Positions 1-64,000 of a stretch of 64,000 nt of DNA are shown here, piece after piece. The stretch's first letter is position 1, and the number at the start of each line of letters is the position of its first letter. The stretch comes from an uncultured bacterium (GTDB lineage: Bacteria > Patescibacteriota > Minisyncoccia > UBA6257 > 2-01-FULL-56-20). The notes under the pieces were generated by a model that did no database searches, was not told where the DNA came from, and saw nothing but the letters and a program-made list of their open reading frames with translations. Location of the stretch: contig OY970175.1 in the NCBI GenBank assembly GCA_963707865.1, positions 144,748 to 208,747 on the forward strand, in the 5' to 3' direction. The translations under genes and the position numbers were made by a program.

Positions 1-462
1 GATTTTTACGCCTCGGTCCTCAAGCCAGAGGCCGTTTCCTTTTGAAGTACGTTTGCCGTTCAGGGCGCCGCCGATGTGTAAAAATTTTGTGATGCGCGCG
101 GGGCCGTGCACGTGACACAACGTGCCCGTCCGAGAATCTTCATAGGCACCGGCGCGGATGAGGACGGCCGCGGGATAGCCGCGCGGTCCCGTCACAATAT
201 TCACGAGCCAGTGCATCCCGTACGTGAAATACACGTAGAAATGGCCGGCCTCGTCGAACATGAGCTCATTGCGCGGCGTGCGGCCGCGGCTCGCGTGCGA
301 GGCCATATCGCGCGGTCCGTCGTATGCTTCCACCTCGGTCACCATGAGGGCGATCGTTTTCCCGCGATAGCGCCGCACGAGGTACTTGCCGAGGAGCGTC
401 TTCGCGACCACAACCGTAGGTCTATTAAAAAACGAAAGAGGGAGTGCTTTTTTTGTCGCCAT
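1..462 (-). CDS. DNA-3-methyladenine glycosylase (Mpg/AAG family), 5' part in window; gene runs off the left edge
   Basis: Reverse-strand translation from ATG (complement of 460-462): MATKKALPLSFFNRPTVVVAKTLLGKYLVRRYRGKTIALMVTEVEAYDGPRDMASHASRGRTPRNELMFDEAGHFYVYFTYGMHWLVNIVTGP... matches conserved Mpg blocks (EVEAY, ASHA, RNxxMF, YVYxxYGMH). Not in the ORF track because the stop lies outside the window. Confidence 0.8.
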   Translation of the reverse strand, partial: MATKKALPLSFFNRPTVVVAKTLLGKYLVRRYRGKTIALMVTEVEAYDGPRDMASHASRGRTPRNELMFDEAGHFYVYFTYGMHWLVNIVTGPRGYPAAVLIRAGAYEDSRTGTLCHVHGPARITKFLHIGGALNGKRTSKGNGLWLEDRGVKI

Positions 463-538
463 ACTATAATATTAGAGCACCTGCCTTACGTTTTTGACAG
501 CATCCATCTTCGCATGATGGCAAAAACGTAAGGCAGAT
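463..538 (+). promoter_or_regulatory. Divergent promoter region: TATAAT at 465-470 (+), and a perfect 15-bp inverted repeat (481-495 / 522-536, 26-nt spacer) that ends 2 nt before the zwf ATG
   Basis: ctgccttacgttttt ... aaaaacgtaaggcag are exact reverse complements. The spacer contains a nested CCATC...GATGG repeat. On the minus strand TAATAT sits 7 nt upstream of the mag ATG, which suggests a leaderless transcript. Confidence 0.4.
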
Positions 539-2971
539 GTGCACAAAATTATGATAGATGAGAGGAAACAAACCATTCCTACCATTCTCGTGGTCTTGGG
601 CGCCACGGGCGACCTTATGGCGAAAAAGATCGTGCCGGCGCTTTTTAACTTGCATACAAAAAAACATCTGCCGCCAAAGTTCAAACTCGTAGGCGTTTCA
701 AGGCGCGCGTGGGGCGACGACGATCTCCGTATACACCTCCGCACCATTCTTAAAGAGAGGGTATCGCGCGCCTCCGCCGCAACCGTACGATCATTCCTTA
801 ATCTCGCCGTGTATCATCGGTTGGCATTTGATTCGCCAAAGGACTACCTAGCGCTCAACGATCTTTTGAGTAAAATTGACGACACGTGGGGTATGTGTGC
901 GAACAAACTTTTTTATCTTTCGGTCCCGCCGCAGTTTTACTCGCTCATCCTTGCCCATCTGCACCGCAGCCATCTGACCGACGGCTGCGGTCCGAACGAG
1001 GGATGGACGCGCGTGATCGTGGAAAAGCCGTTCGGCAACGACGAGAAGAGTGCGAAGGCGCTTGACGCCCAACTTGTAAAGCTCTTCCGTGAGGAACAAG
1101 TTTATCGGATAGACCATTACCTGGCAAAGGAGATGTTGCAGAATATTCTGATGTTCCGGTTCGCGAACGATCTTTTTGAAAGCGAATGGACAAGCCGCAC
1201 GATAGAGCGCGTGCATATCCGCCTGTTTGAGCAGATCGGCGCGGAGGGACGTGGCGCGTTCTACGACCATGTGGGCGCTCTGCAGGACGTGGGCCAGAAC
1301 CATCTTCTGCAAATGCTCGCGCTCATCGCCATGGAGCGGCCCGCGCGGTACGATGCCCACGCGATCCGCCCGCTCCGCGCGGAGCTTTTGAGGTGTCTTG
1401 CCATTCAGACGCCCCGTGAAGCTGCGAAGAACTCGTTCCGTGCGCAATACGACGGCTACCGCTCCGTGCAAGGGATTGGTCCCCGTTCAAAAATCGAAAC
1501 GTACTTTCGGATCAAGGGGTTCCTCTCCGGCGCGCGGTGGGAAGGGATGCCGATCGTCATGGAAAGCGGGAAGCGCCTCGGCGAGCCGCAGAAAGAGATT
1601 GAGATCGTGCTGCGCCACGAACAGCCCTGCCTTTGCGGAGGGAAGGAGCACCATCACAACCGTATTTTCATCAACCTTGAGCCCACGGAGGGGATCACGA
1701 TCAGGTTCCATTCAAAGAAGCCGGGACACACGTTTGAGTTTGAAGAGCGGACATTGAACTTTGACTTCCGGAAATCGATCCGTCGTGCGCAATATACCGA
1801 GGAGTATGAGAAGCTGATCTTGGACTGCATCGCGGGCGACCAGACGCTTTTTGTTTCAAGCGAGGAGATCGCCGCGACGTGGAAGTTCATAGACCCGTTC
1901 ATCATTGCGTGGAAAAAGAACTTGGTCCCGCTACGGCACTATGCGCCGGGCGGCCGTAAGATTGTCGCCGAATCGGCGGCGTTTGATGATGCGGTGGAAA
2001 AAGATGGGATCCTAGCGCTTCCAAAGGAAATAGGAGTTTTTGGGCTTGGGAAGATGGGCGCGAACGTGGCGCGGCAGCTGCGCGATAAAGGATGGCGCAT
2101 CATCGCGGCCAATCGCTCGCCCGAGCCCTTGCAACAATTGGAGGACGAAGATTTTGAAGCGGCGTATTCTCTCGCGGAACTTGTGGCGAAGCTCACGGTG
2201 CCGCGAAGACATTCGCCGCGCGTGATCTGGCTCATGATCACTGCCGGAAAAGGAGTGGACGAATTTCTCTTCGGGACTCGCGGTAAGGACGGCCTTGTAA
2301 AGCATCTCCAAAAAGGTGACATTGTGATAGACGCCGGCAATTCGTTTTTTGAAGACAGCATGCGGCGCGCGAAGCTACTCGGCAAACATGGCATCCGGTT
2401 CATGGACGTGGGTTTCTCGGGAGGCCCGCGCGGCGCGCGCTACGGCGGCTCGCTCATGGTCGGCGGCGACCAGAAAACGTTTGAATATTTAGAGCCGCTC
2501 TTTGCCGACCTCTCCGTGCCCTTGGGCTATGCGTATTTCGGCGATGCGGGCGCAGGCCATTTTGTGAAGATGGTTCACAATGGCATTGAGTACGGCATGA
2601 TGCAGTCCTTAGCGGAAGGTTTCGCGCTCATGAAAAAGTCCCCATTCAAATTAGATCTCGCAAAAGTGGCGCGCGTCTATAACCGCGGCAGTGTCATAGA
2701 GTCGCGTCTTGTCGGGTGGATGGAAGACGCGTTCCGCATTTATGGCAAGGAACTGCATGCGGTATCCGGCACGGTCGCCGCGACCGGCGAGGGTGAATGG
2801 ACCCTAAAGACCGGCCGCAAGTGGCGCGTGAAACTACCTGCAATAGAAGACGCATTCAAATTCCGCATGCGTTCGCAACGCGCGCCGAGCTATATGGGCC
2901 GAATCCTCTCTGCGCTCCGCAACCGCTTCGGTGGTCATGCAGTGGGGAAAAGAAATAAAACAAAAAAATGA
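539..2971 (+). CDS. zwf: Fused glucose-6-phosphate 1-dehydrogenase (N-terminal ~480 aa) and decarboxylating 6-phosphogluconate dehydrogenase, short YqeC/GndA type (C-terminal ~320 aa)
   Basis: N-terminal part has the G6PD fingerprints LVVLGATGDLMAKKIVPALFNL and RIDHYLAKEMLQNILMFRFAN. C-terminal part has the 6PGDH fingerprints GLGKMGANVARQL, IVIDAGNSFFEDS, GFSGGPRGARYGGSLMVGGD and GAGHFVKMVHNGIEYGMMQSLAEG. Single uninterrupted 810-aa ORF. Start could be ATG 539 or ATG 551. Confidence 0.85.
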   Translation: MHKIMIDERKQTIPTILVVLGATGDLMAKKIVPALFNLHTKKHLPPKFKLVGVSRRAWGDDDLRIHLRTILKERVSRASAATVRSFLNLAVYHRLAFDSPKDYLALNDLLSKIDDTWGMCANKLFYLSVPPQFYSLILAHLHRSHLTDGCGPNEGWTRVIVEKPFGNDEKSAKALDAQLVKLFREEQVYRIDHYLAKEMLQNILMFRFANDLFESEWTSRTIERVHIRLFEQIGAEGRGAFYDHVGALQDVGQNHLLQMLALIAMERPARYDAHAIRPLRAELLRCLAIQTPREAAKNSFRAQYDGYRSVQGIGPRSKIETYFRIKGFLSGARWEGMPIVMESGKRLGEPQKEIEIVLRHEQPCLCGGKEHHHNRIFINLEPTEGITIRFHSKKPGHTFEFEERTLNFDFRKSIRRAQYTEEYEKLILDCIAGDQTLFVSSEEIAATWKFIDPFIIAWKKNLVPLRHYAPGGRKIVAESAAFDDAVEKDGILALPKEIGVFGLGKMGANVARQLRDKGWRIIAANRSPEPLQQLEDEDFEAAYSLAELVAKLTVPRRHSPRVIWLMITAGKGVDEFLFGTRGKDGLVKHLQKGDIVIDAGNSFFEDSMRRAKLLGKHGIRFMDVGFSGGPRGARYGGSLMVGGDQKTFEYLEPLFADLSVPLGYAYFGDAGAGHFVKMVHNGIEYGMMQSLAEGFALMKKSPFKLDLAKVARVYNRGSVIESRLVGWMEDAFRIYGKELHAVSGTVAATGEGEWTLKTGRKWRVKLPAIEDAFKFRMRSQRAPSYMGRILSALRNRFGGHAVGKRNKTKK

Positions 2972-3636
2972 AAATCGTCGTGTTGCATGGTTGGGGAGAG
3001 GATAAAAGGTTTTGGGATACCTTCGCCGCTTCTTTTCGGAAAGGGGACGTTGTGGTATTTGATCTTCCCGGCTTTGGGAGTGAACCGAGCACGGTCCCGG
3101 ATTGGGGCATCCCGGAATACGCCGAATGGGTGAGATCAAAAATAGAAAGCATTCCTCCGGAGGGGAACGATATTGTACTTCTTGGTCACTCCTTCGGCGG
3201 AAGGATCGCAAGTTATATCGCGAGCCAGAGTCCCTATTGGCTTAAAGGACTGGTCCTCTATGCCGCGCCGTCCATACGGCGGCCTAAGCTTTCCATTCGC
3301 CTCAAGATTGCAGGTGCACACGTTTTGAAAGCATTTGGTGTTCGTGGGCGGGGGGGCAATCCGGAGCTGCGGGAGGCCGAGCAAAAAGGAATGGGAAAAC
3401 TTTTTCGGAAAGCGGTCTCCTTTGATCAAACCGCCCTCTTGAAGAAGATTAAAGTCCCCACACTCCTTCTCTGGGGAGAGAAAGATGCCGTGGTCCCCTT
3501 GAGTATTGCGCGCGAGATGCAGCGATTGATTCCAAAGAGCGAGCTCACGACGATAGAAAGGGCGGGGCACAGTGCCCATCTCAAAAATCCTCATTTGTTC
3601 TATGGCATCGTCAAACGTTTTATTGAAGGCCTTTAA
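2968..3636 (+). CDS. Alpha/beta-hydrolase fold protein, translationally coupled to zwf-gnd (ATGA overlap)
   Basis: GHSFGG nucleophile elbow, and a length and topology typical of small esterases/lipases. The start overlaps the upstream stop by 4 nt. Confidence 0.75.
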   Translation: MKIVVLHGWGEDKRFWDTFAASFRKGDVVVFDLPGFGSEPSTVPDWGIPEYAEWVRSKIESIPPEGNDIVLLGHSFGGRIASYIASQSPYWLKGLVLYAAPSIRRPKLSIRLKIAGAHVLKAFGVRGRGGNPELREAEQKGMGKLFRKAVSFDQTALLKKIKVPTLLLWGEKDAVVPLSIAREMQRLIPKSELTTIERAGHSAHLKNPHLFYGIVKRFIEGL

Positions 3637-4957
3637 TATCCTTTTTCCCTTCGGAGATTTTCTCTATATCCTCCAGCAGGAGGATTATAGCAGTCGTCGG
3701 TATTTAAAATGGCTGCCGCGGTTTTTTTTGCGGCGCAACATTCAGGCACGGGATCACCTGCGTTACACGACACGCGCCGGCGCAATCCTTGTGATCGCTC
3801 TTCTGCTTTGGCTTGCGTCGCTTGCGGGAGTGTTTTTCAACCAGTATGCTTGGTCCGCGTGGACGGTCGCGGCAATAGTGTGGTTGCTTGCGGTGCCGAT
3901 GTTCGTACTCGCAGCAAATATTGTTTCTATGCCGCTCTATCTGCCATTCAGGTACGCGCGTATACGCCGGGCCGCAGAAAAGGTGCGTGCGGTGAATGGC
4001 CTGCGCATTGTAACGATCGCGGGAAGTTTTGGTAAGACGACGACGAAGAATTTCCTGTACGAACTTGTGCGGCACCATGCGGCGGTCCAGATGATATCGG
4101 GAAATGTGAACACGCCATTAGGCATTGCGGGATGGATCATGGAACATCTGCGTTCCGATACGGAGATTTTGATCGCGGAGGTAGATGCCTATCGGGCGGG
4201 CGAGATCAGGGAAGGTTGCCGCATTGTGCCTGCCGATGTCGCCATTCTTACAAGCATCGGGCATCAACATATGGAACGTTTCGAGAGTGTTCCGCGCCTG
4301 GCCGCGGCGCTCGGTGAGGTTTTTACCTACGCGAAGCCGGGAGCAAAGTTGCTCGCACCGCCCGACGTTGCGCGCATGTTGGATCCTCTACTCGGCGGGC
4401 GACAAGCGATCGTGGTGAACAAGGAGGATATGACGGGTACGGGTTTGCACCTCTCGACATCAGCCCGTTCCGACCTTGCGCTTGCCGCACGGGCTGCGGA
4501 GCTCTTGGGCGCGCCGGAAAGATTTGTTAAAGATGCAGCCCAAAAGCTCACACTTCCCGACCGCCGCCAAAAGGCGACCGTGTGGCATGGCTACGATTGT
4601 ATTGATGATTCCTATAATATCAGTTTCCCGACCGCGCAGGCGGGAATCGCAGCCGTGGAATCGTTGGCGCGCGAAAAAGGAAAAAAGCTTCTTACGGTCA
4701 CCGCGGGGATTCCGGAGCTCGGACCGGCGGACAAGAACGGGAACGAACGCTTGGGAATGCTGCTTGCAGAAAAAGCCGATCACGTCGTGGTACTCAAAAG
4801 TATATTTGCGCAGGACATCGCCCTCGGCATTCCGGATCAAGAAAAATACACGGTCGTCACAAACCTCAATGCTTTTATTGAAATGGCCCCGAAGCGCTTT
4901 CCGCCGGAGCGGTGGGCGCTTTTACTGGAACCAGAACTCACCGACCTCTATTACTGA
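3572..4957 (+). CDS. Mur-ligase-family protein with an N-terminal multi-pass membrane domain (MurF/CapB-like)
   Basis: About 130 aa of hydrophobic helices, then the Mur ligase P-loop GSFGKTTTK and a central-domain-like block (DAYRAGE...ILTSIGHQHMERF). The true start may be an internal ATG near 3602, because the 5' end overlaps the upstream gene. Confidence 0.65.
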   Translation: MPISKILICSMASSNVLLKAFNILFPFGDFLYILQQEDYSSRRYLKWLPRFFLRRNIQARDHLRYTTRAGAILVIALLLWLASLAGVFFNQYAWSAWTVAAIVWLLAVPMFVLAANIVSMPLYLPFRYARIRRAAEKVRAVNGLRIVTIAGSFGKTTTKNFLYELVRHHAAVQMISGNVNTPLGIAGWIMEHLRSDTEILIAEVDAYRAGEIREGCRIVPADVAILTSIGHQHMERFESVPRLAAALGEVFTYAKPGAKLLAPPDVARMLDPLLGGRQAIVVNKEDMTGTGLHLSTSARSDLALAARAAELLGAPERFVKDAAQKLTLPDRRQKATVWHGYDCIDDSYNISFPTAQAGIAAVESLAREKGKKLLTVTAGIPELGPADKNGNERLGMLLAEKADHVVVLKSIFAQDIALGIPDQEKYTVVTNLNAFIEMAPKRFPPERWALLLEPELTDLYY

Positions 4958-4970
4958 TACTGATCAGCGA

Positions 4971-6098
4971 TCACTGATTGACGAACCGTTCCACGATGTC
5001 GGTCTTGTAATCAAGGTGTAAACGGCTTGCATGTTCCGCGTCTTCCACCGCCTGCAGAATGAGCTCGGAAATCTGCTGTTTGAAGGGGATCCCGCTCGCT
5101 TCCCAAAGGTAGAACGCCATAGAGCCCGGGATGGGGTTCAATTCCGTAAGGTAGAGCTTATGGTCGCTCGCGTACATAAAGTCTGCCCGGATCATGCCTT
5201 TGCCGCGGCATGCGACGAACGCCTTCTTCGCCAGTTCCTGTATTTTTTGCTTCAGGTCATCGTCAATTTTCGCGGGAAGTTCGCGATTGAGGGACGCCAT
5301 GCCTCCCTGCATCTTTTTTCCTCCGCGCTCGTATTTGTCCGCGAAGCTTAAGATTTCCTCGTTTGAAAAAGGCCGTTCTACTTCACTCGCCTCAATATTG
5401 CCGTGCAGGAGCCGCACCGCGCAGTTGTATTCCACGAAAGAGGACAAGTATTTTTCCACAAGGATCTCCTTGTCCATCGCGGCCGCTTCAAGGAGGGATT
5501 TTTCCAGCTCCACCTCCGCGCGGGCGATTTTGATGCCGATGCTTGAACCGAGATGCGCGGGCTTCACGATGACGGGAAGGCCAAGGCGGCCAGTAATTTT
5601 TTTTGCGCACTGTTCGGAACCTGCTTTGATCTCGGACGAAAAAAGGTCCATCCCCGGCACGACGTCAATGCCGGCCCTGCTCACCGTCTCCTTCGTGAGT
5701 TCCTTGTTCATCATGACGACCGATGCTTCCTGGCCGGGGGAGGTGAAGGGGATGCCCACGGCTTCAAGCAGCCCTTGCATGGGGCCGGATTCCCCCTGTC
5801 CGCCGTGCAGCGCGAGGTATGCGGCATAGGGATAGATCTTCCGCAACGTACCTTTTATTTTTATAAAACCTCCGTTCGTGTCCCTGCTAAATGTGAAAGC
5901 CCTCCGCGCCGCAGTGAGAAACTTTCGGCGGTCCCGGAGGCCAGGGATGCAAAGGAATTTCCCCGCCTTGTCTATATAGACCGCAAGCGGTTCATACATT
6001 TCCGTGTCAATGTTTTCTAGGGCTTGAAGGCCTGTCACGACCGAGACCTCGTGCTCCGCCGATACGCCGCCGAAGACCACGAGCACCGATTTTCTCAT
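4971..6098 (-). CDS. ddl: D-alanine--D-alanine ligase
   Basis: N-terminus VLVVFGGVSAEHEVSVVTG and ATP-grasp architecture. 375 aa. Confidence 0.9.
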   Translation of the reverse strand: MRKSVLVVFGGVSAEHEVSVVTGLQALENIDTEMYEPLAVYIDKAGKFLCIPGLRDRRKFLTAARRAFTFSRDTNGGFIKIKGTLRKIYPYAAYLALHGGQGESGPMQGLLEAVGIPFTSPGQEASVVMMNKELTKETVSRAGIDVVPGMDLFSSEIKAGSEQCAKKITGRLGLPVIVKPAHLGSSIGIKIARAEVELEKSLLEAAAMDKEILVEKYLSSFVEYNCAVRLLHGNIEASEVERPFSNEEILSFADKYERGGKKMQGGMASLNRELPAKIDDDLKQKIQELAKKAFVACRGKGMIRADFMYASDHKLYLTELNPIPGSMAFYLWEASGIPFKQQISELILQAVEDAEHASRLHLDYKTDIVERFVNQ

Positions 6099-6135
6099 AA
6101 TTTCAGTATAACTAAGAAAGCGCTATACTGAAAGC

Positions 6136-7110
6136 ATGATGCTGGATGACATAAAAAATTATGCGAAGCAGTTTGCATACGAACCGAAGGTAGAAAATGC
6201 CGCGAAGCTGAAGTGGAAGTTCACCAAGTTCGTGGTAATAGGTATGGGCGGGTCACACCTTGCGGCAGATATCATAAAGGCGTGGCACCCGGGGATGGAT
6301 ATCGTTGTTTGGTCAAATTACGGCCTCCCGCCGTTCCGCGAGAAGGATCTTAAAGAGCGGCTCGTCATCGCAAGTTCATACTCCGGCAACACCGAAGAAG
6401 TGATTGACGCCTTTCATGCGGCGCGGGCGAAGCGTCTCTCGGTAGCCGTCATCGCCTCGCGCGGGAAATTGATCGCGCTTGCGCAGAAGTTCAAGCTACC
6501 CTATGTGCAAGTCCCCGATTTTCACGCACAGCCGCGGATGTCCACGGGGCTTATGCTCATGGGAACACTCGCGCTTATAGGAGAGAAGACCTGGATTTGG
6601 GAAGCGCAGGAACTTGCGACCATGCTGCATCCCGTACGAGAGGAGTATCGCGGCCGCGAACTCGCGAAGCGGCTGCACGGATCAGTGCCGGTGATGTACG
6701 CCTCGCTTCGCAACGCCACGGTCGCGTATAACTGGAAAGTAAGGTTCAACGAAACGGGAAAAATTCCCGCATTTTGCAATGTGGTTCCCGAAATGAACCA
6801 TAACGAAATGACGGGTTTTGACGTCAAGGAGCGCACCGCGTCGCTTTCACGCAATCTCCACTTTGTATTTTTAAAAGACGGCGGCGACGATCAACGCATC
6901 ACAAAGCGCATGAGCGTTTTGGAGAAGCTCTACAAAGACCGCGGCTTCAAGGTGGAGGTCGTCCTCCTCCAGGGCAAGAATGAGCTCCATAAGATATTCA
7001 CCGCGCTCAACCTCGCCGACTGGACGGCGTACTACACCGCGAAGCTCTACGGCGTTGAACCCGAACAGGTGCCGATGGTGGAGGAATTCAAGAAGCTCAT
7101 CGGGCGGTAG
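6136..7110 (+). CDS. Bifunctional phosphoglucose/phosphomannose isomerase (SIS-domain, archaeal-type PGI/PMI)
   Basis: IGMGGSHLAADII SIS motif, 324 aa, typical size for PGI/PMI. Confidence 0.7.
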   Translation: MMLDDIKNYAKQFAYEPKVENAAKLKWKFTKFVVIGMGGSHLAADIIKAWHPGMDIVVWSNYGLPPFREKDLKERLVIASSYSGNTEEVIDAFHAARAKRLSVAVIASRGKLIALAQKFKLPYVQVPDFHAQPRMSTGLMLMGTLALIGEKTWIWEAQELATMLHPVREEYRGRELAKRLHGSVPVMYASLRNATVAYNWKVRFNETGKIPAFCNVVPEMNHNEMTGFDVKERTASLSRNLHFVFLKDGGDDQRITKRMSVLEKLYKDRGFKVEVVLLQGKNELHKIFTALNLADWTAYYTAKLYGVEPEQVPMVEEFKKLIGR

Positions 7111-7131
7111 GGCGGTAAGATTCGCGCCGGT

Positions 7132-7695
7132 TCAAGCGAGATTTTTTTCCGAATAGGCCTTTCGGTAAACGTCGCGGAGTTTCAACGCCATCACAAAAAG
7201 AATATCGGAATAGGTGAGTGGACTCCCTTGAAATATCGGATACTCAAACGCAAAATTCTGCACCCTTTTGAATTCAGGCCTGTCCCTCGCTTCCATGAGG
7301 ACGTTCAGGCACTGTCGTTCCAATTCAAGGAGCGAGTTAAATTGCTTCTCGCGCAACGCGTTCATGAAATCGGGTTTCAGGGTTTCAAATAGAAGCCCGG
7401 CTCCGCTTTCTTTGAAGAGCTTTTCGCCGAGGGAGTTTACGGTTCTCGGGCTGTCCGTTCCCGAATAACAGGATTGCTTGATAATTTCCCTTTCTAGGAG
7501 AACGTTATTGAGCGTCATGAGGCCCATATTGATTCTGCGAAGCATTCTTTCAATTTTCGGGAAGGCACTATTCGTATGGTTCGTTCTTACCACGAACTTT
7601 GTGACCAAAGCACTTAAAGCGGCAGCCAAAATCACCGCTCCGATGAGCGGATAGTTCTTGTTGATTTCCTCTGCGATAATGACCAAGAATTCCAT
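7132..7695 (-). CDS. Hypothetical protein, N-terminal transmembrane helix
   Basis: 187-aa ORF with a hydrophobic N-terminus and lower GC than its neighbours. Divergent from the E1/GNAT operon across an AT-rich intergenic region. Confidence 0.5.
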   Translation of the reverse strand: MEFLVIIAEEINKNYPLIGAVILAAALSALVTKFVVRTNHTNSAFPKIERMLRRINMGLMTLNNVLLEREIIKQSCYSGTDSPRTVNSLGEKLFKESGAGLLFETLKPDFMNALREKQFNSLLELERQCLNVLMEARDRPEFKRVQNFAFEYPIFQGSPLTYSDILFVMALKLRDVYRKAYSEKNLA

Positions 7696-7905
7696 GCGCG
7701 TTTGTTAGATTTTATTTCTGCGCTGCCCGCGACCATTCCATGTTTTCATTCCCGAGCATTATACTCTTTCTACATTAAATAATTGTTAACTACAAGTTTC
7801 TTTTAATAAAAATTTAATCTTTATTTGGGAGGATTTTAATGGGTGTTGTGCCATTCTCCGAGGAGCACCTTAAATTTCTGGTTTATGTCAAACAAGGAGA
7901 AACGT

Positions 7906-8886
7906 ATGGCAGATCAAACAAACATAATAGATTGTTACGATATTCCGGAGACAACGCACGAAGGGATTGTATATCGGCTCTTGCCAAGGCAATTCAATGA
8001 AAGCCGTTACCGCGAGCGCACGGACCGCAACATCGGATGGATCACGCAGGATGAACAAGATATCATCCGGAACACCGCCATCGCCATCGCGGGCTGCGGC
8101 GGTATGGGTGGCGAGCTCGCGGAAACATTCCTACGCCTCGGTGTGGGCGAGATTCGCATTGCCGACAACGAGTTTTTTGAAACCTCAAACATTAACAGGC
8201 AATTCGGAGCAACTCGGTTTACCGTCGAAAAATCAAAAGCGCTTGAAACGGCGAGGATGATGCGCGCGATTGCTGACGACACCATCGTGGTTGCGTGTCC
8301 CACGGGTATTTCTGAAGGTAACGTTTTCGATTTTCTGCATGGCTGTCACGTGCTCTGCGACGAAATTGAATTTTGGTGCATCGGTTCGCGGATATTGTTG
8401 CACTGCGCCGCACGGGAGCTCGGCATCCCCGTCTTCGTCTGCAGTGCAGTTGGCTTCGGTGCACGACTTTTCCTTTTCATGCCGCGCGGCATGACCGTGG
8501 AGGAATGCCTCGGTTTTGAGTACGAGGAAGCGGTTGATCTTGAGCGAAGGATACGAAGCCGGAATGCGCGGCCGGAAGAAGTAATGCGAGTTATGCGCGC
8601 GGTCGCGCGGAGCTTTTGCTGTGAATGGCCGGAATATTGCGCAGACGATTCGCCGGTAAAAAACCGCGATTTCACAGAAAGGCGGTTGCGTGAAGAGGGG
8701 TGCGGCTCGGTCGTTGCAACCAACCCGCCGTTCGCCTGCGGTTTCGCCGCCAATCGCGTACTGCTCAATCTCATCGCGCATTCCGGAATAAAGCGCGTTG
8801 TTGCGGAAATTCCCGAGATGCCGGGCTACTGCTATTTCGACGCTGCAAAGATGGAAGCAAAGGTTGTAAAAGGGAGGTGGTGGTAA
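7906..8886 (+). CDS. ThiF/MoeB/HesA-family E1-like adenylyltransferase
   Basis: Rossmann dinucleotide loop IAIAGCGGMGGELAETFLRLGVGEIRIADNEFFETSNINRQ, and a C-terminal Cys-rich region (CxxC-like FCCEWPEYC ... GCGS ... FACGF) typical of MoeB/ThiF. AAGGAG lies 6 nt upstream of ATG 7906. An alternative GTG start at 7843 follows GGGAGG. Confidence 0.75.
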   Translation: MADQTNIIDCYDIPETTHEGIVYRLLPRQFNESRYRERTDRNIGWITQDEQDIIRNTAIAIAGCGGMGGELAETFLRLGVGEIRIADNEFFETSNINRQFGATRFTVEKSKALETARMMRAIADDTIVVACPTGISEGNVFDFLHGCHVLCDEIEFWCIGSRILLHCAARELGIPVFVCSAVGFGARLFLFMPRGMTVEECLGFEYEEAVDLERRIRSRNARPEEVMRVMRAVARSFCCEWPEYCADDSPVKNRDFTERRLREEGCGSVVATNPPFACGFAANRVLLNLIAHSGIKRVVAEIPEMPGYCYFDAAKMEAKVVKGRWW

Positions 8887-9468
8887 ATGATTATGATACG
8901 CCGAATGAATGAATATGAAAGAAACGAGGTTGCCTTGTTCGTCCGGCAAGTGATGCGCATACAATATCATTGCGATCCTCACGAATTGCCGGAGATCATG
9001 TTTGTGGGATGGCGCGAGGGCAAATTTGTGGGAGCCATGGCGCTTTCTTTGAGTGCGGGGGAGCCGCTTCCCCTTGAAGAAACGTACGCGCTGGATTACG
9101 GATCGTTCCCTGGTGTATTCAATCGCGCAAGGATCGCGCAATTGGGGCGTTGGGTTGCCACAGTGTCGGACCTTTCCGAGGCACTCGTATATGCCGCAAT
9201 TCAGTACGCTATTCATAAAAACCGCGAATGGGGTATAGGGGAGATCAAACCGCAGGTTGCGCGGCGATTTTCGCGCATGGGCATCCGGATTTTCAGGCTT
9301 TCGGGAGGGCCTCTTCTGGGACATATCCCCGAGAGTGTTCGTCCTTACTATCTTCTGCCTCCTGTTCCTATCCCTGCCGCCATTGCGCTTCTTCCCGCGG
9401 AACGCGTGCTTCGTGAAAGAATGGAAGCGCTCATCGCACAAGGGAAGATTCGTTTTTCTCCGCCATAA
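8887..9468 (+). CDS. GNAT-fold acyltransferase-like protein (uncharacterised), translationally coupled to the E1-like gene
   Basis: NREWGIGEIKPQVARRFSRMGIRIF resembles GNAT motif A (R/Q-x-x-G-x-G/A ... G). ATG 8887 immediately follows the E1 stop at 8884-8886. 193 aa. Confidence 0.5.
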   Translation: MIMIRRMNEYERNEVALFVRQVMRIQYHCDPHELPEIMFVGWREGKFVGAMALSLSAGEPLPLEETYALDYGSFPGVFNRARIAQLGRWVATVSDLSEALVYAAIQYAIHKNREWGIGEIKPQVARRFSRMGIRIFRLSGGPLLGHIPESVRPYYLLPPVPIPAAIALLPAERVLRERMEALIAQGKIRFSPP

Positions 9469-9473
9469 TAATC

Positions 9474-9503
9474 AATCGGCTCCGGCACGCGTCGGAGCCG
9501 ATT
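9474..9503 (+). terminator. Hairpin (11-bp perfect stem AATCGGCTCCG / CGGAGCCGATT) after the E1-GNAT operon, putative intrinsic terminator
   Basis: Perfect stem with an 8-nt loop, followed by a TTTG tract. The U-tract is weak. Confidence 0.4.
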
Positions 9504-9531
9504 TGCCAATCAATTTGGTATCTTTAATACA

Positions 9532-11655
9532 ATGCTTTTGGAACTTATCGCACACATCGTCATAGACGGCCTCAATCTCGGCGTCGGCATATATGTATTC
9601 CTGAAAAATCCGCGGGGGATCATCCATCGTTCGTTCTTCATTTTCACGCTCGGCATCGTAGGATGGAGCGCGAGCATGATGCTCGTTTCTCTCACGGGAC
9701 AATTTTGGCCTGCGATCGCCGCATTCTGGAGCGGCGAGATCGTGGTCCTGGGTTTTGTTTTGCTTGCGGAAGTTTTCCCTGAAAGCAGGCATCTTCGTAA
9801 GCGCTTTTTACTTTGGCTCTTGCCATGGTGCGGGCTGGCATTACTCACACCGTTCGGCGCGTTCATTCGCGACGCGCGGTTCAATGCCGCGGGATATCTG
9901 GAACCGCAGCACGGCCCACTCTTCCCGCTTTTCGGGCTCGTGGTCGGCGCTTACATCTTATGGAGCATCATTACGATGGTCCGGAAGTATCGGCGTCTCC
10001 GCGGCATTCATCGCGTGCAGATGCGCTATTTTGCGGCAGGCGCGTGCACATTCCTTTTCCTCGCGTTCCTTTCCAACGCACTCCTTCCTCTTTTTGGCAT
10101 CGTGGAGTTTAATCTTCTCGGCCCGCTCTTTTCCGTCGTTTTCATTGCGAGCACGGCGTACGCCATCGTGCGGCATCAGTTCATGGATATCCGCATCGTT
10201 GTCCAGCGCGGGCTTCTGTACGCGCTTTCCATTGGCCTCATTGCGTGCATCTTCTTCGGGATAGATTTTGTAGTGAGGACGTTCACGCAAACCAACGGAT
10301 GGGCCGACGACGTCGCGGCAGCCATCGTGGGCGCATTCGGCTTTGTATGGTTCCGGCGTTTCTTTGAGCGCGTGACCGACCCTTTCTTTTTCCGCAACGA
10401 TTACGATTATGCAGCTGCGGTTCGGGAGCTCGGGCTCCTTTTGCATTCAACCATTGACCTTGCGGTTCTCTTGCAATCCCTGGATACGTTTCTTATGCAG
10501 ACGATAAAACCGGAAAGAAGCGTATTTTTATACGATGCCCCCGATAAGCGAAAGATCCGTGCGTTCTTTCACGGAGCCGATGAATCGTTTCTTGAGGGGG
10601 AATACGAAGATGTTTGCGTGAATATTTTTGAGAAAAAAACGGATCAGTTTCTTCTCCAGGAATGGGAAGAGAGATTGGAGAGTGGACAAGGCGTGTCGGA
10701 GGCCGACCACCGCGCGGTGATTGCGTGCGCGGAGAAGCTTAAAATCGGTGCCGCCGTACCGTTTATGGTGCGAGGCAAAGCGGTGGCCGTGATGCTCTTG
10801 GGAAAGAAGCTTTCCGGCGATATCTTCAGATTGAAAGATATTGAGTTTCTTGGGGTTCTTGCCCACCAGGCCGGGATGGCGATAGAAAACGCCCGACTTT
10901 ACGAAGAGGCGCGGCGCTATGGTGAGGAGCTGGAGATGCGCGTCGCGGAGCGCACGGAAGAGGTGCGCGTCATGCAGGAAGCGCAAGCAAAGTTCATCAC
11001 CGACGCGTCGCACGAGCTACAGACCCCGGTTGCCATCCTCAGGGGCAATTTAGAAGTCTTGGAGGGGAAGCGGAAGGGGGACCGCAAGACAGCGTTCGGA
11101 GTGATGTCAAAGACCATTGAACGGATGTCGCGGGCGACCAATAACCTTCTTACCATCGCGAGATTAAATTTTTCTAAAAAGAAACTTCACAAACAGGAAA
11201 TTATAGTGGAAGATCTTTTGGGGGAAGCGTACGACGATTGCATTGTCCTCGCAGAAAATAAAGGAGTACTTCTTTCCTATGCGAGCGATCCCGCGCACGT
11301 TGCGGGCGACAGGGACAAGCTCAAAGAGGTGATCCTGAACTTCGTGAGCAACGCGCTTAAGCACACGCCGCGCGGCGGGCGGATAACGCTCTCGGGAAAA
11401 ACGGACAGCGGCAATATTCTGATCGTTGTTGAAGACACTGGCTCGGGCATCGCGCCGGAGAACCTACCGCATATTTTCGAGCGTTTTTATCGGATCAAAA
11501 CGGACGACGCTTTCGGCACGGGCCTTGGATTAGATATCTGCCGGCAGATTATAGAGGCGCACGGCGGCACCGTCCGTGCAGAGAGCGAACTTTCGAAAGG
11601 CAGCCGCTTCATAGTTTCCCTGCCCGCGCTCCAATCCTCGGGACATGATGCCTAA
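9532..11655 (+). CDS. Sensor histidine kinase with N-terminal 7TM (7TMR-DISM-like) domain, GAF domain, HisKA and HATPase_c
   Basis: About 280 aa of multi-pass membrane region, a GAF-like block (KLKIGAAVPFMVRGKAVAVMLLG...ENARLYEEA), the H-box FITDASHELQTPVAI, and N/G boxes (NALKHTPRGG, EDTGSGIAPE, GTGLGL). No adjacent response regulator. Confidence 0.85.
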   Translation: MLLELIAHIVIDGLNLGVGIYVFLKNPRGIIHRSFFIFTLGIVGWSASMMLVSLTGQFWPAIAAFWSGEIVVLGFVLLAEVFPESRHLRKRFLLWLLPWCGLALLTPFGAFIRDARFNAAGYLEPQHGPLFPLFGLVVGAYILWSIITMVRKYRRLRGIHRVQMRYFAAGACTFLFLAFLSNALLPLFGIVEFNLLGPLFSVVFIASTAYAIVRHQFMDIRIVVQRGLLYALSIGLIACIFFGIDFVVRTFTQTNGWADDVAAAIVGAFGFVWFRRFFERVTDPFFFRNDYDYAAAVRELGLLLHSTIDLAVLLQSLDTFLMQTIKPERSVFLYDAPDKRKIRAFFHGADESFLEGEYEDVCVNIFEKKTDQFLLQEWEERLESGQGVSEADHRAVIACAEKLKIGAAVPFMVRGKAVAVMLLGKKLSGDIFRLKDIEFLGVLAHQAGMAIENARLYEEARRYGEELEMRVAERTEEVRVMQEAQAKFITDASHELQTPVAILRGNLEVLEGKRKGDRKTAFGVMSKTIERMSRATNNLLTIARLNFSKKKLHKQEIIVEDLLGEAYDDCIVLAENKGVLLSYASDPAHVAGDRDKLKEVILNFVSNALKHTPRGGRITLSGKTDSGNILIVVEDTGSGIAPENLPHIFERFYRIKTDDAFGTGLGLDICRQIIEAHGGTVRAESELSKGSRFIVSLPALQSSGHDA

Positions 11656-11667
11656 CTATCTGCTATA

Positions 11668-12444
11668 ATGAAACCAAAGCCTAAAACCATGACTACTTCC
11701 ACCGGCCTGCGCGGCAATCTCTACGTTCAACGTGCGGATGATTTGATTTTGGATGGAGGAGAGAAACAATACGTGCTTCGGCTGCGCGATCTCCCTATAG
11801 AAGAAAAACCGCGCGAAAAACTTCTGAAATATGGGCCGGCGGCCCTTTCTGTTACGGAGCTTCTTACCATTGTGCTGAATACCGGAACTACGAAAGAGGG
11901 TGTGCTCGCAATGTCGCGCCGGCTTCTTAAGGAATACGGCGAGAGCGCCATCGTGCATCAAAAAGACCCCAAGAAGATACAAGACGCCCTCGGTATCCCG
12001 TTTGTGAAAGCGTGCCAGGTGGTGGCGTGCTTTGAGCTCGGGAGGAGATTTTTCCGGGCCGACGGGAAAAAGCCGGTCATCATACGGACCGCAAACCAGG
12101 TCTACGAATATCTAAAGGATATGCGCGACCTGCCGAAGGAGCATCTGCGGGGGCTCTATCTTGATGGCCACTACCAGCTGGTTCACGACGAAGTGATCTC
12201 CATTGGCAGTTTGACCTCCAACATCATCCATCCGCGCGAGGTGTTCCGGCCTGCAATTGAGTATTCCGCCTCCGCCGTGATCCTTGCACACAATCACCCG
12301 TCGGGCGTGTCAAAACCCTCCGAAGCTGATCTTACGATCACGCGCCAGATCGTGGAAGCGGGAAAAATCGTGGGTATTAGCCTTCTGGACCACGTAATCG
12401 TGACGAAAGCTAAGTATGAAAGCATTCCGGTGGAATACAATTGA
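11668..12444 (+). CDS. radC: RadC-family protein (JAB/MPN metallo-domain, UPF0758)
   Basis: C-terminal HNHPSGVSKPSEADLTITRQ JAMM motif, and an HhH-like N-terminal region. Confidence 0.85.
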   Translation: MKPKPKTMTTSTGLRGNLYVQRADDLILDGGEKQYVLRLRDLPIEEKPREKLLKYGPAALSVTELLTIVLNTGTTKEGVLAMSRRLLKEYGESAIVHQKDPKKIQDALGIPFVKACQVVACFELGRRFFRADGKKPVIIRTANQVYEYLKDMRDLPKEHLRGLYLDGHYQLVHDEVISIGSLTSNIIHPREVFRPAIEYSASAVILAHNHPSGVSKPSEADLTITRQIVEAGKIVGISLLDHVIVTKAKYESIPVEYN

Positions 12445-12454
12445 CGCGGTACCG

Positions 12455-12500
12455 GTATGTTAACCATTGACACGATAGGTTAACATAGGTTAACCTATAA
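12455..12500 (+). promoter_or_regulatory. Operator-like cluster of three GTTAAC(C) motifs with a TTGACA -35-like box upstream of the HTH/Doc pair
   Basis: atgttaaccattgacacgataggttaacataggttaacctataagcc. GGTTAAC-ATA-GGTTAAC is near-palindromic. Confidence 0.4.
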
Positions 12501-12503
12501 GCC

Positions 12504-12758
12504 ATGGAGCAAACCTTACTTTCAGTGGGAGAGGCTGCAAAGATTTTGGGAATCAGCCGGATCGCGGTGTTCAAGAAGATAAAATCCGGCAAGATAAAAG
12601 CCGTCAAAACGGGACGCAATTTTGTGATTCAAAGGAATGATCTTGCGGAGGCATTGGGCGAGAGTATCGGGGAAGATAAAAAACGCGAAATAGAGAAGGT
12701 GGTGAATAGGGCCGTGAGGGAATACAAAGAAGTTTTCAGGCGATTGGGCAAGGAATGA
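12504..12758 (+). CDS. Helix-turn-helix DNA-binding protein (excisionase/MerR-type), putative antitoxin
   Basis: LSVGEAAKILGISRIAVFKKIKSGKIKAVKTGRNFVI HTH. The 4-nt overlap (ATGA) with the downstream Doc/Fic gene is typical of a type II toxin-antitoxin pair. Confidence 0.7.
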   Translation: MEQTLLSVGEAAKILGISRIAVFKKIKSGKIKAVKTGRNFVIQRNDLAEALGESIGEDKKREIEKVVNRAVREYKEVFRRLGKE

Positions 12759-13177
12759 GGACACAGCGCATCACCATTAAGGAGGTTGAATATACCGCTC
12801 ATAAATTGGCGAGAAAGTTTATGACATGGGATGAACCGATCCCAGATTTTGGTTCGCGTTTTCCAAACGTGCTTGAGAGTTGCCTCGGCGTTCCATTCCA
12901 GACATTTCGGAAAAAGTCTCTCTACAAAGGCATTGAGGGAAAGAGTGCTATCTTGTTCTATCTGATGGTAAAAAATCACCCTTTTGAAAATGGGAACAAG
13001 CGGATAGCGGTTATGACGCTTCTATTATTTCTATATAGAAATGGGAAATGGCTTAAGGTGAGCAATGAATCGTTATACTTTTTTGCCAAAGACATTGCCG
13101 AAAGCGATCCGAAGCGAAAAGAGCTGGCGATTTTTTCAATACAAGGTTTTATAAGAGAATACATCGTCAATTTCTGA
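12755..13177 (+). CDS. Doc/Fic-family toxin
   Basis: Active-site motif HPFENGNKR, which is Doc-type (HxFx(D/N)(A/G)NKR). 140 aa, in a locally AT-rich segment. Confidence 0.8.
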   Translation: MRTQRITIKEVEYTAHKLARKFMTWDEPIPDFGSRFPNVLESCLGVPFQTFRKKSLYKGIEGKSAILFYLMVKNHPFENGNKRIAVMTLLLFLYRNGKWLKVSNESLYFFAKDIAESDPKRKELAIFSIQGFIREYIVNF

Positions 13178-13205
13178 TTTTTTTGCTATCATTTGGTATG
13201 TTCCT

Positions 13206-13916
13206 ATGATCCAGTTTTCCCACCTCACAAAGACCTACAAGAAGCGGAACGTAGTGGACGATTTTTCGCTCGCGGTGGACGTGCCTATTTTCGGATTTCT
13301 CGGCCAGAACGGGGCGGGGAAGACGACGGTCATGAAAATGATCGTGGGATTGCTCCAGCCGACCGCAGGGGCGATCATGCTGGACGGGAAGGCCTCGTGC
13401 GATGTGGCCTCAAAGCGGCGGATGGGATATATGCCGGAAACGCCATATTTCTACGAACGGATGACGGGGCTCACATTCATGCGTTTTTGCGACGAGCTTG
13501 TGGGCGCGCACAAGGGAAATCGCACGGCGCACTACGAGGCGCTCCTCAAACGCACGGGCATCTACGAGGCGCGGAACGCGGAAGTGCGGACGTATTCAAA
13601 GGGCATGCGCCAGCGGCTTGGCTTTGCGCAGGCACTGGTGGGCGATCCGGAATATCTTTTTTTGGATGAGCCGCTGGACGGGCTTGATCCTCTCGGCCGG
13701 CGCGAGATGAAAGAGGTGATGCGTGAGCTCAAAAAAGAGGGAAGAAAGATCTTTTTGAACACGCACATCCTCTACGACGTCGAGGAAGTGTGCGACGAGA
13801 TGGGCGTGATCCACGAGGGAAGATTGCTCTATGCGGGGTCGGTGAAGAAATTCTGCGCCGGGAAGCCGCTCGAAGAGCAATTCGTCGCGACCGTCATCGC
13901 ACAAGGGAAGACATGA
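13206..13916 (+). CDS. ABC transporter ATP-binding protein
   Basis: Walker A GQNGAGKTT, signature YSKGMRQRLGFA, Walker B LFLDEPLDGLD. Confidence 0.85.
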   Translation: MIQFSHLTKTYKKRNVVDDFSLAVDVPIFGFLGQNGAGKTTVMKMIVGLLQPTAGAIMLDGKASCDVASKRRMGYMPETPYFYERMTGLTFMRFCDELVGAHKGNRTAHYEALLKRTGIYEARNAEVRTYSKGMRQRLGFAQALVGDPEYLFLDEPLDGLDPLGRREMKEVMRELKKEGRKIFLNTHILYDVEEVCDEMGVIHEGRLLYAGSVKKFCAGKPLEEQFVATVIAQGKT

Positions 13917-14677
13917 AGAACATTTTCGTCGTCGCAAAAAATACGTTCAAGCTTGAGCTTCGCGACAAGATTCTCTACGGCATCATCGTGTTCGCCCTGC
14001 TTTATATCTTCTTTGAACTTTTCCTTGCGAATCTGGTGCTCAGGGAGCTCCCAATGGTGAAAAGCTTCGGCCTCACCGGCATCTATTTCTTCAACGCGAT
14101 CATCGCGCTTTTCTTGGGTACTACGTCGTTCTTCAAGGACGTGGACCGCAAGGTGGTCTATTTCATCCTTTCAAAGCCGGTTTCGCGGGCGCAGTTCCTG
14201 CTCGGCAAGTTCGTGGGGCTCTGCGCGGTGCTCCTGCTCACGACCGCCATCCTTGGCGTCGCGTACCTTGGCCTCATCGCCTATAATCATGGCGGGTTTG
14301 ATGCGTTGGGTCTCGTCGCCATCATCATGCAATACCTTGAAATGGCGCTCTTCATCGCGTTCGCGCTTTTCGTTTCCACGTTCTCCAGCTCGCTCTTGTC
14401 CATCGTGTATACGTCCGCCGTGTTCTTCCTCGGCCACGTCGTAAGCTCACTCATTGCCGATGCGCAGGCAATCGGCGTCATGGGCATACAATATCGTCTC
14501 GTCCAAGTGTTCTATTACGTATTCCCGAACCTGGAAAAGTTTGACGTCCGCGCGCTTGCCATTCACGACGTCGCGACACCCTTTCTTTCCTTCGCTTTTG
14601 CGCTGGCCTATGCGCTCGCATACATCATTTTTCTCCTTGCAGCCTCCGTGTGGATTTTCAACCGGAAGGAAATTTAG
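13913..14677 (+). CDS. ABC-2-type transporter permease
   Basis: ATG 13913 overlaps the upstream stop (ATGA). Six predicted hydrophobic helices. The ORF-track start at 13790 is an in-frame upstream extension. Confidence 0.7.
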   Translation: MKNIFVVAKNTFKLELRDKILYGIIVFALLYIFFELFLANLVLRELPMVKSFGLTGIYFFNAIIALFLGTTSFFKDVDRKVVYFILSKPVSRAQFLLGKFVGLCAVLLLTTAILGVAYLGLIAYNHGGFDALGLVAIIMQYLEMALFIAFALFVSTFSSSLLSIVYTSAVFFLGHVVSSLIADAQAIGVMGIQYRLVQVFYYVFPNLEKFDVRALAIHDVATPFLSFAFALAYALAYIIFLLAASVWIFNRKEI

Positions 14678-14686
14678 ATTCTAGTC

Positions 14687-15556
14687 ATGCGATCGCTCTC
14701 GACCGGCGCGGTTTCCAAAACACTCTTTCTGCTTTTAATGCTCGGCTTGGTGATCGTTGCCCAATATGCGTACGATGCGACGCGCTTCGCGCCTTCCGCC
14801 GTGATTCTCGGGACATCCTCGCCCGAGATGGTGCGGATGGTGGATATGGGTTTCCATGCAGCAGTGGGGTCGTTCCTCTGGGCCGGAACGCTGCCGGAGA
14901 TTTTGGATTTTTTCCATGGGCGATCGGAGTATTTCCCAGACCTCGCTTTTCTGAATGGCGTGGATCCCAAACTGAGCTATCCCTATGCGTTCTCGGTGAT
15001 TACGCTTCCGGTGGTACCAAAACAGTTACTTCCCGACGCCGTGCAGCGGGCGCAGGCAATAGGGCAAGAGGGCATCGCGAACGCCGATCCCGATTGGCGT
15101 ATTCCGTACTACATGGCGATCAATTATTATCTGGAACTCAAGGATTTGAAAGACGCTACATGGTATTTTAATGTGGCCGCGAATACCCGAGGAGTTCCTT
15201 CGTACGCCGAGCGCTTCGCGTTGAACTTTGGTATCAGCCAAAAAGAGCGCGATCGCGTGCGGAATCTTTGGGCAACGGTGTACGAGAGTACCAACGATCC
15301 CGATACGAAGGCACGTGCCGCGGCGTACGTCACGCGGCTGAACGACTTTGATTATCTTGAGGCGGCGGCGAAAACGTACCAGCAAAAATACGGTTCATAT
15401 CCTACCTCCACCGATGCGCTCGTCGCGAAGGGTATCATCCCTGCGGTGCCGCAGGACCCGTTCGGATTCACGTTTACGATTGACAGTCAGACCGGCGTCG
15501 CGGGGTTGGACTACACGAAACTGCCGGCATACGTCACCGCCCTGCCGCAGCAATGA
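14687..15556 (+). CDS. Hypothetical membrane-anchored protein, third gene of the ABC operon
   Basis: 289-aa ORF with an N-terminal signal/anchor helix and no recognisable catalytic motif. Confidence 0.5.
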   Translation: MRSLSTGAVSKTLFLLLMLGLVIVAQYAYDATRFAPSAVILGTSSPEMVRMVDMGFHAAVGSFLWAGTLPEILDFFHGRSEYFPDLAFLNGVDPKLSYPYAFSVITLPVVPKQLLPDAVQRAQAIGQEGIANADPDWRIPYYMAINYYLELKDLKDATWYFNVAANTRGVPSYAERFALNFGISQKERDRVRNLWATVYESTNDPDTKARAAAYVTRLNDFDYLEAAAKTYQQKYGSYPTSTDALVAKGIIPAVPQDPFGFTFTIDSQTGVAGLDYTKLPAYVTALPQQ

Positions 15557-16424
15557 AGTCCCTTATTTTATTAACGACACTGGTCTCTTTGCCACGAAAG
15601 CCGTGCAGAGCGTTCGGGATGATTGAAATGATGGTTTGTTTTGATTGAACATTTTTTGTGAACCATCGGGCGATTTCTTTGGTATCGCGGTCACGGAATT
15701 CGTCGTTCCCCGCAAAAACGACAAGTAAGGGGATTTTTATTTTTCGGAGTGTCCGTGGCGTTTTCTTGGGTTGCGCGTAGGTAAAGATTTCTTCCTTGCT
15801 GTCCGGAGTGTTCAGACTCAGGAATCGTTGCGCGTCCAAAAGATTGGGCCAGATATTTTTCGGCATAAATTCATGAAGCCGCTTCTGTTTGACGAGCTGT
15901 TTGGCAACAGCCTGCGCACGTGCGAGCTTTCTTGGATCGGTGAATTTTTTGCTGTATGAATAATCGCTGATCGGGCAGAGAAGCGCCGCTCCTCGAATTT
16001 TTCTCTGTTTGTTTCTATGGCTCAAGTAATAGGCGATCTTCTGGCAGCCCGTAGAATGGCCGACAAGGTAAATTTCCTTCACGCTTTTCTTTAAAAGGAA
16101 GTTTACTGCTCCCTGGATATCATCAGTGCAGTCGGTAAATACTTCGTGGGTTTCGCCGGCGAGTTTCCGCGTATAACCTTTCTTCGAATTTCTTTTGATC
16201 TTCTTTATCCCCGTCACCTTGTCGTGCCCGCGATTGCTAAAAAAGATGATCGCGGTATTTTTGTCTGCGAGAGGGACGAGAAAGTCGTGGTTCGCAAAGG
16301 CGGTTGAAGCTAAACCATGTACGAAAACAATACCGCGTCGTGGCCAGTTACCGCCGAACCAAAGGCCGTCCAGAAGAAATTTCTTCGGCGTGACGATTGT
16401 GATTGGCAGACAGCGCTTTTCCAT
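15534..16424 (-). CDS. Alpha/beta-hydrolase fold protein
   Basis: GHSTG nucleophile elbow and FVHGLAST oxyanion-region motif. 296 aa. Confidence 0.75.
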   Translation of the reverse strand: MEKRCLPITIVTPKKFLLDGLWFGGNWPRRGIVFVHGLASTAFANHDFLVPLADKNTAIIFFSNRGHDKVTGIKKIKRNSKKGYTRKLAGETHEVFTDCTDDIQGAVNFLLKKSVKEIYLVGHSTGCQKIAYYLSHRNKQRKIRGAALLCPISDYSYSKKFTDPRKLARAQAVAKQLVKQKRLHEFMPKNIWPNLLDAQRFLSLNTPDSKEEIFTYAQPKKTPRTLRKIKIPLLVVFAGNDEFRDRDTKEIARWFTKNVQSKQTIISIIPNALHGFRGKETSVVNKIRDFIAAAGR

Positions 16425-16476
16425 ATCAAAATCTTACGGCATGCCCTGTGGATTGACAAACCCACACTTCCGCGCC

Positions 16477-16611
16477 ATGCTGGAGGTAATGGCAATATTT
16501 GGAATACAAGCGGTTCTCGCACTTTCCCTGGGCCTTCTCCTCGTGCTTTTGCTTATCCTTTCACAAAAAAGGCGGGGAAGTGTCGCGTACGCAAAAATAA
16601 GAAAAAAGTAG
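16477..16611 (+). CDS. Possible small hydrophobic peptide (44 aa: one TM helix plus a basic tail), followed by an intrinsic terminator
   Basis: MLEVMAIFGIQAVLALSLGLLLVLLLILSQKRRGSVAYAKIRKK. No clear SD. Called only because a strong + strand terminator follows 23 nt after the stop. Confidence 0.3.
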   Translation: MLEVMAIFGIQAVLALSLGLLLVLLLILSQKRRGSVAYAKIRKK

Positions 16612-16633
16612 AAAGAACCAAACGAAGACACCG

Positions 16634-16660
16634 AAACCTCCCCGCCAGGGGAGGTTTTTT
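16634..16660 (+). terminator. Rho-independent terminator
   Basis: CCTCCCC-GCCA-GGGGAGG stem-loop followed by TTTTTT. Confidence 0.65.
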
Positions 16661-16785
16661 GGTCATCCGGCCTGAAAATTGATTGATGTGGGGAGCGATA
16701 CTGACGCAGGAATCCAACAATTAATTTTCAGACCAGAGTGAATCCTCTGATCTGAAAACCCATTTTAGTTCTTTGGGAGGTTAAT

Positions 16786-17004
16786 ATGGACGACCGCAAT
16801 AAACTTGCGAATAACAGGAGGGAATTCGTTCGAGTTCAAAATGTCTCTCGAGAAGAGGCGGGCAGGATGATCGATCTTATCCCGCTTGGTTATAAGGAGG
16901 AGAGAGAATTTTGGCGGGAATGGTTCTCTGGGCAAATGGAGAGATTGCCACCAGATTACCCTCTTATTCTCCCTGCCGATTTTGGGCGTGGACCGGGAAT
17001 CTGA
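16786..17004 (+). CDS. Hypothetical small protein (72 aa)
   Basis: Strong RBS GGGAGG 6 nt upstream of the ATG. Charged, Trp-rich sequence. Confidence 0.5.
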   Translation: MDDRNKLANNRREFVRVQNVSREEAGRMIDLIPLGYKEEREFWREWFSGQMERLPPDYPLILPADFGRGPGI

Positions 17005-17069
17005 TTCTCCAGGATTGAGTCGTGTTTGATTTCATAACCAGTTTCGAAGGAAAAGGAGGCAAGAAAGAC

Positions 17070-17237
17070 ATGAATGACAAAACCCCTAAGGTTGATCCGC
17101 GTCCTGAGCCACAACCGGAGCGGAAAATCACGCGAGTTGCGGCAATGAATAAGAAGGCGATAGCAACGGCATTGCCCGGTCCTCGTCGTCCGGAGAACGA
17201 AACTCGCAGTTCGTTCGATCTGTGGGCAAGATTTTAA
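17070..17237 (+). CDS. Hypothetical small Pro/Arg-rich protein (55 aa)
   Basis: AAGGAGG RBS about 10 nt upstream of ATG 17070. The ORF-track start at 17022 lacks an RBS. Confidence 0.45.
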   Translation: MNDKTPKVDPRPEPQPERKITRVAAMNKKAIATALPGPRRPENETRSSFDLWARF

Positions 17238-17264
17238 GATTTGTCCACAAACCGAACATCCCTG

Positions 17265-17298
17265 GCGGGAGCTAGTCAGCTCCCGCCTCCACTTTTTA
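17265..17298 (+). terminator. Rho-independent terminator
   Basis: GGCGGGAGCT-AGTC-AGCTCCCGCC perfect 10-bp stem followed by TCCACTTTTTAT. Confidence 0.6.
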
Positions 17299-17302
17299 TA
17301 TC

Positions 17303-18805
17303 CTAGTTCTGTGTATTCGGTGTCCCGCTTGCGGTCGGCGGAAGGGGACCACTACCTTGGATACGGAGCATGCCCGACGCCGGGAGCGGAACGGGGGTGG
17401 GCGGTATGGTAGTGCTGCCGGTTATGATGCTTGTCACTTGCGACAGAACATTCGCGAGGCGGTCAAGGACGCCAGTCAGCTGTAGCGTCGCGCCGACTTG
17501 GATGGGGCTTTGCACGGTGATCGTGCGGCCATCGCTGGTTTGAATAACAAACGATCCGTCGCTCGTCACTTGCGTCACGGTGCCGCCGTAGGTCTGCGCC
17601 ACGGGAGGAATAGAGATATCGCGCACAATGTCGGCATTCAGGGTCTGCCCGCCGTCGCTCGTTTCCCCGTACACATTCAGCTCGTCGCCGACCTGAAGAT
17701 CGGAGAGCTGAAGCTTGGTCCGATTGCTGTCCAAAAGAATGGTCTGTGCGTCAACGTTCACCACGTATTTTCGTGCGACGTTCCATATCGGCATGAGCGC
17801 CGACGGCACTTGAATGTTTTGCAGTGCGGAGTTCGGCGCGGAGGACGGGGAGGACTGTACGCCCATCGGGCAGGCAATAGATTGCTTCGCGTTGCCGCTC
17901 GCTCCGAAACCGTAGCAGGGATAGACGGACTGCTGCGCAACCACGAGCGTGGCGCCCGTCGCTGAGGCCGAGATGGATACGAGATCAACATTGTTCAATT
18001 GCAGGAACTCGCTCTGCGCCGGTTTTGAAAGATCGCGGACGAGGTAGGCTTGGATGCTGCCGTCCGCGTTGTAATAGCCGAAAAGGTTGATCTGATCTCC
18101 TGCAGCAAAATTGTTCAAGGTTGCGGGCGTGCGGTCGCGCAGATACAGTTTTGTGGAAGCATCAACTTCAATTCGGTACGCCGCGGTGCGGATAGGATAT
18201 GGATAAGGATAAATGGCCGGCACGGTGCCGCTCGTTGCCGGCATCATAGGCATGGCAGTTGCCGTAGACGGCGTCATGGCGGGGGGCGCTGCGTCGGATG
18301 ATGGTGTGGAAGTAACCGTAGGCGGGACGGCGGTGGGAGGGATGGGACACGCGATGGCCTGTCCGGTCGCGGAATTCTCGGAATCAAACCGGTAGCACGT
18401 TGCCGAAGATGCCGAAAGCCCAGTGGGGGCCGCGGACGGAGCCACGGTCGCGGAACCCGCGCTTGCGCCCGCGCTTCCGGGAGTACTCGCCCCGGCCGCG
18501 CCGTTGTATATCATCGGGACGATGACAGGGGTAGGATATGTCGCGAGAATCTCCGCCGGCGGATTAGTCGCCGAAACGCTCTCTACGGTCAAGTCATTGA
18601 ATTGAATGAAACCGGATTCGATCATCGGCGGCGGGGCAATCGGCATCGGCGGTGAGACGATGATGGCTGGTGAGGCCTGCCCCCCACCGCTTTGGCCGAC
18701 GCCTACACCTACACCGATACCCGTTGTTTGTGCTCCTGCGAGCGGCACCATAAGCGCCACCACTGCAATTTGACCGATTGCTGCAAGTATCGCATTTTTT
18801 TTCAT
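17303..18805 (-). CDS. Secreted Pro/Ala/Ser/Thr-rich repeat protein with three ~50-aa beta-rich repeats (DUF5666-like)
   Basis: Signal peptide MKKNAILAAIGQIAVVALMVPLAGAQ. Three internal repeats: (T/A)xLxL...LxxxDLxVGDxLNVYG...xADIVRDIS, T(V/I)TQVTSDGSFVIQTSDGRTITVQS, and RIEVDASTKLYLRDRTP...INLFGYY. Long low-complexity linkers. Confidence 0.75.
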   Translation of the reverse strand: MKKNAILAAIGQIAVVALMVPLAGAQTTGIGVGVGVGQSGGGQASPAIIVSPPMPIAPPPMIESGFIQFNDLTVESVSATNPPAEILATYPTPVIVPMIYNGAAGASTPGSAGASAGSATVAPSAAPTGLSASSATCYRFDSENSATGQAIACPIPPTAVPPTVTSTPSSDAAPPAMTPSTATAMPMMPATSGTVPAIYPYPYPIRTAAYRIEVDASTKLYLRDRTPATLNNFAAGDQINLFGYYNADGSIQAYLVRDLSKPAQSEFLQLNNVDLVSISASATGATLVVAQQSVYPCYGFGASGNAKQSIACPMGVQSSPSSAPNSALQNIQVPSALMPIWNVARKYVVNVDAQTILLDSNRTKLQLSDLQVGDELNVYGETSDGGQTLNADIVRDISIPPVAQTYGGTVTQVTSDGSFVIQTSDGRTITVQSPIQVGATLQLTGVLDRLANVLSQVTSIITGSTTIPPTPVPLPASGMLRIQGSGPLPPTASGTPNTQN

Positions 18806-18858
18806 ATTCTTATAGTATATAGAACGAGCGTGCGGCCTCCCGCGTTACATTTATTTTT

Positions 18859-19875
18859 ATGAAACTATCCATCGGCATTGTGGGGCTTCCAAATGTTGGG
18901 AAATCAACGCTGTTCAAGGTTTTGACGAAACAAAACATTGTGATCGCGAACTATCCGTTCGCGACGATCGATCCGAATGTGGGTGTTGTCGCGGTTCCCG
19001 ACGAACGGCTGGAGAAACTGAACGCGCTGAGCAAATCCAAAAAAAAGATCCCAGCGGTTGTGGAATTTTATGATATTGCAGGACTCGTGAAGGGTGCCTA
19101 CAAGGGCGAGGGGCTCGGCAACCAGTTCCTTTCGCACATTCGCGACACGCAAGCGATCGTGGTCGTTCTCCGGGTATTCCAGGATTCGGAGATCATCCAC
19201 GTGGAAAACTCCGTGGACCCTCTGCGCGATCTGGAAATTATAAATTCGGAATTGATGTTGAAGGATCTGGAAACCGTTCAAAAGCGGCTCGTGAGGGCGG
19301 AAGCGGAAGCGCGAAGTGGTCAAAAGGAAGCGGCGCGGGACAAAGAAATCCTTACGCGTCTAAAAAAATGTTTGGAGGAAGGGAATTTGCCGATAGGGGA
19401 CGCGGCACTCATGCACAACCTCGCGCATGATGGCCGCATGAACGATCTCAATCTTTTAACGCTCAAGCGGCAGATATATCTTTTGAACGGCGAAGAGAAT
19501 GATGTTTCTGCGGAACTCACGGCAAAAATAAAATCGCTCGGCGCCGATTACCTCATCGCTGATCTCGCAGGCACGGATGCGGTGCCAGAACTTATTAAAA
19601 AAGCATACCAAGTGCTTGGTCTCGTGAGTTTCTTTACGACGGGGGAGGACGAAACGCGCGCGTGGACGATCGTGCATGGCACGAAGGCGCCGCAGGCGGC
19701 TGGCGTCATCCACACCGATTTTGAGGAGAAGTTCATCCGACTTGAAGTGGTCGGTTATGAAAAGCTTATGGAAGCCGGCGGTTGGAACCAAGCGAAGCAA
19801 AAAGGATGGATACGGATAGAGGGAAAGGAGTACGAGGTAAAAGACGGCGACGTCCTCGTCGTCCGCCACGGGTAG
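18859..19875 (+). CDS. ychF: Ribosome-binding ATPase YchF
   Basis: GIVGLPNVGKSTLF P-loop and the ~100-aa C-terminal extension typical of YchF/OLA1. Confidence 0.9.
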   Translation: MKLSIGIVGLPNVGKSTLFKVLTKQNIVIANYPFATIDPNVGVVAVPDERLEKLNALSKSKKKIPAVVEFYDIAGLVKGAYKGEGLGNQFLSHIRDTQAIVVVLRVFQDSEIIHVENSVDPLRDLEIINSELMLKDLETVQKRLVRAEAEARSGQKEAARDKEILTRLKKCLEEGNLPIGDAALMHNLAHDGRMNDLNLLTLKRQIYLLNGEENDVSAELTAKIKSLGADYLIADLAGTDAVPELIKKAYQVLGLVSFFTTGEDETRAWTIVHGTKAPQAAGVIHTDFEEKFIRLEVVGYEKLMEAGGWNQAKQKGWIRIEGKEYEVKDGDVLVVRHG

Positions 19876-19971
19876 GTTTACAAAAAGATTTTTTTGTGGT
19901 AAGATACCACGCGGTATCGTCGGGGTGGGGCAATTACACCCGACGAAATTTTGGGAGATATGGAGGCTATA

Positions 19972-20438
19972 TGAATAGTGATTTTCGGAACGGCATGGAA
20001 TTCGCTTTTTTTCTAGACCGACTACGAGAGGCCGTTGGAAATTATATTTCCGAGGGAGTGGTTCAAGATGCCGAAAGGGTCACCCTACAGGAATTCAGAG
20101 CGGAGCTGGAACAGACGCTCGACTATTTCGAAAAGCTTTCAGAGAACGTTGGAGGCTGGACGTCCCAGTTCATACCCACGGCGCTCAACGCTAAGGCGGC
20201 TGGTTGTCGCCTTACGGACAGGGTCAAATACCTCCTTTTTTGGGTCCAAGATTCTTTTGAGGTTCGGCTGACCCATTCCGGGTTGATCAACGTTAGTGAA
20301 ACGCTGCGTGCCGGCAGGGAAGCCCTTAACTACTTCGATTTGTTAATTGATGGGCGGCTGGGTGAGAAAATCGCTGCCCGTCTCTGCCTGCATCTTCAAA
20401 GCAGGGCGAGGAAGCCAAGCGAGGCTTTAGCCTCGTGA
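19972..20438 (+). CDS. Hypothetical protein
   Basis: GGAGG RBS upstream of ATG 19972. The ORF-track start at 19782 overlaps ychF and is unlikely. Confidence 0.45.
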
Positions 20439-21047
20439 CCTTCTCTCCAGTGCGGACGCGAGGGTTTCATCGTCCGCAAACTCTATTTCACCACCGGTTG
20501 GGAGCCCTCGCCCCAACCGGCTTAATTTTTTTGTGAGCGGTGCGAGTTCTTTCGTAAGGAGCGATGCTTGGAGGTCGCCGAGGGATGTGGGATTGAAGGC
20601 AAGGATTACCTCTTCCGCCTTGGCGCCGAGACCCACGGGCGGCTTCTTTTCAATAAAACTTTTTAAGCTTTGGAGGCGCAGCTTCTGCCAATCCTCAAGA
20701 AATCCGGTCTTGGGAATTTCGCCAATGATAAAATAACGCCCGGAGAATTTTCCGGTGTTTTCCAAAGAAACAAGATCGGTTTCTTTTTCCACGATCATGA
20801 CGATGTTCTGTGCGCGGTGGGGATTCTTGCAGATATCGCAAAGTGCGCCATCGTTTTGATGGATGAAAAAGCAGCGTTCGCAGATTTTTATGTCTCCGAG
20901 TTCGGCAATGCTCGTCGCAAGACCGCGGATGTTTTGTTTTCCCTCGTTGATTAAGTGGAACGCGAGCCGAATCGCTTGACGCGGCCCAATGGAGGGAAGC
21001 TCGGAAAGTTCATCAACGACTTTTTGGATCGGCGCAGGAAGCTTCAT
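20427..21047 (-). CDS. recR: Recombination protein RecR
   Basis: HhH N-terminus ELPSIGPRQAIRLAFHL, C4 zinc finger CERCFFIHQNDGALCDIC, and a Toprim domain. Confidence 0.9.
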   Translation of the reverse strand: MKLPAPIQKVVDELSELPSIGPRQAIRLAFHLINEGKQNIRGLATSIAELGDIKICERCFFIHQNDGALCDICKNPHRAQNIVMIVEKETDLVSLENTGKFSGRYFIIGEIPKTGFLEDWQKLRLQSLKSFIEKKPPVGLGAKAEEVILAFNPTSLGDLQASLLTKELAPLTKKLSRLGRGLPTGGEIEFADDETLASALERRSRG

Positions 21048-21115
21048 GCAGAAATTGTAGCACGGTTTCGGTGCGGTGTGGCACGTGGTATTGCGCGGGC
21101 GGGGCTCTACGGTTC

Positions 21116-22510
21116 TTATAATGCCGGAAGTTCACTGTACCGCTTTTCAACGCTTCTGAAGGTAACCCGTTCCGGATCAAAGGCGACTTCCACCTCGCCG
21201 ATGGGGCCGTTCCTGTGTTTTGCGATGAGAAGCTGCGTGACGTTCTCGGTGTCGCCGCTCCCGCTGCTCGTATTGCTCTCGCCGCCGATGTCAAACGTGT
21301 CGGCACTGCGGTCCTTGCGGTAGATGAACATTACGACGTCCGCATCTTGCTCAATGGAGCCGCTATCTCTCAAATCCGAGAGCCGTGGGACTTTGCGATC
21401 GCGCTGCTCCACGCCGCGCGAGAGCTGCGAGACGGCGAGAACCGGCACTTTAAGTTCACGCGAAAGTGCCTTCAGGCCGCGCGAGATCTCTGTGACCTGC
21501 TGGACCATGTTATCGGAATTCGTGCGCGGGCGAATGAGCTGGAGATAATCCACGATTAAAAGATCCAGGCCGTGTTCCACCTGCAGGCGCCGCGCCATGG
21601 AACGCATTTGCATAATGTTCAACGACGGACTGTCGTCAATAAAAAGTTTCGTTCCAGAAAGGCGGTCCAGCGCTTGCTGGATCATGCCGAATTCCGTATC
21701 GCTCTTGATGCGGCCGGTGAGGATGTTCCAGAGCGGTACCTGTGATTCCGCAGAAATGATGCGATCAATGACCTGTTCGCGCGACATTTCAAGCGAGAAA
21801 GTGCCTACGGTATGGCCCGCGAGCGCGGCATGGCGCGCAATGTCCAAGGCGAATGCGGTTTTGCCGGTTGACGGCCGCCCGCCGAGAATGATGAGATCGG
21901 ATTTTTGTAAACCGGACAGTTTGTTATCAAGCGCAGTGAAACCGGTGGGGACCCCGCGGAGCTTGTCGCCGCCCTCATGGAGCTTCGCCATACGCTCCGC
22001 GGCGTTTTTCAATTCGTCCTTTACGGCAAGAAAATTCTGCGGAGTGGATTTTTGCGAAATGGACAAAATCTTCTGTTCAATGTTGTCCATTAGGTCTTCA
22101 AGCTCCTGCGTTGGCCCGAACACATCCTCCGTGATTTCGGCGGATGCTTTGATAAGATCGCGCAGCACTTTTTTTTCTTTCACGATGCCTGCGTAATGTT
22201 GCACGTGTGAGGCCGTCGTTACCTGATTCGTGAGGTCTGCAAGATAGCTTGAGCCGCCGATCTGCGTGAGCAAATCCCTTTCTTTGAGGTAGTTCGTCAA
22301 GCTTAACACATCAATCGGTTGCCGCTTTTCATAGAGCGCGAGGATCGCTTCGTAGATCTTTTCATGGGCCGGCGAATAGAAATCCTCCGGCGCGATCACG
22401 TCCGCCACGCGGAAAATCGCGTTCTTATCTATCAGAATGCTTCCCAAAACCGCCTGTTCGGCTTCAAGGTTCTGTGGCGGGATTTTTAGTTGTGATTTTT
22501 TTGTTGCCAT
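21116..22510 (-). CDS. dnaB: Replicative DNA helicase DnaB
   Basis: N-terminal PPQNLEAEQAVLGSIL, Walker A GGRPSTGKTAF, and RecA-fold C-terminus. Confidence 0.9.
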   Translation of the reverse strand: MATKKSQLKIPPQNLEAEQAVLGSILIDKNAIFRVADVIAPEDFYSPAHEKIYEAILALYEKRQPIDVLSLTNYLKERDLLTQIGGSSYLADLTNQVTTASHVQHYAGIVKEKKVLRDLIKASAEITEDVFGPTQELEDLMDNIEQKILSISQKSTPQNFLAVKDELKNAAERMAKLHEGGDKLRGVPTGFTALDNKLSGLQKSDLIILGGRPSTGKTAFALDIARHAALAGHTVGTFSLEMSREQVIDRIISAESQVPLWNILTGRIKSDTEFGMIQQALDRLSGTKLFIDDSPSLNIMQMRSMARRLQVEHGLDLLIVDYLQLIRPRTNSDNMVQQVTEISRGLKALSRELKVPVLAVSQLSRGVEQRDRKVPRLSDLRDSGSIEQDADVVMFIYRKDRSADTFDIGGESNTSSGSGDTENVTQLLIAKHRNGPIGEVEVAFDPERVTFRSVEKRYSELPAL

Positions 22511-23948
22511 GAGGGAAGAATATTTTTACGACTTCAGTAGTGTTCACCTTATCCCTTACGGAGAAGTTTAAAGCTTTTATTTCTTTTCTCAAGGCGTCGG
22601 ACTGCATAAACTGTTTATTATCTCTTAATGTTTTATATTCTTTCATTTTCCTTGCAATTTCCTCATCTTTTTCGGGAGAATAATGCATTGGGACGTCCAA
22701 GCGGAGACCCAATACCTCATCAAAGCGTTTCACGAGCTCTAATTTTTTCATGGGATCTCCATGATCGCCGAGCATATCGTGCAGTACACTGAGAGCTTTG
22801 GGGATGTTTAAATCGTCATCAATAGCTTCCAGGAACGCTTCTTCGTATTCCTTAAGGCTTTTCGTCTCTTTCCCACCAACAAGGTTCTTTCCGTCGTAAT
22901 TCGGCTGAATAGCTTGCGCATGACAATCATAGATCGTTCTATAAAGCCGTTCCATTGCATTTCTCGCGGAGTCCAAACTCTCCCATGTGAAATTGATCTT
23001 GGTCCTATAGTGCGCACCAAGAACAAGATAGCGAAAAAGAATGGGTTGATATCCTTTCTTTTCGAGCTCGGAGAGCGTAATGAAGTTGCCCTCCGATTTT
23101 CCCATGCGTGCGTCATTAATGATTAGATGCTCTCCATGCACCCAGATGTTCGCGAGCGGTACCCCGTAGGCCGCCTCGGACTGTGCGATCTCATTCGTAT
23201 GATGTGTGCCGATATGGTCCACGCCGCCGGTGTGGATATCAAATGGTTGTCCGAGAAAATGCCGCGAGATAGCGGAGCATTCAACATGCCAACCAGGGAA
23301 ACCTTCCCCCCACGGTGACGGCCAGTGCAAAAGATGTTTTTTGAATTTACCCGTGAGCTTGAACCAGAGCGCAAAGTCGGCGGCATTGCGCTTTTCTTTG
23401 TCCACGACTATTTCGTCGCGTGCGCCAACTACCTTTTCTTCCAGTGACTGACCGGAAAGTTTGCCATATTGTTTAAATTTGCTTACGTCGAAATAAACGG
23501 CGTTCGGCGTTTGGTAGGCGAACCCTTTTTCAAATAATGTTTGAATGATGGCGATCTGCTCGCCTATGAATTTCGTTACCGGCGCAATGATGTCCGGTTT
23601 TTTGATGCTCAGTTTTTCAAGATCATTGAAGAAAGCATCGGTGTAGAACTGTGCAATTTCTTCAGTGGATTTTTTCTGCGCTTGTGCCGCCTTGTCCATC
23701 TTATCGTCGCCGGCGTCGGAATCGTTGGTAAGATGTCCCACATCCGTGATGTTCATCACACGGCGCACGGCATAGCCATTGTATTCAAGCGTTCTTTGGA
23801 GAATATCCTCAAAAATGTACGTGCGGAGGTTGCCGATATGCGCGAAATTGTAGACTGTCGGTCCGCAGGTGTAGAGCCCGACCCATTCTTTGTGGATCGG
23901 CGTTAACGTCTCTTTTTCTCGTGTGAGCGTATTAAAAAGCCGGAGCAT
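22464..23948 (-). CDS. cysS: Cysteine--tRNA ligase
   Basis: YTCGPTVYNFAHIGNLRTY (HIGH region) and the KMSKS-equivalent KMGKSEGN. Confidence 0.9.
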   Translation of the reverse strand: MLRLFNTLTREKETLTPIHKEWVGLYTCGPTVYNFAHIGNLRTYIFEDILQRTLEYNGYAVRRVMNITDVGHLTNDSDAGDDKMDKAAQAQKKSTEEIAQFYTDAFFNDLEKLSIKKPDIIAPVTKFIGEQIAIIQTLFEKGFAYQTPNAVYFDVSKFKQYGKLSGQSLEEKVVGARDEIVVDKEKRNAADFALWFKLTGKFKKHLLHWPSPWGEGFPGWHVECSAISRHFLGQPFDIHTGGVDHIGTHHTNEIAQSEAAYGVPLANIWVHGEHLIINDARMGKSEGNFITLSELEKKGYQPILFRYLVLGAHYRTKINFTWESLDSARNAMERLYRTIYDCHAQAIQPNYDGKNLVGGKETKSLKEYEEAFLEAIDDDLNIPKALSVLHDMLGDHGDPMKKLELVKRFDEVLGLRLDVPMHYSPEKDEEIARKMKEYKTLRDNKQFMQSDALRKEIKALNFSVRDKVNTTEVVKIFFPHGNKKITTKNPATEP

Positions 23949-23960
23949 GACTCAAAACGT

Positions 23961-24842
23961 TTAAAACCATCCCTTCCGTTTGAAATAGATTGCGAGAATT
24001 ATCATCGCGGCGGCCATGGCGCCGGCCACGATCCAAAAAGCGCCCGGAAGACCTATGATGGGGGTGTCCTGCGTCCTCATGCTGAAGAGCCCGGCGAGGA
24101 GCACGAAAGGGAAGGTGAGGAACGAGAGCGCGGTGAACGTTTTCATCACGTTAGAAATTTTCAGGTTCATCAGTTGGTTGTTGGTTTCCTCAAAGTCAAC
24201 GATGGTCTCGCGGTAGTCCTCCAGCTGGTTCACCACTTTCAGTTGGTCCCCGATGAGGTCGTTCAGGTATATTTCCGCATCGTCTCCCCAGAATTTTTTT
24301 CCTTTGGCAAGGAGCGAGCGGAGGATCGGCTCTTGAAGGCGTACGATGATGCGGTATTCCGATACGTCGCGCTTCAGGTACATGATGCGCGCGAGGACTT
24401 CCTGCTCTTTCCCTTTGAAGATATTCCGGCCGACGTCTTCCACTTTTTCTCGGACGTGGCGCAGCTGCCGTTCTTCATAAGCAATCAGGTGTTCCACGAT
24501 GTGGCACATGAGCTCCAGGGAGTTTTTTTCGTGCCGCACTGCAAAGTGATCCAGTGCTTCCGTGATCGGTTCGTAATGGACGGTGGCGACGGTATCCTTT
24601 GCGACGATGAAATCTATTTCCGTCCGCACCGACGTTTCATCGTCCGTATCGTACTTCGGGAAGTAATAAACAAAAAAGAGATAGTCCTTATAGACCTCCG
24701 CGTGCGCCCGCGCGGAGGGACCCTTAAGCTCATCCACGATGACCGGGTGCAATCCGAATTTCTTCTTGAGCCATGCAAGATCGTTTCTCGTCGGCCGCGC
24801 GATGTCAATCCATTCCACGTGTGTGTTCCTCTCGGTATCCAT
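23961..24842 (-). CDS. corA: Magnesium/cobalt transporter CorA
   Basis: C-terminal two TM helices with the GMN-like loop (FSMRTQDTP), and a cytoplasmic funnel domain. Confidence 0.8.
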   Translation of the reverse strand: MDTERNTHVEWIDIARPTRNDLAWLKKKFGLHPVIVDELKGPSARAHAEVYKDYLFFVYYFPKYDTDDETSVRTEIDFIVAKDTVATVHYEPITEALDHFAVRHEKNSLELMCHIVEHLIAYEERQLRHVREKVEDVGRNIFKGKEQEVLARIMYLKRDVSEYRIIVRLQEPILRSLLAKGKKFWGDDAEIYLNDLIGDQLKVVNQLEDYRETIVDFEETNNQLMNLKISNVMKTFTALSFLTFPFVLLAGLFSMRTQDTPIIGLPGAFWIVAGAMAAAMIILAIYFKRKGWF

Positions 24843-24869
24843 TGAAAATATTGTACCATACCGTGCGTA

Positions 24870-24896
24870 TTAGCACTCTCTTGACATGATTGCTAA
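24870..24896 (+). promoter_or_regulatory. CIRCE element (HrcA operator) TTAGCACTC-N9-GATTGCTAA, overlapping a sigma-70-like promoter (-35 TTGACA 24881-24886, -10 TATAAT 24903-24908)
   Basis: One mismatch to the consensus TTAGCACTC-N9-GAGTGCTAA. 16-nt promoter spacer. The -10 box ends 7 nt before ATG 24916. Confidence 0.75.
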
Positions 24897-24915
24897 TCGC
24901 GCTATAATGGCCTTG

Positions 24916-25587
24916 ATGAATGAGCGGACGTTGCAAATCCTTGAAGCGGCAGTGCAGGGTTTCATTGCGACAGGGGAGCCCGTGAGCTCGGGATGGCTTT
25001 TTGACCATTACGATTTCGGTATCAAGCCGGCGACGATTCGGTTGGAGCTTGACGCGCTGGAGGACGCGGAATATTTGGAGCAGCCGCATCATTCGGCCGG
25101 ACGCGTGCCCACGGATGCGGGTTACGAATTTTTCGCAAAGCGGCTTTTGGGCACAGTTTTGGAATCGCGCGAACCGACCCTTGCCGAACTTTTTCACGAG
25201 CGCGCGTGGCCGGATCTTTTGGGCCATCTTTCTGCGGAATTGCGGCTCGTGAGCGTGGCTGCGGACCTTGCGCACGAAGCGGTTTATAAGGCCGGCCTTG
25301 AGGAGCTCGTGGACTGCCTGGATTGGGAAAATCGTGACGAGATCCGCTCGGTGATTCGCGATTTTGAAGATGTGGACGAGCGTTTGCCGCGGGCGGCGGA
25401 GAAAATTGGCCCGGCGGGCGAAGCGCCGAAGGTCTTCATCGGCAGGAAAAGCCCGCTTACGAAAAGTGAGAACCTTTCCGTGATCGGCGGGAATTACCGC
25501 GTGGGCGGTACCACCATTTCTATGTTTGCCATTGGCCCGAAGCGGATGGATTATAAAAAGGTCATAAGAATTTTCAAAAGTTTGTAA
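24916..25587 (+). CDS. hrcA: Heat-inducible transcription repressor HrcA
   Basis: N-terminus MNERTLQILEAAVQGFIATGEPVSSGWL matches the HrcA winged-helix start. ATG 24916 sits at the predicted transcription start, so the transcript is probably leaderless. The ORF track begins earlier at 24886. Confidence 0.85.
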   Translation: MNERTLQILEAAVQGFIATGEPVSSGWLFDHYDFGIKPATIRLELDALEDAEYLEQPHHSAGRVPTDAGYEFFAKRLLGTVLESREPTLAELFHERAWPDLLGHLSAELRLVSVAADLAHEAVYKAGLEELVDCLDWENRDEIRSVIRDFEDVDERLPRAAEKIGPAGEAPKVFIGRKSPLTKSENLSVIGGNYRVGGTTISMFAIGPKRMDYKKVIRIFKSL

Positions 25588-25596
25588 TATATAATC

Positions 25597-26124
25597 ATGG
25601 CAGAGGAGGAAAAAGATAAAAACACGAAACCTGACGTAATGGATGCAACGTCAGGCGTAGCCGCAACAGACGCGCTCACGGAAAAGCTCGCCGAGGCGGA
25701 AAAACAGCGCGACGAGTATCTCGCTGGTTGGCAACGGGCGAAGGCGGACTTCATCAATTACAAAAAAGAGGAATTCGCGCATTTGGAAGAGGTGGCGCGG
25801 TACGGGAGCGAGGATCTGATCGGGGATCTCATTACGGTGCTTGATAATTTTGATCTTGGGCTGCGGGCGTTTGAAAAGAACGGCACCGTAGAAAAGGGCG
25901 TTTACCTCATCCGGTCGCAGATAGAAGATATTTTGAAAAAGCGCGGACTTACGAAGATAATCATTAAGCCGGGCGATCCGTTTAACCCGGCGGTCGCCGA
26001 GGCGATGACCGAGGTGGAATCGGAACAATCGCCCGGGACGATCGTGGAAGAGATAGAGCCCGGATACAAATTACATGACAGGGTATTGCGGGCCGCGCGC
26101 GTCATTATAGCAAAAAGCAAATAA
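25597..26124 (+). CDS. grpE: Nucleotide exchange factor GrpE
   Basis: EYLAGWQRAKADFINYKKEEF and a C-terminal beta domain. Confidence 0.9.
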   Translation: MAEEEKDKNTKPDVMDATSGVAATDALTEKLAEAEKQRDEYLAGWQRAKADFINYKKEEFAHLEEVARYGSEDLIGDLITVLDNFDLGLRAFEKNGTVEKGVYLIRSQIEDILKKRGLTKIIIKPGDPFNPAVAEAMTEVESEQSPGTIVEEIEPGYKLHDRVLRAARVIIAKSK

Positions 26125-26166
26125 AACCAGTCGAAAATAGAAATTAAATAATTTTAAACAAGAACA

Positions 26167-28053
26167 ATGGCAAAAATTTTGGGAATTGATCTGGGGACGA
26201 CAAACTCTGCGGTGGCGGTGACTGAAGGCGGCGAACCGCGCATCCTGGAGAACACGGAAGGGAACCGCACGACGCCCTCCATCGTTGCGATGTCAAAATC
26301 AAACGAGCGATTGGTGGGGTTGCTCGCGAAGCGGCAATCGGTGACAAATCCGAAGAATACTATTTTTTCGGTGAAGCGGCTGATGGGACGGAAGTTTACC
26401 GACCCCGAGGTGCAGCGGGATAAGGCGTGGCTTCCGTACGATATCCAGGCGAGTGCGACCGGCGGTGTGGAAGTGAAAATGGGCGACAAGTGGTATTCGC
26501 CGGAAGAGATCTCTGCGTTTATCCTTGGCAAATTGAAGGCCGACGCGGAAGCGAAGCTTGGCGAGAAGGTAGAAGAGGCTGTGATCACGGTGCCGGCGTA
26601 TTTTGACGACTCGCAGCGGCAAGCCACGAAGAATGCCGGCGAGATCGCAGGCCTCAAGGTGCGCCGCATCATCAACGAGCCGACGGCAGCCGCACTTGCG
26701 TACGGTTTGAACAAGCAGAAAAGCGAAAAGATCGTCGTCTACGACTTCGGCGGCGGGACGTTTGATATTTCCGTGCTTGAGGTGGGCGACGACGTCGTGG
26801 AAGCGAAAGCGACCGGTGGTGACACGCACTTGGGCGGCGACGATTTTGATAAAGAGATCCAGGAATACCTCGTTGCGGAGTATAAAAAGCAGCAGGGGAT
26901 TGATATTTCAAAGGACCCGCTTGCACTCCAGCGCCTGAAGGAGGCGGCTGAAAAAGCGAAACACGAACTTTCAACGGCGGTGGAAACCGAGATCAATCTG
27001 CCGTATATCAGCTCCGATGCGAACGGCCCGAAGCACTTCCTGATGAAACTTTCGCGCGCGAAACTGGAATCGCTCGTGCAGAAATACATTGACCGGTCCA
27101 TTCAGTTGACAAATGAGACTGTCACATCGCCCGCGCCGAAGGGTGCCGGGTTCAAAATGGAGGACATCAACGAAGTGATTTTGGTGGGCGGGCAGACGCG
27201 GATGCCCGCGATGCAAGAAGCCGTCAAAAAACTATTTGGAAAGGATCCGCACCAGGGCATCAACCCCGACGAAGTGGTGGCGGCCGGCGCCGCGGTGCAG
27301 GCTGGTATCCTGCAGGGCGATGTGAAGGACATCCTGCTTCTTGACGTGACACCGCTTACGCTTGCGATTGAGACCTATGGATCGGTCGCGACACCCATGA
27401 TCCAAAAGAACACGACGGTGCCGACCGCGAAGACGCAGATTTTTAGCACAGCCGGGGACAATCAGACGTCCGTGGAAGTGCATGTGGTCCAGGGAGAACG
27501 CCCGATGGCGGGGGACAACAAAACACTCGCGCGCTTCATGCTGGACGGCATCCCCCCTTCGCCGCGCGGCATGCCGCAGATAGAAGTGATATTTGACATT
27601 GACGCGAATGGGATCCTGAATGTTTCTGCGAAGGACAAAGCGACCAGTAAGACACAGTCGGTGAAAATCCAGGCATCAACAAACCTCTCCAAGGACGAAA
27701 TTGAAAAATTAAAAAAGGAAGCTGCCGAGCATGCGGTGGAGGACGCGAAGAAGAAAGAACTGATAGAGGCGCGTAACCAGGCCGAGGCGCTTATTTACAC
27801 AACGGAGAAGGCTATAAAGGATGCCGGGGAAAAATTGCCGGCCGACGTGAAGGCCAGCGTGACCGAGAAGCTTGAGGCGCTAAAAAAGGCGAAGGACATG
27901 GAAGATATCGCGGCGATCCAGTCGGCCACTGCATCGCTTTCGGCCGAGATTCAAAAAATCGGCCAGGCGTTCTATAATAAGAATGATGGAAATCAATCCG
28001 GCGACGCTCACGGGACCGAGAACCCAGAGCCAAAACCTGATCAATCCCACTAA
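26167..28053 (+). CDS. dnaK: Chaperone DnaK (Hsp70)
   Basis: [22 protein letters not shown] and [11 protein letters not shown] signatures. 628 aa. Confidence 0.95.
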
Positions 28054-29014
28054 GAGATTACCCTCTGCGGGGACGGAAGGGTTTTGGAGGTCCCTCATAA
28101 TTGATCTTTTGAGCGTCGCCTCCGCGCTCTGTTTCGGCTGGTTCTATTTCCACTATCTCTCTGTCGCTTCCTCGCCGTGGTATCTCTTCGCCGCGTTTCT
28201 CCTTTTCTCCGCGTGTTCCACGTCGCAGGTTTTTCTTGCGAAAAAGCTTGGGCGGCGAACACTCGTTATCTTGGGCGAATCGGTGGCGCTCGTCGCGTGC
28301 TTTTTGTTTTATGATAGCTGGTTGATTGCTGGCATCGCGGGACTCGTTGCGTTCGCGGTGCTCCTCTGGGGATGTCTCACGAGCCGTTCGGCGCTGCGCG
28401 GCAGTATTGAGATCCAATTCTTTAGGATAGCGCGAAGTGTGTTAGGGAAGGTAGTGACAGCCCTCGTTTTGGTCATGATTCTTGTGTATGTGCCGCAGGC
28501 AGAGAGTCAGGGGCAGCCGGTATTCGTGGCGCGCGGGGATTTTCATGTATTCTTTGATTGGGCCGAGGGCGTGGTGAATGGTTTCTATCCCAACGTTCCG
28601 CTCGCGGGTTCCTTCGGGGCGTTTGCGGAGAACATTGCAAGGACAGAGCTTGAGAAAAATCCGGCGTTCGGATCGCTAAGCCAATCGGAGCAGGATGGGG
28701 CGGTCGCGCAGGCAGCGGCGCAATTGACGGGGAGCGTGACGCAGATAACCAAGGTGGCGCCGGCGCCCGGCGAAACGGTGAGTGACGTAGCGTATGACTA
28801 CCTTGTCGCCACTCTCGTCGCGTTGCGGGACCATTTTCAAACTCAATTCATTGTGGTTTGGGCAATCATGTTGTTTTGCATTCTCCGCATGATCGGCATT
28901 GCATTCGTTTGGGTCGCTGAGTTTGCATCGCTTATCGTCTACGAAATCTTGCTCGCAACCGGATTCATGCATATAGATAAGATTACGCAGACCCAAGAGG
29001 TCATTGTGTATTAA
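27983..29014 (+). CDS. Hypothetical multi-pass membrane protein between dnaK and dnaJ
   Basis: 343-aa ORF with at least 6 hydrophobic helices. The start is uncertain: the ORF overlaps the dnaK 3' end by 70 nt. Confidence 0.5.
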
Positions 29015-29058
29015 TATTAATGGATTTTTAATGTCCGTGTAGTATCATAGAAAGTACT

Positions 29059-30174
29059 ATGAAAGATTATTATCATATTTTGGGGATTGCGAAGAATGCT
29101 TCCGACGAGGAGGTGAAAAAAGCGTACCGCAAGCTCGCGCACCAGTACCACCCGGACAAGCCGGGCGGCGACGAAAGCAAATTCAAGGAGATCAATGAAG
29201 CGTACCAGATACTCTCGGACGGGACGAAGCGAGCCCAGTATGACCGTTTCGGCACTGCGGAGCCGGCGGGCGCGGGATTTGGCGGCGTCCAATGGGGCGG
29301 TTTTCCGGGAGGAACTCCCAATTGGGAAGGGTTCGGTTTTGATCCGCAGAACTTTGGCGACATGGGGGACCTTAACGATATTTTTGAGAGCTTTTTTGAG
29401 GGGATAGGCGTGCGTCCTGCGCGGAAAACGTACGAGCGGGGCTCGGACCTTGAACTACACGAGGAAATCACGCTTGAGGAAGCGTTTCGCGGCGTGACGA
29501 AGGCCCTGCACCTGCGTACGCTTGTGCAATGCGCGAAGTGCGGCGGCAAGGGCGCCGAGGCAGGGAGCGGCTTTGAAAAATGTTCCACCTGTGATGGGCG
29601 CGGCGAGATCCGCGAACAGCGCAGGACGTTTTTCGGCAGTTTCTCGCAGGTGAAGACCTGCGCGAAATGCCACGGCACGGGTGAAGTTCCAAAGAAAGCA
29701 TGCGGTGCATGTAAGGGAGCTGGCCGGGTTGAGGCCGCGCGCGAGGTGAGTGTAGAACTTTTACCGGGCATTGAGGATAACCAATTGATCAAGGTTAAGG
29801 GGATGGGCGAAGCAGGCGAGCGCGGTACGGCGGCGGGCGACCTTTATGTCCGCGTGCGCGTAAAACCGCATCACCTTTTTGAAAGGCACGGGAACGATCT
29901 CGTTGTCTCGCAGGAATTGAACGTTGTTCATCTTCTCCTCGGTAAGAAAATTGAGGTGCCGACCATCTCGGGCGGGAAGATCACCGTGGAGATTCCCGCG
30001 CATTTCAACCTGAAAGAGAACTTGCGGATCCCGGGCGAAGGCATGCCGCGTTTCGGCGCCTCGTCTTCCTTCGGCGGCCGCGGCGATCTCTTTGTAAACT
30101 TCATCATCAAAGCTCCGAAGAAATTGGGCGCGAAGGCGAAGAAATTACTGGAAGACTTGGAGGGAGAAGAGTAA
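29059..30174 (+). CDS. dnaJ: Chaperone DnaJ
   Basis: J-domain with HPD (AHQYHPDKP), a Gly/Phe region, and four CxxCxGxG zinc repeats. Confidence 0.9.
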   Translation: MKDYYHILGIAKNASDEEVKKAYRKLAHQYHPDKPGGDESKFKEINEAYQILSDGTKRAQYDRFGTAEPAGAGFGGVQWGGFPGGTPNWEGFGFDPQNFGDMGDLNDIFESFFEGIGVRPARKTYERGSDLELHEEITLEEAFRGVTKALHLRTLVQCAKCGGKGAEAGSGFEKCSTCDGRGEIREQRRTFFGSFSQVKTCAKCHGTGEVPKKACGACKGAGRVEAAREVSVELLPGIEDNQLIKVKGMGEAGERGTAAGDLYVRVRVKPHHLFERHGNDLVVSQELNVVHLLLGKKIEVPTISGGKITVEIPAHFNLKENLRIPGEGMPRFGASSSFGGRGDLFVNFIIKAPKKLGAKAKKLLEDLEGEE

Positions 30175-30207
30175 TCAGGGGTTTCTACTGCCGGTGTTTG
30201 CTCCGAG

Positions 30208-30759
30208 CTATCTGATAAAAAAGAGAGCGCATACGGCAGCGAGGAAAACAAGTAACTCGACGATCGCATATGAATGGCATCTGAGGTAGATGTTCCGTAT
30301 CCAATCCTTATCTCCATATTGCATTGAGAGTCTGCGAACCTCTTCGGGACTCCAGGAATAAAATACTTTTTGCGGTAACCCGTTTTTGGATGTGTCGTAG
30401 TGATAGAAAAATGCATAGTGATTTTTGGAAAATGGATATAACCACTGAATGCCCCACCCTATGCCGATTGAGTCGTGCACGAAATGAAGGAGCGTTGTTA
30501 TGCCGAACAAGAGCGCGTAGGGCAAATCAAAAAAAGAAATAATGATCATTCCAAACAGGATGAAGGGGAGGGGATAATGAAGAAGATACCTGTGTTCGTG
30601 AGCGAGCACGGTCCCTCGTTTTCGAACGGCAAAAAGGAAATCGATATCAGGCAAAAGAGAAAATAAAATTCCCGCTCCAATGAGAACGGGGCCGCCGATT
30701 CCGAAAAGGCGGCGTACAAAAAGCGCAGAGAGAATCCCAATTCCAACATCAAGCAACAT
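30208..30759 (-). CDS. Membrane-bound metal-dependent hydrolase-like protein (YdjM/DUF457-like)
   Basis: Polytopic 183-aa protein with conserved His residues in a DUF457-like arrangement. Confidence 0.55.
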   Translation of the reverse strand: MLLDVGIGILSALFVRRLFGIGGPVLIGAGILFSLLPDIDFLFAVRKRGTVLAHEHRYLLHYPLPFILFGMIIISFFDLPYALLFGITTLLHFVHDSIGIGWGIQWLYPFSKNHYAFFYHYDTSKNGLPQKVFYSWSPEEVRRLSMQYGDKDWIRNIYLRCHSYAIVELLVFLAAVCALFFIR

Positions 30760-30796
30760 AATCCTATTATAGCTTGAGAGGGATGATGTCCATTTG

Positions 30797-31060
30797 TGCC
30801 CCCGTGAGGATTCGAACCTGCGACCATCTCCTTACCATCGGCAGCGAATTGAAAATAAAAGCGTAGCCATTTTGTGTGGGGCATAGTGCCCCCACCAGGA
30901 TTCGAACCTGGGACCATCTCCTTAAAAGGGAGCTGCTCTGCCAACTGAGCTATAGGGGCACTCTGCCCAAAATAGCTACACTTTTATTTTCAATGAGCGA
31001 ACCAATGGGCGAATTCTTATTCGCAAAGGGAGTCAGCTCTCATAACTGAGCTATAGGGGT
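30797..31060 (-). pseudogene. Split, degenerate tRNA-Lys-like gene. Its 5' half (31060-31025) and 3' half (30834-30797) are separated by ~190 nt that contains the intact tRNA-Lys flanked by a 27-bp inverted repeat (30848-30874 vs 30968-30994)
   Basis: 5' half ACCCCTATAGCTCAGTTATGAGAGCTGACTCCCTTT and 3' half TAAGGAGATGGTCGCAGGTTCGAATCCTCACGGGGGCA are near-copies of the inner tRNA-Lys, but with A-C mismatches in the acceptor stem and a 3-bp T-stem. On the minus-strand RNA the flanking repeats pair as 27 bp, and both mismatches become G-U. Confidence 0.45.
30886..30958 (-). tRNA. tRNA-Lys (anticodon UUU), no encoded CCA
   Basis: Minus-strand sequence GCCCCTA-TA-GCTC-AGTTGGCA-GAGC-A-GCTCC-CTTTTAA-GGAGA-TGGTC-CCAGG-TTCGAAT-CCTGG-TGGGGGC-A. 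The acceptor stem is 7 bp including one G-U, the T-arm is canonical, and the anticodon loop is CUUUUAA. Confidence 0.85.
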
Positions 31061-31121
31061 ATTTCGTTGTTATTGTACGGGAAATGTGGGATAGTTTCAA
31101 CTTGTGATAGAATAACAGGAA

Positions 31122-31496
31122 ATGGACAACGTACCGGTTCCGTCACTTCCTATCTGTCCCACGTGCCATCAGTCGGTGCAGCCGGAGTTTTATTTTTGTC
31201 CGAACTGCGGAGGGGCGCTCAAAGAGAAACCACTTTCCACGACGCAGGCAACGCAGGCGTGGATTTATGCGTTGAGCATTGTTATGCCGTGGATCGCGTT
31301 CTTGGCGTTACATTATTGGCCGGGAGTCAAATATATCAGATCCGATGATGAAAACGCGAAACAGATCGGCATCATCGCTTCCGTGCTTATGGGAATCTCC
31401 ACGATTGTCATGATATGGCTTTTGATCGTATGGACACAGCAATTAGTCCAGTCATCGGTGAACGATATCGGGAATCTCGGAGGCTTGGGCGGATAG
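31122..31496 (+). CDS. Hypothetical zinc-ribbon (CxxC...CxxC) membrane protein
   Basis: N-terminal CPTCHQ...CPNCGG followed by two TM helices. 124 aa. Confidence 0.5.
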   Translation: MDNVPVPSLPICPTCHQSVQPEFYFCPNCGGALKEKPLSTTQATQAWIYALSIVMPWIAFLALHYWPGVKYIRSDDENAKQIGIIASVLMGISTIVMIWLLIVWTQQLVQSSVNDIGNLGGLGG

Positions 31497-31505
31497 TAAC
31501 AGAGC

Positions 31506-32156
31506 ATGAGATGGATCGTTGGCATAGATGAGGTTGGCCGCGGAGCGCTTGCGGGACCGGTCGTGGTCGCTGCCGCAGCGGTGCCCGCCGGATTTAAACC
31601 GTACAATCGCACACTCGGCACGTTAAAAGATTCCAAGAAATTGAGCGCGAAGAAACGCGAAGCGTGGTGCGCGTATTGGAACGAACATCAGATCGTAGAA
31701 TTTGCCTTAGCGCGGGTGTATCCGCGCCAGATAGAGAAACGAAATATATCAAATGCCGCCAATCTTGCTGCAGAACGTGCATTCGTGAAGCTGATGAAGG
31801 GAAAGCAGCTGCGAAGAAGCAAGCAGCAGCATGACGGCAAAAGTGGCCGCGCGCACAAGTGGCCGCACATTTTCCTTGACGGCGGCCTTTTTTTGGGCAA
31901 GGGCGAGCAGCCGAAGGGTGCAAAGACAATCGTGAAGGGCGACGAAAAGATAAACGCCGTAAAGATTGCCTCGGTTGTGGCGAAGGTTCATCGCGACCGC
32001 CTGATGCGGCGCCTTTCGAAACGGTATCCCGCATACGGTTTTGAAAGCCACAAAGGATATGGGACGAAAGCGCATCGAAACGCGATCCAAACGCACGGTC
32101 CCTGTCCCGCGCACCGTTTGACGTTCGTCACAAAATCATTTATCATGGACGCATAG
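31506..32156 (+). CDS. rnhB: Ribonuclease HII
   Basis: GIDEVGRGALAGPVVVAA N-terminal catalytic motif. Confidence 0.9.
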   Translation: MRWIVGIDEVGRGALAGPVVVAAAAVPAGFKPYNRTLGTLKDSKKLSAKKREAWCAYWNEHQIVEFALARVYPRQIEKRNISNAANLAAERAFVKLMKGKQLRRSKQQHDGKSGRAHKWPHIFLDGGLFLGKGEQPKGAKTIVKGDEKINAVKIASVVAKVHRDRLMRRLSKRYPAYGFESHKGYGTKAHRNAIQTHGPCPAHRLTFVTKSFIMDA

Positions 32157-32171
32157 ACACACGGCAAGGCA

Positions 32172-32324
32172 ATGGGAGGCGTACCAGTCAAACATCACTC
32201 AAAAGGGAAAGTGGGTCGGCGGCGGTCGCATTTGGCGATGAAAAAGCAGCGCCTGTTTGTCTGTAAAAATTGCGGCGCGCCGAAATTGGCGCACCGCGCC
32301 TGCGCGCAATGCGGAGCAAAATGA
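32172..32324 (+). CDS. rpmF: 50S ribosomal protein L32
   Basis: 50-aa ORF MGGVPVKHHSKGKVGRRRSHLAMKKQRLFVCKNCGAPKLAHRACAQCGAK, matching the L32 pattern (basic N-terminus, CxxC...CxxC). Below the ORF-track length cutoff. Confidence 0.8.
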   Translation: MGGVPVKHHSKGKVGRRRSHLAMKKQRLFVCKNCGAPKLAHRACAQCGAK

Positions 32325-32365
32325 AGGCGCGCGGATAGCGGGGCGGTCAGTTCTTTAGAAACACA

Positions 32366-32824
32366 ATGGCAACCAGACACTTAATTCGGACCGTGATTCT
32401 CCAGACCCTCTATGAGTGGGATTTTTACAGCCACAAAAAGGACGTGACGGAGATTTTGGAGCGGAACCTCGCCGAATTCGCCCCCGGCATTGATGAACCG
32501 GAGTTCGCGTGGAAAATTTTGAAGGGCGTCGTGGAGCACATAAAGAACATTGACAGTGTGATCACGAAAGCCGCTCCCGAGTGGCCATTGGATAGGATCG
32601 CCATCATTGACCGCAACATCCTGCGTATCGGCCTCTATGAGCTTTTGTATGCTGATCCCGAAGAAGTGCCGCCAAAGGTGGCCATCAACGAATCGATTGA
32701 GCTTGCGAAGAACTACGGTGGGCCGAACGCAGCGCGGTTCGTGAACGGCGTTTTGGGAACGATCTACCGCGAAGTGGGGGAGCGAAAGGCGGTGGACGTA
32801 GAACGTTCCACGCAAAAAAAATGA
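32366..32824 (+). CDS. nusB: Transcription antitermination factor NusB
   Basis: ILQTLYEWDF ... ILRIGLYELLY blocks. 152 aa. Confidence 0.85.
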   Translation: MATRHLIRTVILQTLYEWDFYSHKKDVTEILERNLAEFAPGIDEPEFAWKILKGVVEHIKNIDSVITKAAPEWPLDRIAIIDRNILRIGLYELLYADPEEVPPKVAINESIELAKNYGGPNAARFVNGVLGTIYREVGERKAVDVERSTQKK

Positions 32825-33510
32825 TGGATACTGCATCCTTACAGAAAAAACTCGGAATTTCATTCAAGAACGAAGACCTGTTGACCGAAGCGCTGACTCA
32901 CCGTTCGTACTTGAATGAGTTCCCGAGATGGCGGTTGCCGCACAACGAGCGCCTGGAATATCTTGGCGACGCGGTTTTGGAGTTGCTCGTTTCGGAAGAG
33001 CTTTTCGCAAAATTTCCTGATTATCCCGAAGGGAAGTTGACCGTGCTCCGTGCGGCGCTCGTGAACTATCAGATTTTGGCGCGCATCGCGGAGTCCATCG
33101 ACTTGGATGATTTCATTTTGATGTCGCGCGGTGAACGGAGGGACACTGGCAAGGCGCGCGAGGTCATTCTCGCGAATGCAATTGAGGCCGTGATTGGCGC
33201 GATGTACTTGGACCAGGGGATCGAGAAAGTCCTCGCGTTCGTGAAAAAAAACATTATGAGCAATTTAGAGGATGTGATGAAGACGAAAAGCTACCGGGAC
33301 GCGAAGAGCGAACTGCAGGAAATAGTGCAGGAGAAATTGCGCGTTACGCCGACCTATCGCGTGATAGAAGAGGCAGGCCCCGCGCACAAGCGCGTGTTCA
33401 AAATGGGAGTGTATTTTGGCGAAAAATTCGTGGCTGATGGAGAGGGAGCATCCAAACAGGAAGCCGAGCTTGCGGCGGCGAAGAACGCGCTTAAAAAACG
33501 CCTCCTGTAA
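32821..33510 (+). CDS. rnc: Ribonuclease III
   Basis: RNase III signature ERLEYLGDAVLEL and a C-terminal dsRBD. 229 aa. Confidence 0.9.
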   Translation: MMDTASLQKKLGISFKNEDLLTEALTHRSYLNEFPRWRLPHNERLEYLGDAVLELLVSEELFAKFPDYPEGKLTVLRAALVNYQILARIAESIDLDDFILMSRGERRDTGKAREVILANAIEAVIGAMYLDQGIEKVLAFVKKNIMSNLEDVMKTKSYRDAKSELQEIVQEKLRVTPTYRVIEEAGPAHKRVFKMGVYFGEKFVADGEGASKQEAELAAAKNALKKRLL

Positions 33511-33515
33511 CGCAA

Positions 33516-35758
33516 TGGCGCATTTTTTGAAACGGCTTGAATTAAACGGGTTCAAATCCTTCGCAGGGAAGACGGTTTTGGAATTTCCGGCGGGGATCGT
33601 TGCGATCGTGGGGCCGAACGGGTCAGGGAAATCGAATCTAGTCGATGCCCTGCGATGGCTCCTTGGGGAACGCGATGCGAAAAACCTGCGCGGCGGTAAA
33701 GTGGAAGACCTTATTTTCGCCGGAACCCAAAGGCGTCCGCGCGTCGGGATGGCGAACGCCAGTTTGCACTTTGAGAACCGGAACAAGTTTTTCCCGGTGG
33801 ATTTTGAGGAGGTTATGATCACGCGGCAGGTTTCGCGCGGCGGCGACAGCAAGTATTTTTTGAACAAGGCGGAAGTGCTTCTCCGCGACCTTGTTGATTT
33901 CTTTGCAAAGGCGCGCATGGGCTCGCGCGGGCTCATCATTATAGGCCAAGGCGACAGCGATCTTTTTGTCCGCTCAACGCCCATGGAACGTCGCGAGATG
34001 ATAGAGGAACTTTTGGGCCTCCGCGAATATCAGCTTAAAAAGGCGGATGCGGAGCGGCGACTGAAGAACAGCCGGATAAATTTGGATAAAACGAAAGCGC
34101 TGGTTGAGGAAATCCTACCGCACTTGCGGTCACTGAAGCGGCAGACAAATCGTTGGGAAAGACGCGGCGCGCTTGAAGAGGAATTGCGCGGGCTTGAGGC
34201 GGTTTTTTTTGGCTTCCAATTGAAGGAACTTGCGCGGCAGGGCAGGGAAGTGGAAGAAAAGATTGCGGTAAGTAAGAAGCAGTGGGAGGTTTTGGACCGC
34301 GCGCGGCGCGGGGCGGAAGCGCGGCAGGCGGAGATTGAAGCAAGCCAGCCGGCGGAGCAGAAGAGTCTTGCGGCGATACGCGCCGAGATCGGGTCGTTGG
34401 GAGAGAGACGGAGTGCTTTGCAGAAAGATCTCGGGCGCCTGGAGGCGCAGATTGAGCTTGCAGGATCGGGAAAAGCTAGCGTGAAGGGCAGCAGTCCCAC
34501 CACAGAGCGCCTTTTGAGTCTGGTTCGCATGGTGAAGGAGGAACTGGAACGCGCGCTTGAGGAAGATGCGCTTGAACTGCATGCGACGGCGGAAAATATC
34601 CTGGAGGAAATTAGGGACGTCCTTGTAGAGAAAGAAAAAGAAGACGGAAAATCGGAAGACGCGGAGGGTGGGCTTAAAGCGCAATTTGAGAAAATTTCCC
34701 GCGACCTCGCTCACATGGAGAAAGAAATTCTTGCGCTCCGTGAAAAAGAAAAATCCTTTGAGCAAAATCAGGAAAGCTTTTACAATATTTTCAAGGCCGC
34801 GGTTGCGGGTGTGCAGGCGGCGAAGGACCGGATAGGAGAGTGGGAAAACGAACATCGGGAGCACGTGCTCCAGAAAGAGCGGGTGGATTTGCGGCGCGGC
34901 GAGGTATTACACCAAATTGAGCAGGCAGGGCGGCGCGCGGAGGAATTCGCGCACGCAGAGGTTCCGGAAGCAATACATGAGGGCGATCTTCATACAATGG
35001 AGCAGCGGATTTTCCGACTACGTGGCGATCTCGCATCCATCGGTGAAATTGATCAAGCACTGATGAAAGAAGCGCGCGACACCGAAGCGCGGTATGCCTT
35101 CCTCACGAAGGAATCCGAGGATCTTCTAAAAGCAGTTGCAGACCTCATGCACCTCATGCAGGAATTAAGCGAAAAGATAAAAACGGAATTTGATAAATCG
35201 CTCGCGAAGATCAACGAGGAATTCGGCAAATTCTTCGCGCTTATGTTCGGTGGCGGCATGGCAAAACTGAAGGTGGAAAAGCCCAGGTTGGCGAAAGTTG
35301 AGGAAGGCAACGCGGAGGAGAGCGATGCGGGCGAAGGAACGACGCGTGACGAAGGAGAGAAGGCCGAGGAGGAAACGGCGATAGAAAAAGACGGCGGCGT
35401 GGAGATCGACATCCGTCTGCCGCGGAAAAAGGTTACGACGCTTGACATGCTCTCGGGTGGCGAGCGGAGCTTGGTCGGCATCGCCGCGCTTTTCGCGATG
35501 GTGGCCGTAAGTCCGCCGCCGTTTCTTGTATTGGACGAGGTTGACGCGCCGCTTGACGAGCGCAATGCCCGCCGCTTCGGCGATATGCTCAAGGACTTTT
35601 CAAAGCGGACGCAATTTATCATCGTGACCCACAACCGCGCGACGATGGAGGTGGCAGACATCCTCTATGGCGTGACGCTCGGCGAGGACGGGACGTCAAA
35701 GATCGTTTCCCTGAAGTTGGAACCGGCAACGGCTCACGCCGCTGCCAGTTCCTCTTAA
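33516..35758 (+). CDS. smc: SMC-family chromosome segregation ATPase, short form (747 aa); no recognisable hinge
   Basis: N-terminus FLKRLELNGFKSFAGKTVLEFPAGIVAIVGPNGSGKSNLVDALRWLLGERDAKNLRG matches the SMC head. C-terminus has the signature LSGGERSLVGIAALFAMV plus Walker B LVLDEVDAPLD. About 450 aa of coiled coil between them. Conserved rnc-smc gene order. The ORF-track start at 33416 is an upstream extension into rnc. Confidence 0.8.
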
Positions 35759-35788
35759 AATCTCAGGTGGTCGTGTTAACATTATCTC

Positions 35789-36685
35789 GTGAGCCCGCGC
35801 CTCTTTTTCCTTTTTCACGTTCATTCGGAAAGATCCCATGATAGCTCGACCACAATTCGCGAGTATGTGGCATATTTGGAAAAAACCCTGAAGGAAAAAG
35901 AATATGCGGTTTTGGGCATATCGGACCATAACGTAATTCCATTATTGGTAAGCCAAGCGATAAGTTTTTCTACCAAAAAGGTGCTGGTCATCCCGGGCAT
36001 CCAATGGAAAATCAAAAAGAGGGTAGCCGACGCCATCCTAAAGCTAGTTGCGAGAAGAGAGTTGCTGACTTTCGGCAATCATGATGACCTGAGGGGTTAC
36101 ATCGGGAAGCTTCATTACCGAATTCTGCCTAACGAAGAGATCTTCGCTAATCTTACCGAAGAAGAGTTTTTAAAGTACGTCGCGCACAAACGGGAAATGA
36201 TGATCATCGTCCCGCACCCGAAGCATTTCGCCGTCGATTACTATGGAAAGAAACAAATCAAACATCTAAAGGGAGAGTTGGATGAGCGCAACGTCCGCCT
36301 CCCATTTTTGATAGAGGACAAGACCGGATATGATCCCTTCCCGAGAATCCTTTATGCATACAAAGGGAAATATCTAACCATTGGCGATCCGGATGCACAT
36401 GAAATATTCAGCATATTGGGGACGAGATCTCTCTTCTCCGCAGAAACGTTTATCAACGTCCCCGAGAACGAAAGAGTAATTAATCTATGGCGAAAGACTC
36501 TGTGCACAAATAGCCACGAGTACTATCAAGAAACCATTTTAGCGATATTTAAGCTATTAACCGAGCACAATGAGAACATCTATGTTAAAAAACACTATCT
36601 TAGGGCATGGCTCCAGTTCTTTCATTCCGTACCGATGTTCGTCAAGAGAAGATTCAGCAACTTTCCCTATAATTTCCTGAAATGA
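35789..36685 (+). CDS. PHP-domain (polymerase/histidinol-phosphatase-like) metal-dependent phosphoesterase, AT-rich gene
   Basis: FHVHSERSHDS ... LGISDHN His/Asp metal-ligand pattern of the PHP fold. GTG start. Visibly lower GC than the flanks. Confidence 0.55.
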   Translation: MSPRLFFLFHVHSERSHDSSTTIREYVAYLEKTLKEKEYAVLGISDHNVIPLLVSQAISFSTKKVLVIPGIQWKIKKRVADAILKLVARRELLTFGNHDDLRGYIGKLHYRILPNEEIFANLTEEEFLKYVAHKREMMIIVPHPKHFAVDYYGKKQIKHLKGELDERNVRLPFLIEDKTGYDPFPRILYAYKGKYLTIGDPDAHEIFSILGTRSLFSAETFINVPENERVINLWRKTLCTNSHEYYQETILAIFKLLTEHNENIYVKKHYLRAWLQFFHSVPMFVKRRFSNFPYNFLK

Positions 36686-36686
36686 G

Positions 36687-36716
36687 TTGAAACACTTTTT
36701 GTTAGGTGCTATTATC
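36687..36716 (+). promoter_or_regulatory. Promoter for tRNA-Ala: -35 TTGAAA, extended -10 TGCTATTAT
   Basis: 17-nt spacer. The motif GTGCTATTATCCTCT recurs at 52961-52975 upstream of the mreB-operon ORF. Confidence 0.5.
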
Positions 36717-36733
36717 CTCTGAAGAGAAACACA

Positions 36734-36804
36734 GGGCCCATAGTAAAGTGGCATTACGCCGCATTCGCATTGCGGAGGCGGGAGTCCGATTCTCCCTGGG
36801 TCCA
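36734..36804 (+). tRNA. tRNA-Ala (anticodon CGC)
   Basis: GGGCCCA-TA-GTAA-AGTGGCA-TTAC-G-CCGCA-TTCGCAT-TGCGG-AGGCG-GGGAG-TCCGATT-CTCCC-TGGGTCC-A. The G3-U70 Ala identity pair is present. No CCA. Confidence 0.8.
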
Positions 36805-37056
36805 CATGCAGAGCATTTGGAATTTTCTGAGATACATCACGAACAATGAGGAGAGGTCGCGGCACGAGGAGATCTTTGACGCGATCTTTTGGGTGATTGA
36901 AACACTGGCGCTTATTTTTGGCACATGGATCCTTATTGCGCTGCGCGACCCGCAGTGGATAGCTTTTTTGTTCATTGAATATTGCTGGGCGATGGACAAC
37001 TTGCGGCATAACCGGCCGTAGCCTGCCGGGAATTTTCTGGTATACTATAAGTCCTA

Positions 37057-37748
37057 TGGATAAAATTACACTTTGGTTCATTGTGGGGTTTGTGGTGCTT
37101 GCGGTCACGGTCGTGATTGTGGCGGGCGTGATGTCGGGTGGATTTTCCACGGCGGTAAACAGTACGACGACGCCCGCGGGGTTCGTGGCGACGACAGTGC
37201 CCGCGATCGCTTCCGTGGATTGGACGCGCGGCAATCCGAAGGCAAGCGTGACCGTAGTTGAATATGCCGACTATGAATGCCCGGCGTGCGCCACATGGGC
37301 GCCGATCATGAGCCAGCTTGTGCAGAATTTCAGCAGCACGGTCCTTTTCGCGTTCAGGAATTTCCCGTTGTATTCCATTCACCCCGATGCGCAAATTTCC
37401 GCGCAGGCGGCGGAAGCGGCGGGACTTCAGGGAAAGTATTGGGAGATGCACGACTTGCTATATCAAAAGCAAAACGAGTGGGTGACCGCGTCGCTGGACA
37501 CGGTCGTGAGTCAATATTTTGACGGCTATGCTGCCTCACTCGGTTTGGACGTGAACAAATTTAACCAAGACATTCGTTCAAGCACGGTGACCGCGAAGAT
37601 TGCTGTCGACGTGGCGAGTGGGAATGCCGCTTCTGTTGGTCACACGCCGACCTTTTTCCTTAACCTCGAACAGATTCCGAATCCGAACAGCTACGATGAT
37701 TTCAAAGCAGTGCTTGACCGAGCCTTGGCGTCATCCACAGCCGGCTAG
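37057..37748 (+). CDS. DsbA-family thiol:disulfide oxidoreductase (thioredoxin fold), membrane-anchored
   Basis: N-terminal TM anchor, CPAC active site (EYADYECPACATW), and a length typical of BdbD/DsbA. Confidence 0.75.
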
Positions 37749-37813
37749 GCTGAATCGGTTATAATAATAAGGTACCTAAAGGTCGACAGTTTTGGGGGAT
37801 TTGTCATGAAATA

Positions 37814-38497
37814 ATGATAATACAGAGTTGGACGGAATTTGTGGTGGCGTCGCTCCAGAGCGTATGGCTCCAGTTCGCGAGTTTTGTGCCGAATCTGATA
37901 GGAGCAATCATCGTTCTTATCCTCGGCCTTATCGTTGCTGCAGCGCTCGCAACGCTCGTGGAGAAGATCTTTGAAGCGCTTCGCCTGGACACGTTTCTTG
38001 AAAAGCTTGGTCTGAAGCCCTATTTTGAACGTGCCGGCCTGCGCCTTCGGGGATCGTATTTCCTCGGCCGCTTGGTCTACTGGTTCATTGTGATCGCGTT
38101 TCTGCTTGCGGTGTGCGGCAGCCTGGGGCTCTATGCACTCTCAAACTTCTTGGGCGCGGTGCTCACGTATATTCCGAACGTGATCGCGGCAGTGCTCATC
38201 ATGCTCGCAGCGGTGATCGTGGGGCATTTCATGCGGCGGGTCGTGATGGCGTCGGTTTTGAGTGCGAAGCTCCACGCGGCGCATTTCTTGGGGACGCTCA
38301 CGTGGTGGGCAATCGTGGTTTTCGGATTCCTTGCTGCGCTTTCGCAGCTCGAGATTGCCGTGTCTATCATCCAGAGTATCGTGACGGGATTTATCGCGAT
38401 GCTTGCCCTGGCCGGCGGTTTGGCCTTCGGCCTCGGCGGGAGGGAATACGCGGCATACCTTTTAGGAAAGTTGCGCGATCGCACGGAAGCGCGATAG
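37814..38497 (+). CDS. Membrane protein with repeated conserved TM-helix units (MscS-associated TM_helix-like repeats)
   Basis: Three similar ~60-aa units, each with an amphipathic segment followed by a TM helix (LxxFxPNLIGAIIVLILGLIVA...). 227 aa. Confidence 0.5.
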   Translation: MIIQSWTEFVVASLQSVWLQFASFVPNLIGAIIVLILGLIVAAALATLVEKIFEALRLDTFLEKLGLKPYFERAGLRLRGSYFLGRLVYWFIVIAFLLAVCGSLGLYALSNFLGAVLTYIPNVIAAVLIMLAAVIVGHFMRRVVMASVLSAKLHAAHFLGTLTWWAIVVFGFLAALSQLEIAVSIIQSIVTGFIAMLALAGGLAFGLGGREYAAYLLGKLRDRTEAR

Positions 38498-38570
38498 ATC
38501 GCCTTCTTGCATTAAAGGATTCTAAAGCCCCGCTTGACGCGGGGTTTTGGATTTTGCTACACTGTTCCCT

Positions 38571-38927
38571 ATGTTGGCGATCAAGTTACAGCGTATTGGC
38601 AAGAAGCATCATCCCAGCTATCGGTTGGTTGTTGCCGAGAAGCGATCCAAAATGGCAGCGCCGCCCGTGGAAGACTTAGGTTCGTACAATCCGCTTACAA
38701 AGGTGGCGGCATTGAGCAAAGAGCGTGTTGCGCATTGGATGAAAATGGGCGCGCAGCCGACGCTTACGGTGCATAATTTGCTTGTGGTGCACGGGGTGCT
38801 TTCCCTTCCGAAGAAGATGGTGAAGATGAGAAAGAAAGCAAAAGCGGGGGAAGGGGCGGCAGTCGGTGCTGCGGCAACTTCTGCAGACAAAGAGAAAACG
38901 GCTGAAACCGCTGCGGCGGCACAATAG
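38571..38927 (+). CDS. rpsP: 30S ribosomal protein S16
   Basis: MLAIKLQRIGKKHHPSYRLVVAEKRSK matches the S16 N-terminus. C-terminal Ala/Lys-rich tail. The ORF-track start at 38547 is upstream. Confidence 0.85.
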   Translation: MLAIKLQRIGKKHHPSYRLVVAEKRSKMAAPPVEDLGSYNPLTKVAALSKERVAHWMKMGAQPTLTVHNLLVVHGVLSLPKKMVKMRKKAKAGEGAAVGAAATSADKEKTAETAAAAQ

Positions 38928-38957
38928 CGAAAGGTCGAAAGCACAAACAGAAGTTCA

Positions 38958-39287
38958 ATGGCGAATTCATCTACTGCAGATCAGGAATTCCTTGAGTATC
39001 TGGTGAAGTCTCTCGTGGACCATCCCGAGGACGTGAAGGTTGACCGAAAGGTTGACGAGATGGGCGTTTTGCTCTCTCTTCGCGTGAACGCGATGGACAT
39101 GGGCCAAGTGGTCGGCCGGCAAGGCGCGACCGCAAAGGCCATCCGCTCGCTTTTGAGGATCGTGGGCGTCAAAAACAACGCCCGCGTGAATCTGAAGATC
39201 GAAGAGCCGGAAGGCAGCACGCGGCCCCCGAGGACCGAACGGCCGAGAAGCGAAGGAAGACCGGAAGGACAGCGCGACGGGTACTAA
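38958..39287 (+). CDS. KH-domain RNA-binding protein (YlqC/UPF0109 type)
   Basis: VGRQGATAKAIRSLL GxxG KH motif, in the conserved position after rpsP. Confidence 0.75.
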   Translation: MANSSTADQEFLEYLVKSLVDHPEDVKVDRKVDEMGVLLSLRVNAMDMGQVVGRQGATAKAIRSLLRIVGVKNNARVNLKIEEPEGSTRPPRTERPRSEGRPEGQRDGY

Positions 39288-39359
39288 ACTAGTTTACTTT
39301 CGCACAAAAGCCGCCAGGAATTGCATCCCGGCGGTTTTTGGTTTATAATCCTATCCGAC

Positions 39360-39923
39360 ATGGCACTTGCCTACACGGATCTCACCAAGGGGATTCTTTT
39401 TATTATGGACGGGGCGCCGTACGAGGTGCTTGAGTCCCATTTTTTGCGCATGCAGCAGCGGAAGGCCGTGGTGCAGACGCGCATCAAGAACCTGATCACG
39501 GGCAAGCTTTTGGACCGTAACTTCCAGGCGAGTGACACCTTTGAGGAAGCGGAGATCGAAAAGAAAAATGCGATATTCATCTATGCAAGCAAAGGCGAGT
39601 ATTGGTTTCACGAAGGGGGGAATCCGAAGAACCGCTTCGCGCTTTCAAGCGAGCTTTTGGGGGACCGGGGGCGATTCTTGAAACCGAACACGAAGGTGAC
39701 GACCGTGGTGTTTGACGAAAAAGTGATTACCCTTGACCTGCCGGTAAAAATGGACTTTAAGGTAATTGAGGCGCCGCCGTCCATCAAGGGCAACACCGCG
39801 CAGGGCGGTACAAAGTCCGTGGTCATAGAAGGAGGAGCGAGTGTTAATGTGCCGCTCTTTATCAACGAAGGCGATTTGATTCGAATTAATACCGAAACAG
39901 GCGATTACGTGGAGCGGGTGTAG
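39360..39923 (+). CDS. efp: Elongation factor P
   Basis: MALAYTDLTKGILFIMDGAPYEVLESHFLRMQQRKAVVQTRIKNLITGK matches the EF-P domain I. 187 aa. Confidence 0.9.
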   Translation: MALAYTDLTKGILFIMDGAPYEVLESHFLRMQQRKAVVQTRIKNLITGKLLDRNFQASDTFEEAEIEKKNAIFIYASKGEYWFHEGGNPKNRFALSSELLGDRGRFLKPNTKVTTVVFDEKVITLDLPVKMDFKVIEAPPSIKGNTAQGGTKSVVIEGGASVNVPLFINEGDLIRINTETGDYVERV

Positions 39924-40525
39924 TGAGAACTCTGAGCTGCCGCGCGCTTCTCCTTTCTCCAGAGAACGAGATACACCACAATAAGAGCAGAATAGTTCGC
40001 GATTATGAACCATGGTGCGGCCCACGAGAAGCCATAGAGAAATCTCCAGTGGGAGATAGGCCACAAGAGCGGCGCGGGAAAGAATTGCGCCGAGTGGGTG
40101 GGGATATCTATAATGATGTGCAAGAGCCAACCGCCGAGCTCCCAAATGGGCCGCCGGAAGATGAGCCACACAAGGAGAAATATCATCCCGAAAACAATCA
40201 AGCTGTGACTCACGTCGTAGAGATTATAGGCGAGTTGGAGGATGGGGATCTGCGTTGCAAGTGTTCCCGCGGGAGTGCTTTGGGGATGGGGGATTTGTCC
40301 AGGGGACATATTGCCCGAGAGCACGCCGAACGCAATCACAAAGAACGGGATCGTGAATGCAAAAAGATCGGGGAAAATCCCCCAGAAGGTCGTGTGCCAG
40401 ATGTTCAATGGCCGACGGATCAAGCGGGGGTGCTCGGCTTCCGGCTTTTTCCCGAGCTTCAAGTTTACGGCGCGCGCTGCGGCGGCCGTCCAGAGTCCGT
40501 GCGCGAGAATATCCATACGCTTCAT
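39905..40525 (-). CDS. Hypothetical polytopic membrane protein
   Basis: 206-aa ORF with 5-6 hydrophobic helices and several conserved His residues. Overlaps the efp 3' end by 19 nt on the opposite strand. Confidence 0.5.
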   Translation of the reverse strand: MKRMDILAHGLWTAAAARAVNLKLGKKPEAEHPRLIRRPLNIWHTTFWGIFPDLFAFTIPFFVIAFGVLSGNMSPGQIPHPQSTPAGTLATQIPILQLAYNLYDVSHSLIVFGMIFLLVWLIFRRPIWELGGWLLHIIIDIPTHSAQFFPAPLLWPISHWRFLYGFSWAAPWFIIANYSALIVVYLVLWRKEKRAAAQSSHYTRST

Positions 40526-40551
40526 TATATGCTATCCTTTCGGCTAAAATT

Positions 40552-41670
40552 ATGAAGATGGAGAAAAAGACCGTTTTTGTCGCCATGTCAGGCGGGGTGG
40601 ATAGCTCCGTTGCGACAATGCTTTTGCGGGATGAGGGCCACGATGTGGTCGGAGTTTTTATGCGTTGTTACAACCTGGACGGTTGCGCCGAGCGGGATGC
40701 AGAGGATGCGCGCCGCGTGGCGGAGCATTTAGGGATCCCGTTCTATGTCTGGGATTTTGAAGAAGAATACAAGCGGCGCGTGGTGGATTACATGATAGAG
40801 GGCTACCGCGCGGGGGTGACGCCCAATCCGGACGTGATGTGCAACCGCGAGATCAAATTCGGAATATTTTTGGAAAAGGCGCTTGCCGCGGGGGCGGATT
40901 ACGTGGCGACCGGGCATTACGTCCGGCGCAGCGAAAAGGAAACTCCTTCGGGTGGAAAGAGTTTTCCGCTTTTTATTGCGAAAGACGAGAACAAAGATCA
41001 GTCCTATTTTCTTTGGACGCTCACCAAGGAGCGGATCGCGCACTGCCTTTTTCCGATCGGCGATTATTTGAAGCCCACGGTGCGCGCGATGGCCCGTGAA
41101 GCAGGATTGCCCACGGCCGCGAAGAAAGATTCACAAGGGATCTGTTTTTTAGGGAATATTTCACTCGCGGATTTTTTGAAGCGATACATCCCCGAACGGC
41201 GCGGGGCGCTCGTTACGGTGGCGGGCGAAAAAATAGGGGAGCACGCGGGTGCAGCATTCTATACAATCGGGGAACGGCACCTGAACGCCAATTTTAAATT
41301 TCCGAAGACCGGCACTGCAAAAGAGCGCAAGCCGTTTTATGTCGTTACAAAAAATATTGCGGAGAACACAGTCACGGTCGCAGAAGGAAACGAAAATCAG
41401 GCCCTTTATAGGAAGGAGATTAAACTCGTGAATCTGAATTTTATCTGCGGAGAAGGAATAGCGGAAGTCCCGCCAGGCGCCCCGGTGCGGGTTTTTGCGC
41501 GCGTTCGCTACCGGCAGCCGCTCGCGGCAGCAAAATTGTCAAAAGCGGGAGGCGATGGTTACCTGTTGGAATTCGCAAAACCCCAAAAGTTTGTGGCGCC
41601 GGGTCAGTCCGCGGTTTGGTATTCCAAAGAGGGCGAAATGCGCGGCGGCGGAATTATTGACGTTAGCTAA
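40552..41670 (+). CDS. mnmA: tRNA-specific 2-thiouridylase MnmA
   Basis: PP-loop VFVAMSGGVDSSVAT, catalytic Cys region, C-terminal beta barrel. Start at MKMEKK. Confidence 0.9.
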   Translation: MKMEKKTVFVAMSGGVDSSVATMLLRDEGHDVVGVFMRCYNLDGCAERDAEDARRVAEHLGIPFYVWDFEEEYKRRVVDYMIEGYRAGVTPNPDVMCNREIKFGIFLEKALAAGADYVATGHYVRRSEKETPSGGKSFPLFIAKDENKDQSYFLWTLTKERIAHCLFPIGDYLKPTVRAMAREAGLPTAAKKDSQGICFLGNISLADFLKRYIPERRGALVTVAGEKIGEHAGAAFYTIGERHLNANFKFPKTGTAKERKPFYVVTKNIAENTVTVAEGNENQALYRKEIKLVNLNFICGEGIAEVPPGAPVRVFARVRYRQPLAAAKLSKAGGDGYLLEFAKPQKFVAPGQSAVWYSKEGEMRGGGIIDVS

Positions 41671-41735
41671 TTTTTATGTTACACTGTTTTCGTTTCTAAG
41701 AGGTACAACGCACATTTACAAAGGAGGAATGGAAC

Positions 41736-42614
41736 GTGCATCGCAAAACCTTGCTTGGATTGTTGGGCATCGTGGGGATATGGCTTACGGCTGGGTTTGC
41801 CCTGCCGTTCGTCAACGTCCTCCGAATGTTCACTCCTGAACAGCTTATGGTGTTCCGGGGATTTCTCACGGCCCTCATGGCGTTCATAGGACTTCGCGGA
41901 TCCGTAGGCCGCGTTGATCGGTACACCTACTTGATCGCTCTGACGCTTCCCTTCGCCACCCTCGGATTGTTTGAGGGCATCCGGCATTGGGGCGCGGGAC
42001 CGACGATTATTATCATTACGGCCACGCCCATTGTGAATTTCTTCATCGCGTATTTTATCGGGAAGAGAATTCCCCGGGCTTCAGTCATCGGACTGGTGCT
42101 CATGCTTGGAGGGGTGGTCATGGCACGATGGAGTGGACATTTCCAGTTTGCTGGGTTCGCATGGACTGTTTTCGGCACTATCATGAACGGGATCCTCTAT
42201 GAGTTATTCGCTCGTGCCTTGCCTGCCTTGGAAGAAGATTCGCCGCGAGAGAAGTTGAGAAAAAAACTGGCGAAGTGCTTCTGGGCATGTTTCGGAATGG
42301 GCGTCCTGGGATTGATCTTGAGTCTACGCGCCTCGTGGGGCGAGATCGCCCAACCGAAGCTCATTGCTCTCGTTGTGGGATTCGCTTTCGTCGGCGGCTT
42401 TCTCTATTGGATCGCGAATTTCATCGCGTTTGAGAACCTGTCGACCACCGAGGCGAGCGTGTTGGCGCAAGGGGAGACGCCTGCCGTAATCATCGGCGCA
42501 GCCCTCATGCTTCGTGAACGCCTTGGATTAGTGCAATGGATCGGTGTGGTGATCGCTCTCTATGGGGCGTGGCAGCTCACCCGCTATATCCAGAGGAGCT
42601 CACGGTCAACGTGA
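41736..42614 (+). CDS. EamA/DMT-family transporter
   Basis: Ten predicted TM helices in two 5-helix halves. GTG start preceded by AAAGGAGG. Confidence 0.75.
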   Translation: MHRKTLLGLLGIVGIWLTAGFALPFVNVLRMFTPEQLMVFRGFLTALMAFIGLRGSVGRVDRYTYLIALTLPFATLGLFEGIRHWGAGPTIIIITATPIVNFFIAYFIGKRIPRASVIGLVLMLGGVVMARWSGHFQFAGFAWTVFGTIMNGILYELFARALPALEEDSPREKLRKKLAKCFWACFGMGVLGLILSLRASWGEIAQPKLIALVVGFAFVGGFLYWIANFIAFENLSTTEASVLAQGETPAVIIGAALMLRERLGLVQWIGVVIALYGAWQLTRYIQRSSRST

Positions 42615-42633
42615 TCGATTACTATTGTAGTAT

Positions 42634-42662
42634 GCCCCCTCGCTTTTTGAGGGGGCTTTTTT
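42634..42662 (+). terminator. Rho-independent terminator
   Basis: GCCCCCTC-loop-GAGGGGGC stem followed by TTTTTT. Confidence 0.7.
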
Positions 42663-42693
42663 GCCCATTGTAACGTTGCGTTCCTTTGGCCAT

Positions 42694-42721
42694 TTGACAT
42701 TATACCCCGCTCGGCTATAAT
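42694..42721 (+). promoter_or_regulatory. rRNA promoter: -35 TTGACA, 16-nt spacer, -10 TATAAT
   Basis: ttgacattataccccgctcggctataat. The same CGGCTATAATAG -10 context recurs at 63745-63755. Confidence 0.6.
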
Positions 42722-43113
42722 AGAACCCGTGCGGAAATGACCGCTGTTTTACAACTGAATAGCAGTAGAGAGTTTTTTAGTTGTCCCAATTTATTCTTTT
42801 TTGGCAACGTTTTTGAGTGATCAAACAATGTTGCGTGGAATTCGTTCGAACCCCTCTATAGAGGGTTTGAATGAAAATTCAAATTCTTTTTAAAGAGGAT
42901 TTGATCCTGGTCCAGGATGAACGCTGGCGGCGTGGATAAGGCATGCAAGTCGAGCGCTTTATTTTTTGAAATTGTTTGCGATTACATCAAGAGCAGTGGA
43001 TGTTAATAAGGAGCGGCGAACGAGTTAGTAACACCTTGGTACGTACCTCAAAGACGGGCACAGCTCGCCGAAAGGCGGGGTAATTCCCGATATTGTCGCA
43101 AGACGAAAGTCGG

Positions 43114-43374
43114 TCCTCTCATTCAGATACTGTTTCGCTTTGGCGTAGCGAATTCTAACCAGATTCGCGACGCGAGGAGCGAAGTGTGCTGCATGTACAC
43201 GAGCGACGAGTAACAAAGAAGCTGGTTAGAATTCGCTACGCCCGAAGGGAAGCTAGCGAATAGCCGATTTCTTTGTCGCTCCTCCTCGAAGTGCACGTGC
43301 ACATCTTCGTCGTCGCTTCGCGAACTCGGCTATTCGCTAGCTTCCAAAGCTGAAACAGTATCTGAGTGAGAGGA
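43114..43374 (+). repeat. 261-nt highly self-complementary expansion segment inside the 16S V2 region
   Basis: Outer stem TCCTCTCATTCAGATACTGTTTC (43114-43136) pairs with GAAACAGTATCTGAGTGAGAGGA (43352-43374). Inner arms include the 19-bp pair CGTAGCGAATTCTAACCAG / CTGGTTAGAATTCGCTACG and the 20-bp pair GGAAGCTAGCGAATAGCCGA / TCGGCTATTCGCTAGCTTCC. No ORF. Confidence 0.6.
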
Positions 43375-44202
43375 CAGACGCTTTGAGATCGGCCTAGGCC
43401 CGATCAGCTAGTTGGTAAGGTAACGGCTTACCAAGGCTATGACCGGTAGGGGAGGTGAGAGCCTGACCCCCAACGACGAGACTGAGACACGGCTCGTACT
43501 CCTACGGGAGGCAGCAGTCAAGAACATTCGACAATGGGCGCAAGCCTGATCGAGCGACACCGCGTGCAGGATGAAGGCCTTCGGGTTGTAAACTGCGGTA
43601 ATATAGTAACAATGCAAATGAGTGCTATATGGAAAGAGGTGGGTAACTACGTGCCAGCACCAGCGGTAAAACGTAGACCTCGAGCGTTATCCGGATTTAT
43701 TGGGCGTAAAGAGCATGTAGGAGGTTTTGCGCGTCTTCTGTTAAAGCCCGGGGCCTAACCCCGGAAGTGCAGGAGATACGGCAGAACTAGAGGAGGTTAG
43801 AGGTGCATGGAACGCACGGTGTAGGGGTGAAATCCGTTGATATCGTGCGGAACACCAAAGGCGAAGGCAGTGCACTGGGACCTTCCTGACTCTGAGATGC
43901 GAAAGCGTGGGGAGCAAAAAGGATTAGATACCCTTGTAGTCCACGCCCTAAACGATGCCTGCTTGGTGTTTCGAGTATCGACCCTCGGAGTGCCGTAGCT
44001 AACGCGTTAAGCAGGCCGCCTGGGAAGTACGAGCGCAAGCTTAAAACTCAAAGGAATAGACGGGGACTCGCACAAGCGGTGGAACATGAGGTTTAATTCG
44101 ACAATAAGCGAGGAACCTTACCAGGGCTTGAAATTCTTGCTGACAGGTGTCCGAAAGGATGCCCTTCTCACAAGGACAGCAAGGACAGGTGTTGCATGGT
44201 TG

Positions 44203-44499
44203 ATTGAATCGACTCCTCTAGGGTCTAGAGGTAACACCCTTCAGTTCGTTCATGTTATGGACTGAAGAAAACTGGCTCATAACGGTGAAGTCCTATTTAA
44301 CAAAGAGTTAATCTTTGAAGAGTAGGATAATACCGTGGGAAGTGTGAACACTGAAATCAGCGTTCGCACCCCGTAGAGACTTTTTCCAAAAGGAAAAGAC
44401 GATAGCTTTTTAGTTGTCGTGAAACGCCAGCCCCAGCGTAATTTAAAAAATTACGGTTGGGTGAAGGTATAGTCCGTACCATTAGTAATAATGGAGTTA
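44203..44499 (+). other. ~297-nt insertion in the 16S between GCATGGTTG and TCGTCAGCTCGT (E. coli position ~1057); intron or expansion segment, no ORF
   Basis: The conserved flanks are contiguous in standard 16S sequences, and here they are separated by ~300 nt of non-rRNA-like sequence. A further ~50-nt extension lies at 44596-44655 in the helix-41 region. Confidence 0.5.
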
Positions 44500-45094
44500 T
44501 ATGGTCGTCAGCTCGTAGTTTGAACCGTTCCCTTAAGTGGGGTAACGAGCGCAACCCCTATCGAGTGTTACAAGTGTCACTCGGAACTGCCCAGCCCTGA
44601 GATGGAGAAAAAATTTCTTAGGTCAATTAGAAATTATTTCGCCTTTTCCGGGCTGGGAGGAAGGAGGGGATGACGTCAAATCCGCATGGCCCTTTGATGC
44701 CCTGGGCTACACTCGTGTTACAATGGCAGCGACAATGGGTCGCCAACCCGCAAGGGGGAGCTAATCCCATCAAACGTTGCCTCAGTTCGGATTGAGGGCT
44801 GCAACCTGCCCTCATGAAGCCGGAATCGCTAGTAATCGCGAATCAGCCACGTCGCGGTGAATACGTTCTCGAGTCCTGTACTCACTGCCCGTCACTGCAA
44901 GGAAGCCGGGAATATCTGAAATCTCCTTTTGGGGATAAGGGTAAGCTCGGTGACATGGCAGAAGTCGTAACAAGGCACGCGTAGCGGAAGCTGTGCGTGG
45001 ATCAATTAAACTAAGTCGATAACGCGCGGTTGCGCGTTAAGGTTGGGGCAACTAAAAAGCTCTTTGTGAATGTGATATAATAAGTATTACGAGC

Positions 45095-45469
45095 ATGCCG
45101 CAGGGAAAGAAAGTTATGGTGATTGAGGACGACAAATTCTTGTCTTCCTTGATCAAGGCGCGCCTTGAAAAGGACGGTTATACGATCATCCAGGCGTTTG
45201 ACGGCGATGAGGCGATCCAGTCTTTACGGAAAGAAAGGCCAGATCTCATTACTCTTGACCTTGTCATGCCGCGTGTGACCGGGTTTGAGGTACTGCAGGC
45301 GATCGCCATCACGCCGGGACTTGAAAAAATCCCCATCGTGATTCTTTCCAACCTCGCACAAGATTCGGATGTGGAAAAAGCGCGGCAGCTGGGTGCACAG
45401 GAATATTTCGTGAAAGTGAAAATTTCCATTGACGATCTTATCGGAAAAATAGAATCGTTGGCGCATTAA
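45095..45469 (+). CDS. Single-domain response regulator (CheY-like receiver)
   Basis: KVMVIEDDKF...D(54)LVMP...KIPIVILS...K pattern. 124 aa. TATAAT at 45077-45082. Confidence 0.8.
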   Translation: MPQGKKVMVIEDDKFLSSLIKARLEKDGYTIIQAFDGDEAIQSLRKERPDLITLDLVMPRVTGFEVLQAIAITPGLEKIPIVILSNLAQDSDVEKARQLGAQEYFVKVKISIDDLIGKIESLAH

Positions 45470-45470
45470 T

Positions 45471-45773
45471 ATGATTACAGAAGATATTATGAAAAAAATA
45501 AAGTCCGGAGCCAAGGTCCGGGTGTATGAAGGCAAAACCCCTTTTGAGGGGCTTGTGATCGCGCGCAAACACGGCGTGGAGCCGGGAGCGACCTTCACGG
45601 TCCGCACGATCGTTGCCGGAGTGGGCGTGGAGAAAGTTTATCCGCTGCATTCGCCCTCCATACAGAAAATACAGATTGTTTCCGGCCCGAAGAAAGTGCG
45701 GCGTTCCAAATTGTATTTTGTCCGTGGCATCTCCGGCGCGCGCATCCGGGCAAAGCTCGACGTGTCGGTGTGA
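45471..45773 (+). CDS. rplS: 50S ribosomal protein L19
   Basis: FEGLVIARKHG...TFTVRTIVAGVGVEKVYPLHSPSIQKIQIV...VRRSKLYFVRG matches L19 blocks. Confidence 0.9.
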   Translation: MITEDIMKKIKSGAKVRVYEGKTPFEGLVIARKHGVEPGATFTVRTIVAGVGVEKVYPLHSPSIQKIQIVSGPKKVRRSKLYFVRGISGARIRAKLDVSV

Positions 45774-45884
45774 TACGCACCTAAAACTTGTTCGCTCCTG
45801 CGGGGACGAAGTCGCTCACAGGCTCCGCAGCACTTAGAGCTTCTTTTTAATATTTATTTAATGTCTGCGTGCTAGGATGAGATC

Positions 45885-46541
45885 GTGAAACCACTCAGGA
45901 AGGTCAATGTCAGATGGTCGCCCGAATTCGCATATGCGATCGGGCTTTTGGTGACCGACGGGTGTTTATATTCTGACGGAAGGCATATCAACCTCACCTC
46001 AAAAGACGAGGAGCAGGTGAAGAATTTCATGAAATGTCTTGCCTTGGATAACAAAATCGGCAAGAAAAGCAGGGGAGGAGAATTGGAAAAGAAATATTTT
46101 GTAGTGCAGTTTGGAGACGTGTTATTTTATAAATTTCTTGGCTCTATTGGTGTCACTTCTCATAAATCAAAAACTTTAGGAGCAATCAAGGTACCGGATG
46201 AATTTTTTTTTGATTTTCTCAGGGGGCATTTTGACGGCGACGGAACTTTTTATTCCTATTGGGATCCGCGTTGGCGTTCGAGTTACATGTTTTACACTGT
46301 TTTTCTTTCAGCAAGCGGTTCTCATATTGCGTGGATCAGAACTGCGATTTTCAAAAAATTACATCTCAAGGGTTATATGACGGTAACAGGTAAAACTCCC
46401 ATGTATGAGGTAAAATATGCCAAGGCTGAATCATTGAAATTATTGCCGAAATTGTATTATAATGCCGATGTGGTTTGTTTGTCCCGCAAGCGAGAAAGGA
46501 TCGAGAAAGCACTTGCGATAGCGAACAAAACCTTGACATGA
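45885..46541 (+). CDS. LAGLIDADG-family homing endonuclease (two-motif, monomeric type), AT-rich
   Basis: Motif 1 YAIGLLVTDGCL and motif 2 LRGHFDGDGTF, spaced ~100 aa apart. GTG start. Lower GC than the flanks. Confidence 0.85.
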   Translation: MKPLRKVNVRWSPEFAYAIGLLVTDGCLYSDGRHINLTSKDEEQVKNFMKCLALDNKIGKKSRGGELEKKYFVVQFGDVLFYKFLGSIGVTSHKSKTLGAIKVPDEFFFDFLRGHFDGDGTFYSYWDPRWRSSYMFYTVFLSASGSHIAWIRTAIFKKLHLKGYMTVTGKTPMYEVKYAKAESLKLLPKLYYNADVVCLSRKRERIEKALAIANKTLT

Positions 46542-46543
46542 AC

Positions 46544-46627
46544 GCGCGGGTGTCGTAACGGTAGCCGAGCACGCTTGAGGTGCGTGTGCCGAAAGGCGTG
46601 GAGGTTCGAATCCTCTCCCGCGCACCA
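46544..46627 (+). tRNA. tRNA-Leu (anticodon GAG), class II with long variable arm, CCA encoded
   Basis: GCGCGGG acceptor pairing with CCCGCGC-A-CCA. Anticodon arm CACGC-TTGAGGT-GCGTG. Variable arm GCC-GAAA-GGC. T-arm GGAGG-TTCGAAT-CCTCT. Confidence 0.85.
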
Positions 46628-46833
46628 TAATCAAACTAGCAGGAATTTTCAAAATCAAAAATTCCTGCTAAAATAGGTGTAAGCGGTGTCGTAAATACTC
46701 ACACATAAAAAACAGAAAGGCTCCCAAACAGAGGATGTCCTTTCTGCGGGAGCCAGCGCGATCCCAGTTGAACACATCACTTAAATCTTTCGAAGACTGT
46801 TCGGGCCCGCGCACAAATTGGTATGATGAAAGA

Positions 46834-47367
46834 ATGCAGGAATATGTGACCGAGGCCGTCGTGTTGGAGAAGGGGCCGCTCCGGGATTTTGACGCCCGCT
46901 ATTCTTTTTTTGCGAGGAGGTGCGGGAAGATCGTCGGAAAAGCAACGAGCGCAAGGAAGATCACGTCCAAGCTTGTGGGACATCTGGAACCGGGCACGCT
47001 CGTCAGGGTACGTTTCTTGGCACGGAATGGTGGGAACGGCAATGGCGTGCAGATCGCGGATGCCTTAAAATACGGCAAGCTTGCCGCGTCGCTCACCGAT
47101 CTCCATTTTTTGAACAAGATGCTTCTAGAGGGGGAACCCGATGCCGCGCTGTGGAATGAACTCACGCGGGAGCACAGGGAGCAGCGCTTCCCCTGGGGAA
47201 GCGTGCTGCGGATTCTCGGCTGGGACCCGCGAGAAGCGGTTTGCGAAGAATGCGGCAAGGACAGAAAGGCCGCCGCGTTTTATATCCCGAAGCAGGAATT
47301 TTTCTGCGCCTCATGCGCTTCAAAATTGGAGCGGGATGCGCTACTATTACTAGGAGATGAGCCCTAA
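46834..47367 (+). CDS. recO: DNA repair protein RecO (short form)
   Basis: N-terminal OB-fold-like TEAVVLEKGPLRDFDARYSFFARRCGKIVGKA, and C-terminal CxxC...CxxC (CEECGKD...CASCASK). An alternative upstream start exists at 46735. Confidence 0.6.
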   Translation: MQEYVTEAVVLEKGPLRDFDARYSFFARRCGKIVGKATSARKITSKLVGHLEPGTLVRVRFLARNGGNGNGVQIADALKYGKLAASLTDLHFLNKMLLEGEPDAALWNELTREHREQRFPWGSVLRILGWDPREAVCEECGKDRKAAAFYIPKQEFFCASCASKLERDALLLLGDEP

Positions 47368-49243
47368 GTATAACCCAAACGCGATTTGGCAGAGCAAAAA
47401 GAAGAAATTTGAATACGAGGCGCCGGAGCCCATGCCGCCCAGGTCTGCGCCACCGAAATCCGTGCCACCACGGCCTCCGGAGCCTGCCGAGGAGTTTGAC
47501 GAAGGAGAGCCGGCGAAGAGCCACGCCCTCGTTTGGTTTTTAGTTGTCTTTGTCGTCCTCGTGAGCGGGGGTATATTGTACTTTTTTCTTTTTAAACCGC
47601 CAGGAGGTCCCAACGTGAGCATCGGATTTACAAAGCCCAATCAGGTACTCGTGGGCGATCCTTTCCCTCTTACCGTTTCACTCTCCAATTATTCTTCCAA
47701 CATTTTAAAGAGCGCGTCGCTTTCGATCACCCTGCCGGATAATGTTTCCTTTGTCGGGCAATCTCCTACCCAACGGACACTGGAGGAAACCCTCGGCGAT
47801 CTTGACCCCGCGAGTATAAAAAACGTTACTTCCACACTTATCGTGACGGGCGATCCAAAGAGTGTGAAGCGCGTTGACGTCAAGCTTACCTACAGCACGG
47901 ACGCCGCCGCAAAGACGCAGTTTGCGACCAATGGGGGGGCGGATCTCGTCGTGGGTGACTTCGCGATCAGCGTGAGCGTCGTCCCTCCGGGGAACGTGTT
48001 CAGTGGCCAGGATTTTGATACTGCGGTGACCTACACCAACAATACCTCAGACAATTTTCTGAACGTGAAGCTTGCGCTCCAATATCCGCCGGTTTTTTCG
48101 TTCACGCGGAGTAGTATGTCGCCTGCAAGCGCAGGCAACAACTCGTGGGATTTGGGAACTGTCCCCGCGATGGGAAGCGGGACGTTGACGATCACGGGCA
48201 ATGTCGTGGGACCGCAGAACGCGACCTATCAGCTGATAGGAGGTTTGAAGGAGGAGGTGATGGGCGAAACCTATGCCCTGAACGAACAGACGGCAAACCT
48301 TGCGATCAGCGCCTCGCCGCTTTCGCTTACTCTCACGCTTAACAATACTTCCGATTACGTGGCGCAGCCGGGCGATACGCTCACCTACGTTCTTTCCTAT
48401 GCCAATAATTCAAATACGACCTTTCAAAACATAGCACTCAAGGCGGCACTTACGGGTGAGATGTTTGATTTCGCGACGCTTCGGACGAACGGCGCGTTCA
48501 ATTCCCTCACTGACACCGTTACGTGGTCGGCCGCCAATACGCCGCAGCTTTTGACGCTCGCGCCGGGGCAGTCGGGATCGGTGAATATTCTTGTGAGGGC
48601 CGCATCGTCGTATCCCATCCGGCTTTTGAGCGACAAGAATTATTGGCTCAAGGTGAACGCCCAGATTTCGTCGCCTACGGTGCCGCCGGACACGGCGGCG
48701 AGTTCTACGGTCTCTGCCGCAAGTATAGAGAACAAAGTAGGCGGGAACATTTCCATTGCCGCGGAGGGCTATTGGCGAGACGCGAGTTCCGGTATTCTGA
48801 ATTCAGGACCGTACCCTCCGATCGTGAACCAGGCGACGCAATATACGATTCATTGGGCTATTGTGAATTACGCCACGGATGCACAAAACGTGACCGTATC
48901 GGCCTATCTCCAGTCGGGGACTGCGTGCACGGGCGTGATCCAGAGCAACATGACGACAGCACCATCTTGCAACGCGGCAACCGGCTTTGTCTCGTGGACT
49001 ATCCCTACGATTCCTGCGACGACCGGCATCGTGGGCCAGCCCGCCGAGGCGGTTTTTCAGGTGGCGAATACGCCGGCGGTCAACCAGGTGGGAAGCGCAG
49101 TGACATTGCTTGGCCCAACCACGCTCCAAGCGGCGGATGCGTTCACGAGCTCAACACTCACGGCCTCCGCGCCCGCGGTTACGACCGATCTGCCCAACGA
49201 CAAAACCATCAGTCCGGGTCAGGATCGCCGCGTCACACAATAA
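47357..49243 (+). CDS. Large membrane-anchored surface protein with repeated beta-rich (DUF11/CARDB-like) domains
   Basis: Pro-rich cytoplasmic N-terminus, one TM helix (LVWFLVVFVVLVSGGILYFFLF), then ~550 aa of Thr/Ser/Asn-rich repeats with recurring xLTYxLSYxNN and VTWSAxN motifs. Confidence 0.6.
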   Translation: MSPKYNPNAIWQSKKKKFEYEAPEPMPPRSAPPKSVPPRPPEPAEEFDEGEPAKSHALVWFLVVFVVLVSGGILYFFLFKPPGGPNVSIGFTKPNQVLVGDPFPLTVSLSNYSSNILKSASLSITLPDNVSFVGQSPTQRTLEETLGDLDPASIKNVTSTLIVTGDPKSVKRVDVKLTYSTDAAAKTQFATNGGADLVVGDFAISVSVVPPGNVFSGQDFDTAVTYTNNTSDNFLNVKLALQYPPVFSFTRSSMSPASAGNNSWDLGTVPAMGSGTLTITGNVVGPQNATYQLIGGLKEEVMGETYALNEQTANLAISASPLSLTLTLNNTSDYVAQPGDTLTYVLSYANNSNTTFQNIALKAALTGEMFDFATLRTNGAFNSLTDTVTWSAANTPQLLTLAPGQSGSVNILVRAASSYPIRLLSDKNYWLKVNAQISSPTVPPDTAASSTVSAASIENKVGGNISIAAEGYWRDASSGILNSGPYPPIVNQATQYTIHWAIVNYATDAQNVTVSAYLQSGTACTGVIQSNMTTAPSCNAATGFVSWTIPTIPATTGIVGQPAEAVFQVANTPAVNQVGSAVTLLGPTTLQAADAFTSSTLTASAPAVTTDLPNDKTISPGQDRRVTQ

Positions 49244-49245
49244 CA

Positions 49246-50606
49246 TGCCGAAGAACGACCTCATGGAAAAAATCGTCTCACTCGCGAAGCGCCGCGGGTT
49301 CGTGTTTCCCGGATCGGAGATTTACGGCGGACTTGCAAACTCGTGGGATTACGGGCCGCTTGGGGTTGAATTAAAAAATAATATCAAAAGTTTTTGGTGG
49401 GAGCGATTTGTGCACCGGCGCGACGACATGGTCGGTCTGGATTCCGCGCTCATCATGAATCCGCAGGTGTGGATGGCGAGCGGGCATCTTTCGGCGGGTT
49501 TCGCCGATCTGCTGATTGAATGCAAAAAATGCCATAACCGTTATCGTGCAGATGATATCGGTTATGCGGTTCCGAAATCAGGCGAGGTTGATTCCTCTAA
49601 ACTCCCCGAGTGCCCTAATTGCAAATCAAGACAGTGGACGGAGGCACGCCAGTTCAATTTAATGTTCAAAACGTTCGTCGGGCCGGCGGAGGAGCAGGCG
49701 AATGTGGCGTATTTCCGGCCGGAGACCGCACAGGGGATATTTGTGGATTTCAAAAACATTTTGGATACCACGCGGCGGCAGCTGCCGTTCGGCGTCGCGC
49801 AGATGGGGAAGGCGTTTCGCAATGAGATCACGCCGGGCAATTTCATTTTCCGCACGCGCGAGTTTGAACAGATGGAAATTGAATATTTTATTCCGCCGCC
49901 CGCACGCAACGAGGACTGGAAGGATTATTTTGAGATGTGGCGGAAAGAAATGGTCGCGTGGATCAAAGATGTCGGTATTGATACGAAAAAGTTGCACGAA
50001 GTGGAGATCGGAGAGGGTGACCGCGCACACTATTCCAAGCGCACCATTGATTTTGAATTTGAGTATCCTTTCGGTCAGAAGGAACTCTATGGCCTGGCTT
50101 ACCGCACAGACTTTGACCTCAAAAACCATTTCAAGGAGCCGCCATACCACGACGCGCAGACAGGCGAGGCGTTCTGGCCGCACGTGGTTGAGCCGTCTCT
50201 TGGCGTTGATCGCACGGTCCTTGCCGTGCTTTTAAGCGCCTTTGCGGAGGACGGCGATCGCGTGTTTCTGAAGCTCAAGCCTCATCTCGCGCCGTACAAG
50301 GCAGCCGTGTTCCCGTTGCTTGCGAACAAGCCGAAGCTTGTGGAAGCGGCGAGGGAGATCTATAACGATCTTCGCAAACAATTTACAGTGGCGTGGGACG
50401 ATCGCGGCAATATTGGCAAACGCTATTACGCGCAGGATGAGATCGGAACGCCATTCTGCATTACGGTTGATTTTGATACGGTCGGTGAGGGCAACATGGA
50501 ACTCAAAGGCACTGTGACCGTGCGCGACCGCGACACAGCGAAGCAGGAGCGGATTGCGGTTGATACGCTGGCCGACTTTATTACAAAAAAGGTTTCGGTT
50601 TCATAA
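49246..50606 (+). CDS. glyQS: Glycine--tRNA ligase (dimeric alpha2 type)
   Basis: FVFPGSEIYGGLANSWDYGPLG N-terminal signature, class II motifs, C-terminal anticodon-binding domain. Start MPKNDL at 49246; the ORF track begins upstream. Confidence 0.9.
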
Positions 50607-50631
50607 CGCGCGGGCGGTGAACGAACAAACC

Positions 50632-51936
50632 ATGGCGGAAAAATTCGTAATTAAAGGAGGCAAGCCGCTTTTCGGCGAGATCAAGCTCGCCGGCGCGAAG
50701 AACGCAGTCTCCAAAATGATGATAGCGTCGCTCCTCACGGACGAGCCGTGCATTTTGGAGAACATGCCGCAGATAGGCGACGTGGACATTGTCGTTGAGC
50801 TTTTGAAAACGATCGGGAGCGAAATAGAAATTGTGGGCTCCACAGCGAAGATTGAAACACGCGAGATCAAGAACAGCCGCGTTTCGGAGCTCACGCGACG
50901 GAACAGGATTCCCATCCTTGCTTTGGGGCCGCTCCTTGTGCGCGCGGGAGAAGCGGAAGTGCCGGTGTTGGGCGGCGACAAAATAGGCGCGCGGCCCGTG
51001 GACATCCATCTGGAAGCGCTTGCAAAATTCGGTGCGCAGCTCGCGATCACAAAGAACAGTTATCATGCATGGGCGAAGCATGGGCTCCACGGCGCGGAGA
51101 TTGAACTTCGGTTCCCGAGCGTGGGTGCCACGGAAAATACCATCCTCGCGGCGGTACTTGCAAAAGGAAAGACGGTCATCAAGAATGCGGCGCTGGAACC
51201 GGAGATTGTGGACCTCATAAAAATGCTCCAGAAAATGGGAGCTATTGTTGAGCTTGCGCCGCCGCGTACGATTACGATTGAGGGCGTGAAGCGCTTGCAC
51301 GGCGTGACACATCGGATCATACCGGACAGGAACGAGGCGGTTTCGTTCGCATGCCTTGCGATCGCGACGAACGGAAGGATTCTTGTGAAAGAGGCGCGGC
51401 AGGATGAGCTCATTACTTTTTTGAACGTCGTGCGAAGGCTCGGCGCCCAATACGAGGTGACGGATGGCGGCATTGCTTTTTGGCGGAAAAATTCATTGAA
51501 AGCACTTTCGGTGCGGACCGACGTGCATCCCGGATTTATGACCGATTGGCAGCAGCCGCTTTGCGTGCTCCTTACGCAGGCAAAGGGCATCTCAACGATC
51601 CACGAAACCATTTGGGAAGATCGCTTTGCCTATGCGCACGACCTGAACGAGATGGGCGCGAAGATCGTCGTGGGAGCAGAGTGCCCGCAGGGAGAAGAGT
51701 GTCGCTTGGCCGGAAAGGGATTTCTCCATTACGCGACCGTAGAAGGGCAAACCCCGCTTCGGAGCGCGAACCTTACTGTGCACGATTTACGCTCCGGGAT
51801 ACTTGACGTTCTCGCTGCGCTCATCGCCGACGGCGTTTCCGAGGTGGAAGGCATTCACGAAATAGACCGCGGCTACGAACACATTGACGGCCGTCTGCGC
51901 CAGCTCGGCGCGGACATAAGGAGGGTTTTGTTTTAG
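50632..51936 (+). CDS. murA: UDP-N-acetylglucosamine 1-carboxyvinyltransferase
   Basis: MAEKFVIKGGKPLFGEIKLAGAKNAVSKMMIASLL (EPSP-synthase fold) and the active-site Cys region. 434 aa. Confidence 0.9.
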   Translation: MAEKFVIKGGKPLFGEIKLAGAKNAVSKMMIASLLTDEPCILENMPQIGDVDIVVELLKTIGSEIEIVGSTAKIETREIKNSRVSELTRRNRIPILALGPLLVRAGEAEVPVLGGDKIGARPVDIHLEALAKFGAQLAITKNSYHAWAKHGLHGAEIELRFPSVGATENTILAAVLAKGKTVIKNAALEPEIVDLIKMLQKMGAIVELAPPRTITIEGVKRLHGVTHRIIPDRNEAVSFACLAIATNGRILVKEARQDELITFLNVVRRLGAQYEVTDGGIAFWRKNSLKALSVRTDVHPGFMTDWQQPLCVLLTQAKGISTIHETIWEDRFAYAHDLNEMGAKIVVGAECPQGEECRLAGKGFLHYATVEGQTPLRSANLTVHDLRSGILDVLAALIADGVSEVEGIHEIDRGYEHIDGRLRQLGADIRRVLF

Positions 51937-51937
51937 G

Positions 51938-52922
51938 CACACACATATGGCGGACTAGGTTTTGAACTCGGCAAGCGCTTCGTTCGGCGTCTTGCCATTC
52001 AGGCCACAGTGTTCAAGGTTGTTGTACTCAGTATTCCACCATCGTACCCTTTGGCGCAAATCCTTTGCCGAAGCAAATGTTGTTTCGTGGTAGAGCGTTC
52101 TCTGGTCCGACCCATGCGAGCGTTCGACCTTGCCGTTCTGCGCGGGCTTCCCCGGATCGATGAGGTAGTGCACGATGCCGCGTTCGGCGCAGAAGCGGTC
52201 CAAAGCGTGTTGATGGGCAGGCGAAAGATCCGCCCGCTTGTACGTGCCCGTGTACCGGTTGGTGAAGGTCGCATGGTTGTCCGTCTTCACGCCGGTGATC
52301 CGATATTCAAATCGCCGGATGACATCCGCAAGAAAGAGGAGGGTGTTCTGCGTGGACTCTTCCTCGAAAATCCGGAGGTAGCGCCAGCGGGAGGCACAAT
52401 CGATCGCCGTATATTGAAAATATGCACGTCCCGCAACGGTTCCCGGCACATGCTTCACGTCGATCTCCATGAGGTCGCCAGGCTTCCAGGTGGCTTTGAT
52501 ATATTTGTACGTGATCTTTTTGGTACGATACTTCCGCACGAGCCTTTCTGTCTTCAAGATTTTTCCGATGGTGCGCTCATGGATATGGATGCCCACCTTT
52601 TCGAGCTTCCAATGCAGTTTGAGCGCGCAGACCTTTCTCTTCTTGCGCAACGCGATGATTGCTTCCTTGATGCTGATCGGTGTTTCCTTGGGCGAGGTCT
52701 TCGGCCGGGTGGAACGCGGTTCAAGCGCTGATTCACCGCCACGCCGGTATGCCTGCAGCCACCGCTCCAAGGTCCGCTTCCCATACGGAAACACCTTCAT
52801 CACTTCGGTGGTGCTTGTGCGACCTTTTACAATGGGTTCCACCCACCGCACCCGCTCTTGTTTGATATTCTCAGCCATATGGATCGACATTCCCCGATTG
52901 TACGGGAGTCCGCCATATGTGT
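51938..52922 (-). mobile_element. Intact insertion sequence (~985 bp) with perfect 20-bp terminal inverted repeats GCACACACATATGGCGGACT, encoding one DDE transposase
   Basis: Left end 51938-51957 and right end 52903-52922 are exact reverse complements. The transposase ORF fills the interior. Inserted 1 nt after the murA stop. Confidence 0.75.
51955..52890 (-). CDS. DDE transposase (N-terminal HTH plus rve/integrase-core domain; IS481/IS3-like)
   Basis: HTH-like N-terminus, then a D...D...E core (DVKHV..., TDNHATF..., ...E) spacing. 311 aa. Confidence 0.85.
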   Translation of the reverse strand: MSIHMAENIKQERVRWVEPIVKGRTSTTEVMKVFPYGKRTLERWLQAYRRGGESALEPRSTRPKTSPKETPISIKEAIIALRKKRKVCALKLHWKLEKVGIHIHERTIGKILKTERLVRKYRTKKITYKYIKATWKPGDLMEIDVKHVPGTVAGRAYFQYTAIDCASRWRYLRIFEEESTQNTLLFLADVIRRFEYRITGVKTDNHATFTNRYTGTYKRADLSPAHQHALDRFCAERGIVHYLIDPGKPAQNGKVERSHGSDQRTLYHETTFASAKDLRQRVRWWNTEYNNLEHCGLNGKTPNEALAEFKT

Positions 52923-53003
52923 GTGCACATTACCGTTTCAGCTTGACAAAATATCTGGTTGTGCTATTATCCTCTTTGGGGGGTAATTGACACGGAGGTG
53001 GAA

Positions 53004-53381
53004 ATGAGAGATAAGATCCTTTGGGCAGTGACGGCAATATTTTTCGCCGTTGTGATCGGCGTGGTAACGAGGCATGACGAACCTCAGACTCTCAAGTTAA
53101 GGTGCGTCGAGGGCGGCTGCGTCGGGGTAGTAATTGCCCCCGACGTGGCAAGAGCAGAGAAAGCCCCCACTTTCAAGTATTTAAAAGAAAGTTCAGATTT
53201 GGAAGTGGATTACTGTTTCGAAGAGAGAGGAGAACAGGCATGTCCTTCATTGCTCTTCGACCATGATGGCGTTGATGAGCGAGGCATGTCTCGCCCGCTC
53301 GCTCTCAACCTTCAGCAGATTTCATTCCAAGACGAGGCGGGACGCGAGGTAGGTGGCATCGCAGTATGGCCGCCTCGTTAG
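53004..53381 (+). CDS. Hypothetical membrane-anchored protein
   Basis: GGAGG RBS about 5 nt before ATG 53004. N-terminal TM helix. Promoter -35 TTGACA at 52943-52948 with extended -10 TGCTATTAT. Confidence 0.45.
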   Translation: MRDKILWAVTAIFFAVVIGVVTRHDEPQTLKLRCVEGGCVGVVIAPDVARAEKAPTFKYLKESSDLEVDYCFEERGEQACPSLLFDHDGVDERGMSRPLALNLQQISFQDEAGREVGGIAVWPPR

Positions 53382-53454
53382 GGTTCAGGGGCGGGAGTCG
53401 CGGAATATCGCGATTCCCGCCGCTTTACTTTTTGGGCCCCTTCGCGTTAAATGT

Positions 53455-54468
53455 ATGGGTATGTTCCGCAAGAAAATTGGCATTGATTTGGGGACGGCCA
53501 ATACCGTCGTTTTTGTACCTGGGAAGGGCTTTATTATCAACGAGCCGACCATCGTAGCACTCACGCAGCCGGATAATTCGGTATTGGCGGTGGGGAGCGA
53601 AGCGAAGGAAATGATTGGCCGGACCCCGGACGAGATCGTGGCCTACCGCCCGCTCAAGGACGGCGTGATCGCCGATTATTACATCACGAAGGCGATGCTT
53701 ACGTATTTCATTTCAAAAGCCGTGGGCTGGTTCAATTTGGTAAAGCCGGACGTGGTGATCTCCGTGCCTGCGGGCATCACGCAGACCGAGCGGCGCGCGG
53801 TGATGAACGCGGCGCGCGAAGCGGGCGCGGGGAATGCGTTTATCGTGCGCGAGCCGATCCTTGCGGCGTTGGGCGCCGGCATTCCCATCAATGCGCGTTC
53901 GGGGAACATGATCATCAACATCGGCGGCGGCACATCGGAACAGGCGGTGATTGCGTTGGGGAGTATCGTGTCATGGAACAGTTTGCGCATCGCAGGGAAC
54001 AAATTTGACCAGGCGATCATGGATTACGTGAAAAAGAAATACGGCCTCGCGATTGGCGAACAAACTGCCGAGAACGTGAAGATCGAGATCGGTTCTGCGA
54101 TGCCGACGAAGGAAAAAATGGAATATCAGATCCGCGGGCGGGACCTCGTGACCGGACTTCCGAAGGACATCACAATCAATTCAAACGAAATTGCGGAGGC
54201 GCTGAATCCCTTCCTTATTGAGATCGCGAGTGCCATCCAAAATGTCTTCAACGTGACGCCGCCGGAGCTTGTGGCAGACATTATGGAAAAGGGCATCATC
54301 CTTTCGGGCGGCTCGGTGCAGCTTCACCACATGCCCGAGTTTTTTGAGCGTTTCTTGGGTGTGCAGGCCTATGTGGCCGAGGATCCGCTCTTTTGTGTCG
54401 CGAAGGGCACCGGCCTCATCCTGAACCATCTGGATACCTATAAGCGTACGTTGCTCAATAAGCGGTAA
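53455..54468 (+). CDS. mreB: Rod shape-determining protein MreB
   Basis: IGIDLGTANTVVFV, the actin-fold phosphate loops, and NIGGGTSE. Confidence 0.9.
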   Translation: MGMFRKKIGIDLGTANTVVFVPGKGFIINEPTIVALTQPDNSVLAVGSEAKEMIGRTPDEIVAYRPLKDGVIADYYITKAMLTYFISKAVGWFNLVKPDVVISVPAGITQTERRAVMNAAREAGAGNAFIVREPILAALGAGIPINARSGNMIINIGGGTSEQAVIALGSIVSWNSLRIAGNKFDQAIMDYVKKKYGLAIGEQTAENVKIEIGSAMPTKEKMEYQIRGRDLVTGLPKDITINSNEIAEALNPFLIEIASAIQNVFNVTPPELVADIMEKGIILSGGSVQLHHMPEFFERFLGVQAYVAEDPLFCVAKGTGLILNHLDTYKRTLLNKR

Positions 54469-54472
54469 AACG

Positions 54473-55348
54473 ATGCCACGGGTGCTTGGGCATGAAAAGA
54501 TAATCGGAGATCTTACGCGGCTTGCTCAAGATGGCAAGCTTTCGCACGGGTATATTTTCTACGGACTTCCTATGGTTGGGAAGCGCACGACGGCACTCGC
54601 TCTCGCGCATGGCTTGGAGAAAGGCGCATTCGAAGCGCCTTCGGAAAGCGAAATCCTGCAGGATGCTAAGGTGATCGACGTAGCATTTGCGAAGCAGTTG
54701 GATCCCAATTTGAAGGATTCCATCAGCATTGATGCGGTCCGCGAGATCAAAAATTTCCTTTGGCAGAAGCCGAATGTGAGCACGAAGCGCACGCTTGTCA
54801 TTGATGATGCGGAATTTTTGACGAATGACGCACAGAATGCGCTTTTGAAAATCACCGAGGAACCGCCAGTGTCCTCGCTTTTGATTGTTATCACCTCCGA
54901 TTTGGAAAGCATTATGCCGACCATCCTTTCGCGGCTGCAGAAGATTTACTTCGGTGCGGTGCCGGAAGCGGCGCTCGCGGCATGGATGGAAAAAGAGCAG
55001 GGGGTTCCGAAGGCGAAGGCGGCGTTGCTTACGAAGAAAGCGCGGGGTTTGCCGGGGCTTGCATGGCGGTTGCTCAATGACGAGGTGTTCCAAAAAAATC
55101 TTGCGTTGGCAGAAACATTCTTGAAAACCCTGCCCGCCGGACGGCGCGATGTTGTGAAGAGTTTGTTGGAGCCCGAGGAGTTCAACTTACGGAAATTTCT
55201 GGACGCGGTTATAATAATCCTTGCGTGGGAGAAGCCGTCCAAAGCGAACGTTGCGCTTTGGCACAAGGCGCTCGCGCTGTATCAGAACATCACCAATTTC
55301 GGTTTGAATCCGCGTTTGCAGTTGGAAAATCTTATTGCGCAATCATGA
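54473..55348 (+). CDS. holB: DNA polymerase III delta' subunit (clamp-loader AAA+)
   Basis: HGYIFYGLPMVGKRTTALALA P-loop-like region, then ...LVIDDAEFLTNDAQNALLKITEEPP and SRLQKIYF (SRC motif). Confidence 0.8.
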   Translation: MPRVLGHEKIIGDLTRLAQDGKLSHGYIFYGLPMVGKRTTALALAHGLEKGAFEAPSESEILQDAKVIDVAFAKQLDPNLKDSISIDAVREIKNFLWQKPNVSTKRTLVIDDAEFLTNDAQNALLKITEEPPVSSLLIVITSDLESIMPTILSRLQKIYFGAVPEAALAAWMEKEQGVPKAKAALLTKKARGLPGLAWRLLNDEVFQKNLALAETFLKTLPAGRRDVVKSLLEPEEFNLRKFLDAVIIILAWEKPSKANVALWHKALALYQNITNFGLNPRLQLENLIAQS

Positions 55349-55905
55349 CCACAGGAGAACAATTCATCAAAGATCTTGAGGCAGGGCTTTCGGCCGCCGT
55401 CCAAAAATTGAGACAAGATTTCGGGCAGATCCGCGGTAACCGGCCGTCGGTGGAGCTTGTGCAAGACATCAAAGTGAACCTGTATGACCAAACGCTTTCC
55501 GTCAGGGAGCTTGGCTCGTTAAGTATTCTCCCTCCGCGCACCATCCAGGTCGCCGTGTGGGATCAAAACGCCCTCGCCGCCGTGATGAAGGCGATTGAAA
55601 GCGCGCACCTCGGACTTTCTACAACGAACAACGGCAATAACATTTTGGCGACGCTTTCGCCCCTTGGCAACGAGCGGCGCGAGGAGATGGCGAAACTTGT
55701 GAAAAAGACCGCGGAGACGGCGAGGATCCAGATCCGCGCGAAACGCGATGAAACAATGAAGCGACTAAAAGAAGCGGAGAACAAAAAGGAAATCACCGAA
55801 GACGAAGCGTTCAAGTCAAAAGAAAAGGCCCAGAAAGCAGTGGACAAGGCGAACGGGGAAGTGGAGACGCTCGTGAATGCAAAACTGCAGGAGCTGGGAG
55901 CGTAG
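55345..55905 (+). CDS. frr: Ribosome recycling factor
   Basis: RGNRPSVELVQDIKVNLYD...LSILPPRTIQVAVWD blocks. The ATG overlaps the holB stop. Confidence 0.9.
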   Translation: MTTGEQFIKDLEAGLSAAVQKLRQDFGQIRGNRPSVELVQDIKVNLYDQTLSVRELGSLSILPPRTIQVAVWDQNALAAVMKAIESAHLGLSTTNNGNNILATLSPLGNERREEMAKLVKKTAETARIQIRAKRDETMKRLKEAENKKEITEDEAFKSKEKAQKAVDKANGEVETLVNAKLQELGA

Positions 55906-55982
55906 TCCGGTATGAGCATTCCGCATTACATTTTAATTTTGTCAACTACCTTTGGTGGTGATTTGCGTATATATTAGAGAGT

Positions 55983-57224
55983 ATGCTTATCGTCATACTC
56001 GTCATAATCGGCCTTTCGGTTCTCATCTTCGGCCACGAAGCCGGCCATTTTTTTGCGGCGAAGGCATTCGGCCTGCAGGTGGATGAATTCGGTTTCGGTT
56101 TTCCGCCGCGGATTTTCGGCATCCGGCGCTACCGTGGAACAAACGCCGTACCAATTGCCGTGGAGCGGGAAACTGCTGATATTGTGGAGCGGGATGCGGC
56201 AGGAGGCATCGTTGAAGAAACGATTACGGTTGAGCGCGAGATTGACGCCGCTGCGCCGGTTGCAAAATGGCGTTTTTTTTGGGGGGACGAACCGGCAGAA
56301 GGTATGGAAGGGTTGACGCCGAACGATACGGCATACTCGGTGAACTGGCTGCCCTTCGGGGGTTTCGTGAAGATAGCGGGGGAACGGGGAGAATTTGAAA
56401 TGGTGGAGCCAAGTGGCGCCTACAGAAAGGCCCCCGACACATCGCGCTTCCTTTATGCGCAGCCTATGTGGAAAAAGAGCATCATCATGCTGGCGGGGAT
56501 TTTCATGAATTTCCTTCTTGGATGGTTCTTCCTCTCGCTTACCTTGATGATCGGGGCACCGCAGGCGCTCGTCGTGAGCGGGGTGCAGCCGGATTCGCCT
56601 GCGACACAGGCGGGCATCATGGCGGGGGACGTGGTGAAAAATTTTACGAGCGCGCAAAGCTTTATTGATTTCATTAACATACGGCGCGGCGAATCAACCA
56701 CGATCACCGTGTTGCGCAACAACAAGGAAATTGATTTCAGCGTCGTGCCGCGGGTAAAGACGGCGCCGGGTGAAGGCGCGGTGGGCGTGGCACTTGCGGA
56801 GGCCGGCACCCCGCGTGAGGGATTCTTTTCCGCGTTCAAGGATGGCCTTGTGGATGCTGGGATCATTGCGTGGCTCACGCTCCAGGCGTTTTACCAGTTG
56901 ATCGTGCAGCTTCTTTTTCATGCCTCGCTCTTACCGGGCGTTGTCGGGCCGGTAGGCATCTTTGGGCTCGCGGAGGAAACAGGGAAGATCGGTCTCGTGT
57001 ATTTGCTCCAGCTCTTTGGGGTAATTTCGCTTAATTTGACCGTGGTGAACCTCATCCCGTTCCCAGCACTTGACGGCGGCAGGTTCCTCATGGCGATTCT
57101 TGAGAAAATAAAGGGCTCGGCGATTTCATATCGCACAGAAGCATGGGTGAACAGCCTCGGCTTCGCCCTACTCATTGTATTGATGGTCCTTCTTACCATT
57201 CGCGACGTCGGCGGTTTGATATGA
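55983..57224 (+). CDS. rseP: RIP (site-2) zinc metalloprotease RseP
   Basis: HEAGH zinc motif at the N-terminus, a PDZ-like insert, and C-terminal [17 protein letters not shown] (LDG motif). Confidence 0.85.
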
Positions 57225-57234
57225 TACGGTAACA

Positions 57235-57663
57235 TTGTTGGCACAGCATAAGCCGATGGACAAGAACAAAAAACTTACCCCGGAGCAGTACCGTGTGATA
57301 CGCGAAGGCGGTACGGAGGCGCCGTTCAGCGGCAAATATGTGAACGAACACGCGAAAGGAATGTACAAGTGCGCAGCGTGCGGCGCGGAGTTTTTTTCTT
57401 CCGATACGAAGTTTGACTCCGGCACCGGCTGGCCAAGCTTCACCGAACCCGCGAATTTAGCGCATATTGAACTCCGCCCCGACGACGGCCACGGCATGCG
57501 CCGCACCGAGGTCGTTTGTAAGAATTGCGGCGCGCATTTGGGCCATGTTTTTGACGACGGACCCAAGGAGAAAGGCGGCAAGAGGTATTGCTCAATTCGG
57601 TGTGCTTGGAATTGGAAAGGACGGACAAAGAGAAAGATTAAATTTTTGTTAAAGGTTTATTGA
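57235..57663 (+). CDS. msrB: Peptide-methionine (R)-S-oxide reductase MsrB
   Basis: [24 protein letters not shown] ... [16 protein letters not shown] ... RYC. The last ~25 aa are atypical. Confidence 0.8.
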
Positions 57664-57673
57664 CCTTTTTATT

Positions 57674-58027
57674 TTGAACGTTACCATGGAAGCTACAATG
57701 GAAAAAATTCCAACGGGCATGTTGAGTCCCGAGGCCGAGCGCTATTTCGGCACTCTTTTAGAGCAGCTCAACGGAAAATTTGATCAACTTTTGGAAGGGT
57801 TTTTTACCTTGGAAGCTGCGATGAAGCGACTTGAAGTCCGCATAGATCGACTTGAAGCGCGCATGGAATTTTTGGAGACGCGGATGGATTATGTTGAAAT
57901 ACAGTTGGAAAAGATCGGAAAAGAATTGAAGGAAATAAGAGTAGAGTTAAAATTGTGCGTCCGTCGTGATGAATTTTGCGCGTTGGAAAAGCGTGTGACA
58001 AAGATTGAGCAGGCGCTCGCGCAGTAG
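57674..58027 (+). CDS. Hypothetical coiled-coil protein
   Basis: Heptad-repeat-rich sequence (RLEVRIDRLEARMEFLETRMDYVEIQLEKIGKELKEIRVELK). Confidence 0.45.
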   Translation: MNVTMEATMEKIPTGMLSPEAERYFGTLLEQLNGKFDQLLEGFFTLEAAMKRLEVRIDRLEARMEFLETRMDYVEIQLEKIGKELKEIRVELKLCVRRDEFCALEKRVTKIEQALAQ

Positions 58028-58078
58028 AATCGCCCCTTACCCCTTTCCATATTTTGAAGTAGGCGGGATAATGAGGGT

Positions 58079-59260
58079 ATGATCCAGCGCGGGGTTGCTT
58101 CTTTTGGGCTTGATTACGGCCGTTGTCCGCCATGGCTTTTTGAGCGGATGGTGAAGCTTGGCCGCGAGATGGCGTATGTGCTCATTGCGGAGTATGGGCC
58201 GGATGAGTTTATCAAACGGATCGCCGATCCCGTGTGGTTCCAGTCGCTTGGTACGGTGCTTGCGTTTGATTGGAACGCGTCGGGGCTTACGACCATTCTT
58301 ACGGCAGCACTTAAAGAGGCTATCCGCGGCCATGAAAGGGACTGGGGCGTGTTCATTTGCGGTGGGAAGGGGAAAACCTCGCGAAAGACGCCGGAGGAAA
58401 TTGCGCAATGGGGCGAGCGCCTCGCGCTTCCCGTAGCCGCGGCGAACAATCTGGTTTACAACTCAAAAATGAGCGCAAAGGTGGACAGCGCACTCGTGCA
58501 GGATGGTTTCCAGCTGTACCATCATTCGTTCTTTTTCTCGCGCCGCGGCGCGTGGGCGGTCGTCCAGCAGGGGATGAACAAAGAAAAGCGCTCGGCGCGC
58601 CGCTATCATTGGTTCTCGGAAAATATAAATGATCTGGTTTCCGAGCCGCATTCCGGAATTTCCTCGCCGGTGGTCCTGAACCGCGTGCTGGACCTTACGG
58701 CAAAACGCAGTGCCGAGACGCGGCAAATTTCCACTGAGCTTGTACAGGCCGGCTACGCGACACTCATGAAAGATATCAAGCTCCTGCGTAAGTATTCCTC
58801 GCCGCTCTCGCAGATGGCAAAGTTTGAGAATAGCCGAGGGGAGCAGCTTACCTTGATGAACCTTGCAACGCGCGAGTTCAAATATCATCCGATGGTGCAC
58901 GAGAATTTTGCACAGAGCAAATATTTGGAAAAGATTCTGGCGAAGGTGACGGATCGGAAGCCCGCAAATTACGAAAAATTGATTGCCATTGAGGGCGTGG
59001 GGCCGAAGACCGTCCGGGCGCTCGCGCTCGTGGGCGAGGTGATCTACGGTGCAAAGCCATCCTACGAAGACCCCGCACGCTACAGTTTCGCGCACGGGGG
59101 CAAGGACGCGACGCCCTATCCTGTGGACCGAAATACCTACGACCAGACGATTATGATGCTTGGTAATGCGGTGCGGAAGACGCGGCTTGCGCCGGATGAA
59201 AAAAGGCGGGCGCTTGCACGGCTCGGGAAGAGAGCGGGGAGTGCGGGGCGGATGCTATAA
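58079..59260 (+). CDS. Hypothetical protein (DUF763-like), contains an HhH motif
   Basis: 393-aa ORF with IAIEGVGPKTVRALALVGEVIYG, a helix-hairpin-helix. No catalytic motif recognised. Confidence 0.5.
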   Translation: MIQRGVASFGLDYGRCPPWLFERMVKLGREMAYVLIAEYGPDEFIKRIADPVWFQSLGTVLAFDWNASGLTTILTAALKEAIRGHERDWGVFICGGKGKTSRKTPEEIAQWGERLALPVAAANNLVYNSKMSAKVDSALVQDGFQLYHHSFFFSRRGAWAVVQQGMNKEKRSARRYHWFSENINDLVSEPHSGISSPVVLNRVLDLTAKRSAETRQISTELVQAGYATLMKDIKLLRKYSSPLSQMAKFENSRGEQLTLMNLATREFKYHPMVHENFAQSKYLEKILAKVTDRKPANYEKLIAIEGVGPKTVRALALVGEVIYGAKPSYEDPARYSFAHGGKDATPYPVDRNTYDQTIMMLGNAVRKTRLAPDEKRRALARLGKRAGSAGRML

Positions 59261-59366
59261 TTGAGTTATTCAAGAGTCCCAATCAAAAAGCTGTGCGTAT
59301 TGCAACAGTTTGTAGTAACGGTGGGGCAATGGATACTGGAAAATATATGATATATAATGAAAGCAC

Positions 59367-59645
59367 ATGGACACTTTGATCCACGCCGACATTTTCTTTT
59401 TCGTGACGACGATTGCGGTGGTTGTCGTGGCGGTAGTCCTCACGGTAGTGCTCATTTATCTTGCTAAAGTTTTGAGCGACATCAAGAAGATTACGGCACA
59501 GGTGCACGAAGAAACCGTCTTGTTCCGCGAGGACTTAGGCGATCTGCGGACAGAGGTGCGGCGCGATGGATTCAAGCTACGGCATTTTATGGAATTTCTT
59601 GCGCGGTTCCGCCGCAAGAAGACAACCCCAAGGTCGAGAAAGTAA
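59367..59645 (+). CDS. Hypothetical small membrane protein (N-terminal TM plus coiled coil)
   Basis: 92-aa ORF with a hydrophobic N-terminus (FFFVTTIAVVVVAVVLTVVLIYL). Confidence 0.45.
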   Translation: MDTLIHADIFFFVTTIAVVVVAVVLTVVLIYLAKVLSDIKKITAQVHEETVLFREDLGDLRTEVRRDGFKLRHFMEFLARFRRKKTTPRSRK

Positions 59646-59670
59646 ATCAAAAAAATAATACAACATTGTC

Positions 59671-60078
59671 ATGAAGAAACGAACGAGAAGAATGGCGATG
59701 GAGGCCGGCGCGGGCGTTCTGACCGCCGCCGCACTCACTGCCGCGGCCGCGTATCTTTTGTCCAATAAGAAACAGAGGACAAGGGCGAAGGCATGGGTTG
59801 TGAAGGCAAGGAAAGAAGTGGCGAAGAACGTGAAGAAGGCTCGCCGGATGGGCGAAAAGGATTATCATCGCGTGGTTGCACGCGCGACGAAGCGTTATGC
59901 AGGATTGCACAATGTGAACACCGCGGAGCTCATCAAAGTGACCTGCGACATGAAGGATGAATGGAAGCGCTTGCAGAAGGACGCCAAGGTGCTTGCGAAA
60001 ATGGTGGGTGCAAAGGGTGCAAAGAAAGCGGTGAGGCCGAAAAGGGCTCACCGCGGGAAGAAGCACGACAAGAGGTAG
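59671..60078 (+). CDS. Hypothetical basic protein with N-terminal hydrophobic segment
   Basis: 135-aa Lys/Arg/Ala-rich ORF. Confidence 0.45.
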   Translation: MKKRTRRMAMEAGAGVLTAAALTAAAAYLLSNKKQRTRAKAWVVKARKEVAKNVKKARRMGEKDYHRVVARATKRYAGLHNVNTAELIKVTCDMKDEWKRLQKDAKVLAKMVGAKGAKKAVRPKRAHRGKKHDKR

Positions 60079-60103
60079 GAGAAGAGAAATGCAAGAAATA
60101 AAT

Positions 60104-60138
60104 CGCCCCGACATTCCGCCGGGGCGGTTTGTTTTTCA
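60104..60138. terminator. Bidirectional Rho-independent terminator between convergent genes
   Basis: CGCCCCG-loop-CGGGGCG 7-bp GC stem, with T-rich tracts on both sides (GTTTGTTTTTC on +, ATTTATTTCTT on -). Confidence 0.6.
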
Positions 60139-60142
60139 TCAC

Positions 60143-61381
60143 CTATTCGTACCGCAAGGCCTCTATGGGGCTCTTTTTTGATGCCTGGTTGGCAGGATAG
60201 ATGCCGAAGATGAGCCCTATGCCGGACGAGACACCGAGGCCGAGCGCCACGGCACTCCAGGGCAGAATGAATTGCCAGTTAAGTCCGTATACGTGACTTA
60301 AGAGGAAGGCCACCGCAAAAGAAATCAGGCCGCCGAGCGTGATGCCGATCACGCCGCCGATCGCAGTGAGGATAACTGCTTCAAGGAGAAATTGGGAAAG
60401 GATGTTGCGGTCGGTCGCGCCGAGCGCTTTGCGCAATCCTATCTCGCGCGTGCGCTCGGTGACCGAAACGAGCATGATGTTCATGATGCCGATGCCGCCC
60501 ACGACGAGCGAGATGGCCGCGACCGCGGCAAGGAAAAGCGTGAGAACGGTGAGGATCGTGCTTACGGTTTGCATGGCGCTTTCCTGGGTTTGAATGTAGA
60601 AGTCGTCCTTCGCGGGGTCAATGATGCCGTGATCGTTACGGAGCGTCGCCGTGATGTCGTCCGCGGTCTCGTTCACGGTTGTGTCACTGTCCGCTTCCAC
60701 GACCATTCGGTTGAAATAATTAATGCCGAAAATGTAGGTCTGCGCCGTCGTGTAGGGTACGAAAACCGACTCGTCAAAGTTTAGGAATGAAAGTTGTCCG
60801 GTGCTTTTTAAGACGCCGACCACGCGGAATGTGGTGTTCCCGACGCGTATTTTCTCGCCAATCGCCGAACTGCCGTCAAAGAGCTTCTGTTCCACAGTTT
60901 TCCCGATCACGGCGACGCTCGCCCGGCTTGCCACGTCGTCCACCGTGAACATTTCTCCCTCGTCGGCCGTGACGTTATAGAGGTCGCCGAAGAGTTCCGT
61001 AGAACCAAAGAGGGTCGCCTGGTACGTGTTCGTTTGCCACGAAATCGCTTCACTGCCGAAGACGATGGGCATCACGACCGCCGCGTGCGGGACGTTCGCC
61101 TTGTTTTCAAGCGCCGTAAGATCGCTGTCTTTCAGTGAGTTAGTGAAAGAGGAAAGAAAATCGGTAGGACTCGTTGGCTGCTTGCCCGGCACGATCGCGA
61201 TCGTGCGCGAGCCGATGCTCTGGATCTCCCCGAGAATAAGCCCCTGCGCGCCCTGGCCCAGGGACATCACAATGATGATGGCGGTGATGCCGATCACAAT
61301 CCCGAGGATCGTAAGAAACGCCCGTGACTTGTTGGTTGCAAGGCCCGCGACAGCCGTATGAGTGAGTTGGCGTAACTTCAT
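60143..61381 (-). CDS. ABC transporter permease, MacB/FtsX-like
   Basis: N-terminal TM, large periplasmic domain, C-terminal three TM helices with an FtsX fold. 412 aa. Confidence 0.85.
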
Positions 61382-62097
61382 TTTTCAAAGGTATCGGTCG
61401 CGCGACGGCGCTTTGCGACCCTTTCATCGAAGTCCAGCCGGCCGTCCAAAATATGGAGGATGCGCTCCGCATGTTCGGCCGTGTGCGTTTCGTGCGTGAT
61501 GAGGATGATCGTGTGGCCTTGTTCTTCGTTCAGCCGTTGGATCGTTTGCATGATGGCCTGTCCCGATTTTGAATCCAGGTTGCCCGTCGGTTCATCGGCG
61601 AAGATCACCTGCGGCGAGAGGATGAGCGCCCGGGCGATCGCGACGCGCTGCCGTTCGCCGCCGGAGAGCTGGGACGACTGGTGATGGAGGCGGTGGGCGA
61701 GACCCACCGTTTCTACGGCTTTCGTCGCCATCTCGTCCCACTGCGCTTCGGGGATGTCGGAGTAGAGCAGGGGAAGCTTCACGTTGTCCAATACGGTTGA
61801 GCGCGCGAGCAGGTTGAATGCTTGGAACACGAATCCCATTTTATGATTGCGGATGTGCGCGAGCTCGTCCTCGGAATACGCGGACATTTCTTTCCCGTCA
61901 AAAAAATAGGTGCCGCTTGTGTAGCGGTCAAGAAACCCGAGGATGTGAAGCAGGGTTGATTTGCCGGATCCGGAAGGTCCCATGATGGACACGAATTCTC
62001 CCGCTTTGATGGAAAGCGAAACGTCTTCTACGGCAACGGTTTCCGACCCTTCCTCGCCGTACACCTTTCGGAGTGACTTGGCTTCAATGAGTGCCAT
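61378..62097 (-). CDS. ABC transporter ATP-binding protein (MacB/LolD-type)
   Basis: Walker [10 protein letters not shown], signature [15 protein letters not shown], Walker [12 protein letters not shown]. Confidence 0.9.
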
Positions 62098-62114
62098 GGG
62101 CCATGCGCCGGCGC

Positions 62115-63683
62115 TTATGATGACGTGGGCGACCGGAGCACGACCTCTCCTTCGTTCAACCCCGAAGCGATTTCAATATTGCCTTGCGTGTCGCGGATGC
62201 CGACCGTCACGGCGCGCGTTTCAAGCGGCTGGTTCGCGCCGTGATAGACCTGGACCGTGCGGCTGCCGTCGGCGTTCGTCACGACCGCTCGCTGGGGGAC
62301 GTAGATCACGTTCTCGTGCGTCGCAGTCGTGATGTCAATGTTCGCGGTCATGCCGGGTTTTACGTCCGCGCTAAGGGAGAATTGGAACGTGGTCTTATAC
62401 GTCGGCACGCCCTCAATCACGGTTTCACCGGGATCAATATACGTTACTTTTCCCGAGAAGGTTTGACCCTGAAAAGCGTCAAGAGTCATGGTGGCGGCGT
62501 CGCCCACGGTCACTTTGCCAATATCAGCTTCGGGGATATCCGCGTCTACTTCAAGGCCTTGGTCGGAAAGAAGAGAGACGAGCACGACCCCCGGCGTCGC
62601 GATTTCGCCGATCTTCGCACTTTGCGTCGTCACTATGCCGGCAACGGGCGCCATGAGGGATGCCTTCGCGATCTTCACTTGTATTCCTTGGACGGTCGCC
62701 TGCGCTTGTTCCACTTGCGCCTGTTGCGCCTGGATATCCTCCGTGGTCGGGCCGGCAATCGTTTTCTCACGCGCGGCTTGCAGTCCCTGGATTGTGATTT
62801 TTTGCGAAGCGATTTTTTGCGCGGCATTATTGACGCCATTCACCGCGCTCGTGGTTTCCGTAAGCGCCGCGGTGAGCGCGGTCTTGTAGGCATTAAGCGT
62901 CGCCGTGGGAAGTCCCGTCTGTTCCACGACGGCGGCGCTCGCCGTCGTGAGAAAATTGTTTACGACAGAAAGGTGTGCGGCGCCGCGCTGGAGCGCGGCC
63001 TCAAGCGTTGAGGTGGGGGAAGCGGCGTTGATGCCGCCGAGCTCCGTCTGCCACGTATTGAGCTCGGCACTTGCTTGGACTCTCTGGAATTGGACGAGGT
63101 TCATCGTTTGAGAGTCGTTGAGAATGAACGTGAGTTGCGGGTTCACGCTTTCGGGGTTGGAGAAAAAGGGAGCGAGTTGGTTGCGGACGGCGTCATTTGC
63201 CTCTGCATACGCACTCGTGAGTGCGCCCTCCACGTTCCCGTACATATTCACGAGGTCTTGTTCCGCCCCGTTTAGATTGGCCTGCGCGGTTTGAATGTCC
63301 TCCGGCCGTGATCCAATCTGGAGCGATCGAAGATTCGCGGTCTGGGTATCCACGTCTGCTTGTGCCTGGGCGAGCTGCGCTGCAAGGTCGCTCGTATCCA
63401 AACGCGCGATGGCACCGCCTGCGTTCACGTGATCGCCTACGTCGGCATTGACCGCCGCAATCGTCCCGCCGATTTCAAAAGCAAGGTCCACGCTGTGGAC
63501 CGGTGCGGTATTGCCCGTCACGCTTACAATTTGGACGATCGTGCCACGCGCGGCCGTCGCAAGCTGGTAGTCGGGATTTTTCGGAACAAACCACAGTTCA
63601 TAAACGCCCCATCCGAGAAGTAGGACTATCACTGCCGCCACGATTTTTTTGGTGGTGCTTAGCCGCGCAAGGAACGATTTCAT
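62115..63683 (-). CDS. Efflux periplasmic adaptor subunit (HlyD/MacA family) with extended coiled coil
   Basis: N-terminal TM anchor, biotinyl/lipoyl-like hairpin halves flanking a long Ala/Gln-rich coiled coil, C-terminal beta-barrel. Confidence 0.8.
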   Translation of the reverse strand: MKSFLARLSTTKKIVAAVIVLLLGWGVYELWFVPKNPDYQLATAARGTIVQIVSVTGNTAPVHSVDLAFEIGGTIAAVNADVGDHVNAGGAIARLDTSDLAAQLAQAQADVDTQTANLRSLQIGSRPEDIQTAQANLNGAEQDLVNMYGNVEGALTSAYAEANDAVRNQLAPFFSNPESVNPQLTFILNDSQTMNLVQFQRVQASAELNTWQTELGGINAASPTSTLEAALQRGAAHLSVVNNFLTTASAAVVEQTGLPTATLNAYKTALTAALTETTSAVNGVNNAAQKIASQKITIQGLQAAREKTIAGPTTEDIQAQQAQVEQAQATVQGIQVKIAKASLMAPVAGIVTTQSAKIGEIATPGVVLVSLLSDQGLEVDADIPEADIGKVTVGDAATMTLDAFQGQTFSGKVTYIDPGETVIEGVPTYKTTFQFSLSADVKPGMTANIDITTATHENVIYVPQRAVVTNADGSRTVQVYHGANQPLETRAVTVGIRDTQGNIEIASGLNEGEVVLRSPTSS

Positions 63684-63723
63684 ATTGTTAATTATACCAC
63701 ATTCCGATTGTCCACAAGGTCAC

Positions 63724-63753
63724 TTGACGCGCGCGGCTGCCATCGGCTATAAT
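63724..63753 (+). promoter_or_regulatory. Promoter: -35 TTGACG, 18-nt spacer, -10 TATAAT, followed by direct repeats TAACCATTTA x2 (63766-63775, 63783-63792)
   Basis: cacttgacgcgcgcggctgccatcggctataatag, then ttaaccatttaagcatactaaccattta immediately before the ATG. Confidence 0.5.
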
Positions 63754-63791
63754 AGTTAAGTATATTAACCATTTAAGCATACTAACCATTT

Positions 63792-64000
63792 ATGGATAAG
63801 ATTATTGAGGTGAAGAATCTCACGAAGCAATTCGGCGGTTTTACTGCAGTGAACCATATTTCCTTTGATGTAAAAAAAGGGGAAATTTTCGCCTTTTTGG
63901 GGCCGAACGGAGCAGGGAAGTCCACCACTATTAAGATGCTCACCACGCTTCTGCATCCTACGAGCGGCGTGATCACGCTCGCCGGCCACAGCCCAATCAC
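63792..64000 (+). CDS. ABC transporter ATP-binding protein, N-terminal part; continues beyond the window
   Basis: MDKIIEVKNLTKQFGGFTAVNHISFDVKKGEIFAFLGPNGAGKSTTIKML, including Walker A. Confidence 0.8.
   Translation, partial: MDKIIEVKNLTKQFGGFTAVNHISFDVKKGEIFAFLGPNGAGKSTTIKMLTTLLHPTSGVITLAGHSPI

What the first reader, a model, noticed from the sequence alone, without database searches (positions are those of the whole stretch)
539..3636. Single-polypeptide fusion of G6PD and 6-phosphogluconate dehydrogenase, translationally coupled to an alpha/beta hydrolase (candidate substitute lactonase)
The 810-aa ORF has complete G6PD fingerprints (GATGDL...RIDHYLAKE) in the first ~480 aa. The last ~320 aa have complete short-form decarboxylating 6PGDH fingerprints (GLGKMGANVARQL, DAGNS, GFSGGPRGARYGG, GAGHFVKMVHNGIEYG).

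That fuses step 1 and step 3 of the oxidative pentose-phosphate branch, with no canonical 6-phosphogluconolactonase (DevB/Pgl) visible nearby. The known G6PD fusions I am aware of are G6PD-6PGL (Plasmodium) and hexose-6-phosphate dehydrogenase (H6PD). A Zwf-Gnd fusion is unusual.

The next gene overlaps by ATGA and encodes a small alpha/beta hydrolase (GHSFGG). Serine-hydrolase-fold enzymes can act as lactonases, so it may supply the missing step 2.
Basis: partly seen in the sequence, partly recalled or inferred. Interest (0 to 1): 0.6.

Follow-up and report, generated by a model that had tools for sequence, protein, structure and literature searches.

The report
Bacterial fused G6PD–6PGDH enzyme gene

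Summary
The 810-aa ORF (539–2971) is a genuine Zwf::Gnd fusion. Both halves are full length and score above curated cut-offs. Every catalytic motif is invariant in 120 fused homologs, and the segment spanning the linker (24–45 residues) varies in sequence and length but always stays in frame. It is not an assembly artefact.

The fusion is widespread in Patescibacteria (about a dozen clusters at 50% identity) and also occurs in a few high-GC Coriobacteriia-type loci. It appears to derive from adjacent zwf→gnd genes, an arrangement other Patescibacteria keep as zwf–gnd–pgl. Databases name it after one activity only. The only published precedent I found is a diatom G6PDH/6PGDH fusion.

The hydrolase-as-lactonase idea is not supported. 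The ATGA coupling is lost in relatives whose fusion protein is about 90% identical. Fusion-bearing relatives at 62–74% identity have PGI, not the hydrolase, directly downstream. In 7 of 7 contexts the hydrolase overlaps a MurF-like ligase gene followed by ddl, three of them with no fusion nearby.

No pgl was found in the window or within ~10 kb in 22 fusion loci, against 6 of 12 unfused Patescibacterial loci. Whether fusion-bearing genomes lack a lactonase entirely could not be tested.

Verdict: a new variant of a known kind, of modest interest.

The parts
539..2971 (+). zwf::gnd fusion gene (810 aa from GTG 539, or 806 aa from ATG 551)
590..1957 (+). G6PD half (G6PD_N aa 18-202, G6PD_C aa 204-473). 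Contains GATGDL, EKPFG, RIDHYLAKE and the catalytic His in GQNHLLQ.
   Evidence: Motifs are 0.97-1.00 conserved in 120 homologs. Best PDB match is G6PD 9emm at 6.6e-86.
1958..2026 (+). Interdomain linker (aa 474-496)
   Evidence: 28% mean identity, against 62% and 69% for the two halves. The segment spanning it (reference aa 470-498) is 24-45 residues in homologs and always in frame. It has the lowest pLDDT in the model.
2027..2953 (+). Short-form decarboxylating 6PGDH half (aa 497-805). Contains GLGKMG, N-R-S at the end of beta2, SGG and HFVKMVHNGIEYG.
   Evidence: Best PDB matches are the short 6PGDHs 6vpb, 6xeq, 8ihe and 4e21.
6136..7110 (+). Archaeal-type bifunctional phosphoglucose/phosphomannose isomerase. 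It is the conserved downstream partner of the fusion in this clade and supplies G6P from F6P.
   Evidence: It lies directly downstream of the fusion in L085-L088 and near it in L081-83, L089 and L090.
2968..3636 (+). 222-aa alpha/beta serine hydrolase (Ser75, Asp173, His201). It belongs to a separate hydrolase-MurF-like-Ddl module inserted between the fusion and pgi, not to the pentose-phosphate unit.
3602..4957 (+). MurF-like Mur ligase with a hydrophobic N-terminal region. It overlaps the hydrolase gene by 35 nt (the longest ORF starts at 3572).
   Evidence: The overlap with the hydrolase gene is conserved in all 7 contexts.
4971..6098 (-). D-Ala-D-Ala ligase, the third member of the inserted module

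Best explanation
The 810-aa protein is a genuine bifunctional enzyme. Its N-terminal half is a glucose-6-phosphate dehydrogenase that converts G6P to 6-phosphoglucono-delta-lactone. A variable tether joins it to a short-form decarboxylating 6-phosphogluconate dehydrogenase that converts 6-phosphogluconate to ribulose-5-phosphate and CO2. Both halves are predicted to use NADP+. The fusion most likely arose in Patescibacteria by loss of the stop codon between adjacent, often overlapping, zwf and gnd genes. In the window's clade its conserved genomic partner is a phosphoglucose isomerase, so the ancestral unit converts F6P to G6P and on to Ru5P while yielding 2 NADPH. The main benefit of fusion is probably fixed 1:1 expression in a minimal genome rather than substrate channelling. 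The two reactions are not consecutive, and the model shows no confident inter-domain interface. The intermediate lactone is hydrolysed either spontaneously or by a lactonase encoded elsewhere in the genome. The downstream hydrolase is an active serine hydrolase belonging to a conserved hydrolase-MurF-like-Ddl module, presumably related to the cell envelope. That module was inserted between the fusion and pgi in this lineage. Shown here: domain identity, conservation, distribution and synteny. Inferred: enzyme activities, cofactor use, the origin of the fusion and the fate of the lactone.
For: Both halves are full length and score above curated cut-offs. In 120 fused homologs (57-100% identical) the catalytic motifs of both halves are invariant, while the linker varies in sequence and length and stays in frame. 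Single-ORF fusions occur in independent assemblies: L001, L002, L004-L015, L081-L090. At 50% clustering there are about 11 full-length fusion clusters plus fragments spanning the junction. Other Patescibacteria have separate zwf then gnd, overlapping by 4 nt or separated by 1-60 nt (for example L022, L023, L016), often followed by pgl. A midpoint-rooted NJ tree places these outside a mostly fused clade. PGI lies directly downstream in L085-L088. N-R of the N-R-S motif at the end of beta2 is invariant, whereas the solved short-form enzymes, one of them named NAD-dependent by its depositors, have Asp there. The AF2 model has mean pLDDT 84 but pTM 0.64 and a low-confidence linker. The hydrolase triad is invariant in 121 homologs. 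The hydrolase, an overlapping Mur ligase gene and ddl occur together in 7 of 7 contexts, three of them without any fusion nearby.
Against: No biochemical data exist for any member. Post-translational cleavage into two enzymes has been suggested for some diatom metabolic fusion proteins (PMC2173943) and cannot be excluded here. In E. coli lacking pgl, intracellular spontaneous hydrolysis did not sustain flux (bioRxiv 10.1101/2023.11.29.569206), so relying on spontaneous hydrolysis may be insufficient. The NJ tree has no support values and some 'separate' cases are truncated at contig ends. The hydrolase does sit near the fusion in at least 4 related genomes (window, L081, L089, L090), so a lineage-specific secondary role cannot be excluded.
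Confidence: 0.85

Rival explanations
1. The hydrolase is a non-canonical 6-phosphogluconolactonase that is translationally coupled to the fusion and supplies step 2.
For: There is an ATGA overlap at 2968-2971 and the Ser-Asp-His triad is intact. Some alpha/beta-fold enzymes are lactonases, and the hydrolase shows weak similarity to PcaD enol-lactonase (66 bits). No pgl was found in the window or in the fusion loci. The hydrolase lies within a few genes of the fusion in L081, L089 and L090.
Against: The coupling is not conserved. DUF1653, NUDIX plus DUF1653, or opposite-strand HicAB intervene in close relatives. Four fusion-bearing relatives at 62-74% identity and 14 more distant fusion loci have no hydrolase within 8-10 kb. 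The hydrolase family always overlaps a MurF-like gene followed by ddl, including in genomes with no fusion nearby. The PcaD score is far below its cut-off (66 against 256), and the MenH, BioH and EstV matches are equally weak.
Confidence: 0.05
2. The single ORF is an assembly or sequencing artefact (a frameshift or lost stop codon) joining two separate genes.
For: Separate adjacent zwf and gnd genes do exist in related Patescibacteria, with gaps of only 1-60 nt or 4-nt overlaps, so a single error could in principle join them.
Against: At least 120 independent 90%-identity clusters from NCBI, JGI, ENA and Logan assemblies have the same four-domain architecture. Linkers differ in length (24-45 residues over the aligned segment) yet all stay in frame. 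The protein 90% identical to the window's was read on 15 contigs.
Confidence: 0.01
3. The C-terminal half is a different beta-hydroxyacid dehydrogenase (HIBADH or tartronate-semialdehyde reductase type) rather than a 6PGDH.
For: It shares the NAD_binding_2 Rossmann domain and gives weak hits to HIBADH, tartronate semialdehyde reductase and NAD_binding_11.
Against: It scores above the curated cut-offs for gnd_rel and NF007161, against 69.6 versus 291.6 for HIBADH. The 6PGDH signature HFVKMVHNGIEYG is invariant. The best PDB matches are all 6PGDHs. Unfused orthologs sit in zwf-gnd-pgl operons.
Confidence: 0.02
4. The fusion makes a dedicated lactonase dispensable, for example by keeping the lactone next to the 6PGDH site or by promoting its hydrolysis on the enzyme. 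This would explain why pgl disappeared from the operon in the fused clade.
For: Adjacent pgl was found in 0 of 22 fusion loci against 6 of 12 unfused Patescibacterial loci (Fisher p = 0.0007, not corrected for phylogeny). In the NJ tree five of the six pgl-linked unfused loci fall outside the mostly fused clade. No contig length is shared between 121 fusion contigs (five of them at least 800 kb) and the 120 listed Patescibacterial pgl hits. No other conserved neighbour could serve as a replacement.
Against: Whole genomes could not be searched, so pgl may simply lie elsewhere. Several unfused loci also lack an adjacent pgl (L003, L023, L024, L028, L033, L040). The AF2 model gives no confident interface (pTM 0.64). 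No extra domain or conserved linker motif is present. In the Slackia-labelled fusion locus L012 a neighbouring beta-propeller protein hits the YbhE-type Lactonase family (45 bits, partial match).
Confidence: 0.1

Closest known systems
G6PDH/6PGDH fusion protein of the diatom Phaeodactylum tricornutum (protein 54663 / XP_002183714; Kroth 2008 PMC2173943; Stover 2011 PMC3148214)
   Same: One polypeptide combines steps 1 and 3 of the oxidative pentose-phosphate branch and skips the lactonase. The name indicates G6PD at the N-terminus. It is likewise an in-frame join of neighbouring genes across a short spacer.
   Different: It is eukaryotic and restricted to one species. Its gene model was disputed, and cleavage after translation has been suggested for some of the diatom fusion proteins. 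That genome keeps separate 6PGL and 6PGDH genes. The bacterial family is diverse and conserved. Whether the two fusions share an origin, and whether the diatom 6PGDH is the short form, was not tested here.
G6PD::6PGL bifunctional enzymes (Plasmodium GluPho, Giardia and Trichomonas G6PD::6PGL, metazoan H6PD)
   Same: G6PD is fused to another oxidative pentose-phosphate enzyme, and such fusions are often annotated only as G6PD.
   Different: Those join consecutive steps 1 and 2 through a Glucosamine_iso-fold lactonase domain. The window protein has no such domain. H6PD (8em2) matches only the G6PD half.
Stand-alone Zwf plus short-form Gnd in zwf-gnd-pgl operons of other Patescibacteria (L016, L022, L026, L029, L037), and the solved short-form 6PGDHs 6vpb, 6xeq, 8ihe and 4e21
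   Same: These are orthologous enzymes in the same gene order, with the same catalytic motifs.
   Different: They are separate polypeptides with an adjacent pgl. The solved short-form enzymes carry Asp at the end of beta2 (the NAD+ type), whereas the fused family carries Asn-Arg-Ser (the NADP+ type).

Membership tests
Glucose-6-phosphate dehydrogenase (Zwf; TIGR00871, PF00479 + PF02781) | Full-length match to both domains above curated cut-offs | tested here: met
   G6PD_N covers profile positions 1-183 of 183 and G6PD_C 1-279 of 296. TIGR00871 scores 450.5 against a 400.6 cut-off.
Glucose-6-phosphate dehydrogenase (Zwf; TIGR00871, PF00479 + PF02781) | Dinucleotide fingerprint GxxGDL, EKPxG, the substrate motif RIDHYLGKE and the catalytic His | tested here: met
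   GATGDL, EKPFG, RIDHYLAKE and GQNHLLQ are present. The key residues are 1.00 conserved in 120 homologs.
Glucose-6-phosphate dehydrogenase (Zwf; TIGR00871, PF00479 + PF02781) | G6P-dependent NAD(P)+ reduction | not testable with these tools
   Needs an enzyme assay.
Short-form decarboxylating 6-phosphogluconate dehydrogenase (gnd_rel TIGR00872 / NF007161) | Full-length match above curated cut-offs, and discrimination from HIBADH-type relatives | tested here: met
   TIGR00872 scores 307.5 against 297.2 and NF007161 scores 325 against 271, over aa 497-805. HIBADH scores 69.6 against 291.6.
Short-form decarboxylating 6-phosphogluconate dehydrogenase (gnd_rel TIGR00872 / NF007161) | Catalytic Lys and Glu in the KMVHNGIEY motif, plus the SGG substrate loop | tested here: met
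   H, K, M, V, H, N, G, I, E, Y and G of HFVKMVHNGIEYG, and S-G-G, are all 1.00 conserved.
Short-form decarboxylating 6-phosphogluconate dehydrogenase (gnd_rel TIGR00872 / NF007161) | Cofactor preference (TIGR00872 is named NAD+-dependent) | tested here: inconclusive
   N-R-S at the end of beta2 suggests NADP+, unlike the Asp in 6vpb, 6xeq, 8ihe and 4e21. This is an inference from sequence only.
G6PD::6PGL fusion enzymes (GluPho, H6PD) | A 6-phosphogluconolactonase (Glucosamine_iso, PF01182) domain in the same chain | tested here: not met
   No PF01182 hit and no hit to the pgl profile.
6-phosphogluconolactonase (DevB/Pgl TIGR01198, or YbhE PF10282), tested as the identity of the 222-aa hydrolase | Glucosamine_iso fold or 7-bladed propeller fold | tested here: not met
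   The hydrolase matches only alpha/beta-hydrolase families.
6-phosphogluconolactonase (functional analogue), tested as the role of the 222-aa hydrolase | Conserved genomic linkage with zwf and gnd | tested here: not met
   Absent near 18 fusion loci outside the window's immediate relatives. It is linked instead to the MurF-like gene and ddl in 7 of 7 contexts.
Alpha/beta-fold serine hydrolase (PF12697 / PF00561) | Alpha/beta fold match and a GxSxG nucleophile with Asp and His | tested here: met
   Abhydrolase_6 at 83.7 bits and Abhydrolase_1 at 79.7 bits. Ser75, Asp173 and His201 are 1.00 conserved in 121 sequences.
Alpha/beta-fold enol-lactonase PcaD (TIGR02427) | Score above the curated cut-off | tested here: not met
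   66.2 bits against a 255.85 cut-off. MenH, BioH and EstV are also far below their cut-offs.

The most novel reading that the evidence does not exclude
Fusion-bearing Patescibacteria have lost pgl genome-wide, and the Zwf::Gnd fusion itself compensates, either by retaining the lactone close to the 6PGDH site or by promoting its hydrolysis. That would be an oxidative pentose-phosphate branch that runs efficiently with two catalytic domains and no lactonase.
Probability: 0.1. Interest if true: 0.65.

Novelty: new variant of a known kind. Interest (0 to 1): 0.35.

Why it matters
Annotation pipelines name this protein after only one of its two activities. Metabolic reconstructions of Patescibacteria may therefore miss the 6PGDH step and understate their capacity for the oxidative pentose-phosphate pathway, which has been described as patchy in this group (PMC7304191). 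The fusion joins non-consecutive steps, and in the loci examined it coincides with loss of the adjacent lactonase gene. That makes it a natural test case for whether 6PGL is dispensable, a question reopened by work on E. coli lacking pgl (bioRxiv 10.1101/2023.11.29.569206). The compact NADPH-generating fusion could also be useful in enzyme cascades. The enzymes themselves are otherwise ordinary.

Tried and rejected
1. I looked up the window's own contig by exact protein. P0001 was not on record, and the hydrolase returned only a 1.5-kb contig. The rest of the roughly 899-kb genome therefore could not be searched for pgl.

2. I matched contig lengths between fusion contigs and pgl hits as a proxy for co-occurrence. 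No overlap was found. Only 120 of 264 pgl hits are listed, so this is weak evidence.

3. The promoter and terminator scan of 1-7300 found no more sites than in shuffled sequence and was uninformative.

4. The AF2 model of the fusion gives no PAE or coordinates through this tool, so only pTM 0.64 could be used.

5. I searched for any other gene family recurrently linked to the fusion. Only PGI, within the window's clade, and what appear to be response regulators (a large generic family) recur. The other recurring clusters are mostly shadow ORFs or scattered unrelated families.

6. Literature searches for a natural bacterial zwf-gnd fusion returned only engineered co-expression constructs.

7. 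The frameshift-artefact and hydroxyacid-dehydrogenase readings were considered and rejected (see the rival explanations).
Full report
**Observation.**
The + strand ORF at 539..2971 encodes 810 aa from a GTG start. An ATG at 551 gives the 806-aa database form P0001. Pfam places G6PD_N (aa 18-202), G6PD_C (204-473), NAD_binding_2 (497-659) and the first 115 positions of 6PGD (673-781) along it. The shortened 6PGD match is typical of short-form 6PGDH.

NCBIfam equivalog models pass their curated cut-offs for both halves:
- zwf TIGR00871: 450.5 bits against 400.6, covering aa 15-474.
- gnd_rel TIGR00872: 307.5 against 297.2, and NF007161: 325 against 271, covering aa 497-805.
- HIBADH and tartronate-semialdehyde-reductase models score below 70 bits against cut-offs near 300.

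The next ORF (2968..3636, 222 aa) overlaps by ATGA and is a generic alpha/beta hydrolase.

**Not an artefact.**
A search of 5.8 billion proteins listed 120 clusters, 57-100% identical and 781-844 aa long. All carry the same four domains, and the sources that give an organism name call them Paceibacterota, Minisyncoccia or Patescibacteria. Where a source names the protein, it gives only one of the two activities.

In an alignment of these 120:
- The catalytic fingerprints of both halves are invariant: EKPFG, D-H-Y..K-E, Q-N-H, GxGxMG, S-G-G and H..KMVHNGIEYG.
- The linker (aa 474-496) is only 28% conserved.
- The segment spanning it (reference aa 470-498) ranges from 24 to 45 residues and is always in frame.

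That is the signature of a real, selected two-enzyme polypeptide. The protein 90% identical to the window's (P0002) was read on 15 contigs from different sources. No PDB chain contains both enzymes. The halves match G6PDs (9emm, 6.6e-86) and short 6PGDHs (6vpb, 6xeq, 8ihe, 4e21) separately.

**Distribution and origin.**
A scan of one genome per species returned 80 loci. Checking ORFs locus by locus gave three arrangements:
- True single-ORF fusions in L001, L002, L004-L015 and the partial L018.
- Adjacent but separate zwf then gnd in other Patescibacteria, overlapping by 4 nt or 1-60 nt apart (for example L022, L023, L016), and also in Bacilli and Mycobacterium.
- The opposite order, gnd then zwf, in Chloroflexota, Bacteroidota and Acidobacteriota.

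An exhaustive search of 1.84 billion 50%-identity representatives found about 11 full-length fusion clusters, down to 38% identity, plus fragments that span the junction.

A midpoint-rooted NJ tree of the Zwf halves, without support values, groups all the Patescibacterial sequences. Most lineages with separate genes and an adjacent pgl fall outside a mostly fused clade. Fusions in three loci with 64-68% GC, labelled Coriobacteriia, Actinomycetes and Slackia (L007, L008, L012), nest inside that clade, which suggests lateral transfer.

The simplest history is loss of the stop codon between translationally coupled zwf and gnd genes.

**What is linked to the fusion.**
In four fusion-bearing relatives at 62-74% identity, the gene directly downstream is the archaeal-type phosphoglucose/phosphomannose isomerase, and there is no hydrolase. 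In the window, the same PGI lies at 6136..7110.

Between the fusion and PGI the window has three genes:
- the hydrolase;
- a MurF-like ligase, which overlaps the hydrolase by 35 nt if it starts at 3602;
- a convergent ddl.

So in this lineage a three-gene block sits inside an ancestral zwf::gnd-pgi pair.

**The hydrolase.**
Its Ser75-Asp173-His201 triad is invariant in 121 homologs, so it is probably active. It belongs to a large Patescibacterial family of roughly 213-244-aa proteins. Its best named matches (MenH, EstV, BioH, PcaD) are all far below their cut-offs, and PDB matches are generic esterases and lipases.

Synteny decides the question:
- In the relative whose fusion protein is 90% identical, DUF1653 separates the fusion from the hydrolase.
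- In the relative whose hydrolase is 82% identical, NUDIX plus DUF1653 intervene.
- In L090, opposite-strand HicAB genes intervene.
- In L091, L092 and L093 (Buchananbacteria) the hydrolase occurs with no fusion nearby.
- In all seven contexts the hydrolase gene is overlapped by a Mur_ligase_M gene, which is followed by ddl.

Four-base overlaps also occur at unrelated gene pairs in this window (12755 and 61378). The hydrolase therefore belongs to a hydrolase-MurF-like-Ddl module. The lactonase proposal has no comparative support.

**The missing step 2.**
I validated pgl probes from Bacteroidota-type operons (TIGR01198 at 157-199 bits against a 124 cut-off) and iterated a profile.
- pgl lies next to zwf and gnd in most of the non-Patescibacterial loci and in six unfused Patescibacterial loci (L016, L022, L025, L026, L029, L037).
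- It was not found in any fusion locus, nor anywhere in the 64-kb window, even at E<1 without filters.
- Pfam scans of about 58 window ORFs found no Glucosamine_iso, YbhE-type, SMP-30 or other lactonase-type domain, and no other pentose-phosphate gene.
- The contrast is 0 of 22 fused loci against 6 of 12 unfused, Fisher p = 0.0007. This is not corrected for shared ancestry.
This is weak evidence.
- No other gene family apart from PGI and an apparent response-regulator family recurs near the fusion.

I could not search whole genomes. The lactone is therefore handled by an unlinked pgl, by spontaneous hydrolysis or by something unrecognised, and this remains open. Work in E. coli argues that spontaneous intracellular hydrolysis is inadequate there (bioRxiv 10.1101/2023.11.29.569206).

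**Mechanism.**
- Both halves look NADP+-type. The G6PD half keeps the conserved Arg pair after beta2 (R51 and R52 in the 806-aa numbering, invariant).
- The 6PGDH half has N-R-S at the end of beta2 (N and R invariant). Solved short-form enzymes, including one that its depositors name NAD+-dependent (8ihe), have Asp at that position. Reading this as a cofactor signature rests on established Rossmann-fold rules.
- The AF2 model folds both halves well (mean pLDDT 84) but has pTM 0.64 and a low-confidence linker. A flexible tether is more likely than a fixed channel.
- I therefore favour co-expression and stoichiometry in a minimal genome as the benefit of fusion, with F6P to G6P to Ru5P plus 2 NADPH as the output of the ancestral pgi-linked unit.
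- In one fused locus (L013) the neighbours include two pyridine-nucleotide disulfide oxidoreductases and a DsbD-like protein. That fits a role in supplying NADPH, but it is a single case.

**Comparison with known systems.**
The closest precedent is the G6PDH/6PGDH fusion protein of Phaeodactylum (PMC2173943, PMC3148214), which in 2011 was reported as having no counterpart in nr. G6PD::6PGL fusions (Plasmodium, Giardia, H6PD) join consecutive steps and contain a domain absent here. I found no paper describing a natural bacterial Zwf::Gnd fusion. A survey of CPR metabolism notes only that the oxidative branch is patchy (PMC7304191).

**Verdict.**
- The fusion interpretation is supported.
- The hydrolase-as-lactonase interpretation is not supported.
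- This is a new bacterial variant of a known kind of fusion. It is common in Patescibacteria and under-annotated.
- Interest is modest (0.35). It would rise if whole-genome searches show that fusion-bearing lineages have no lactonase at all.

Noticed in passing
window 42889-45012 (+): The 16S rRNA gene spans 2,124 nt against a 1,533-nt Rfam model, so it carries about 590 nt of insertions. Small ORFs at 43534-43758 (+) and 43787-44038 (-) lie inside it. Such rRNA insertions are, to my knowledge, typical of CPR bacteria.
   Followed up: no
window 2968-6098; also L081, L089-L093: A conserved three-gene module occurs in 7 of 7 Patescibacterial contexts: a ~220-aa alpha/beta hydrolase, an overlapping MurF-like ligase and ddl. 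The ligase scores far below the murF cut-off (120 against 288 bits), and its first ~130 residues are hydrophobic and look membrane-spanning, in place of the usual MurF N-domain. The module's function is unknown.
   Followed up: partly
L007, L008, L012 (64-68% GC; labelled Actinomycetes, Coriobacteriia, Slackia): Single-ORF Zwf::Gnd fusions about 50% identical to the window protein sit in high-GC actinobacterial-type DNA and nest within the Patescibacterial clade in the NJ tree. This is a candidate inter-phylum gene transfer.
   Followed up: partly
L012:12660-14336 (-): Beside the Slackia-labelled fusion is a 558-aa beta-propeller protein with a partial hit to the YbhE-type 'Lactonase' family (PF10282, 45 bits) and a weaker one to SMP-30. 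It could be an alternative lactonase neighbour in that lineage.
   Followed up: no
P0426 (337 aa, 4.7-kb contig): One ORF carries Pfam hits for both the lactonase domain (PF01182) and G6PD_N. It may be a pgl::zwf fusion in a Patescibacterial relative, or a truncated gene call.
   Followed up: no
L013:7114-9359 and 14010-15434: A Patescibacterial fusion locus is flanked by two pyridine-nucleotide disulfide oxidoreductases and a DsbD-like membrane protein. This fits the fusion supplying NADPH to thiol-redox enzymes.
   Followed up: no
window 15534-16424 (-) and 51955-52890 (-): There is a second alpha/beta hydrolase (DUF1749 / Hydrolase_4) and an rve-family integrase (an IS element) elsewhere in the window.
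   Followed up: no
window 2027-2953 (6PGDH half): The fused short-form 6PGDH has Asn-Arg-Ser at the end of beta2 (the NADP+ type), whereas all four solved short-form enzymes have Asp there. Naming it 'NAD+-dependent' on the strength of the TIGR00872 match may therefore be wrong for this clade.
   Followed up: partly

Follow-up and report, generated by a model that had tools for sequence, protein, structure and literature searches.

A ThiF-like enzyme and an autoinducer-synthase-type GNAT protein, encoded beside a membrane histidine kinase in Patescibacteria, may form an oxazolone-lipid pathway

What do a ThiF-like (E1-type) adenylating enzyme and a GNAT-fold protein make together in a patescibacterial genome of 0.9 Mb? 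We asked this of a two-gene operon in a 64-kb stretch of DNA, hereafter the window. The initial annotation, made from the sequence of the window, had described a module of four parts, namely an AT-rich leader, an E1, a GNAT protein and a hairpin, with an unknown substrate and a logic recalling microcin C. All four parts lie at the coordinates it gave (Table 1), but the module was drawn too short, as the conserved unit takes in a 7TM histidine kinase downstream and, in most relatives, a response regulator upstream. We refer to the two enzymes below as E1 and NAS.

Table 1. Features of the operon and its flanks, in window coordinates.
Feature	Position	Strand	Details
AT-rich leader/promoter region of operon	7696-7905	+	35.7% GC vs 53% for window
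53-aa ORF	7839-8000	+	GGGAGG Shine-Dalgarno sequence; overlaps E1 start out of frame
E1 ORF	7906-8886	+	326 aa; ATG 7906, TAA 8886
GNAT-fold NAS ORF	8887-9468	+	193 aa; ATG directly abuts the E1 stop
Hairpin	9474-9503	+	11 perfect pairs, 8-nt loop; in the 63-nt NAS-kinase gap
Membrane histidine kinase	9532-11655	+	707 aa; HisKA_7TM, GAF, HisKA, HATPase_c (Pfam)

The public gene call places the E1 start at the same ATG, which has AAGGAG 7 nt upstream, and agrees on the kinase; GTG 7843 and ATG 7885 are possible alternative starts for E1. NAS is translationally coupled to E1, with its Shine-Dalgarno sequence (GGGAGG) located within the final E1 codons. From about position 7757 to 7905 the leader shares roughly 93% identity with that of an 87%-identical relative (L001), and 5' of about 7757 it is unrelated to the L001 sequence and not conserved. 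It contains several AT-rich inverted repeats; we found in it none of the direct repeats sought as sites for regulator binding and, on the + strand, no sigma-70 consensus at the scan threshold. The hairpin is kept in L001 with two changes, both within the loop. With no T-tract after it on the + strand, the hairpin does not qualify as a canonical terminator of the operon. We rejected a riboswitch or other known RNA for both the leader and the hairpin, as Rfam gave zero matches for either at E <= 1. The 53-aa ORF that had been pointed out beside the E1 start does exist, and both it and its Shine-Dalgarno sequence are kept in L001. It is doubtful as a gene, however: its substitutions relative to L001 are mostly non-synonymous, it has zero Pfam matches, and it is absent from the public gene call.

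We then asked what kind of enzyme E1 is. It is a member of the ThiF/MoeB/E1 superfamily, matching Pfam ThiF (PF00899) at 2.4e-26 and 92.8 bits against a gathering cut-off of 28.1, and its AF2 model (pLDDT 90.7) adopts a Rossmann-like E1 fold with ThiF, SUMO E1, PaaA and MoeB as top Foldseek matches. Across 27 E1 orthologues, G65, G66 and G68 of the GCGGMGG loop, R98-Q99 of the NRQ motif, K111 and D152 are invariant, and the loop residues G63, C64 and M67 are nearly so. By analogy with ThiF and MoeB, we take the loop, the NRQ motif, the Lys and the Asp to serve in adenylation and Mg binding. The best NCBIfam models for E1 are PRK08223 (146.5 bits, cut-off 266), PRK14851 (100 bits, cut-off 1170) and PRK14852 (75 bits), ahead of those for ThiF, MoeB and TcdA. 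No NCBIfam model, PRK08223 and PRK14851 included, scores E1 above its curated cut-off; E1 reaches 55 bits against the model of the Rv1355c family, another that contains oxazolone-pathway proteins (cut-off 476), 33.9 bits against TcdA (cut-off 304), and 22-60 bits against the ThiF and MoeB equivalogs (cut-offs 266-449). In a neighbor-joining tree built from loci chosen by similarity, with no bootstrap and with authentic OxzB, TyzB and TrzS sequences left out, E1 clusters with ThiF proteins that adjoin TIGR03694 NAS and nitroreductase-type oxidases; its clade is sister to OxzB-like proteins and not nested within them, and TcdA, E. coli ThiF and MoeB form the outgroup. A grouping of E1 with TcdA or MoeB, which together with a missing GNAT fold in the second protein was the outcome that the initial annotation had named as undoing its reading, is contradicted by both the TcdA score and the tree.

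The second protein has the GNAT fold that had been proposed for it. Its model (pLDDT 94.6) finds AHL synthases as its top ten Foldseek PDB matches (among them BjaI, MesI, LasI, TofI and EsaI; TM ~0.6-0.65), and FeeM is absent from the top 50. In Pfam, NAS scores 25.4 bits against T_hemolysin and 22.1 bits against FeeM (PF21926), both below the cut-off of 27, and it has no match in NCBIfam, TIGR03694 included. Despite this lack of profile membership we consider NAS homologous to the TIGR03694 NAS, because hhalign aligns it with proteins of that type at 95.9% and E 5e-9. Profiles and models together support the description of a stand-alone E1-like adenylating enzyme that shares an operon with a GNAT of the FeeM/autoinducer-synthase type. 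In profile alignments, NAS is without a 14-residue acidic segment ('E.D.FD..S') kept by TIGR03694 and LuxI-type proteins, and the EISR motif of the LuxI type reads QLGR. The acidic segment presumably lines the SAM site, and we assume a functional meaning for EISR likewise. Members of the NAS family are few and patchy: an exhaustive search through 1.84 billion representatives found about 450 clusters at 50% identity, and word-index homology searches gave 9 and 19 proteins.

These matches raise the question of whether the GNAT protein is a genuine SAM-using LuxI-type AHL synthase that serves AHL quorum sensing, with E1 unrelated or accessory. That all the top structural matches are AHL synthases fits such a role, as does the fact that E1-fused domains in some relatives pass the Autoind_synth cut-off (P0080, 29.1 vs 24 bits); a published set of 18 adjacencies between LuxI homologs and kinases, the genome of locus L030 included (PMC7567580), can be read in the same way. 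However, the window NAS gives nothing against Autoind_synth (PF00765) even at E <= 1, and the missing acidic segment and the change from EISR to QLGR count against it as well. An AHL synthase would also give no reason for the E1 partner, which is obligatory and often fused. Moreover, resemblance to AHL synthases extends to other NAS: TyzA, a non-AHL NAS, has AHL synthases as its nearest structures too (PMC10404671). We consider AHL synthesis improbable.

The partnership of the two genes is itself well conserved. The E1-NAS pair occurs in about 50 species, mostly Patescibacteria, and we examined it in 48 orthologous loci, each from a different species and with sufficient flanking sequence. A homologous gene of ~190 aa directly follows E1 in 42 of these loci. 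Three more (L033, L018 and L035) carry an ORF of ~210 aa in the NAS slot, which in L033 is the same homologue and in L018 and L035 is not recognised by the profile; two of the 48 are E1-NAS fusions, and L041 and L042 lack a NAS, the kinase gene coming straight after E1. Among relatives translational coupling of the two genes is the usual state, with overlaps of 4 or 10 nt, the fusions keep the order E1-NAS, and one relative has a NAS-methyltransferase fusion. The pairing is far beyond chance. Outside the Patescibacteria, the contexts resemble small-molecule clusters, with a hydrolase, an MFS exporter and MarR in one case and a PKS in another.

Such a partnership bears on the analogy first drawn for the operon, that of a microcin-C-like system in which E1 adenylates a ribosomal peptide and the GNAT protein acetylates the toxic product for self-immunity, and on two related possibilities, an E1 for a ubiquitin-like protein (Ubl) or sulfur carrier and a dehydratase like TcdA, the tRNA ct6A dehydratase. 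The E1 fold is common to MccB, PaaA, ThiF, MoeB and TcdA, and TcdA is the closest solved sequence relative of E1, at 61 bits. The window E1 further shares adenylation chemistry with TcdA, ThiF and MoeB, and TcdA, too, works on a non-protein substrate, which it cyclizes by way of an acyl-adenylate. Unlike these three, however, E1 lies 5- to 10-fold below the cut-offs of the TcdA, MoeB and ThiF equivalogs, and its partner differs from theirs: TcdA occurs without a dedicated partner, whereas E1 is paired with NAS in at least 42 of the 48 loci. The match to MccB (38 bits) is limited to residues 52-118, the nucleotide-binding stretch, and where MccB has a peptide-clamp domain the N-terminus of the E1 model is only a short beta-hairpin. 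E1 orthologues contain no conserved catalytic or crossover-loop Cys and no CxxC zinc motif, against a Ubl or sulfur-carrier role, and the GNAT protein is of the AHL-synthase/NAS type and not a small-molecule acetyltransferase. Our ORF scan bore out the remark that no Ubl, E2 or precursor peptide lies near the pair: no + strand ORF ending in Asn adjoins E1, small ORFs ending in GG number four in the whole window, all distant from the pair, and neither an E2 nor a JAB was found beside it. The conserved neighborhood likewise holds no E2, JAB, rhodanese, peptidase or exporter. These readings are therefore largely refuted, and we regard them as hardly credible. A role in anti-phage defense was rejected separately; the PADLOC E1-E2 matches are weak and cover ~60-160 residues around the nucleotide-binding part of E1, and PADLOC returned nothing for the other three proteins.

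A much better fit, both to the substrate left unknown and in place of the microcin C analogy, comes from characterized systems that combine a NAS with a ThiF-like cyclase, namely OxzAB, TyzACB and TrzAS. In Pseudoalteromonas rubra and other Proteobacteria, OxzA and OxzB make tyrazolones in an ATP-dependent manner (de Rond, Asay and Moore; bioRxiv 10.1101/2020.06.11.147165), and TyzA, TyzB and TyzC make tyrazolones in M. tuberculosis (PMC10404671). Cyclization is assigned to the ThiF-like domains or proteins of OxzB, TyzB and TrzS, and the characterized systems use Tyr, Phe or Trp (bioRxiv 10.1101/2020.06.11.147165, PMC10404671, PMC12856293). For TrzS, loss of the catalytic Asp abolishes cyclization, whereas the oxidase-dead R540A variant, and the wild type at limiting O2, still make the saturated cyclized intermediate; oxazolones are hydrolyzed by acid (PMC12856293). 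D152 of the window E1 is the counterpart of this Asp and is conserved, and E1 has an adjacent NAS partner, as do OxzB, TyzB and TrzS. Its best curated matches (PRK08223 and PRK14851) are the families that hold the Oxz proteins, the NAS families are homologous, and TyzB is likewise a stand-alone ThiF-like cyclase, of ~318 aa, near E1 in size. We also note that PDB entry 9egb, 'AclA', is a ThiF-like protein with substrate (2025), for which we traced no paper in the literature.

From this homology we predict, at the level of sequence, that E1 uses ATP to cyclize an N-acyl amino acid. The GNAT enzyme would first move a fatty acyl group from acyl-CoA or acyl-ACP onto an alpha-amino group, yielding an N-acyl amino acid. 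The ThiF-like enzyme would then adenylate its free carboxylate with ATP, and attack of the amide oxygen on the acyl-adenylate would close a 5(4H)-oxazolone (azlactone) ring. In TrzS, too, the ThiF step comes first and gives a saturated cyclized intermediate, the same reaction that we propose here. As far as sequence comparison can tell, this class of chemistry, from N-acyl amino acid to an oxazolone-type product, is probably correct.

One variant of this chemistry would bring the AHL-like features back in. NAS might make an N-acyl-homoserine, or the N-acyl derivative of another hydroxy- or thiol-amino acid, whose side chain would capture the E1 adenylate to give a lactone or thiolactone in an ATP-dependent, SAM-independent route. 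Cyclization through an E1-type acyl-adenylate is established for OxzB, TyzB and TrzS, and TcdA is a cyclodehydratase as well; the linkage to a kinase and the resemblance to AHL synthases would also be compatible with a lactone. The route is nevertheless pure inference with no precedent, and the amino acids used by the characterized relatives are Tyr, Phe or Trp. We therefore see this lactone route as a long shot.

Oxazolone formation, our preferred reading, differs in the window from the known systems in several respects. Gene order is reversed relative to OxzA/OxzB, with E1 before NAS; the acidic N-terminal segment of NAS is missing; E1 falls below the family cut-offs, in a separate clade; and the nitroreductase-type oxidase domain or gene of OxzA/OxzB is absent. 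In the M. tuberculosis systems TyzABC and TrzAS, a flavin-dependent oxidase is present in each. With an HMM built from six ThiF-oxidase fusions we found the oxidase in 16 proteobacterial loci, but in none of 52 orthologous loci and in no ORF of the window, and no conserved neighbor able to replace it occurs in the orthologous loci. The genome outside the window could encode an oxidase. Because the clade is without a flavin oxidase partner, the product should be a saturated oxazolone, such as TrzS releases with its oxidase disabled, or a derivative of the reactive ring.

The remaining difference lies in the genes next to the pair. OxzA/OxzB are linked to PEP-CTERM/exosortase genes and the Tyz and Trz clusters of M. 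tuberculosis have no kinase linkage, whereas the window pair is linked to a two-component system. In 42 of 48 orthologous loci the gene after the pair encodes a homologue of the 7TM-GAF kinase (median gap 52 nt), and an OmpR-type response regulator lies upstream in 31 of 47, so that the order in Patescibacteria is response regulator, E1, NAS and 7TM-GAF kinase, with short gaps; L003 and L019 are examples of loci with all four genes. In the window the kinase adjoins the pair, no DNA-binding response regulator lies beside the cassette, and the sole receiver, a 124-aa protein with that single domain (45095-45469), lies 35 kb away. Reversed gene order, no flavin oxidase and, in Patescibacteria, two-component linkage set the clade apart from the known oxazolone systems.

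On the basis of this gene context, we propose that the kinase is the receptor of the cassette product. In Patescibacteria the lipophilic signal would be read by the downstream 7TM kinase, which would in turn signal to the OmpR-type regulator, adjacent in most relatives and absent beside the window pair; the whole would be an autoinducer-type synthase/receptor cassette. LuxM/LuxN, CqsA/CqsS and LqsA/LqsS are arranged in this way, each with a synthase gene that adjoins a polytopic membrane histidine kinase sensing a lipophilic ligand inside its membrane domain, although their enzyme families and sensor domain are unrelated to those of the cassette with its HisKA_7TM and GAF domains. On the other hand, enzyme genes in two-component operons can be regulated targets and not signal synthases, and a saturated azlactone, being prone to hydrolysis, would make an awkward diffusible signal. 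The kinase-free orthologues outside the Patescibacteria, the loci L041 and L042 without a NAS and the missing DNA-binding regulator beside the window pair also weigh against this role, as do the sub-cut-off scores of E1 and NAS against the chemistry. Taken from gene context, a signaling role for the product is a serious candidate that falls slightly short of an even chance. The combined statement, that the two genes form a small-molecule lipid pathway and not one for protein or peptide tagging, and that the lipid is sensed by the kinase, seems to us evenly balanced between right and wrong.

The same enzymes could instead supply the membrane or envelope with a lipid, be it an N-acyl amino acid aminolipid or the cyclized form of one, while the two-component system regulates remodeling in response to another cue, as happens in operons that combine a gene for a lipid-modifying enzyme with the kinase and regulator controlling it. 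Here the chemistry would be that of our preferred explanation and the biological role alone would differ, so all of the evidence for the chemistry applies equally. Orthologues of the pair outside the Patescibacteria occur without the kinase, suggesting that the product has a role independent of a kinase receptor, and Patescibacteria are generally without fatty-acid and lipid synthesis, which makes the tailoring of scavenged lipids plausible. However, biosynthetic genes between regulator and kinase genes are the typical layout of a synthase/receptor cassette, a membrane-embedded 7TM sensor suits lipophilic ligands, and a NAS family so small and patchy is more in keeping with an accessory signal or metabolite than with a core membrane lipid. 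We judge an envelope role unlikely, if less so than AHL synthesis.

The link between synthase and kinase has been glimpsed before. Bernard et al. (2020) reported the 18 adjacencies between LuxI homologs and sensory kinases in CPR bacteria as candidate quorum-sensing pairs, and their Table S4 includes Nomurabacteria RIFCSPLOWO2_01_FULL_42_20, our locus L030 (PMC7567580). Through this locus, the adjacencies belong to the same genetic system as the window cassette. Their reading was AHL synthesis, from a weak match to a LuxI HMM. In their main text, and in the supplementary text that we searched, 'ThiF' does not occur; as far as this text goes, the survey caught the adjacency of LuxI homolog and kinase and missed the E1. 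Tentatively, the Patescibacteria (CPR) would contain an unrecognized quorum-sensing-like circuit, in which a fused or coupled cyclase-NAS makes a saturated azlactone, or a derivative, that the 7TM-GAF kinase and the OmpR regulator sense; this full version is more doubtful than probable.

Oxazolone (azlactone) lipids came to light only between 2020 and 2025, and what they do physiologically has been called a major unresolved question (PMC12856293). Two-enzyme chemistry tied to a kinase and a regulator turns this question into a testable hypothesis, namely that oxazolone lipids are signals; if true, this would be the first function assigned to them. The oxidase-free version would also be a natural source of saturated azlactones, compounds whose versatility as synthetic intermediates the OxzB authors point out (bioRxiv 10.1101/2020.06.11.147165). 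For annotation, the correction concerns the CPR "LuxI homologs" that have been taken for AHL synthases: a ThiF-like partner always accompanies them, and the hallmarks of LuxI are missing. Patescibacteria are host-dependent, with minimal genomes, and the conservation of a three- or four-gene cassette across about 50 species suggests that communication is among the functions they have kept. If the signal reading is true, the cassette would give these ultra-small episymbionts a private chemical language.

The E1 gene, which encodes a ThiF/E1-fold protein, and the NAS gene, which encodes a GNAT-fold, N-acyl amino acid synthase-like protein, are co-directional on the + strand (see table). The Gly-Arg codons near the end of E1 (...KGRWW*) form the NAS Shine-Dalgarno sequence, GGGAGG. 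E1 has alternative in-frame starts at ATG 7885 and GTG 7843; the identical protein in the public record is called from 7906. The 210 nt upstream of E1 are 35.7% GC, compared to 53% for the whole window. The hairpin after NAS is kept in the closest relative, locus L001, with changes confined to the loop, but has no T-run on the + strand and is thus not a canonical terminator of the E1-NAS operon. ORF scans near the pair found no Gly-Gly-ending ORF and no Asn-ending peptide ORF on the + strand. The initial annotation had described this two-ORF layout, with its abutting start, AT-rich upstream region, 11-bp hairpin and absence of such small ORFs, and its description was borne out in every testable particular.

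The ~150 nt before the E1 start (7757-7905) share ~93% identity with L001, compared with just 87% for the proteins, and upstream of 7757 the two sequences are unrelated. This stretch holds AT-rich inverted repeats (7774-7789/7803-7818) and a conserved GGGAGG-ATG at 7839 that starts a 53-aa, out-of-frame ORF; candidate roles are operator, structured leader and upstream ORF.

Features of the E1-NAS region and two other ORF sites in the window
Feature	Position	Strand	Details
E1 ORF	ATG 7906 to TAA 8886	+	326 aa; AAGGAG 7 nt 5' of start
NAS ORF	8887-9468	+	193 aa; ATG 8887 directly after E1 stop
Hairpin	9474-9503	+	11 perfect bp, 8-nt loop
Histidine kinase	9532-11655	+	707 aa; HisKA_7TM, GAF, HisKA, HATPase_c domains
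Overlapping small ORFs	12504-13177		84 aa and 140 aa, just 3' of RadC; look like a putative toxin-antitoxin-type pair
218-aa ORF	45885-46541		two LAGLIDADG-like motifs read by eye (...LLVTDGC..., ...HFDGDGT...); possibly a homing endonuclease

E1 matches Pfam ThiF at 92.8 bits. Its best NCBI curated families are PRK08223 (146.5 bits), PRK14851 (100) and PRK14852 (75), followed by ThiF proper (60), MoeB (22-51) and TcdA (34), with all of these NCBI scores falling under the families' own cut-offs. Across an alignment of 27 orthologues, the GCGGMGG loop is invariant or near-invariant and NRQ, K111 and D152 are invariant, with no conserved CxxC pairs or catalytic cysteine. The AlphaFold model has an E1 fold (pLDDT 90.7). 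One of the nearest relatives with a solved structure (57 bits, Foldseek rank 4) is a 265-aa ThiF-type protein released in 2025 as 'AclA from Tenacibaculum discolor in complex with substrate' (PDB 9egb/9egc), for which we found no paper and which may be another small-molecule ThiF.

NAS has only sub-threshold Pfam matches, to T_hemolysin (25.4 bits) and FeeM (22.1 bits; cut-off 27). Confidence in its predicted structure is very high (pLDDT 94.6). Acyl-homoserine-lactone (AHL) synthases, among them BjaI, MesI, LasI, TofI, EsaI and RpaI, take the top ten places among its PDB matches, ahead of generic GNATs. A canonical AHL synthase is unlikely, because the LuxI hallmarks are missing from NAS and that reading leaves the E1 partner without explanation. 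Window-type NAS proteins lack a 14-residue acidic segment present in LuxI-like proteins and in TIGR03694, the "PEP-CTERM/exosortase system-associated acyltransferase" family, and carry Q-x-G-R in place of the E-I-S-R of both. The NAS family is small and specific: searching 1.84 billion representatives exhaustively with its profile returned only 451 relatives (79 at E <= 1e-30), nearly all of them 180-215 aa long or fused to E1. The same search returned P0168 (463 aa), a NAS-family protein with a C-terminal SAM-dependent methyltransferase (Methyltransf_11, 75 bits), which suggests alternative tailoring of the same product.

The NAS HMM also picks up an acyltransferase gene in more distant proteobacterial loci. 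This gene belongs to TIGR03694 (218-255 bits) and lies just 5' of either a bona fide PRK08223 ThiF (421 bits) or a PRK14851-matching ThiF-nitroreductase fusion. In a profile-profile comparison, window-type NAS aligns to TIGR03694 over 143 columns with 95.9% probability (E 5e-9). In a neighbour-joining tree of E1 proteins, the window clade groups with a small intermediate clade and the PRK08223/fusion clade, leaving E. coli ThiF, MoeB and TcdA outside; the tree is indicative only, given that it has no bootstrap and the loci were picked by similarity. The enzyme classes named by the initial annotation, ThiF/E1-like and GNAT, were correct. Both outcomes that it had said would count against it were absent: a GNAT fold is predicted for NAS, and E1 groups away from TcdA and MoeB. 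Its microcin-C-like analogy was wrong; readings of the pair as a microcin-C, Ubl or TcdA system failed their defining tests.

In characterised oxazolone pathways, OxzA makes N-acyl-Tyr/Phe from acyl-CoA and OxzB, a ThiF-nitroreductase, converts these with ATP to oxazolones (bioRxiv 10.1101/2020.06.11.147165); the same conversion is carried out in M. tuberculosis by TyzA, TyzB, which is a stand-alone ThiF, and an oxidase, TyzC (PMC10404671). TrzS must complete its ThiF step before the oxidation and depends on the adenylation Asp; with the oxidase disabled, the saturated cyclised intermediate builds up (PMC12856293). The window clade differs from these systems in gene order, with E1 before NAS rather than after it, and in having no flavin oxidase. 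Searches with an HMM built on six ThiF-oxidase fusions detected the oxidase in 16 proteobacterial loci, whereas the 52 orthologous loci and the entire 64-kb window gave no match. Clustering of all neighbouring ORFs revealed no other conserved enzyme near the pair. The likeliest reading, which we consider probable, is that NAS and E1 together produce an N-acyl amino acid that is then cyclised or activated via an acyl-adenylate. Lacking an oxidase, such a pathway would end in a saturated 5(4H)-oxazolone or a derivative.

Scanning one genome per species yielded 80 loci with 52 E1 orthologues, the window counting as the 53rd. Most are in Patescibacteria (Paceibacteria/Minisyncoccia, Nomura-, Taylor-, Adler-, Azam- and Doudnabacteria), with others in Legionella norrlandica, a gammaproteobacterial MAG, Thermoanaerobaculia and an alphaproteobacterium. 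With an HMM seeded by the window NAS (193 aa), we found a NAS homologue directly 3' of E1 in 42 of the 48 loci with sufficient downstream sequence. Three further loci have a ~210-aa ORF in this slot; the one in L033 is the same homologue, lost only to a position filter, and those in L018 and L035 are not recognised by the NAS profile. E1 and NAS usually overlap by 4 or 10 nt. In the 10-nt case the terminal Trp-Trp codons of E1 include the NAS start (ATGGTGGTGA), and many NAS proteins consequently begin MVV. There are also natural E1-NAS fusions (~500-526 aa) with the domains in gene order. Some fusions (P0035, P0060, P0080) bear a LuxI/Acetyltransf_5-like domain unlike window-type NAS, indicating that the E1 clade pairs with two NAS subtypes. 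Two loci (L041:1752-4725 and L042:5449-8337) lack an intervening NAS gene: there the 7TM kinase comes straight after E1, at intervals of 151 and 21 nt.

The strongest conserved neighbour of the pair is the gene immediately 3', a histidine kinase, homologues of which occupy the same position in 42 of 48 loci (median gap 52 nt); five of the six kinase-less loci are from non-Patescibacteria lineages. In 31 of 47 loci, a same-strand OmpR-type response regulator lies 5' of E1 (median gap 124 nt). The initial annotation, which did not extend to the kinase, had drawn the module too short. We read the system as an oxidase-free, oxazolone-type NAS/ThiF pair wired to a two-component system. With regulator and kinase genes on either side of the biosynthetic pair, and a sensor embedded in the membrane as would suit a lipophilic ligand, gene order alone tentatively suggests a signalling role for the product, at somewhat less than even odds. 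The chief alternative is that the two-component system does no more than regulate an envelope-lipid modification.

No regulator adjoins the cassette in the window or its nearest relatives (L001, L004, L012). In the window, the position it takes in most relatives is filled by a 187-aa ORF on the - strand (7132-7695) with an N-terminal hydrophobic helix and no match in Pfam, NCBIfam or PADLOC. The sole receiver in the window is a 124-aa single-domain regulator at 45095-45469 (85 bits to the cassette regulator profile); a 100-aa ORF (45471-45773) comes after it. Outside the window, a ~150-aa Cys/His-rich protein adjoins the cassette regulator in 12 loci, in either orientation (L011:4707-5147, L019:4640-5086, L040:4707-5147 and nine other orthologous loci). 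It has the motifs IIFAGKKSSGALEIIELAC, LCDHD and DGH.PC.E.P.L.G and no Pfam match, and may be a fifth cassette component. Four loci (L015, L028, L030, L032) have a second, divergent kinase/regulator pair of the same families beside the cassette, as would fit extra receptors without their own synthase.

Two of the kinase-less, non-Patescibacteria loci are small-molecule cluster contexts. The pair in L. norrlandica (L031:5215-10197) has as its neighbours a heme-oxygenase-like iron enzyme (PF14518), a cupin, an alpha/beta hydrolase, an MFS transporter and a MarR regulator; together they make up an orphan biosynthetic cluster that is compact and sits in a cultured, tractable Legionella. In an alphaproteobacterial MAG (L016:5980-12948), the E1 orthologue is followed by a large PKS (>1900 aa; KS-AT-DH and more) in place of NAS.

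Bernard et al. (2020) described 36 CPR "LuxI homologs", 18 of them adjoining a "putative sensory kinase", and proposed AHL quorum sensing (PMC7567580). This adjacency is the same system as the E1-NAS cassette: Nomurabacteria RIFCSPLOWO2_01_FULL_42_20, in their Table S4, corresponds to our locus L030. ThiF goes unmentioned in their main text and in the accessible supplementary text. In the oxazolone papers, some ThiF nodes are said to have an acyltransferase as their only neighbour, with no discussion of kinases or Patescibacteria (PMC12856293). We found no paper uniting these two lines of work. The system offers a cheap, direct test of oxazolone-lipid function and of chemical communication in Patescibacteria.

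Follow-up and report, generated by a model that had tools for sequence, protein, structure and literature searches.

What could be the reason for a bacterial tRNA gene to be broken within its anticodon loop by an element that carries a second, complete copy of the same gene? The question is raised by a locus within a 64,000-nucleotide stretch of DNA (the whole stretch analysed, hereafter the window) from the Patescibacteria, uncultivated bacteria with very small cells, where the minus strand from 31060 to 30797 reads as the 5′ half of a tRNA-Lys, an insert of 190 nt and the corresponding 3′ half, the insert separating anticodon-loop positions 35 and 36 of the outer tRNA-Lys. As shown below, the locus belongs to a family of “nested” tRNA-Lys genes, conserved in the Patescibacteria, in which a structured element of ~180–200 nt sits at 35/36 and bears a second complete tRNA-Lys at its tip. 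A preliminary description of the locus had given the minus-strand order as 5′ half, complete tRNA-Lys(UUU) and 3′ half, and every element was found where it had been placed. It had also considered the arrangement to be new, in agreement with our limited literature and Rfam searches, which returned no description of a matching tRNA intron or mobile element. In genome annotations the arrangement is invisible because standard annotation reports the inner tRNA alone.

Followed on the minus strand, to which all the coordinates below refer, the unit is preceded by a sigma-70-like promoter (TTGAAA-17-TACAAT, 31072–31100; 10 of 12 matches) that ends 11 nt upstream of the outer 5′ half. This is the sole promoter-like site found in a scan of the unit; the motif is conserved in L001 (also as L008), a close relative, and in L007, L010 and L022 similar hexamers can be read directly ahead of the outer half. 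The conserved, −35-like sequence ATTGAAAAT was considered as an internal promoter for the inner tRNA and rejected, since in no member is it accompanied by a −10 at 16–18 nt. The outer 5′ half (31025–31060; positions 1–35) ends with CUCCCUUU and the first inserted base opens a small hairpin (GCGAAU-AAGA-AUUCGC, 31009–31024), followed by the 5′ strands of a 7-bp basal stem (CCAUUGG, 31002–31008), of a conserved 7 × 6 internal loop (UUCGCUC, 30995–31001) and of a 27-bp upper stem (30968–30994). The leader strand GGCAGAGU (30960–30967) then forms, with the trailer, an 8-bp helix that prolongs the inner acceptor stem, U-1 being paired with A73. The intact inner tRNA-Lys(UUU) (30887–30959), whose CCA is not encoded, is called by ARAGORN and scores 69.2 bits with the Rfam tRNA model. 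Beyond it lie the trailer strand CUAUGCCC with a 4-nt linker (30875–30886), the 3′ strand of the upper stem (30848–30874), that of the conserved internal loop (UCGCUG, 30842–30847, which together with the preceding U reads UUCGCU, like the 5′ strand) and that of the basal stem (CCGAUGG, 30835–30841), whose final base is the last inserted base. The outer 3′ half (30797–30834) comprises positions 36–73, and its ending CCTCACGGGGGCA is common to the window and to the trailing 3′ half of L027. The two other tRNAs of the window (Ala and Leu) are not nested. An rnc gene, matching Ribonuclease_3 and dsrm (32821–33510), is located 2 kb from the nest.

The likeness of the outer halves to tRNA-Lys, which might have been coincidental, is not: the inner tRNA and the halves are true paralogues, with an identity between outer and inner of 90% over 39 nt for the 3′ halves and of 77% over 35 nt for the 5′ halves. 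Joined at CTTT/TAAGG (the slash marking the break), they re-create the loop CUUUUAA, as had been predicted, and ARAGORN at its default settings calls the product tRNA-Lys(UUU). Run with its intron and pseudogene options on the locus as it stands, the same program did not find the outer gene in place and returned nothing but the inner tRNA and a single spurious call in antisense. The decay of the outer copy is equally real; the 5′ half displays G1A, an altered D-loop and one surplus base in the segment linking the D stem to the anticodon stem, and the 3′ half C66 and a T stem reading GCAGG/CCUCA, with A–C mismatches at 1:72 and 7:66 and two broken T-stem pairs.

The spacers on either side of the inner tRNA, initially estimated at ~75 nt each, measure 65 and 52 nt. 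The two 27-nt arms that they contain (30994–30968 and 30874–30848) are 93% complementary, and both exceptions pair as G–U on the minus-strand transcript, precisely as had been reported. The stem said to enclose the inner tRNA does consist of these 27 bp, but the helix is longer than originally described, being completed by the 7-bp basal stem (CCATTGG/CCGATGG, with one further G–U), the 16-nt hairpin and the 8-bp leader/trailer helix. When the 276-nt RNA is folded the stem forms, with a calculated energy of −116.9 kcal/mol (z = −7.3) that none of 200 shuffled sequences equalled, and the point of insertion becomes a three-way junction of anticodon stem, hairpin and basal stem, connected by the linkers CUUU and UAA.

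Is the locus, then, an accident of a single genome? The comparative data indicate the opposite, the layout being present in at least 12 independent loci. Patescibacteria genomes and metagenomes yielded 12 distinct full nests, of both the UUU and the CUU isoacceptor, in addition to two half-collapsed forms (L024 and L027, which retain the tRNA, the 3′ spacer and the 3′ half alone) and one locus with repeated shells (L018), having 2.4 copies of the 5′ half with its spacer and at least 5.6 copies of the 3′ half with its spacer. L007 and L010 were found by a scan keyed solely on the tRNA-Lys halves, L016–L022 come from a metagenome scan and L026 from synteny sampling; L009, a genome-scan match, was discarded as a chance succession of a tRNA-Arg and a tRNA-Lys(CUU). 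Regardless of the isoacceptor, the split falls at 35/36 in all 12 loci, and the inner isoacceptor is always the same as the outer one. In the relatives L007, L016, L020, L022 and L010 the outer halves are perfect tRNA halves. The nests share a syntenic position, after dnaJ and beside a zinc-ribbon gene, at which the close relatives L002, L025, L028, L029 and L030 have a plain, uninterrupted tRNA-Lys. In L002 and L028 the plain tRNA-Lys is immediately adjoined by a gene for a LAGLIDADG endonuclease, and a large serine recombinase is encoded near the plain gene of L025. The succession of 5′ half, complete gene and 3′ half, with an identical break nucleotide in 12 loci, distinguishes the nests from a simple tandem tRNA duplication or a pseudogene, whereas a foldback duplication, one of three readings proposed at the outset, is unsupported because the tRNA copies are direct repeats and the spacers alone are inverted.

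Strong covariation was found in every helix of the insert. Both sides have changed in 26 of its 56 pairs, a number reached by none of 500 shuffles; these changes affect five of the seven pairs of the basal stem (helix 2) and eight of 16 in the upper stem (helix 3). Paired cells make up 95.8% of the nest alignment as against 42–49% in slid controls, and an independent prediction by RNAalifold arrives at this fold too, with 28 compensatory pairs. The 5′ hairpin stands at the start of the insert in 12 of 12 nests, with sequences that differ and are each self-complementary, and L007 folds as a perfect double cloverleaf. As for the internal loop, UUCGCU is conserved on both of its strands, and the 5′ strand UUCGCUC is identical in all four nests found by a pattern from which the loop had been left out (the window's own clade, as L008, together with L007 and L010) and also in the synteny-sampled L026. 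Between the window and L016 the flanks are 45–46% identical, i.e., at the random level, whereas the 5′ and 3′ spacers are 85% and 70% identical, respectively. The case for selection of pairing in the stems is very strong, and the nest family represents a well-supported new RNA structure with 26–28 covarying pairs and conserved loops. The narrower argument, in which the two G–U pairs are taken as proof that the minus-strand RNA is under selection, is weak at the level of the family, even though the selection of pairing as such stands. Inspection of the stems (untabulated) gives the impression that A–C and C–A mismatches, which correspond to G–U on the other strand, are about as common as G–U. 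The G–U versus A–C counts were tried as a guide to the strand that folds and proved uninformative.

Which of the two copies does the work? The stems of the inner tRNA are intact in 12 of 12 nests, whereas among the outer copies six are perfect tRNAs and six are defective (window, L001, L026, L017, L019 and L021; Fisher p = 0.07 for inner versus outer). The outer copy of L026 has U36C and a deletion, and those of L017, L019 and L021 have extra insertions in the D and T loops. Comparison of the window with L001 shows inner tRNAs identical at 73 of 73 positions, outer halves 92% and 87% identical and flanks 85–87% identical; since the identity of the outer halves is close to that of the flanks, the outer copy drifts at an approximately neutral rate in this clade. 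On the other hand, in L010 the outer and inner copies differ by three compensated pairs (6:67, 7:66 and 49:65) and in L021 by one compensated D-stem pair and two wobble-preserving changes, which suggests either that the outer copy is under selection or that the inner one has been imported from a foreign source, and in L016 it is the inner copy that bears a damaging-looking change (U33G), the outer one being perfect.

The explanation that we favor, while giving it slightly less than an even chance, is that an intervening element interrupts tRNA-Lys and at the same time supplies its replacement, the unit being transcribed from the outer promoter, the inner tRNA being processed from the helix and the outer shell being kept similar, or lost, by recombination. 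A full spare copy in the insert solves the problem posed by the disruption of an essential tRNA-Lys gene. The whole unit would give rise to one precursor from the promoter of the outer gene, in which the two spacers would zip into an interrupted helix of ~40 bp and thereby keep the duplicated halves in register, outer with outer and inner with inner. The helix would present the inner pre-tRNA for release by a double-strand-specific cut of the RNase III type, a processing of the stem that had been envisaged from the beginning and is plausible, and RNase P, 3′ trimming and CCA addition would then act on the inner tRNA. The latter would be the working tRNA-Lys, whereas the outer halves would be the remains of the interrupted original gene, presumably dispensable in this genome. 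Recombination between the direct repeats constituted by outer and inner halves may homogenize the copies by gene conversion and may likewise multiply the shells, as in L018, or collapse the nest stepwise to a plain gene, with the half nests L024 and L027 as likely intermediates. Among the three readings first proposed, that of an intron-like, tRNA-carrying element that invaded the anticodon loop is the one best supported by the comparative data, even if overall the support is partial.

Several features do not sit easily with this explanation. The −1:73 pairing prolongs the acceptor stem and, on RNase P and RNase Z substrates, should hinder end maturation. Moreover, the covarying junction hairpin and basal stem, and the conserved UUCGCU, are not obviously needed for the mere release of an inner tRNA. 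The six perfect outer copies and the compensated differences of L010 and L021 point to selection on the outer copy or to a foreign origin of the inner one, the damaging-looking U33G of L016 has struck the inner copy and not the outer, and it is not explained why a structure so easily deleted should have persisted for so long.

A second possibility is that the insert is an intron of a new, non-group-I type, which would excise itself or be removed by an endonuclease and a ligase that recognize both the three-way junction and the conserved symmetric loop. Two tRNA-Lys would in that case derive from each transcript, so that either copy could decay in a given lineage, and the perfect outer copies, L010, L021 and L016 speak for it; the much greater conservation of the spacers compared to the flanks is also in keeping with this idea. 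In addition, group I introns of Patescibacteria tRNAs are enriched at 35/36 (PMC13011429), U is the final base of the 5′ exon in 12 of 12 nests (CUUU or CUCU), the insert ends in G in nine of 12 and the hairpin and basal stem, both of which covary, place the two junctions side by side. We nevertheless regard it as rather unlikely. The last inserted base is A in three of 12 nests (L010, L020 and L022), the non-tRNA part amounts to merely ~117 nt and neither a group I core nor any other Rfam ribozyme emerges even at E ≤ 10; RF00028 gave no match at the gathering score and stayed silent when the threshold was relaxed to E ≤ 10 for the window region and to E ≤ 1 for seven other nests, and Rfam searches of the insert (group I, ribozymes and others) returned no matching family. 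A bulge–helix–bulge (two 3-nt bulges, 4 bp apart), sought in the MFE and consensus folds and by inspection, is absent, and the start of the 3′ exon cannot pair with that of the insert (folds and inspection). Damage that is much commoner in outer than in inner copies, the nearly neutral drift of the outer copy in the window clade and the D- and T-loop insertions of L017, L019 and L021 weigh in the same direction. The compensated differences of L010 bear as well on another possibility, namely that of an active non-autonomous mobile element that targets the tRNA-Lys anticodon loop at the DNA or single-stranded DNA level and spares its host by means of the spare tRNA-Lys; indeed, inner and outer tRNAs that differ and are each self-consistent are what one expects of foreign cargo in a resident gene. 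Such an element might pass between lineages when DNA that has been taken up recombines via the tRNA-half homology arms, or with the aid of a trans-acting nuclease or recombinase, and could re-insert into its own cargo, as the several shells of L018 and the third, more decayed outermost 3′ half that follows the L010 nest with its own spacer would suggest. Full nests, half nests and plain genes are patchily interleaved among close relatives, both Lys isoacceptors are hit at the same position, and the stem mismatches are, by inspection, without apparent strand bias, as expected if either DNA strand folds; the LAGLIDADG and serine recombinase genes near plain tRNA-Lys genes also fit.

Quite a number of observations, however, make mobility improbable, and more so than splicing. 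The tRNA is the only gene of the 190-nt insert, which has no integrase or recombinase gene, and no protein gene, recombinases included, was found to recur beside the nests. Target-site duplications and symmetric terminal repeats are lacking, and the motif occurs once in the 64-kb window, without enrichment. IMG/VR, the INPHARED phages and the PLSDB plasmids contained no copy of the nest; the loop-pair pattern found in IMG/VR four random matches without tRNAs, two looser patterns gave noise, and BLAST against phages and plasmids matched the tRNA part alone, over at most 36% of the query. Furthermore, the shared syntenic position and a spacer similarity that tracks relatedness fit vertical descent with losses, unequal crossing-over accounts for the differing shell numbers of L018 better than repeated symmetric insertion does, and the inner isoacceptor never departs from the outer one. 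As to the view that a local duplication, tandem or foldback, has left the nest behind as debris without function, its stem being a chance palindrome, the decayed outer halves of the window and the fact that direct repeats do recombine in this family (L018) speak for it, but it is hardly credible in the light of a split nucleotide that is the same in 12 loci and two isoacceptors, of 26 covarying pairs and conserved loops that persist where the flanks are randomized, of the z-score of the fold and of an order of parts that no simple tandem or inverted duplication can produce.

To our knowledge, bacterial tRNA genes are thought to be interrupted by group I introns alone and, very rarely, by group II introns; the tRNA-Lys anticodon loop of many Patescibacteria is instead occupied by a distinct, conserved and structured intervening sequence that is not group I. 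If, in line with the favored explanation of an interrupting element that brings its own replacement, the insert is merely processed, the nests represent a new tRNA precursor architecture and a natural system in which gene conversion, unequal crossing-over and stepwise loss can be followed. If it is spliced or mobile, they add a novel kind of intron or mobile element to a phylum whose stable RNAs are already known to contain unexplained insertions. That they constitute a new class of bacterial tRNA intervening element, truly removed from RNA or truly moving, with the junction and the twofold-symmetric UUCGCU loop as its recognition site, is doubtful; were it so, each transcript would supply two tRNAs, or re-insertion into its own cargo would build the nested shells, and bacteria would possess, in this family, an equivalent of the disrupted-tRNA systems of archaea.

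How do the nests compare with known systems? Genomic islands residing in tRNA genes leave a direct repeat of the 3′ part of the tRNA, and the half nests L024 and L027 resemble such junction repeats; in the nests, however, the 5′ half is duplicated too, the spacers are complementary, no integrase is present and the scale is that of tens of bases, not of kilobases. Unlike a MITE or an insertion sequence, the nest has asymmetric ends (a hairpin at the 5′ end alone), no duplication and one copy in the 64-kb window, and unlike split or permuted tRNA genes it has its halves in cis, in normal order and 190 nt apart. Disrupted archaeal tRNAs contain bulge–helix–bulge introns or, in Nanoarchaeum, are split and joined through complementary extensions, the position being 37/38. 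Common to these and to the nests are tRNA halves held by a long helix of extra sequence at an anticodon-loop break and the occurrence of several insertions per gene (D, anticodon and T loops in L019 and L021), whereas the nests are bacterial, have no bulge–helix–bulge at the junction, are broken at 35/36 instead of 37/38 and have their halves in cis around a complete tRNA (for archaeal disrupted tRNA genes see the reviews PMC4090602 and PMC3978253).

Closer in phylogenetic terms are the group I introns found at 35/36 of Patescibacteria tRNA genes for Asn, Asp, Met, Phe, Tyr and Thr, reported in a study that also ran an in vitro self-splicing assay with GTP and Mg (Nakagawa et al. 2026, PMC13011429). 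With these introns the nests share the phylum, the kind of host gene, the site, the final U of the 5′ exon and the lack of an endonuclease gene inside. They differ from these introns in having no group I core, a non-tRNA part of ~117 nt and a terminal G that is not invariant, in carrying a whole tRNA, in residing in tRNA-Lys, which is absent from that list of hosts, and in that their splicing is putative. In the tRNA-dependent lysogeny of actinobacteriophages (Guerrero-Bustamante and Hatfull 2024, PMC10865867), an entire prophage, which has a tyrosine integrase and a common core of ~10 bp, disrupts tRNA-Lys-TTT without rebuilding it and supplies an isotype-matched tRNA from elsewhere in the phage. 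The disruption of an essential host tRNA gene and its replacement by an isotype-matched tRNA brought by the insert are found in both cases, whereas the nest measures 190 nt, has the tRNA as its sole gene, possesses a conserved fold, is probably co-transcribed with the disrupted gene and has no core, no repeat being shared by its junctions CUUU/G... and ...GG/UAAGG. For the UUCGCU loop pair we know of no counterpart. Lastly, in the RNase III processing stems and intervening sequences of rRNA the flanks of a stable RNA pair into a long helix and a helical extension replaces a loop; such devices are known to us for rRNA and not for tRNA. With them the nest has in common a flanking helix of at least 20 bp (27 + 7 + 8 bp, covarying) and the presence of an rnc gene, but differs in that the RNA enclosed by the helix is a second copy of the interrupted gene.

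On the minus strand of the window a sigma-70-like promoter (TTGAAA-17-TACAAT, 31100-31072) located by a promoter scan ends 11 nt ahead of the 36-nt 5' half of a tRNA-Lys gene (31060-31025, ending CUCCCUUU), which is followed by an insert of 190 nt (31024-30835) and then by the 38-nt 3' half of the same outer gene (30834-30797, beginning UAAGGAGA). The insert is composed, in this order, of a 16-nt hairpin (GCGAAU-AAGA-AUUCGC), a 7-nt strand (CCAUUGG), the loop strand UUCGCUC, a 27-nt arm noticed already in the preliminary description, an 8-nt leader (GGCAGAGU), an intact tRNA-Lys(UUU) (30959-30887; ARAGORN, and 69.2 bits with the Rfam tRNA model) whose gene sequence does not contain CCA, and finally the complementary trailer, the second arm, the loop strand UCGCUG and CCGAUGG. 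Thus, the reading of the minus strand, ARAGORN and Rfam all support the earlier claim that an intact tRNA-Lys lies within a split and decayed tRNA-Lys-like gene, an arrangement hereafter referred to as a nest.

The repeat finder returned the two 27-nt segments as an inverted repeat, 93% complementary as had been proposed, together with a leader/trailer repeat of 14 nt and with similarities between inner and outer tRNA amounting to 90% over 39 nt for the 3' halves and 77% over 35 nt for the 5' halves. The RNA of the whole unit has a minimum free energy of -116.9 kcal/mol, 7.3 s.d. below that of shuffled sequences; the postulated stem is therefore found in the fold but its length had been underestimated, the helix extending well beyond 27 bp, whereas the spacers, said to be ~75 nt each, are in fact 65 and 52 nt long. 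When joined as CUUU|UAAGG, the outer halves restore a product matched by ARAGORN as tRNA-Lys(UUU), and the decay attributed to this copy is real, consisting of four mispairs (A-C at 1:72 and 7:66, and two broken T-stem pairs) and one extra base after the D stem.

The search for the same locus in related genomes, advocated in the preliminary description, was rewarding. The closest relative, OY970382.1 (a chromosome of 887,956 bp, with a flanking protein 87% identical), carries the same nest at the identical position. When a single genome from each species was scanned for the two tRNA-Lys half sequences at a distance of 170-200 nt, with no use made of the insert sequence, four loci were obtained, namely this relative, one chance match and two more nests, L007 (Paceibacterota) and L010 (Candidatus Liptonbacteria). 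All nests recovered in this way have in common the hairpin, a basal stem of 7 bp, UUCGCUC and (U)UCGCUG as loop strands, an upper stem rich in A/U and the leader/trailer helix. Metagenomes were scanned with a pattern of both loop strands, spaced by 125-155 nt, and a subsequent TAA; the nine loci detected are all true nests and seven of them are new, two being located in tRNA-Lys(CUU) genes with the same break (CUCU|UAAGG). Relatives collected blind to the nest through the zinc-ribbon gene, plus locus L002 reached through ydjM, comprised one full nest (L026), two half nests lacking the 5' half and consisting of the tRNA followed by 3' spacer and 3' half (L024 and L027), and five plain tRNA-Lys loci (L002, L025, L028, L029 and L030). 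Altogether 12 distinct full nests are known, always at the same syntenic location, and their occurrence in independent assemblies (NCBI, ENA, JGI) excludes an assembly artefact.

In the window this location is bordered on one side by dnaK, a membrane protein gene, dnaJ and the gene of a YdjM-family hydrolase, and on the other by those of a zinc-ribbon membrane protein, RNase HII, L32, NusB, RNase III (2 kb from the unit) and SMC; homologues of the flanking proteins bear Patescibacteria names (Minisyncoccia and others). At two plain loci (L002:5538-6380 and L028:1662-2465) an ORF for a LAGLIDADG_3 endonuclease, possibly a free-standing homing enzyme directed at the tRNA-Lys locus, begins 1-2 nt past the tRNA-Lys 3' end and lies between this gene and the zinc-ribbon gene. 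At a third (L025:678-2015) the gene of a large serine recombinase (Resolvase, Recombinase and Zn_ribbon_recom domains) is found ~0.85 kb from the tRNA-Lys, which hints at an integration hot spot in this neighbourhood. In L030 the RNase III apparently occupies two ORFs (3648-5315), one fused to NusB domains, and the SMC gene contains an intein with a LAGLIDADG domain, while in nest locus L016 a weak tRNA-like match (6906-6968; 27.4 bits, just below the Rfam threshold) adjoining a tRNA-Ala (6979-7049) may be a decayed tRNA copy. Within the window, the 16S rRNA match at 42889-45012 covers 2124 nt versus the 1533 nt of the model, implying ~590 nt of insertions; 16S rRNA genes longer than the model are usual in Patescibacteria, and no group I intron exceeding the Rfam gathering score was found anywhere in the window.

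The pattern of substitutions among 11 aligned nests indicates that the structure of the insert is under selection. Indeed, in the proposed structure 95.8% of the cells are paired, compared with 42-49% when the partners are slid by 1-3 columns, and both sides have changed in 26 of 56 pairs, as opposed to 11.5 +/- 2 upon shuffling, a value of 26 being reached in none of 500 shuffles. These both-side changes concern 5/7 pairs of the basal stem, 8/16 of the upper stem and 7/16 of the leader/trailer plus inner acceptor helix, six of the latter falling within the nine leader/trailer pairs. RNAalifold, supplied with no structure, reproduces this fold, counting 28 compensatory pairs and adding two C-G pairs within the conserved loop. 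Every member has a 5' hairpin, whose sequence varies but is invariably self-complementary; the hairpin and the basal stem, both conserved, set the two exon junctions side by side. The hexamer UUCGCU occurs on both loop strands, conferring twofold symmetry on the loop, and a second loop, in which UUGU faces CGGAA, is kept in most members. In a comparison of the window with L016, identity is 45-46% in the flanks (i.e., at random level) versus 85% for the 5' spacer and 70% for the 3' spacer. The two G-U pairs previously taken as a sign of the folding strand lose this value: on inspection of the family stems, G-U and A-C mismatches seem about equally frequent, so that these pairs alone do not identify that strand. 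The natural candidate is the sense RNA, in view of the single promoter, the sense of the tRNA and a helix that runs on into the acceptor stem.

The stems of the inner tRNA are perfect in 12 of 12 nests, the one departure being a G at position 33 in L016, where U33 is universal in tRNA. The outer copy is a perfect tRNA in six nests (L007, whose fold is a flawless double cloverleaf, L010, L016, L018, L020 and L022) and defective in the window and in five others, through an extra base and G73 in L001, the window's closest relative, U36C and an acceptor-strand deletion in L026, and extra hairpins inserted into the D loop, the T loop or both in L017, L019 and L021 (outer 6/12 vs inner 1/12, Fisher p = 0.07). 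The structured D-loop insertions of the outer shells (20 nt in L019, with outer halves at ~1183-1501; ~50 nt in L021, nest region 520-980, minus strand) have homologous ends (CYTGYCTGCCGG...AGGCAGG), and those near 56/57 of the T loop measure ~33 nt in the outermost shell of L010 (4413-4480), ~75 nt in the outer 3' half of L017 and ~165 nt in L021; inner tRNAs never contain D- or T-loop insertions. The window and L001 agree at 73/73 positions of the inner tRNA, compared with an identity of 87-92% for the outer halves and 85-87% for the flanks; since outer halves and flanks vary alike, the outer copy appears free of tRNA-like constraint in this clade, in which, judging from sequence, the inner tRNA must be the working copy.

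Within a lineage, inner and outer halves usually have the same lineage-specific states (D-loop variants; C34 of the CUU genes), implying gene conversion or recent re-duplication. Locus L018 (13120-13901) contains tandem arrays of nest shells, with 5' half plus spacer repeated 2.4 times (period 103, 100% identity) and 3' half plus spacer at least 5.6 times (period 85, 95% identity), the latter array continuing past the end of the fetched locus; the outermost 5' remnant is decayed and ends CTCT. As the two sides differ in copy number, unequal crossing-over between direct repeats is the likely cause. A third, outermost spacer and 3' half, also decayed, is found in L010. Half nests would be the product expected from recombination between outer and inner 5' halves, and a plain tRNA-Lys gene would be the end point of nest loss. 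The outer 3'-half ending CCTCACGGGGGCA of the window (30797-30809) recurs unchanged in the 3' half that trails L027 (2385-2397), a fairly distant half nest, and must accordingly be of long standing and not the result of recent random damage; the inner-type ending present instead in L001 suggests an old outer-specific allele, probably erased there by gene conversion.

The lone promoter upstream of the outer half, the continuity of the structured unit and the conserved helix around an intact tRNA form the basis of the favoured mechanism, in which the whole unit would be transcribed as one precursor, pairing of the spacers would stop each duplicated half from engaging the wrong partner, and a double-strand-specific nuclease, possibly the RNase III encoded 2 kb away, would cut the helix. 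RNase P, 3' trimming and CCA addition, the latter because CCA is not encoded, would then complete the inner tRNA, leaving the outer halves, in the window genome, as presumable by-products. The conserved UUCGCU loop pair and the junction hairpin are, in our view, the best hint of a specific protein or of an additional reaction.

Two rival explanations, that the outer copy is truly spliced by some other route and that the element moves horizontally with foreign cargo, are both alive. They draw strength from L010, where both tRNAs are perfect and three pairs, all fully compensated, distinguish outer from inner, and from L021, whose outer copy, despite two further insertions, displays a D-stem change that is compensated and two acceptor changes that preserve wobble pairing. 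Further points in their favour are the conserved hairpin and basal stem, which bring the exon junctions together, and the break at 35/36 after a U, a site shared with group I introns that were recently reported from tRNA-Asn and tRNA-Asp of Patescibacteria (PMC13011429). Against splicing, the insert matches no ribozyme model, its terminal G is not invariant, a bulge-helix-bulge is absent and decay falls preferentially on the outer copies. Active mobility, for its part, is at odds with an insert that contains no protein gene and has no gene recurring beside it, with the absence of target duplications, the single copy in the window, the constant syntenic location and the lack of copies in viral, phage and plasmid collections.

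The nest is a real, conserved way to organize a bacterial tRNA gene and, as far as can be told, one so far undescribed; as the preliminary description had surmised, no account of nested tRNA genes was found in open-access papers and bioRxiv, a search of incomplete coverage that offers absence of evidence only. In the window genome the comparisons indicate that the inner gene is the functional tRNA-Lys and the shell around it a relic in decay, whereas the architecture conserved throughout the family suggests a function or mechanism beyond current understanding. Compared with known systems, the insert has the 35/36 site and the preceding U of group I introns but not their defining features, and the nest likewise lacks those of bulge-helix-bulge introns, integrase-borne islands, MITE/IS elements, split or permuted tRNAs and tandem duplicates. 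In formal terms it does conform to an RNase III-type processing stem, although no such stem is known around a tRNA nested in its own gene. The nearest published idea is tRNA-dependent lysogeny, in which a phage makes up for its disruption of the host tRNA-Lys-TTT gene with a copy of its own (PMC10865867); the nest shares this logic, but within 190 nt and without an enzyme gene.
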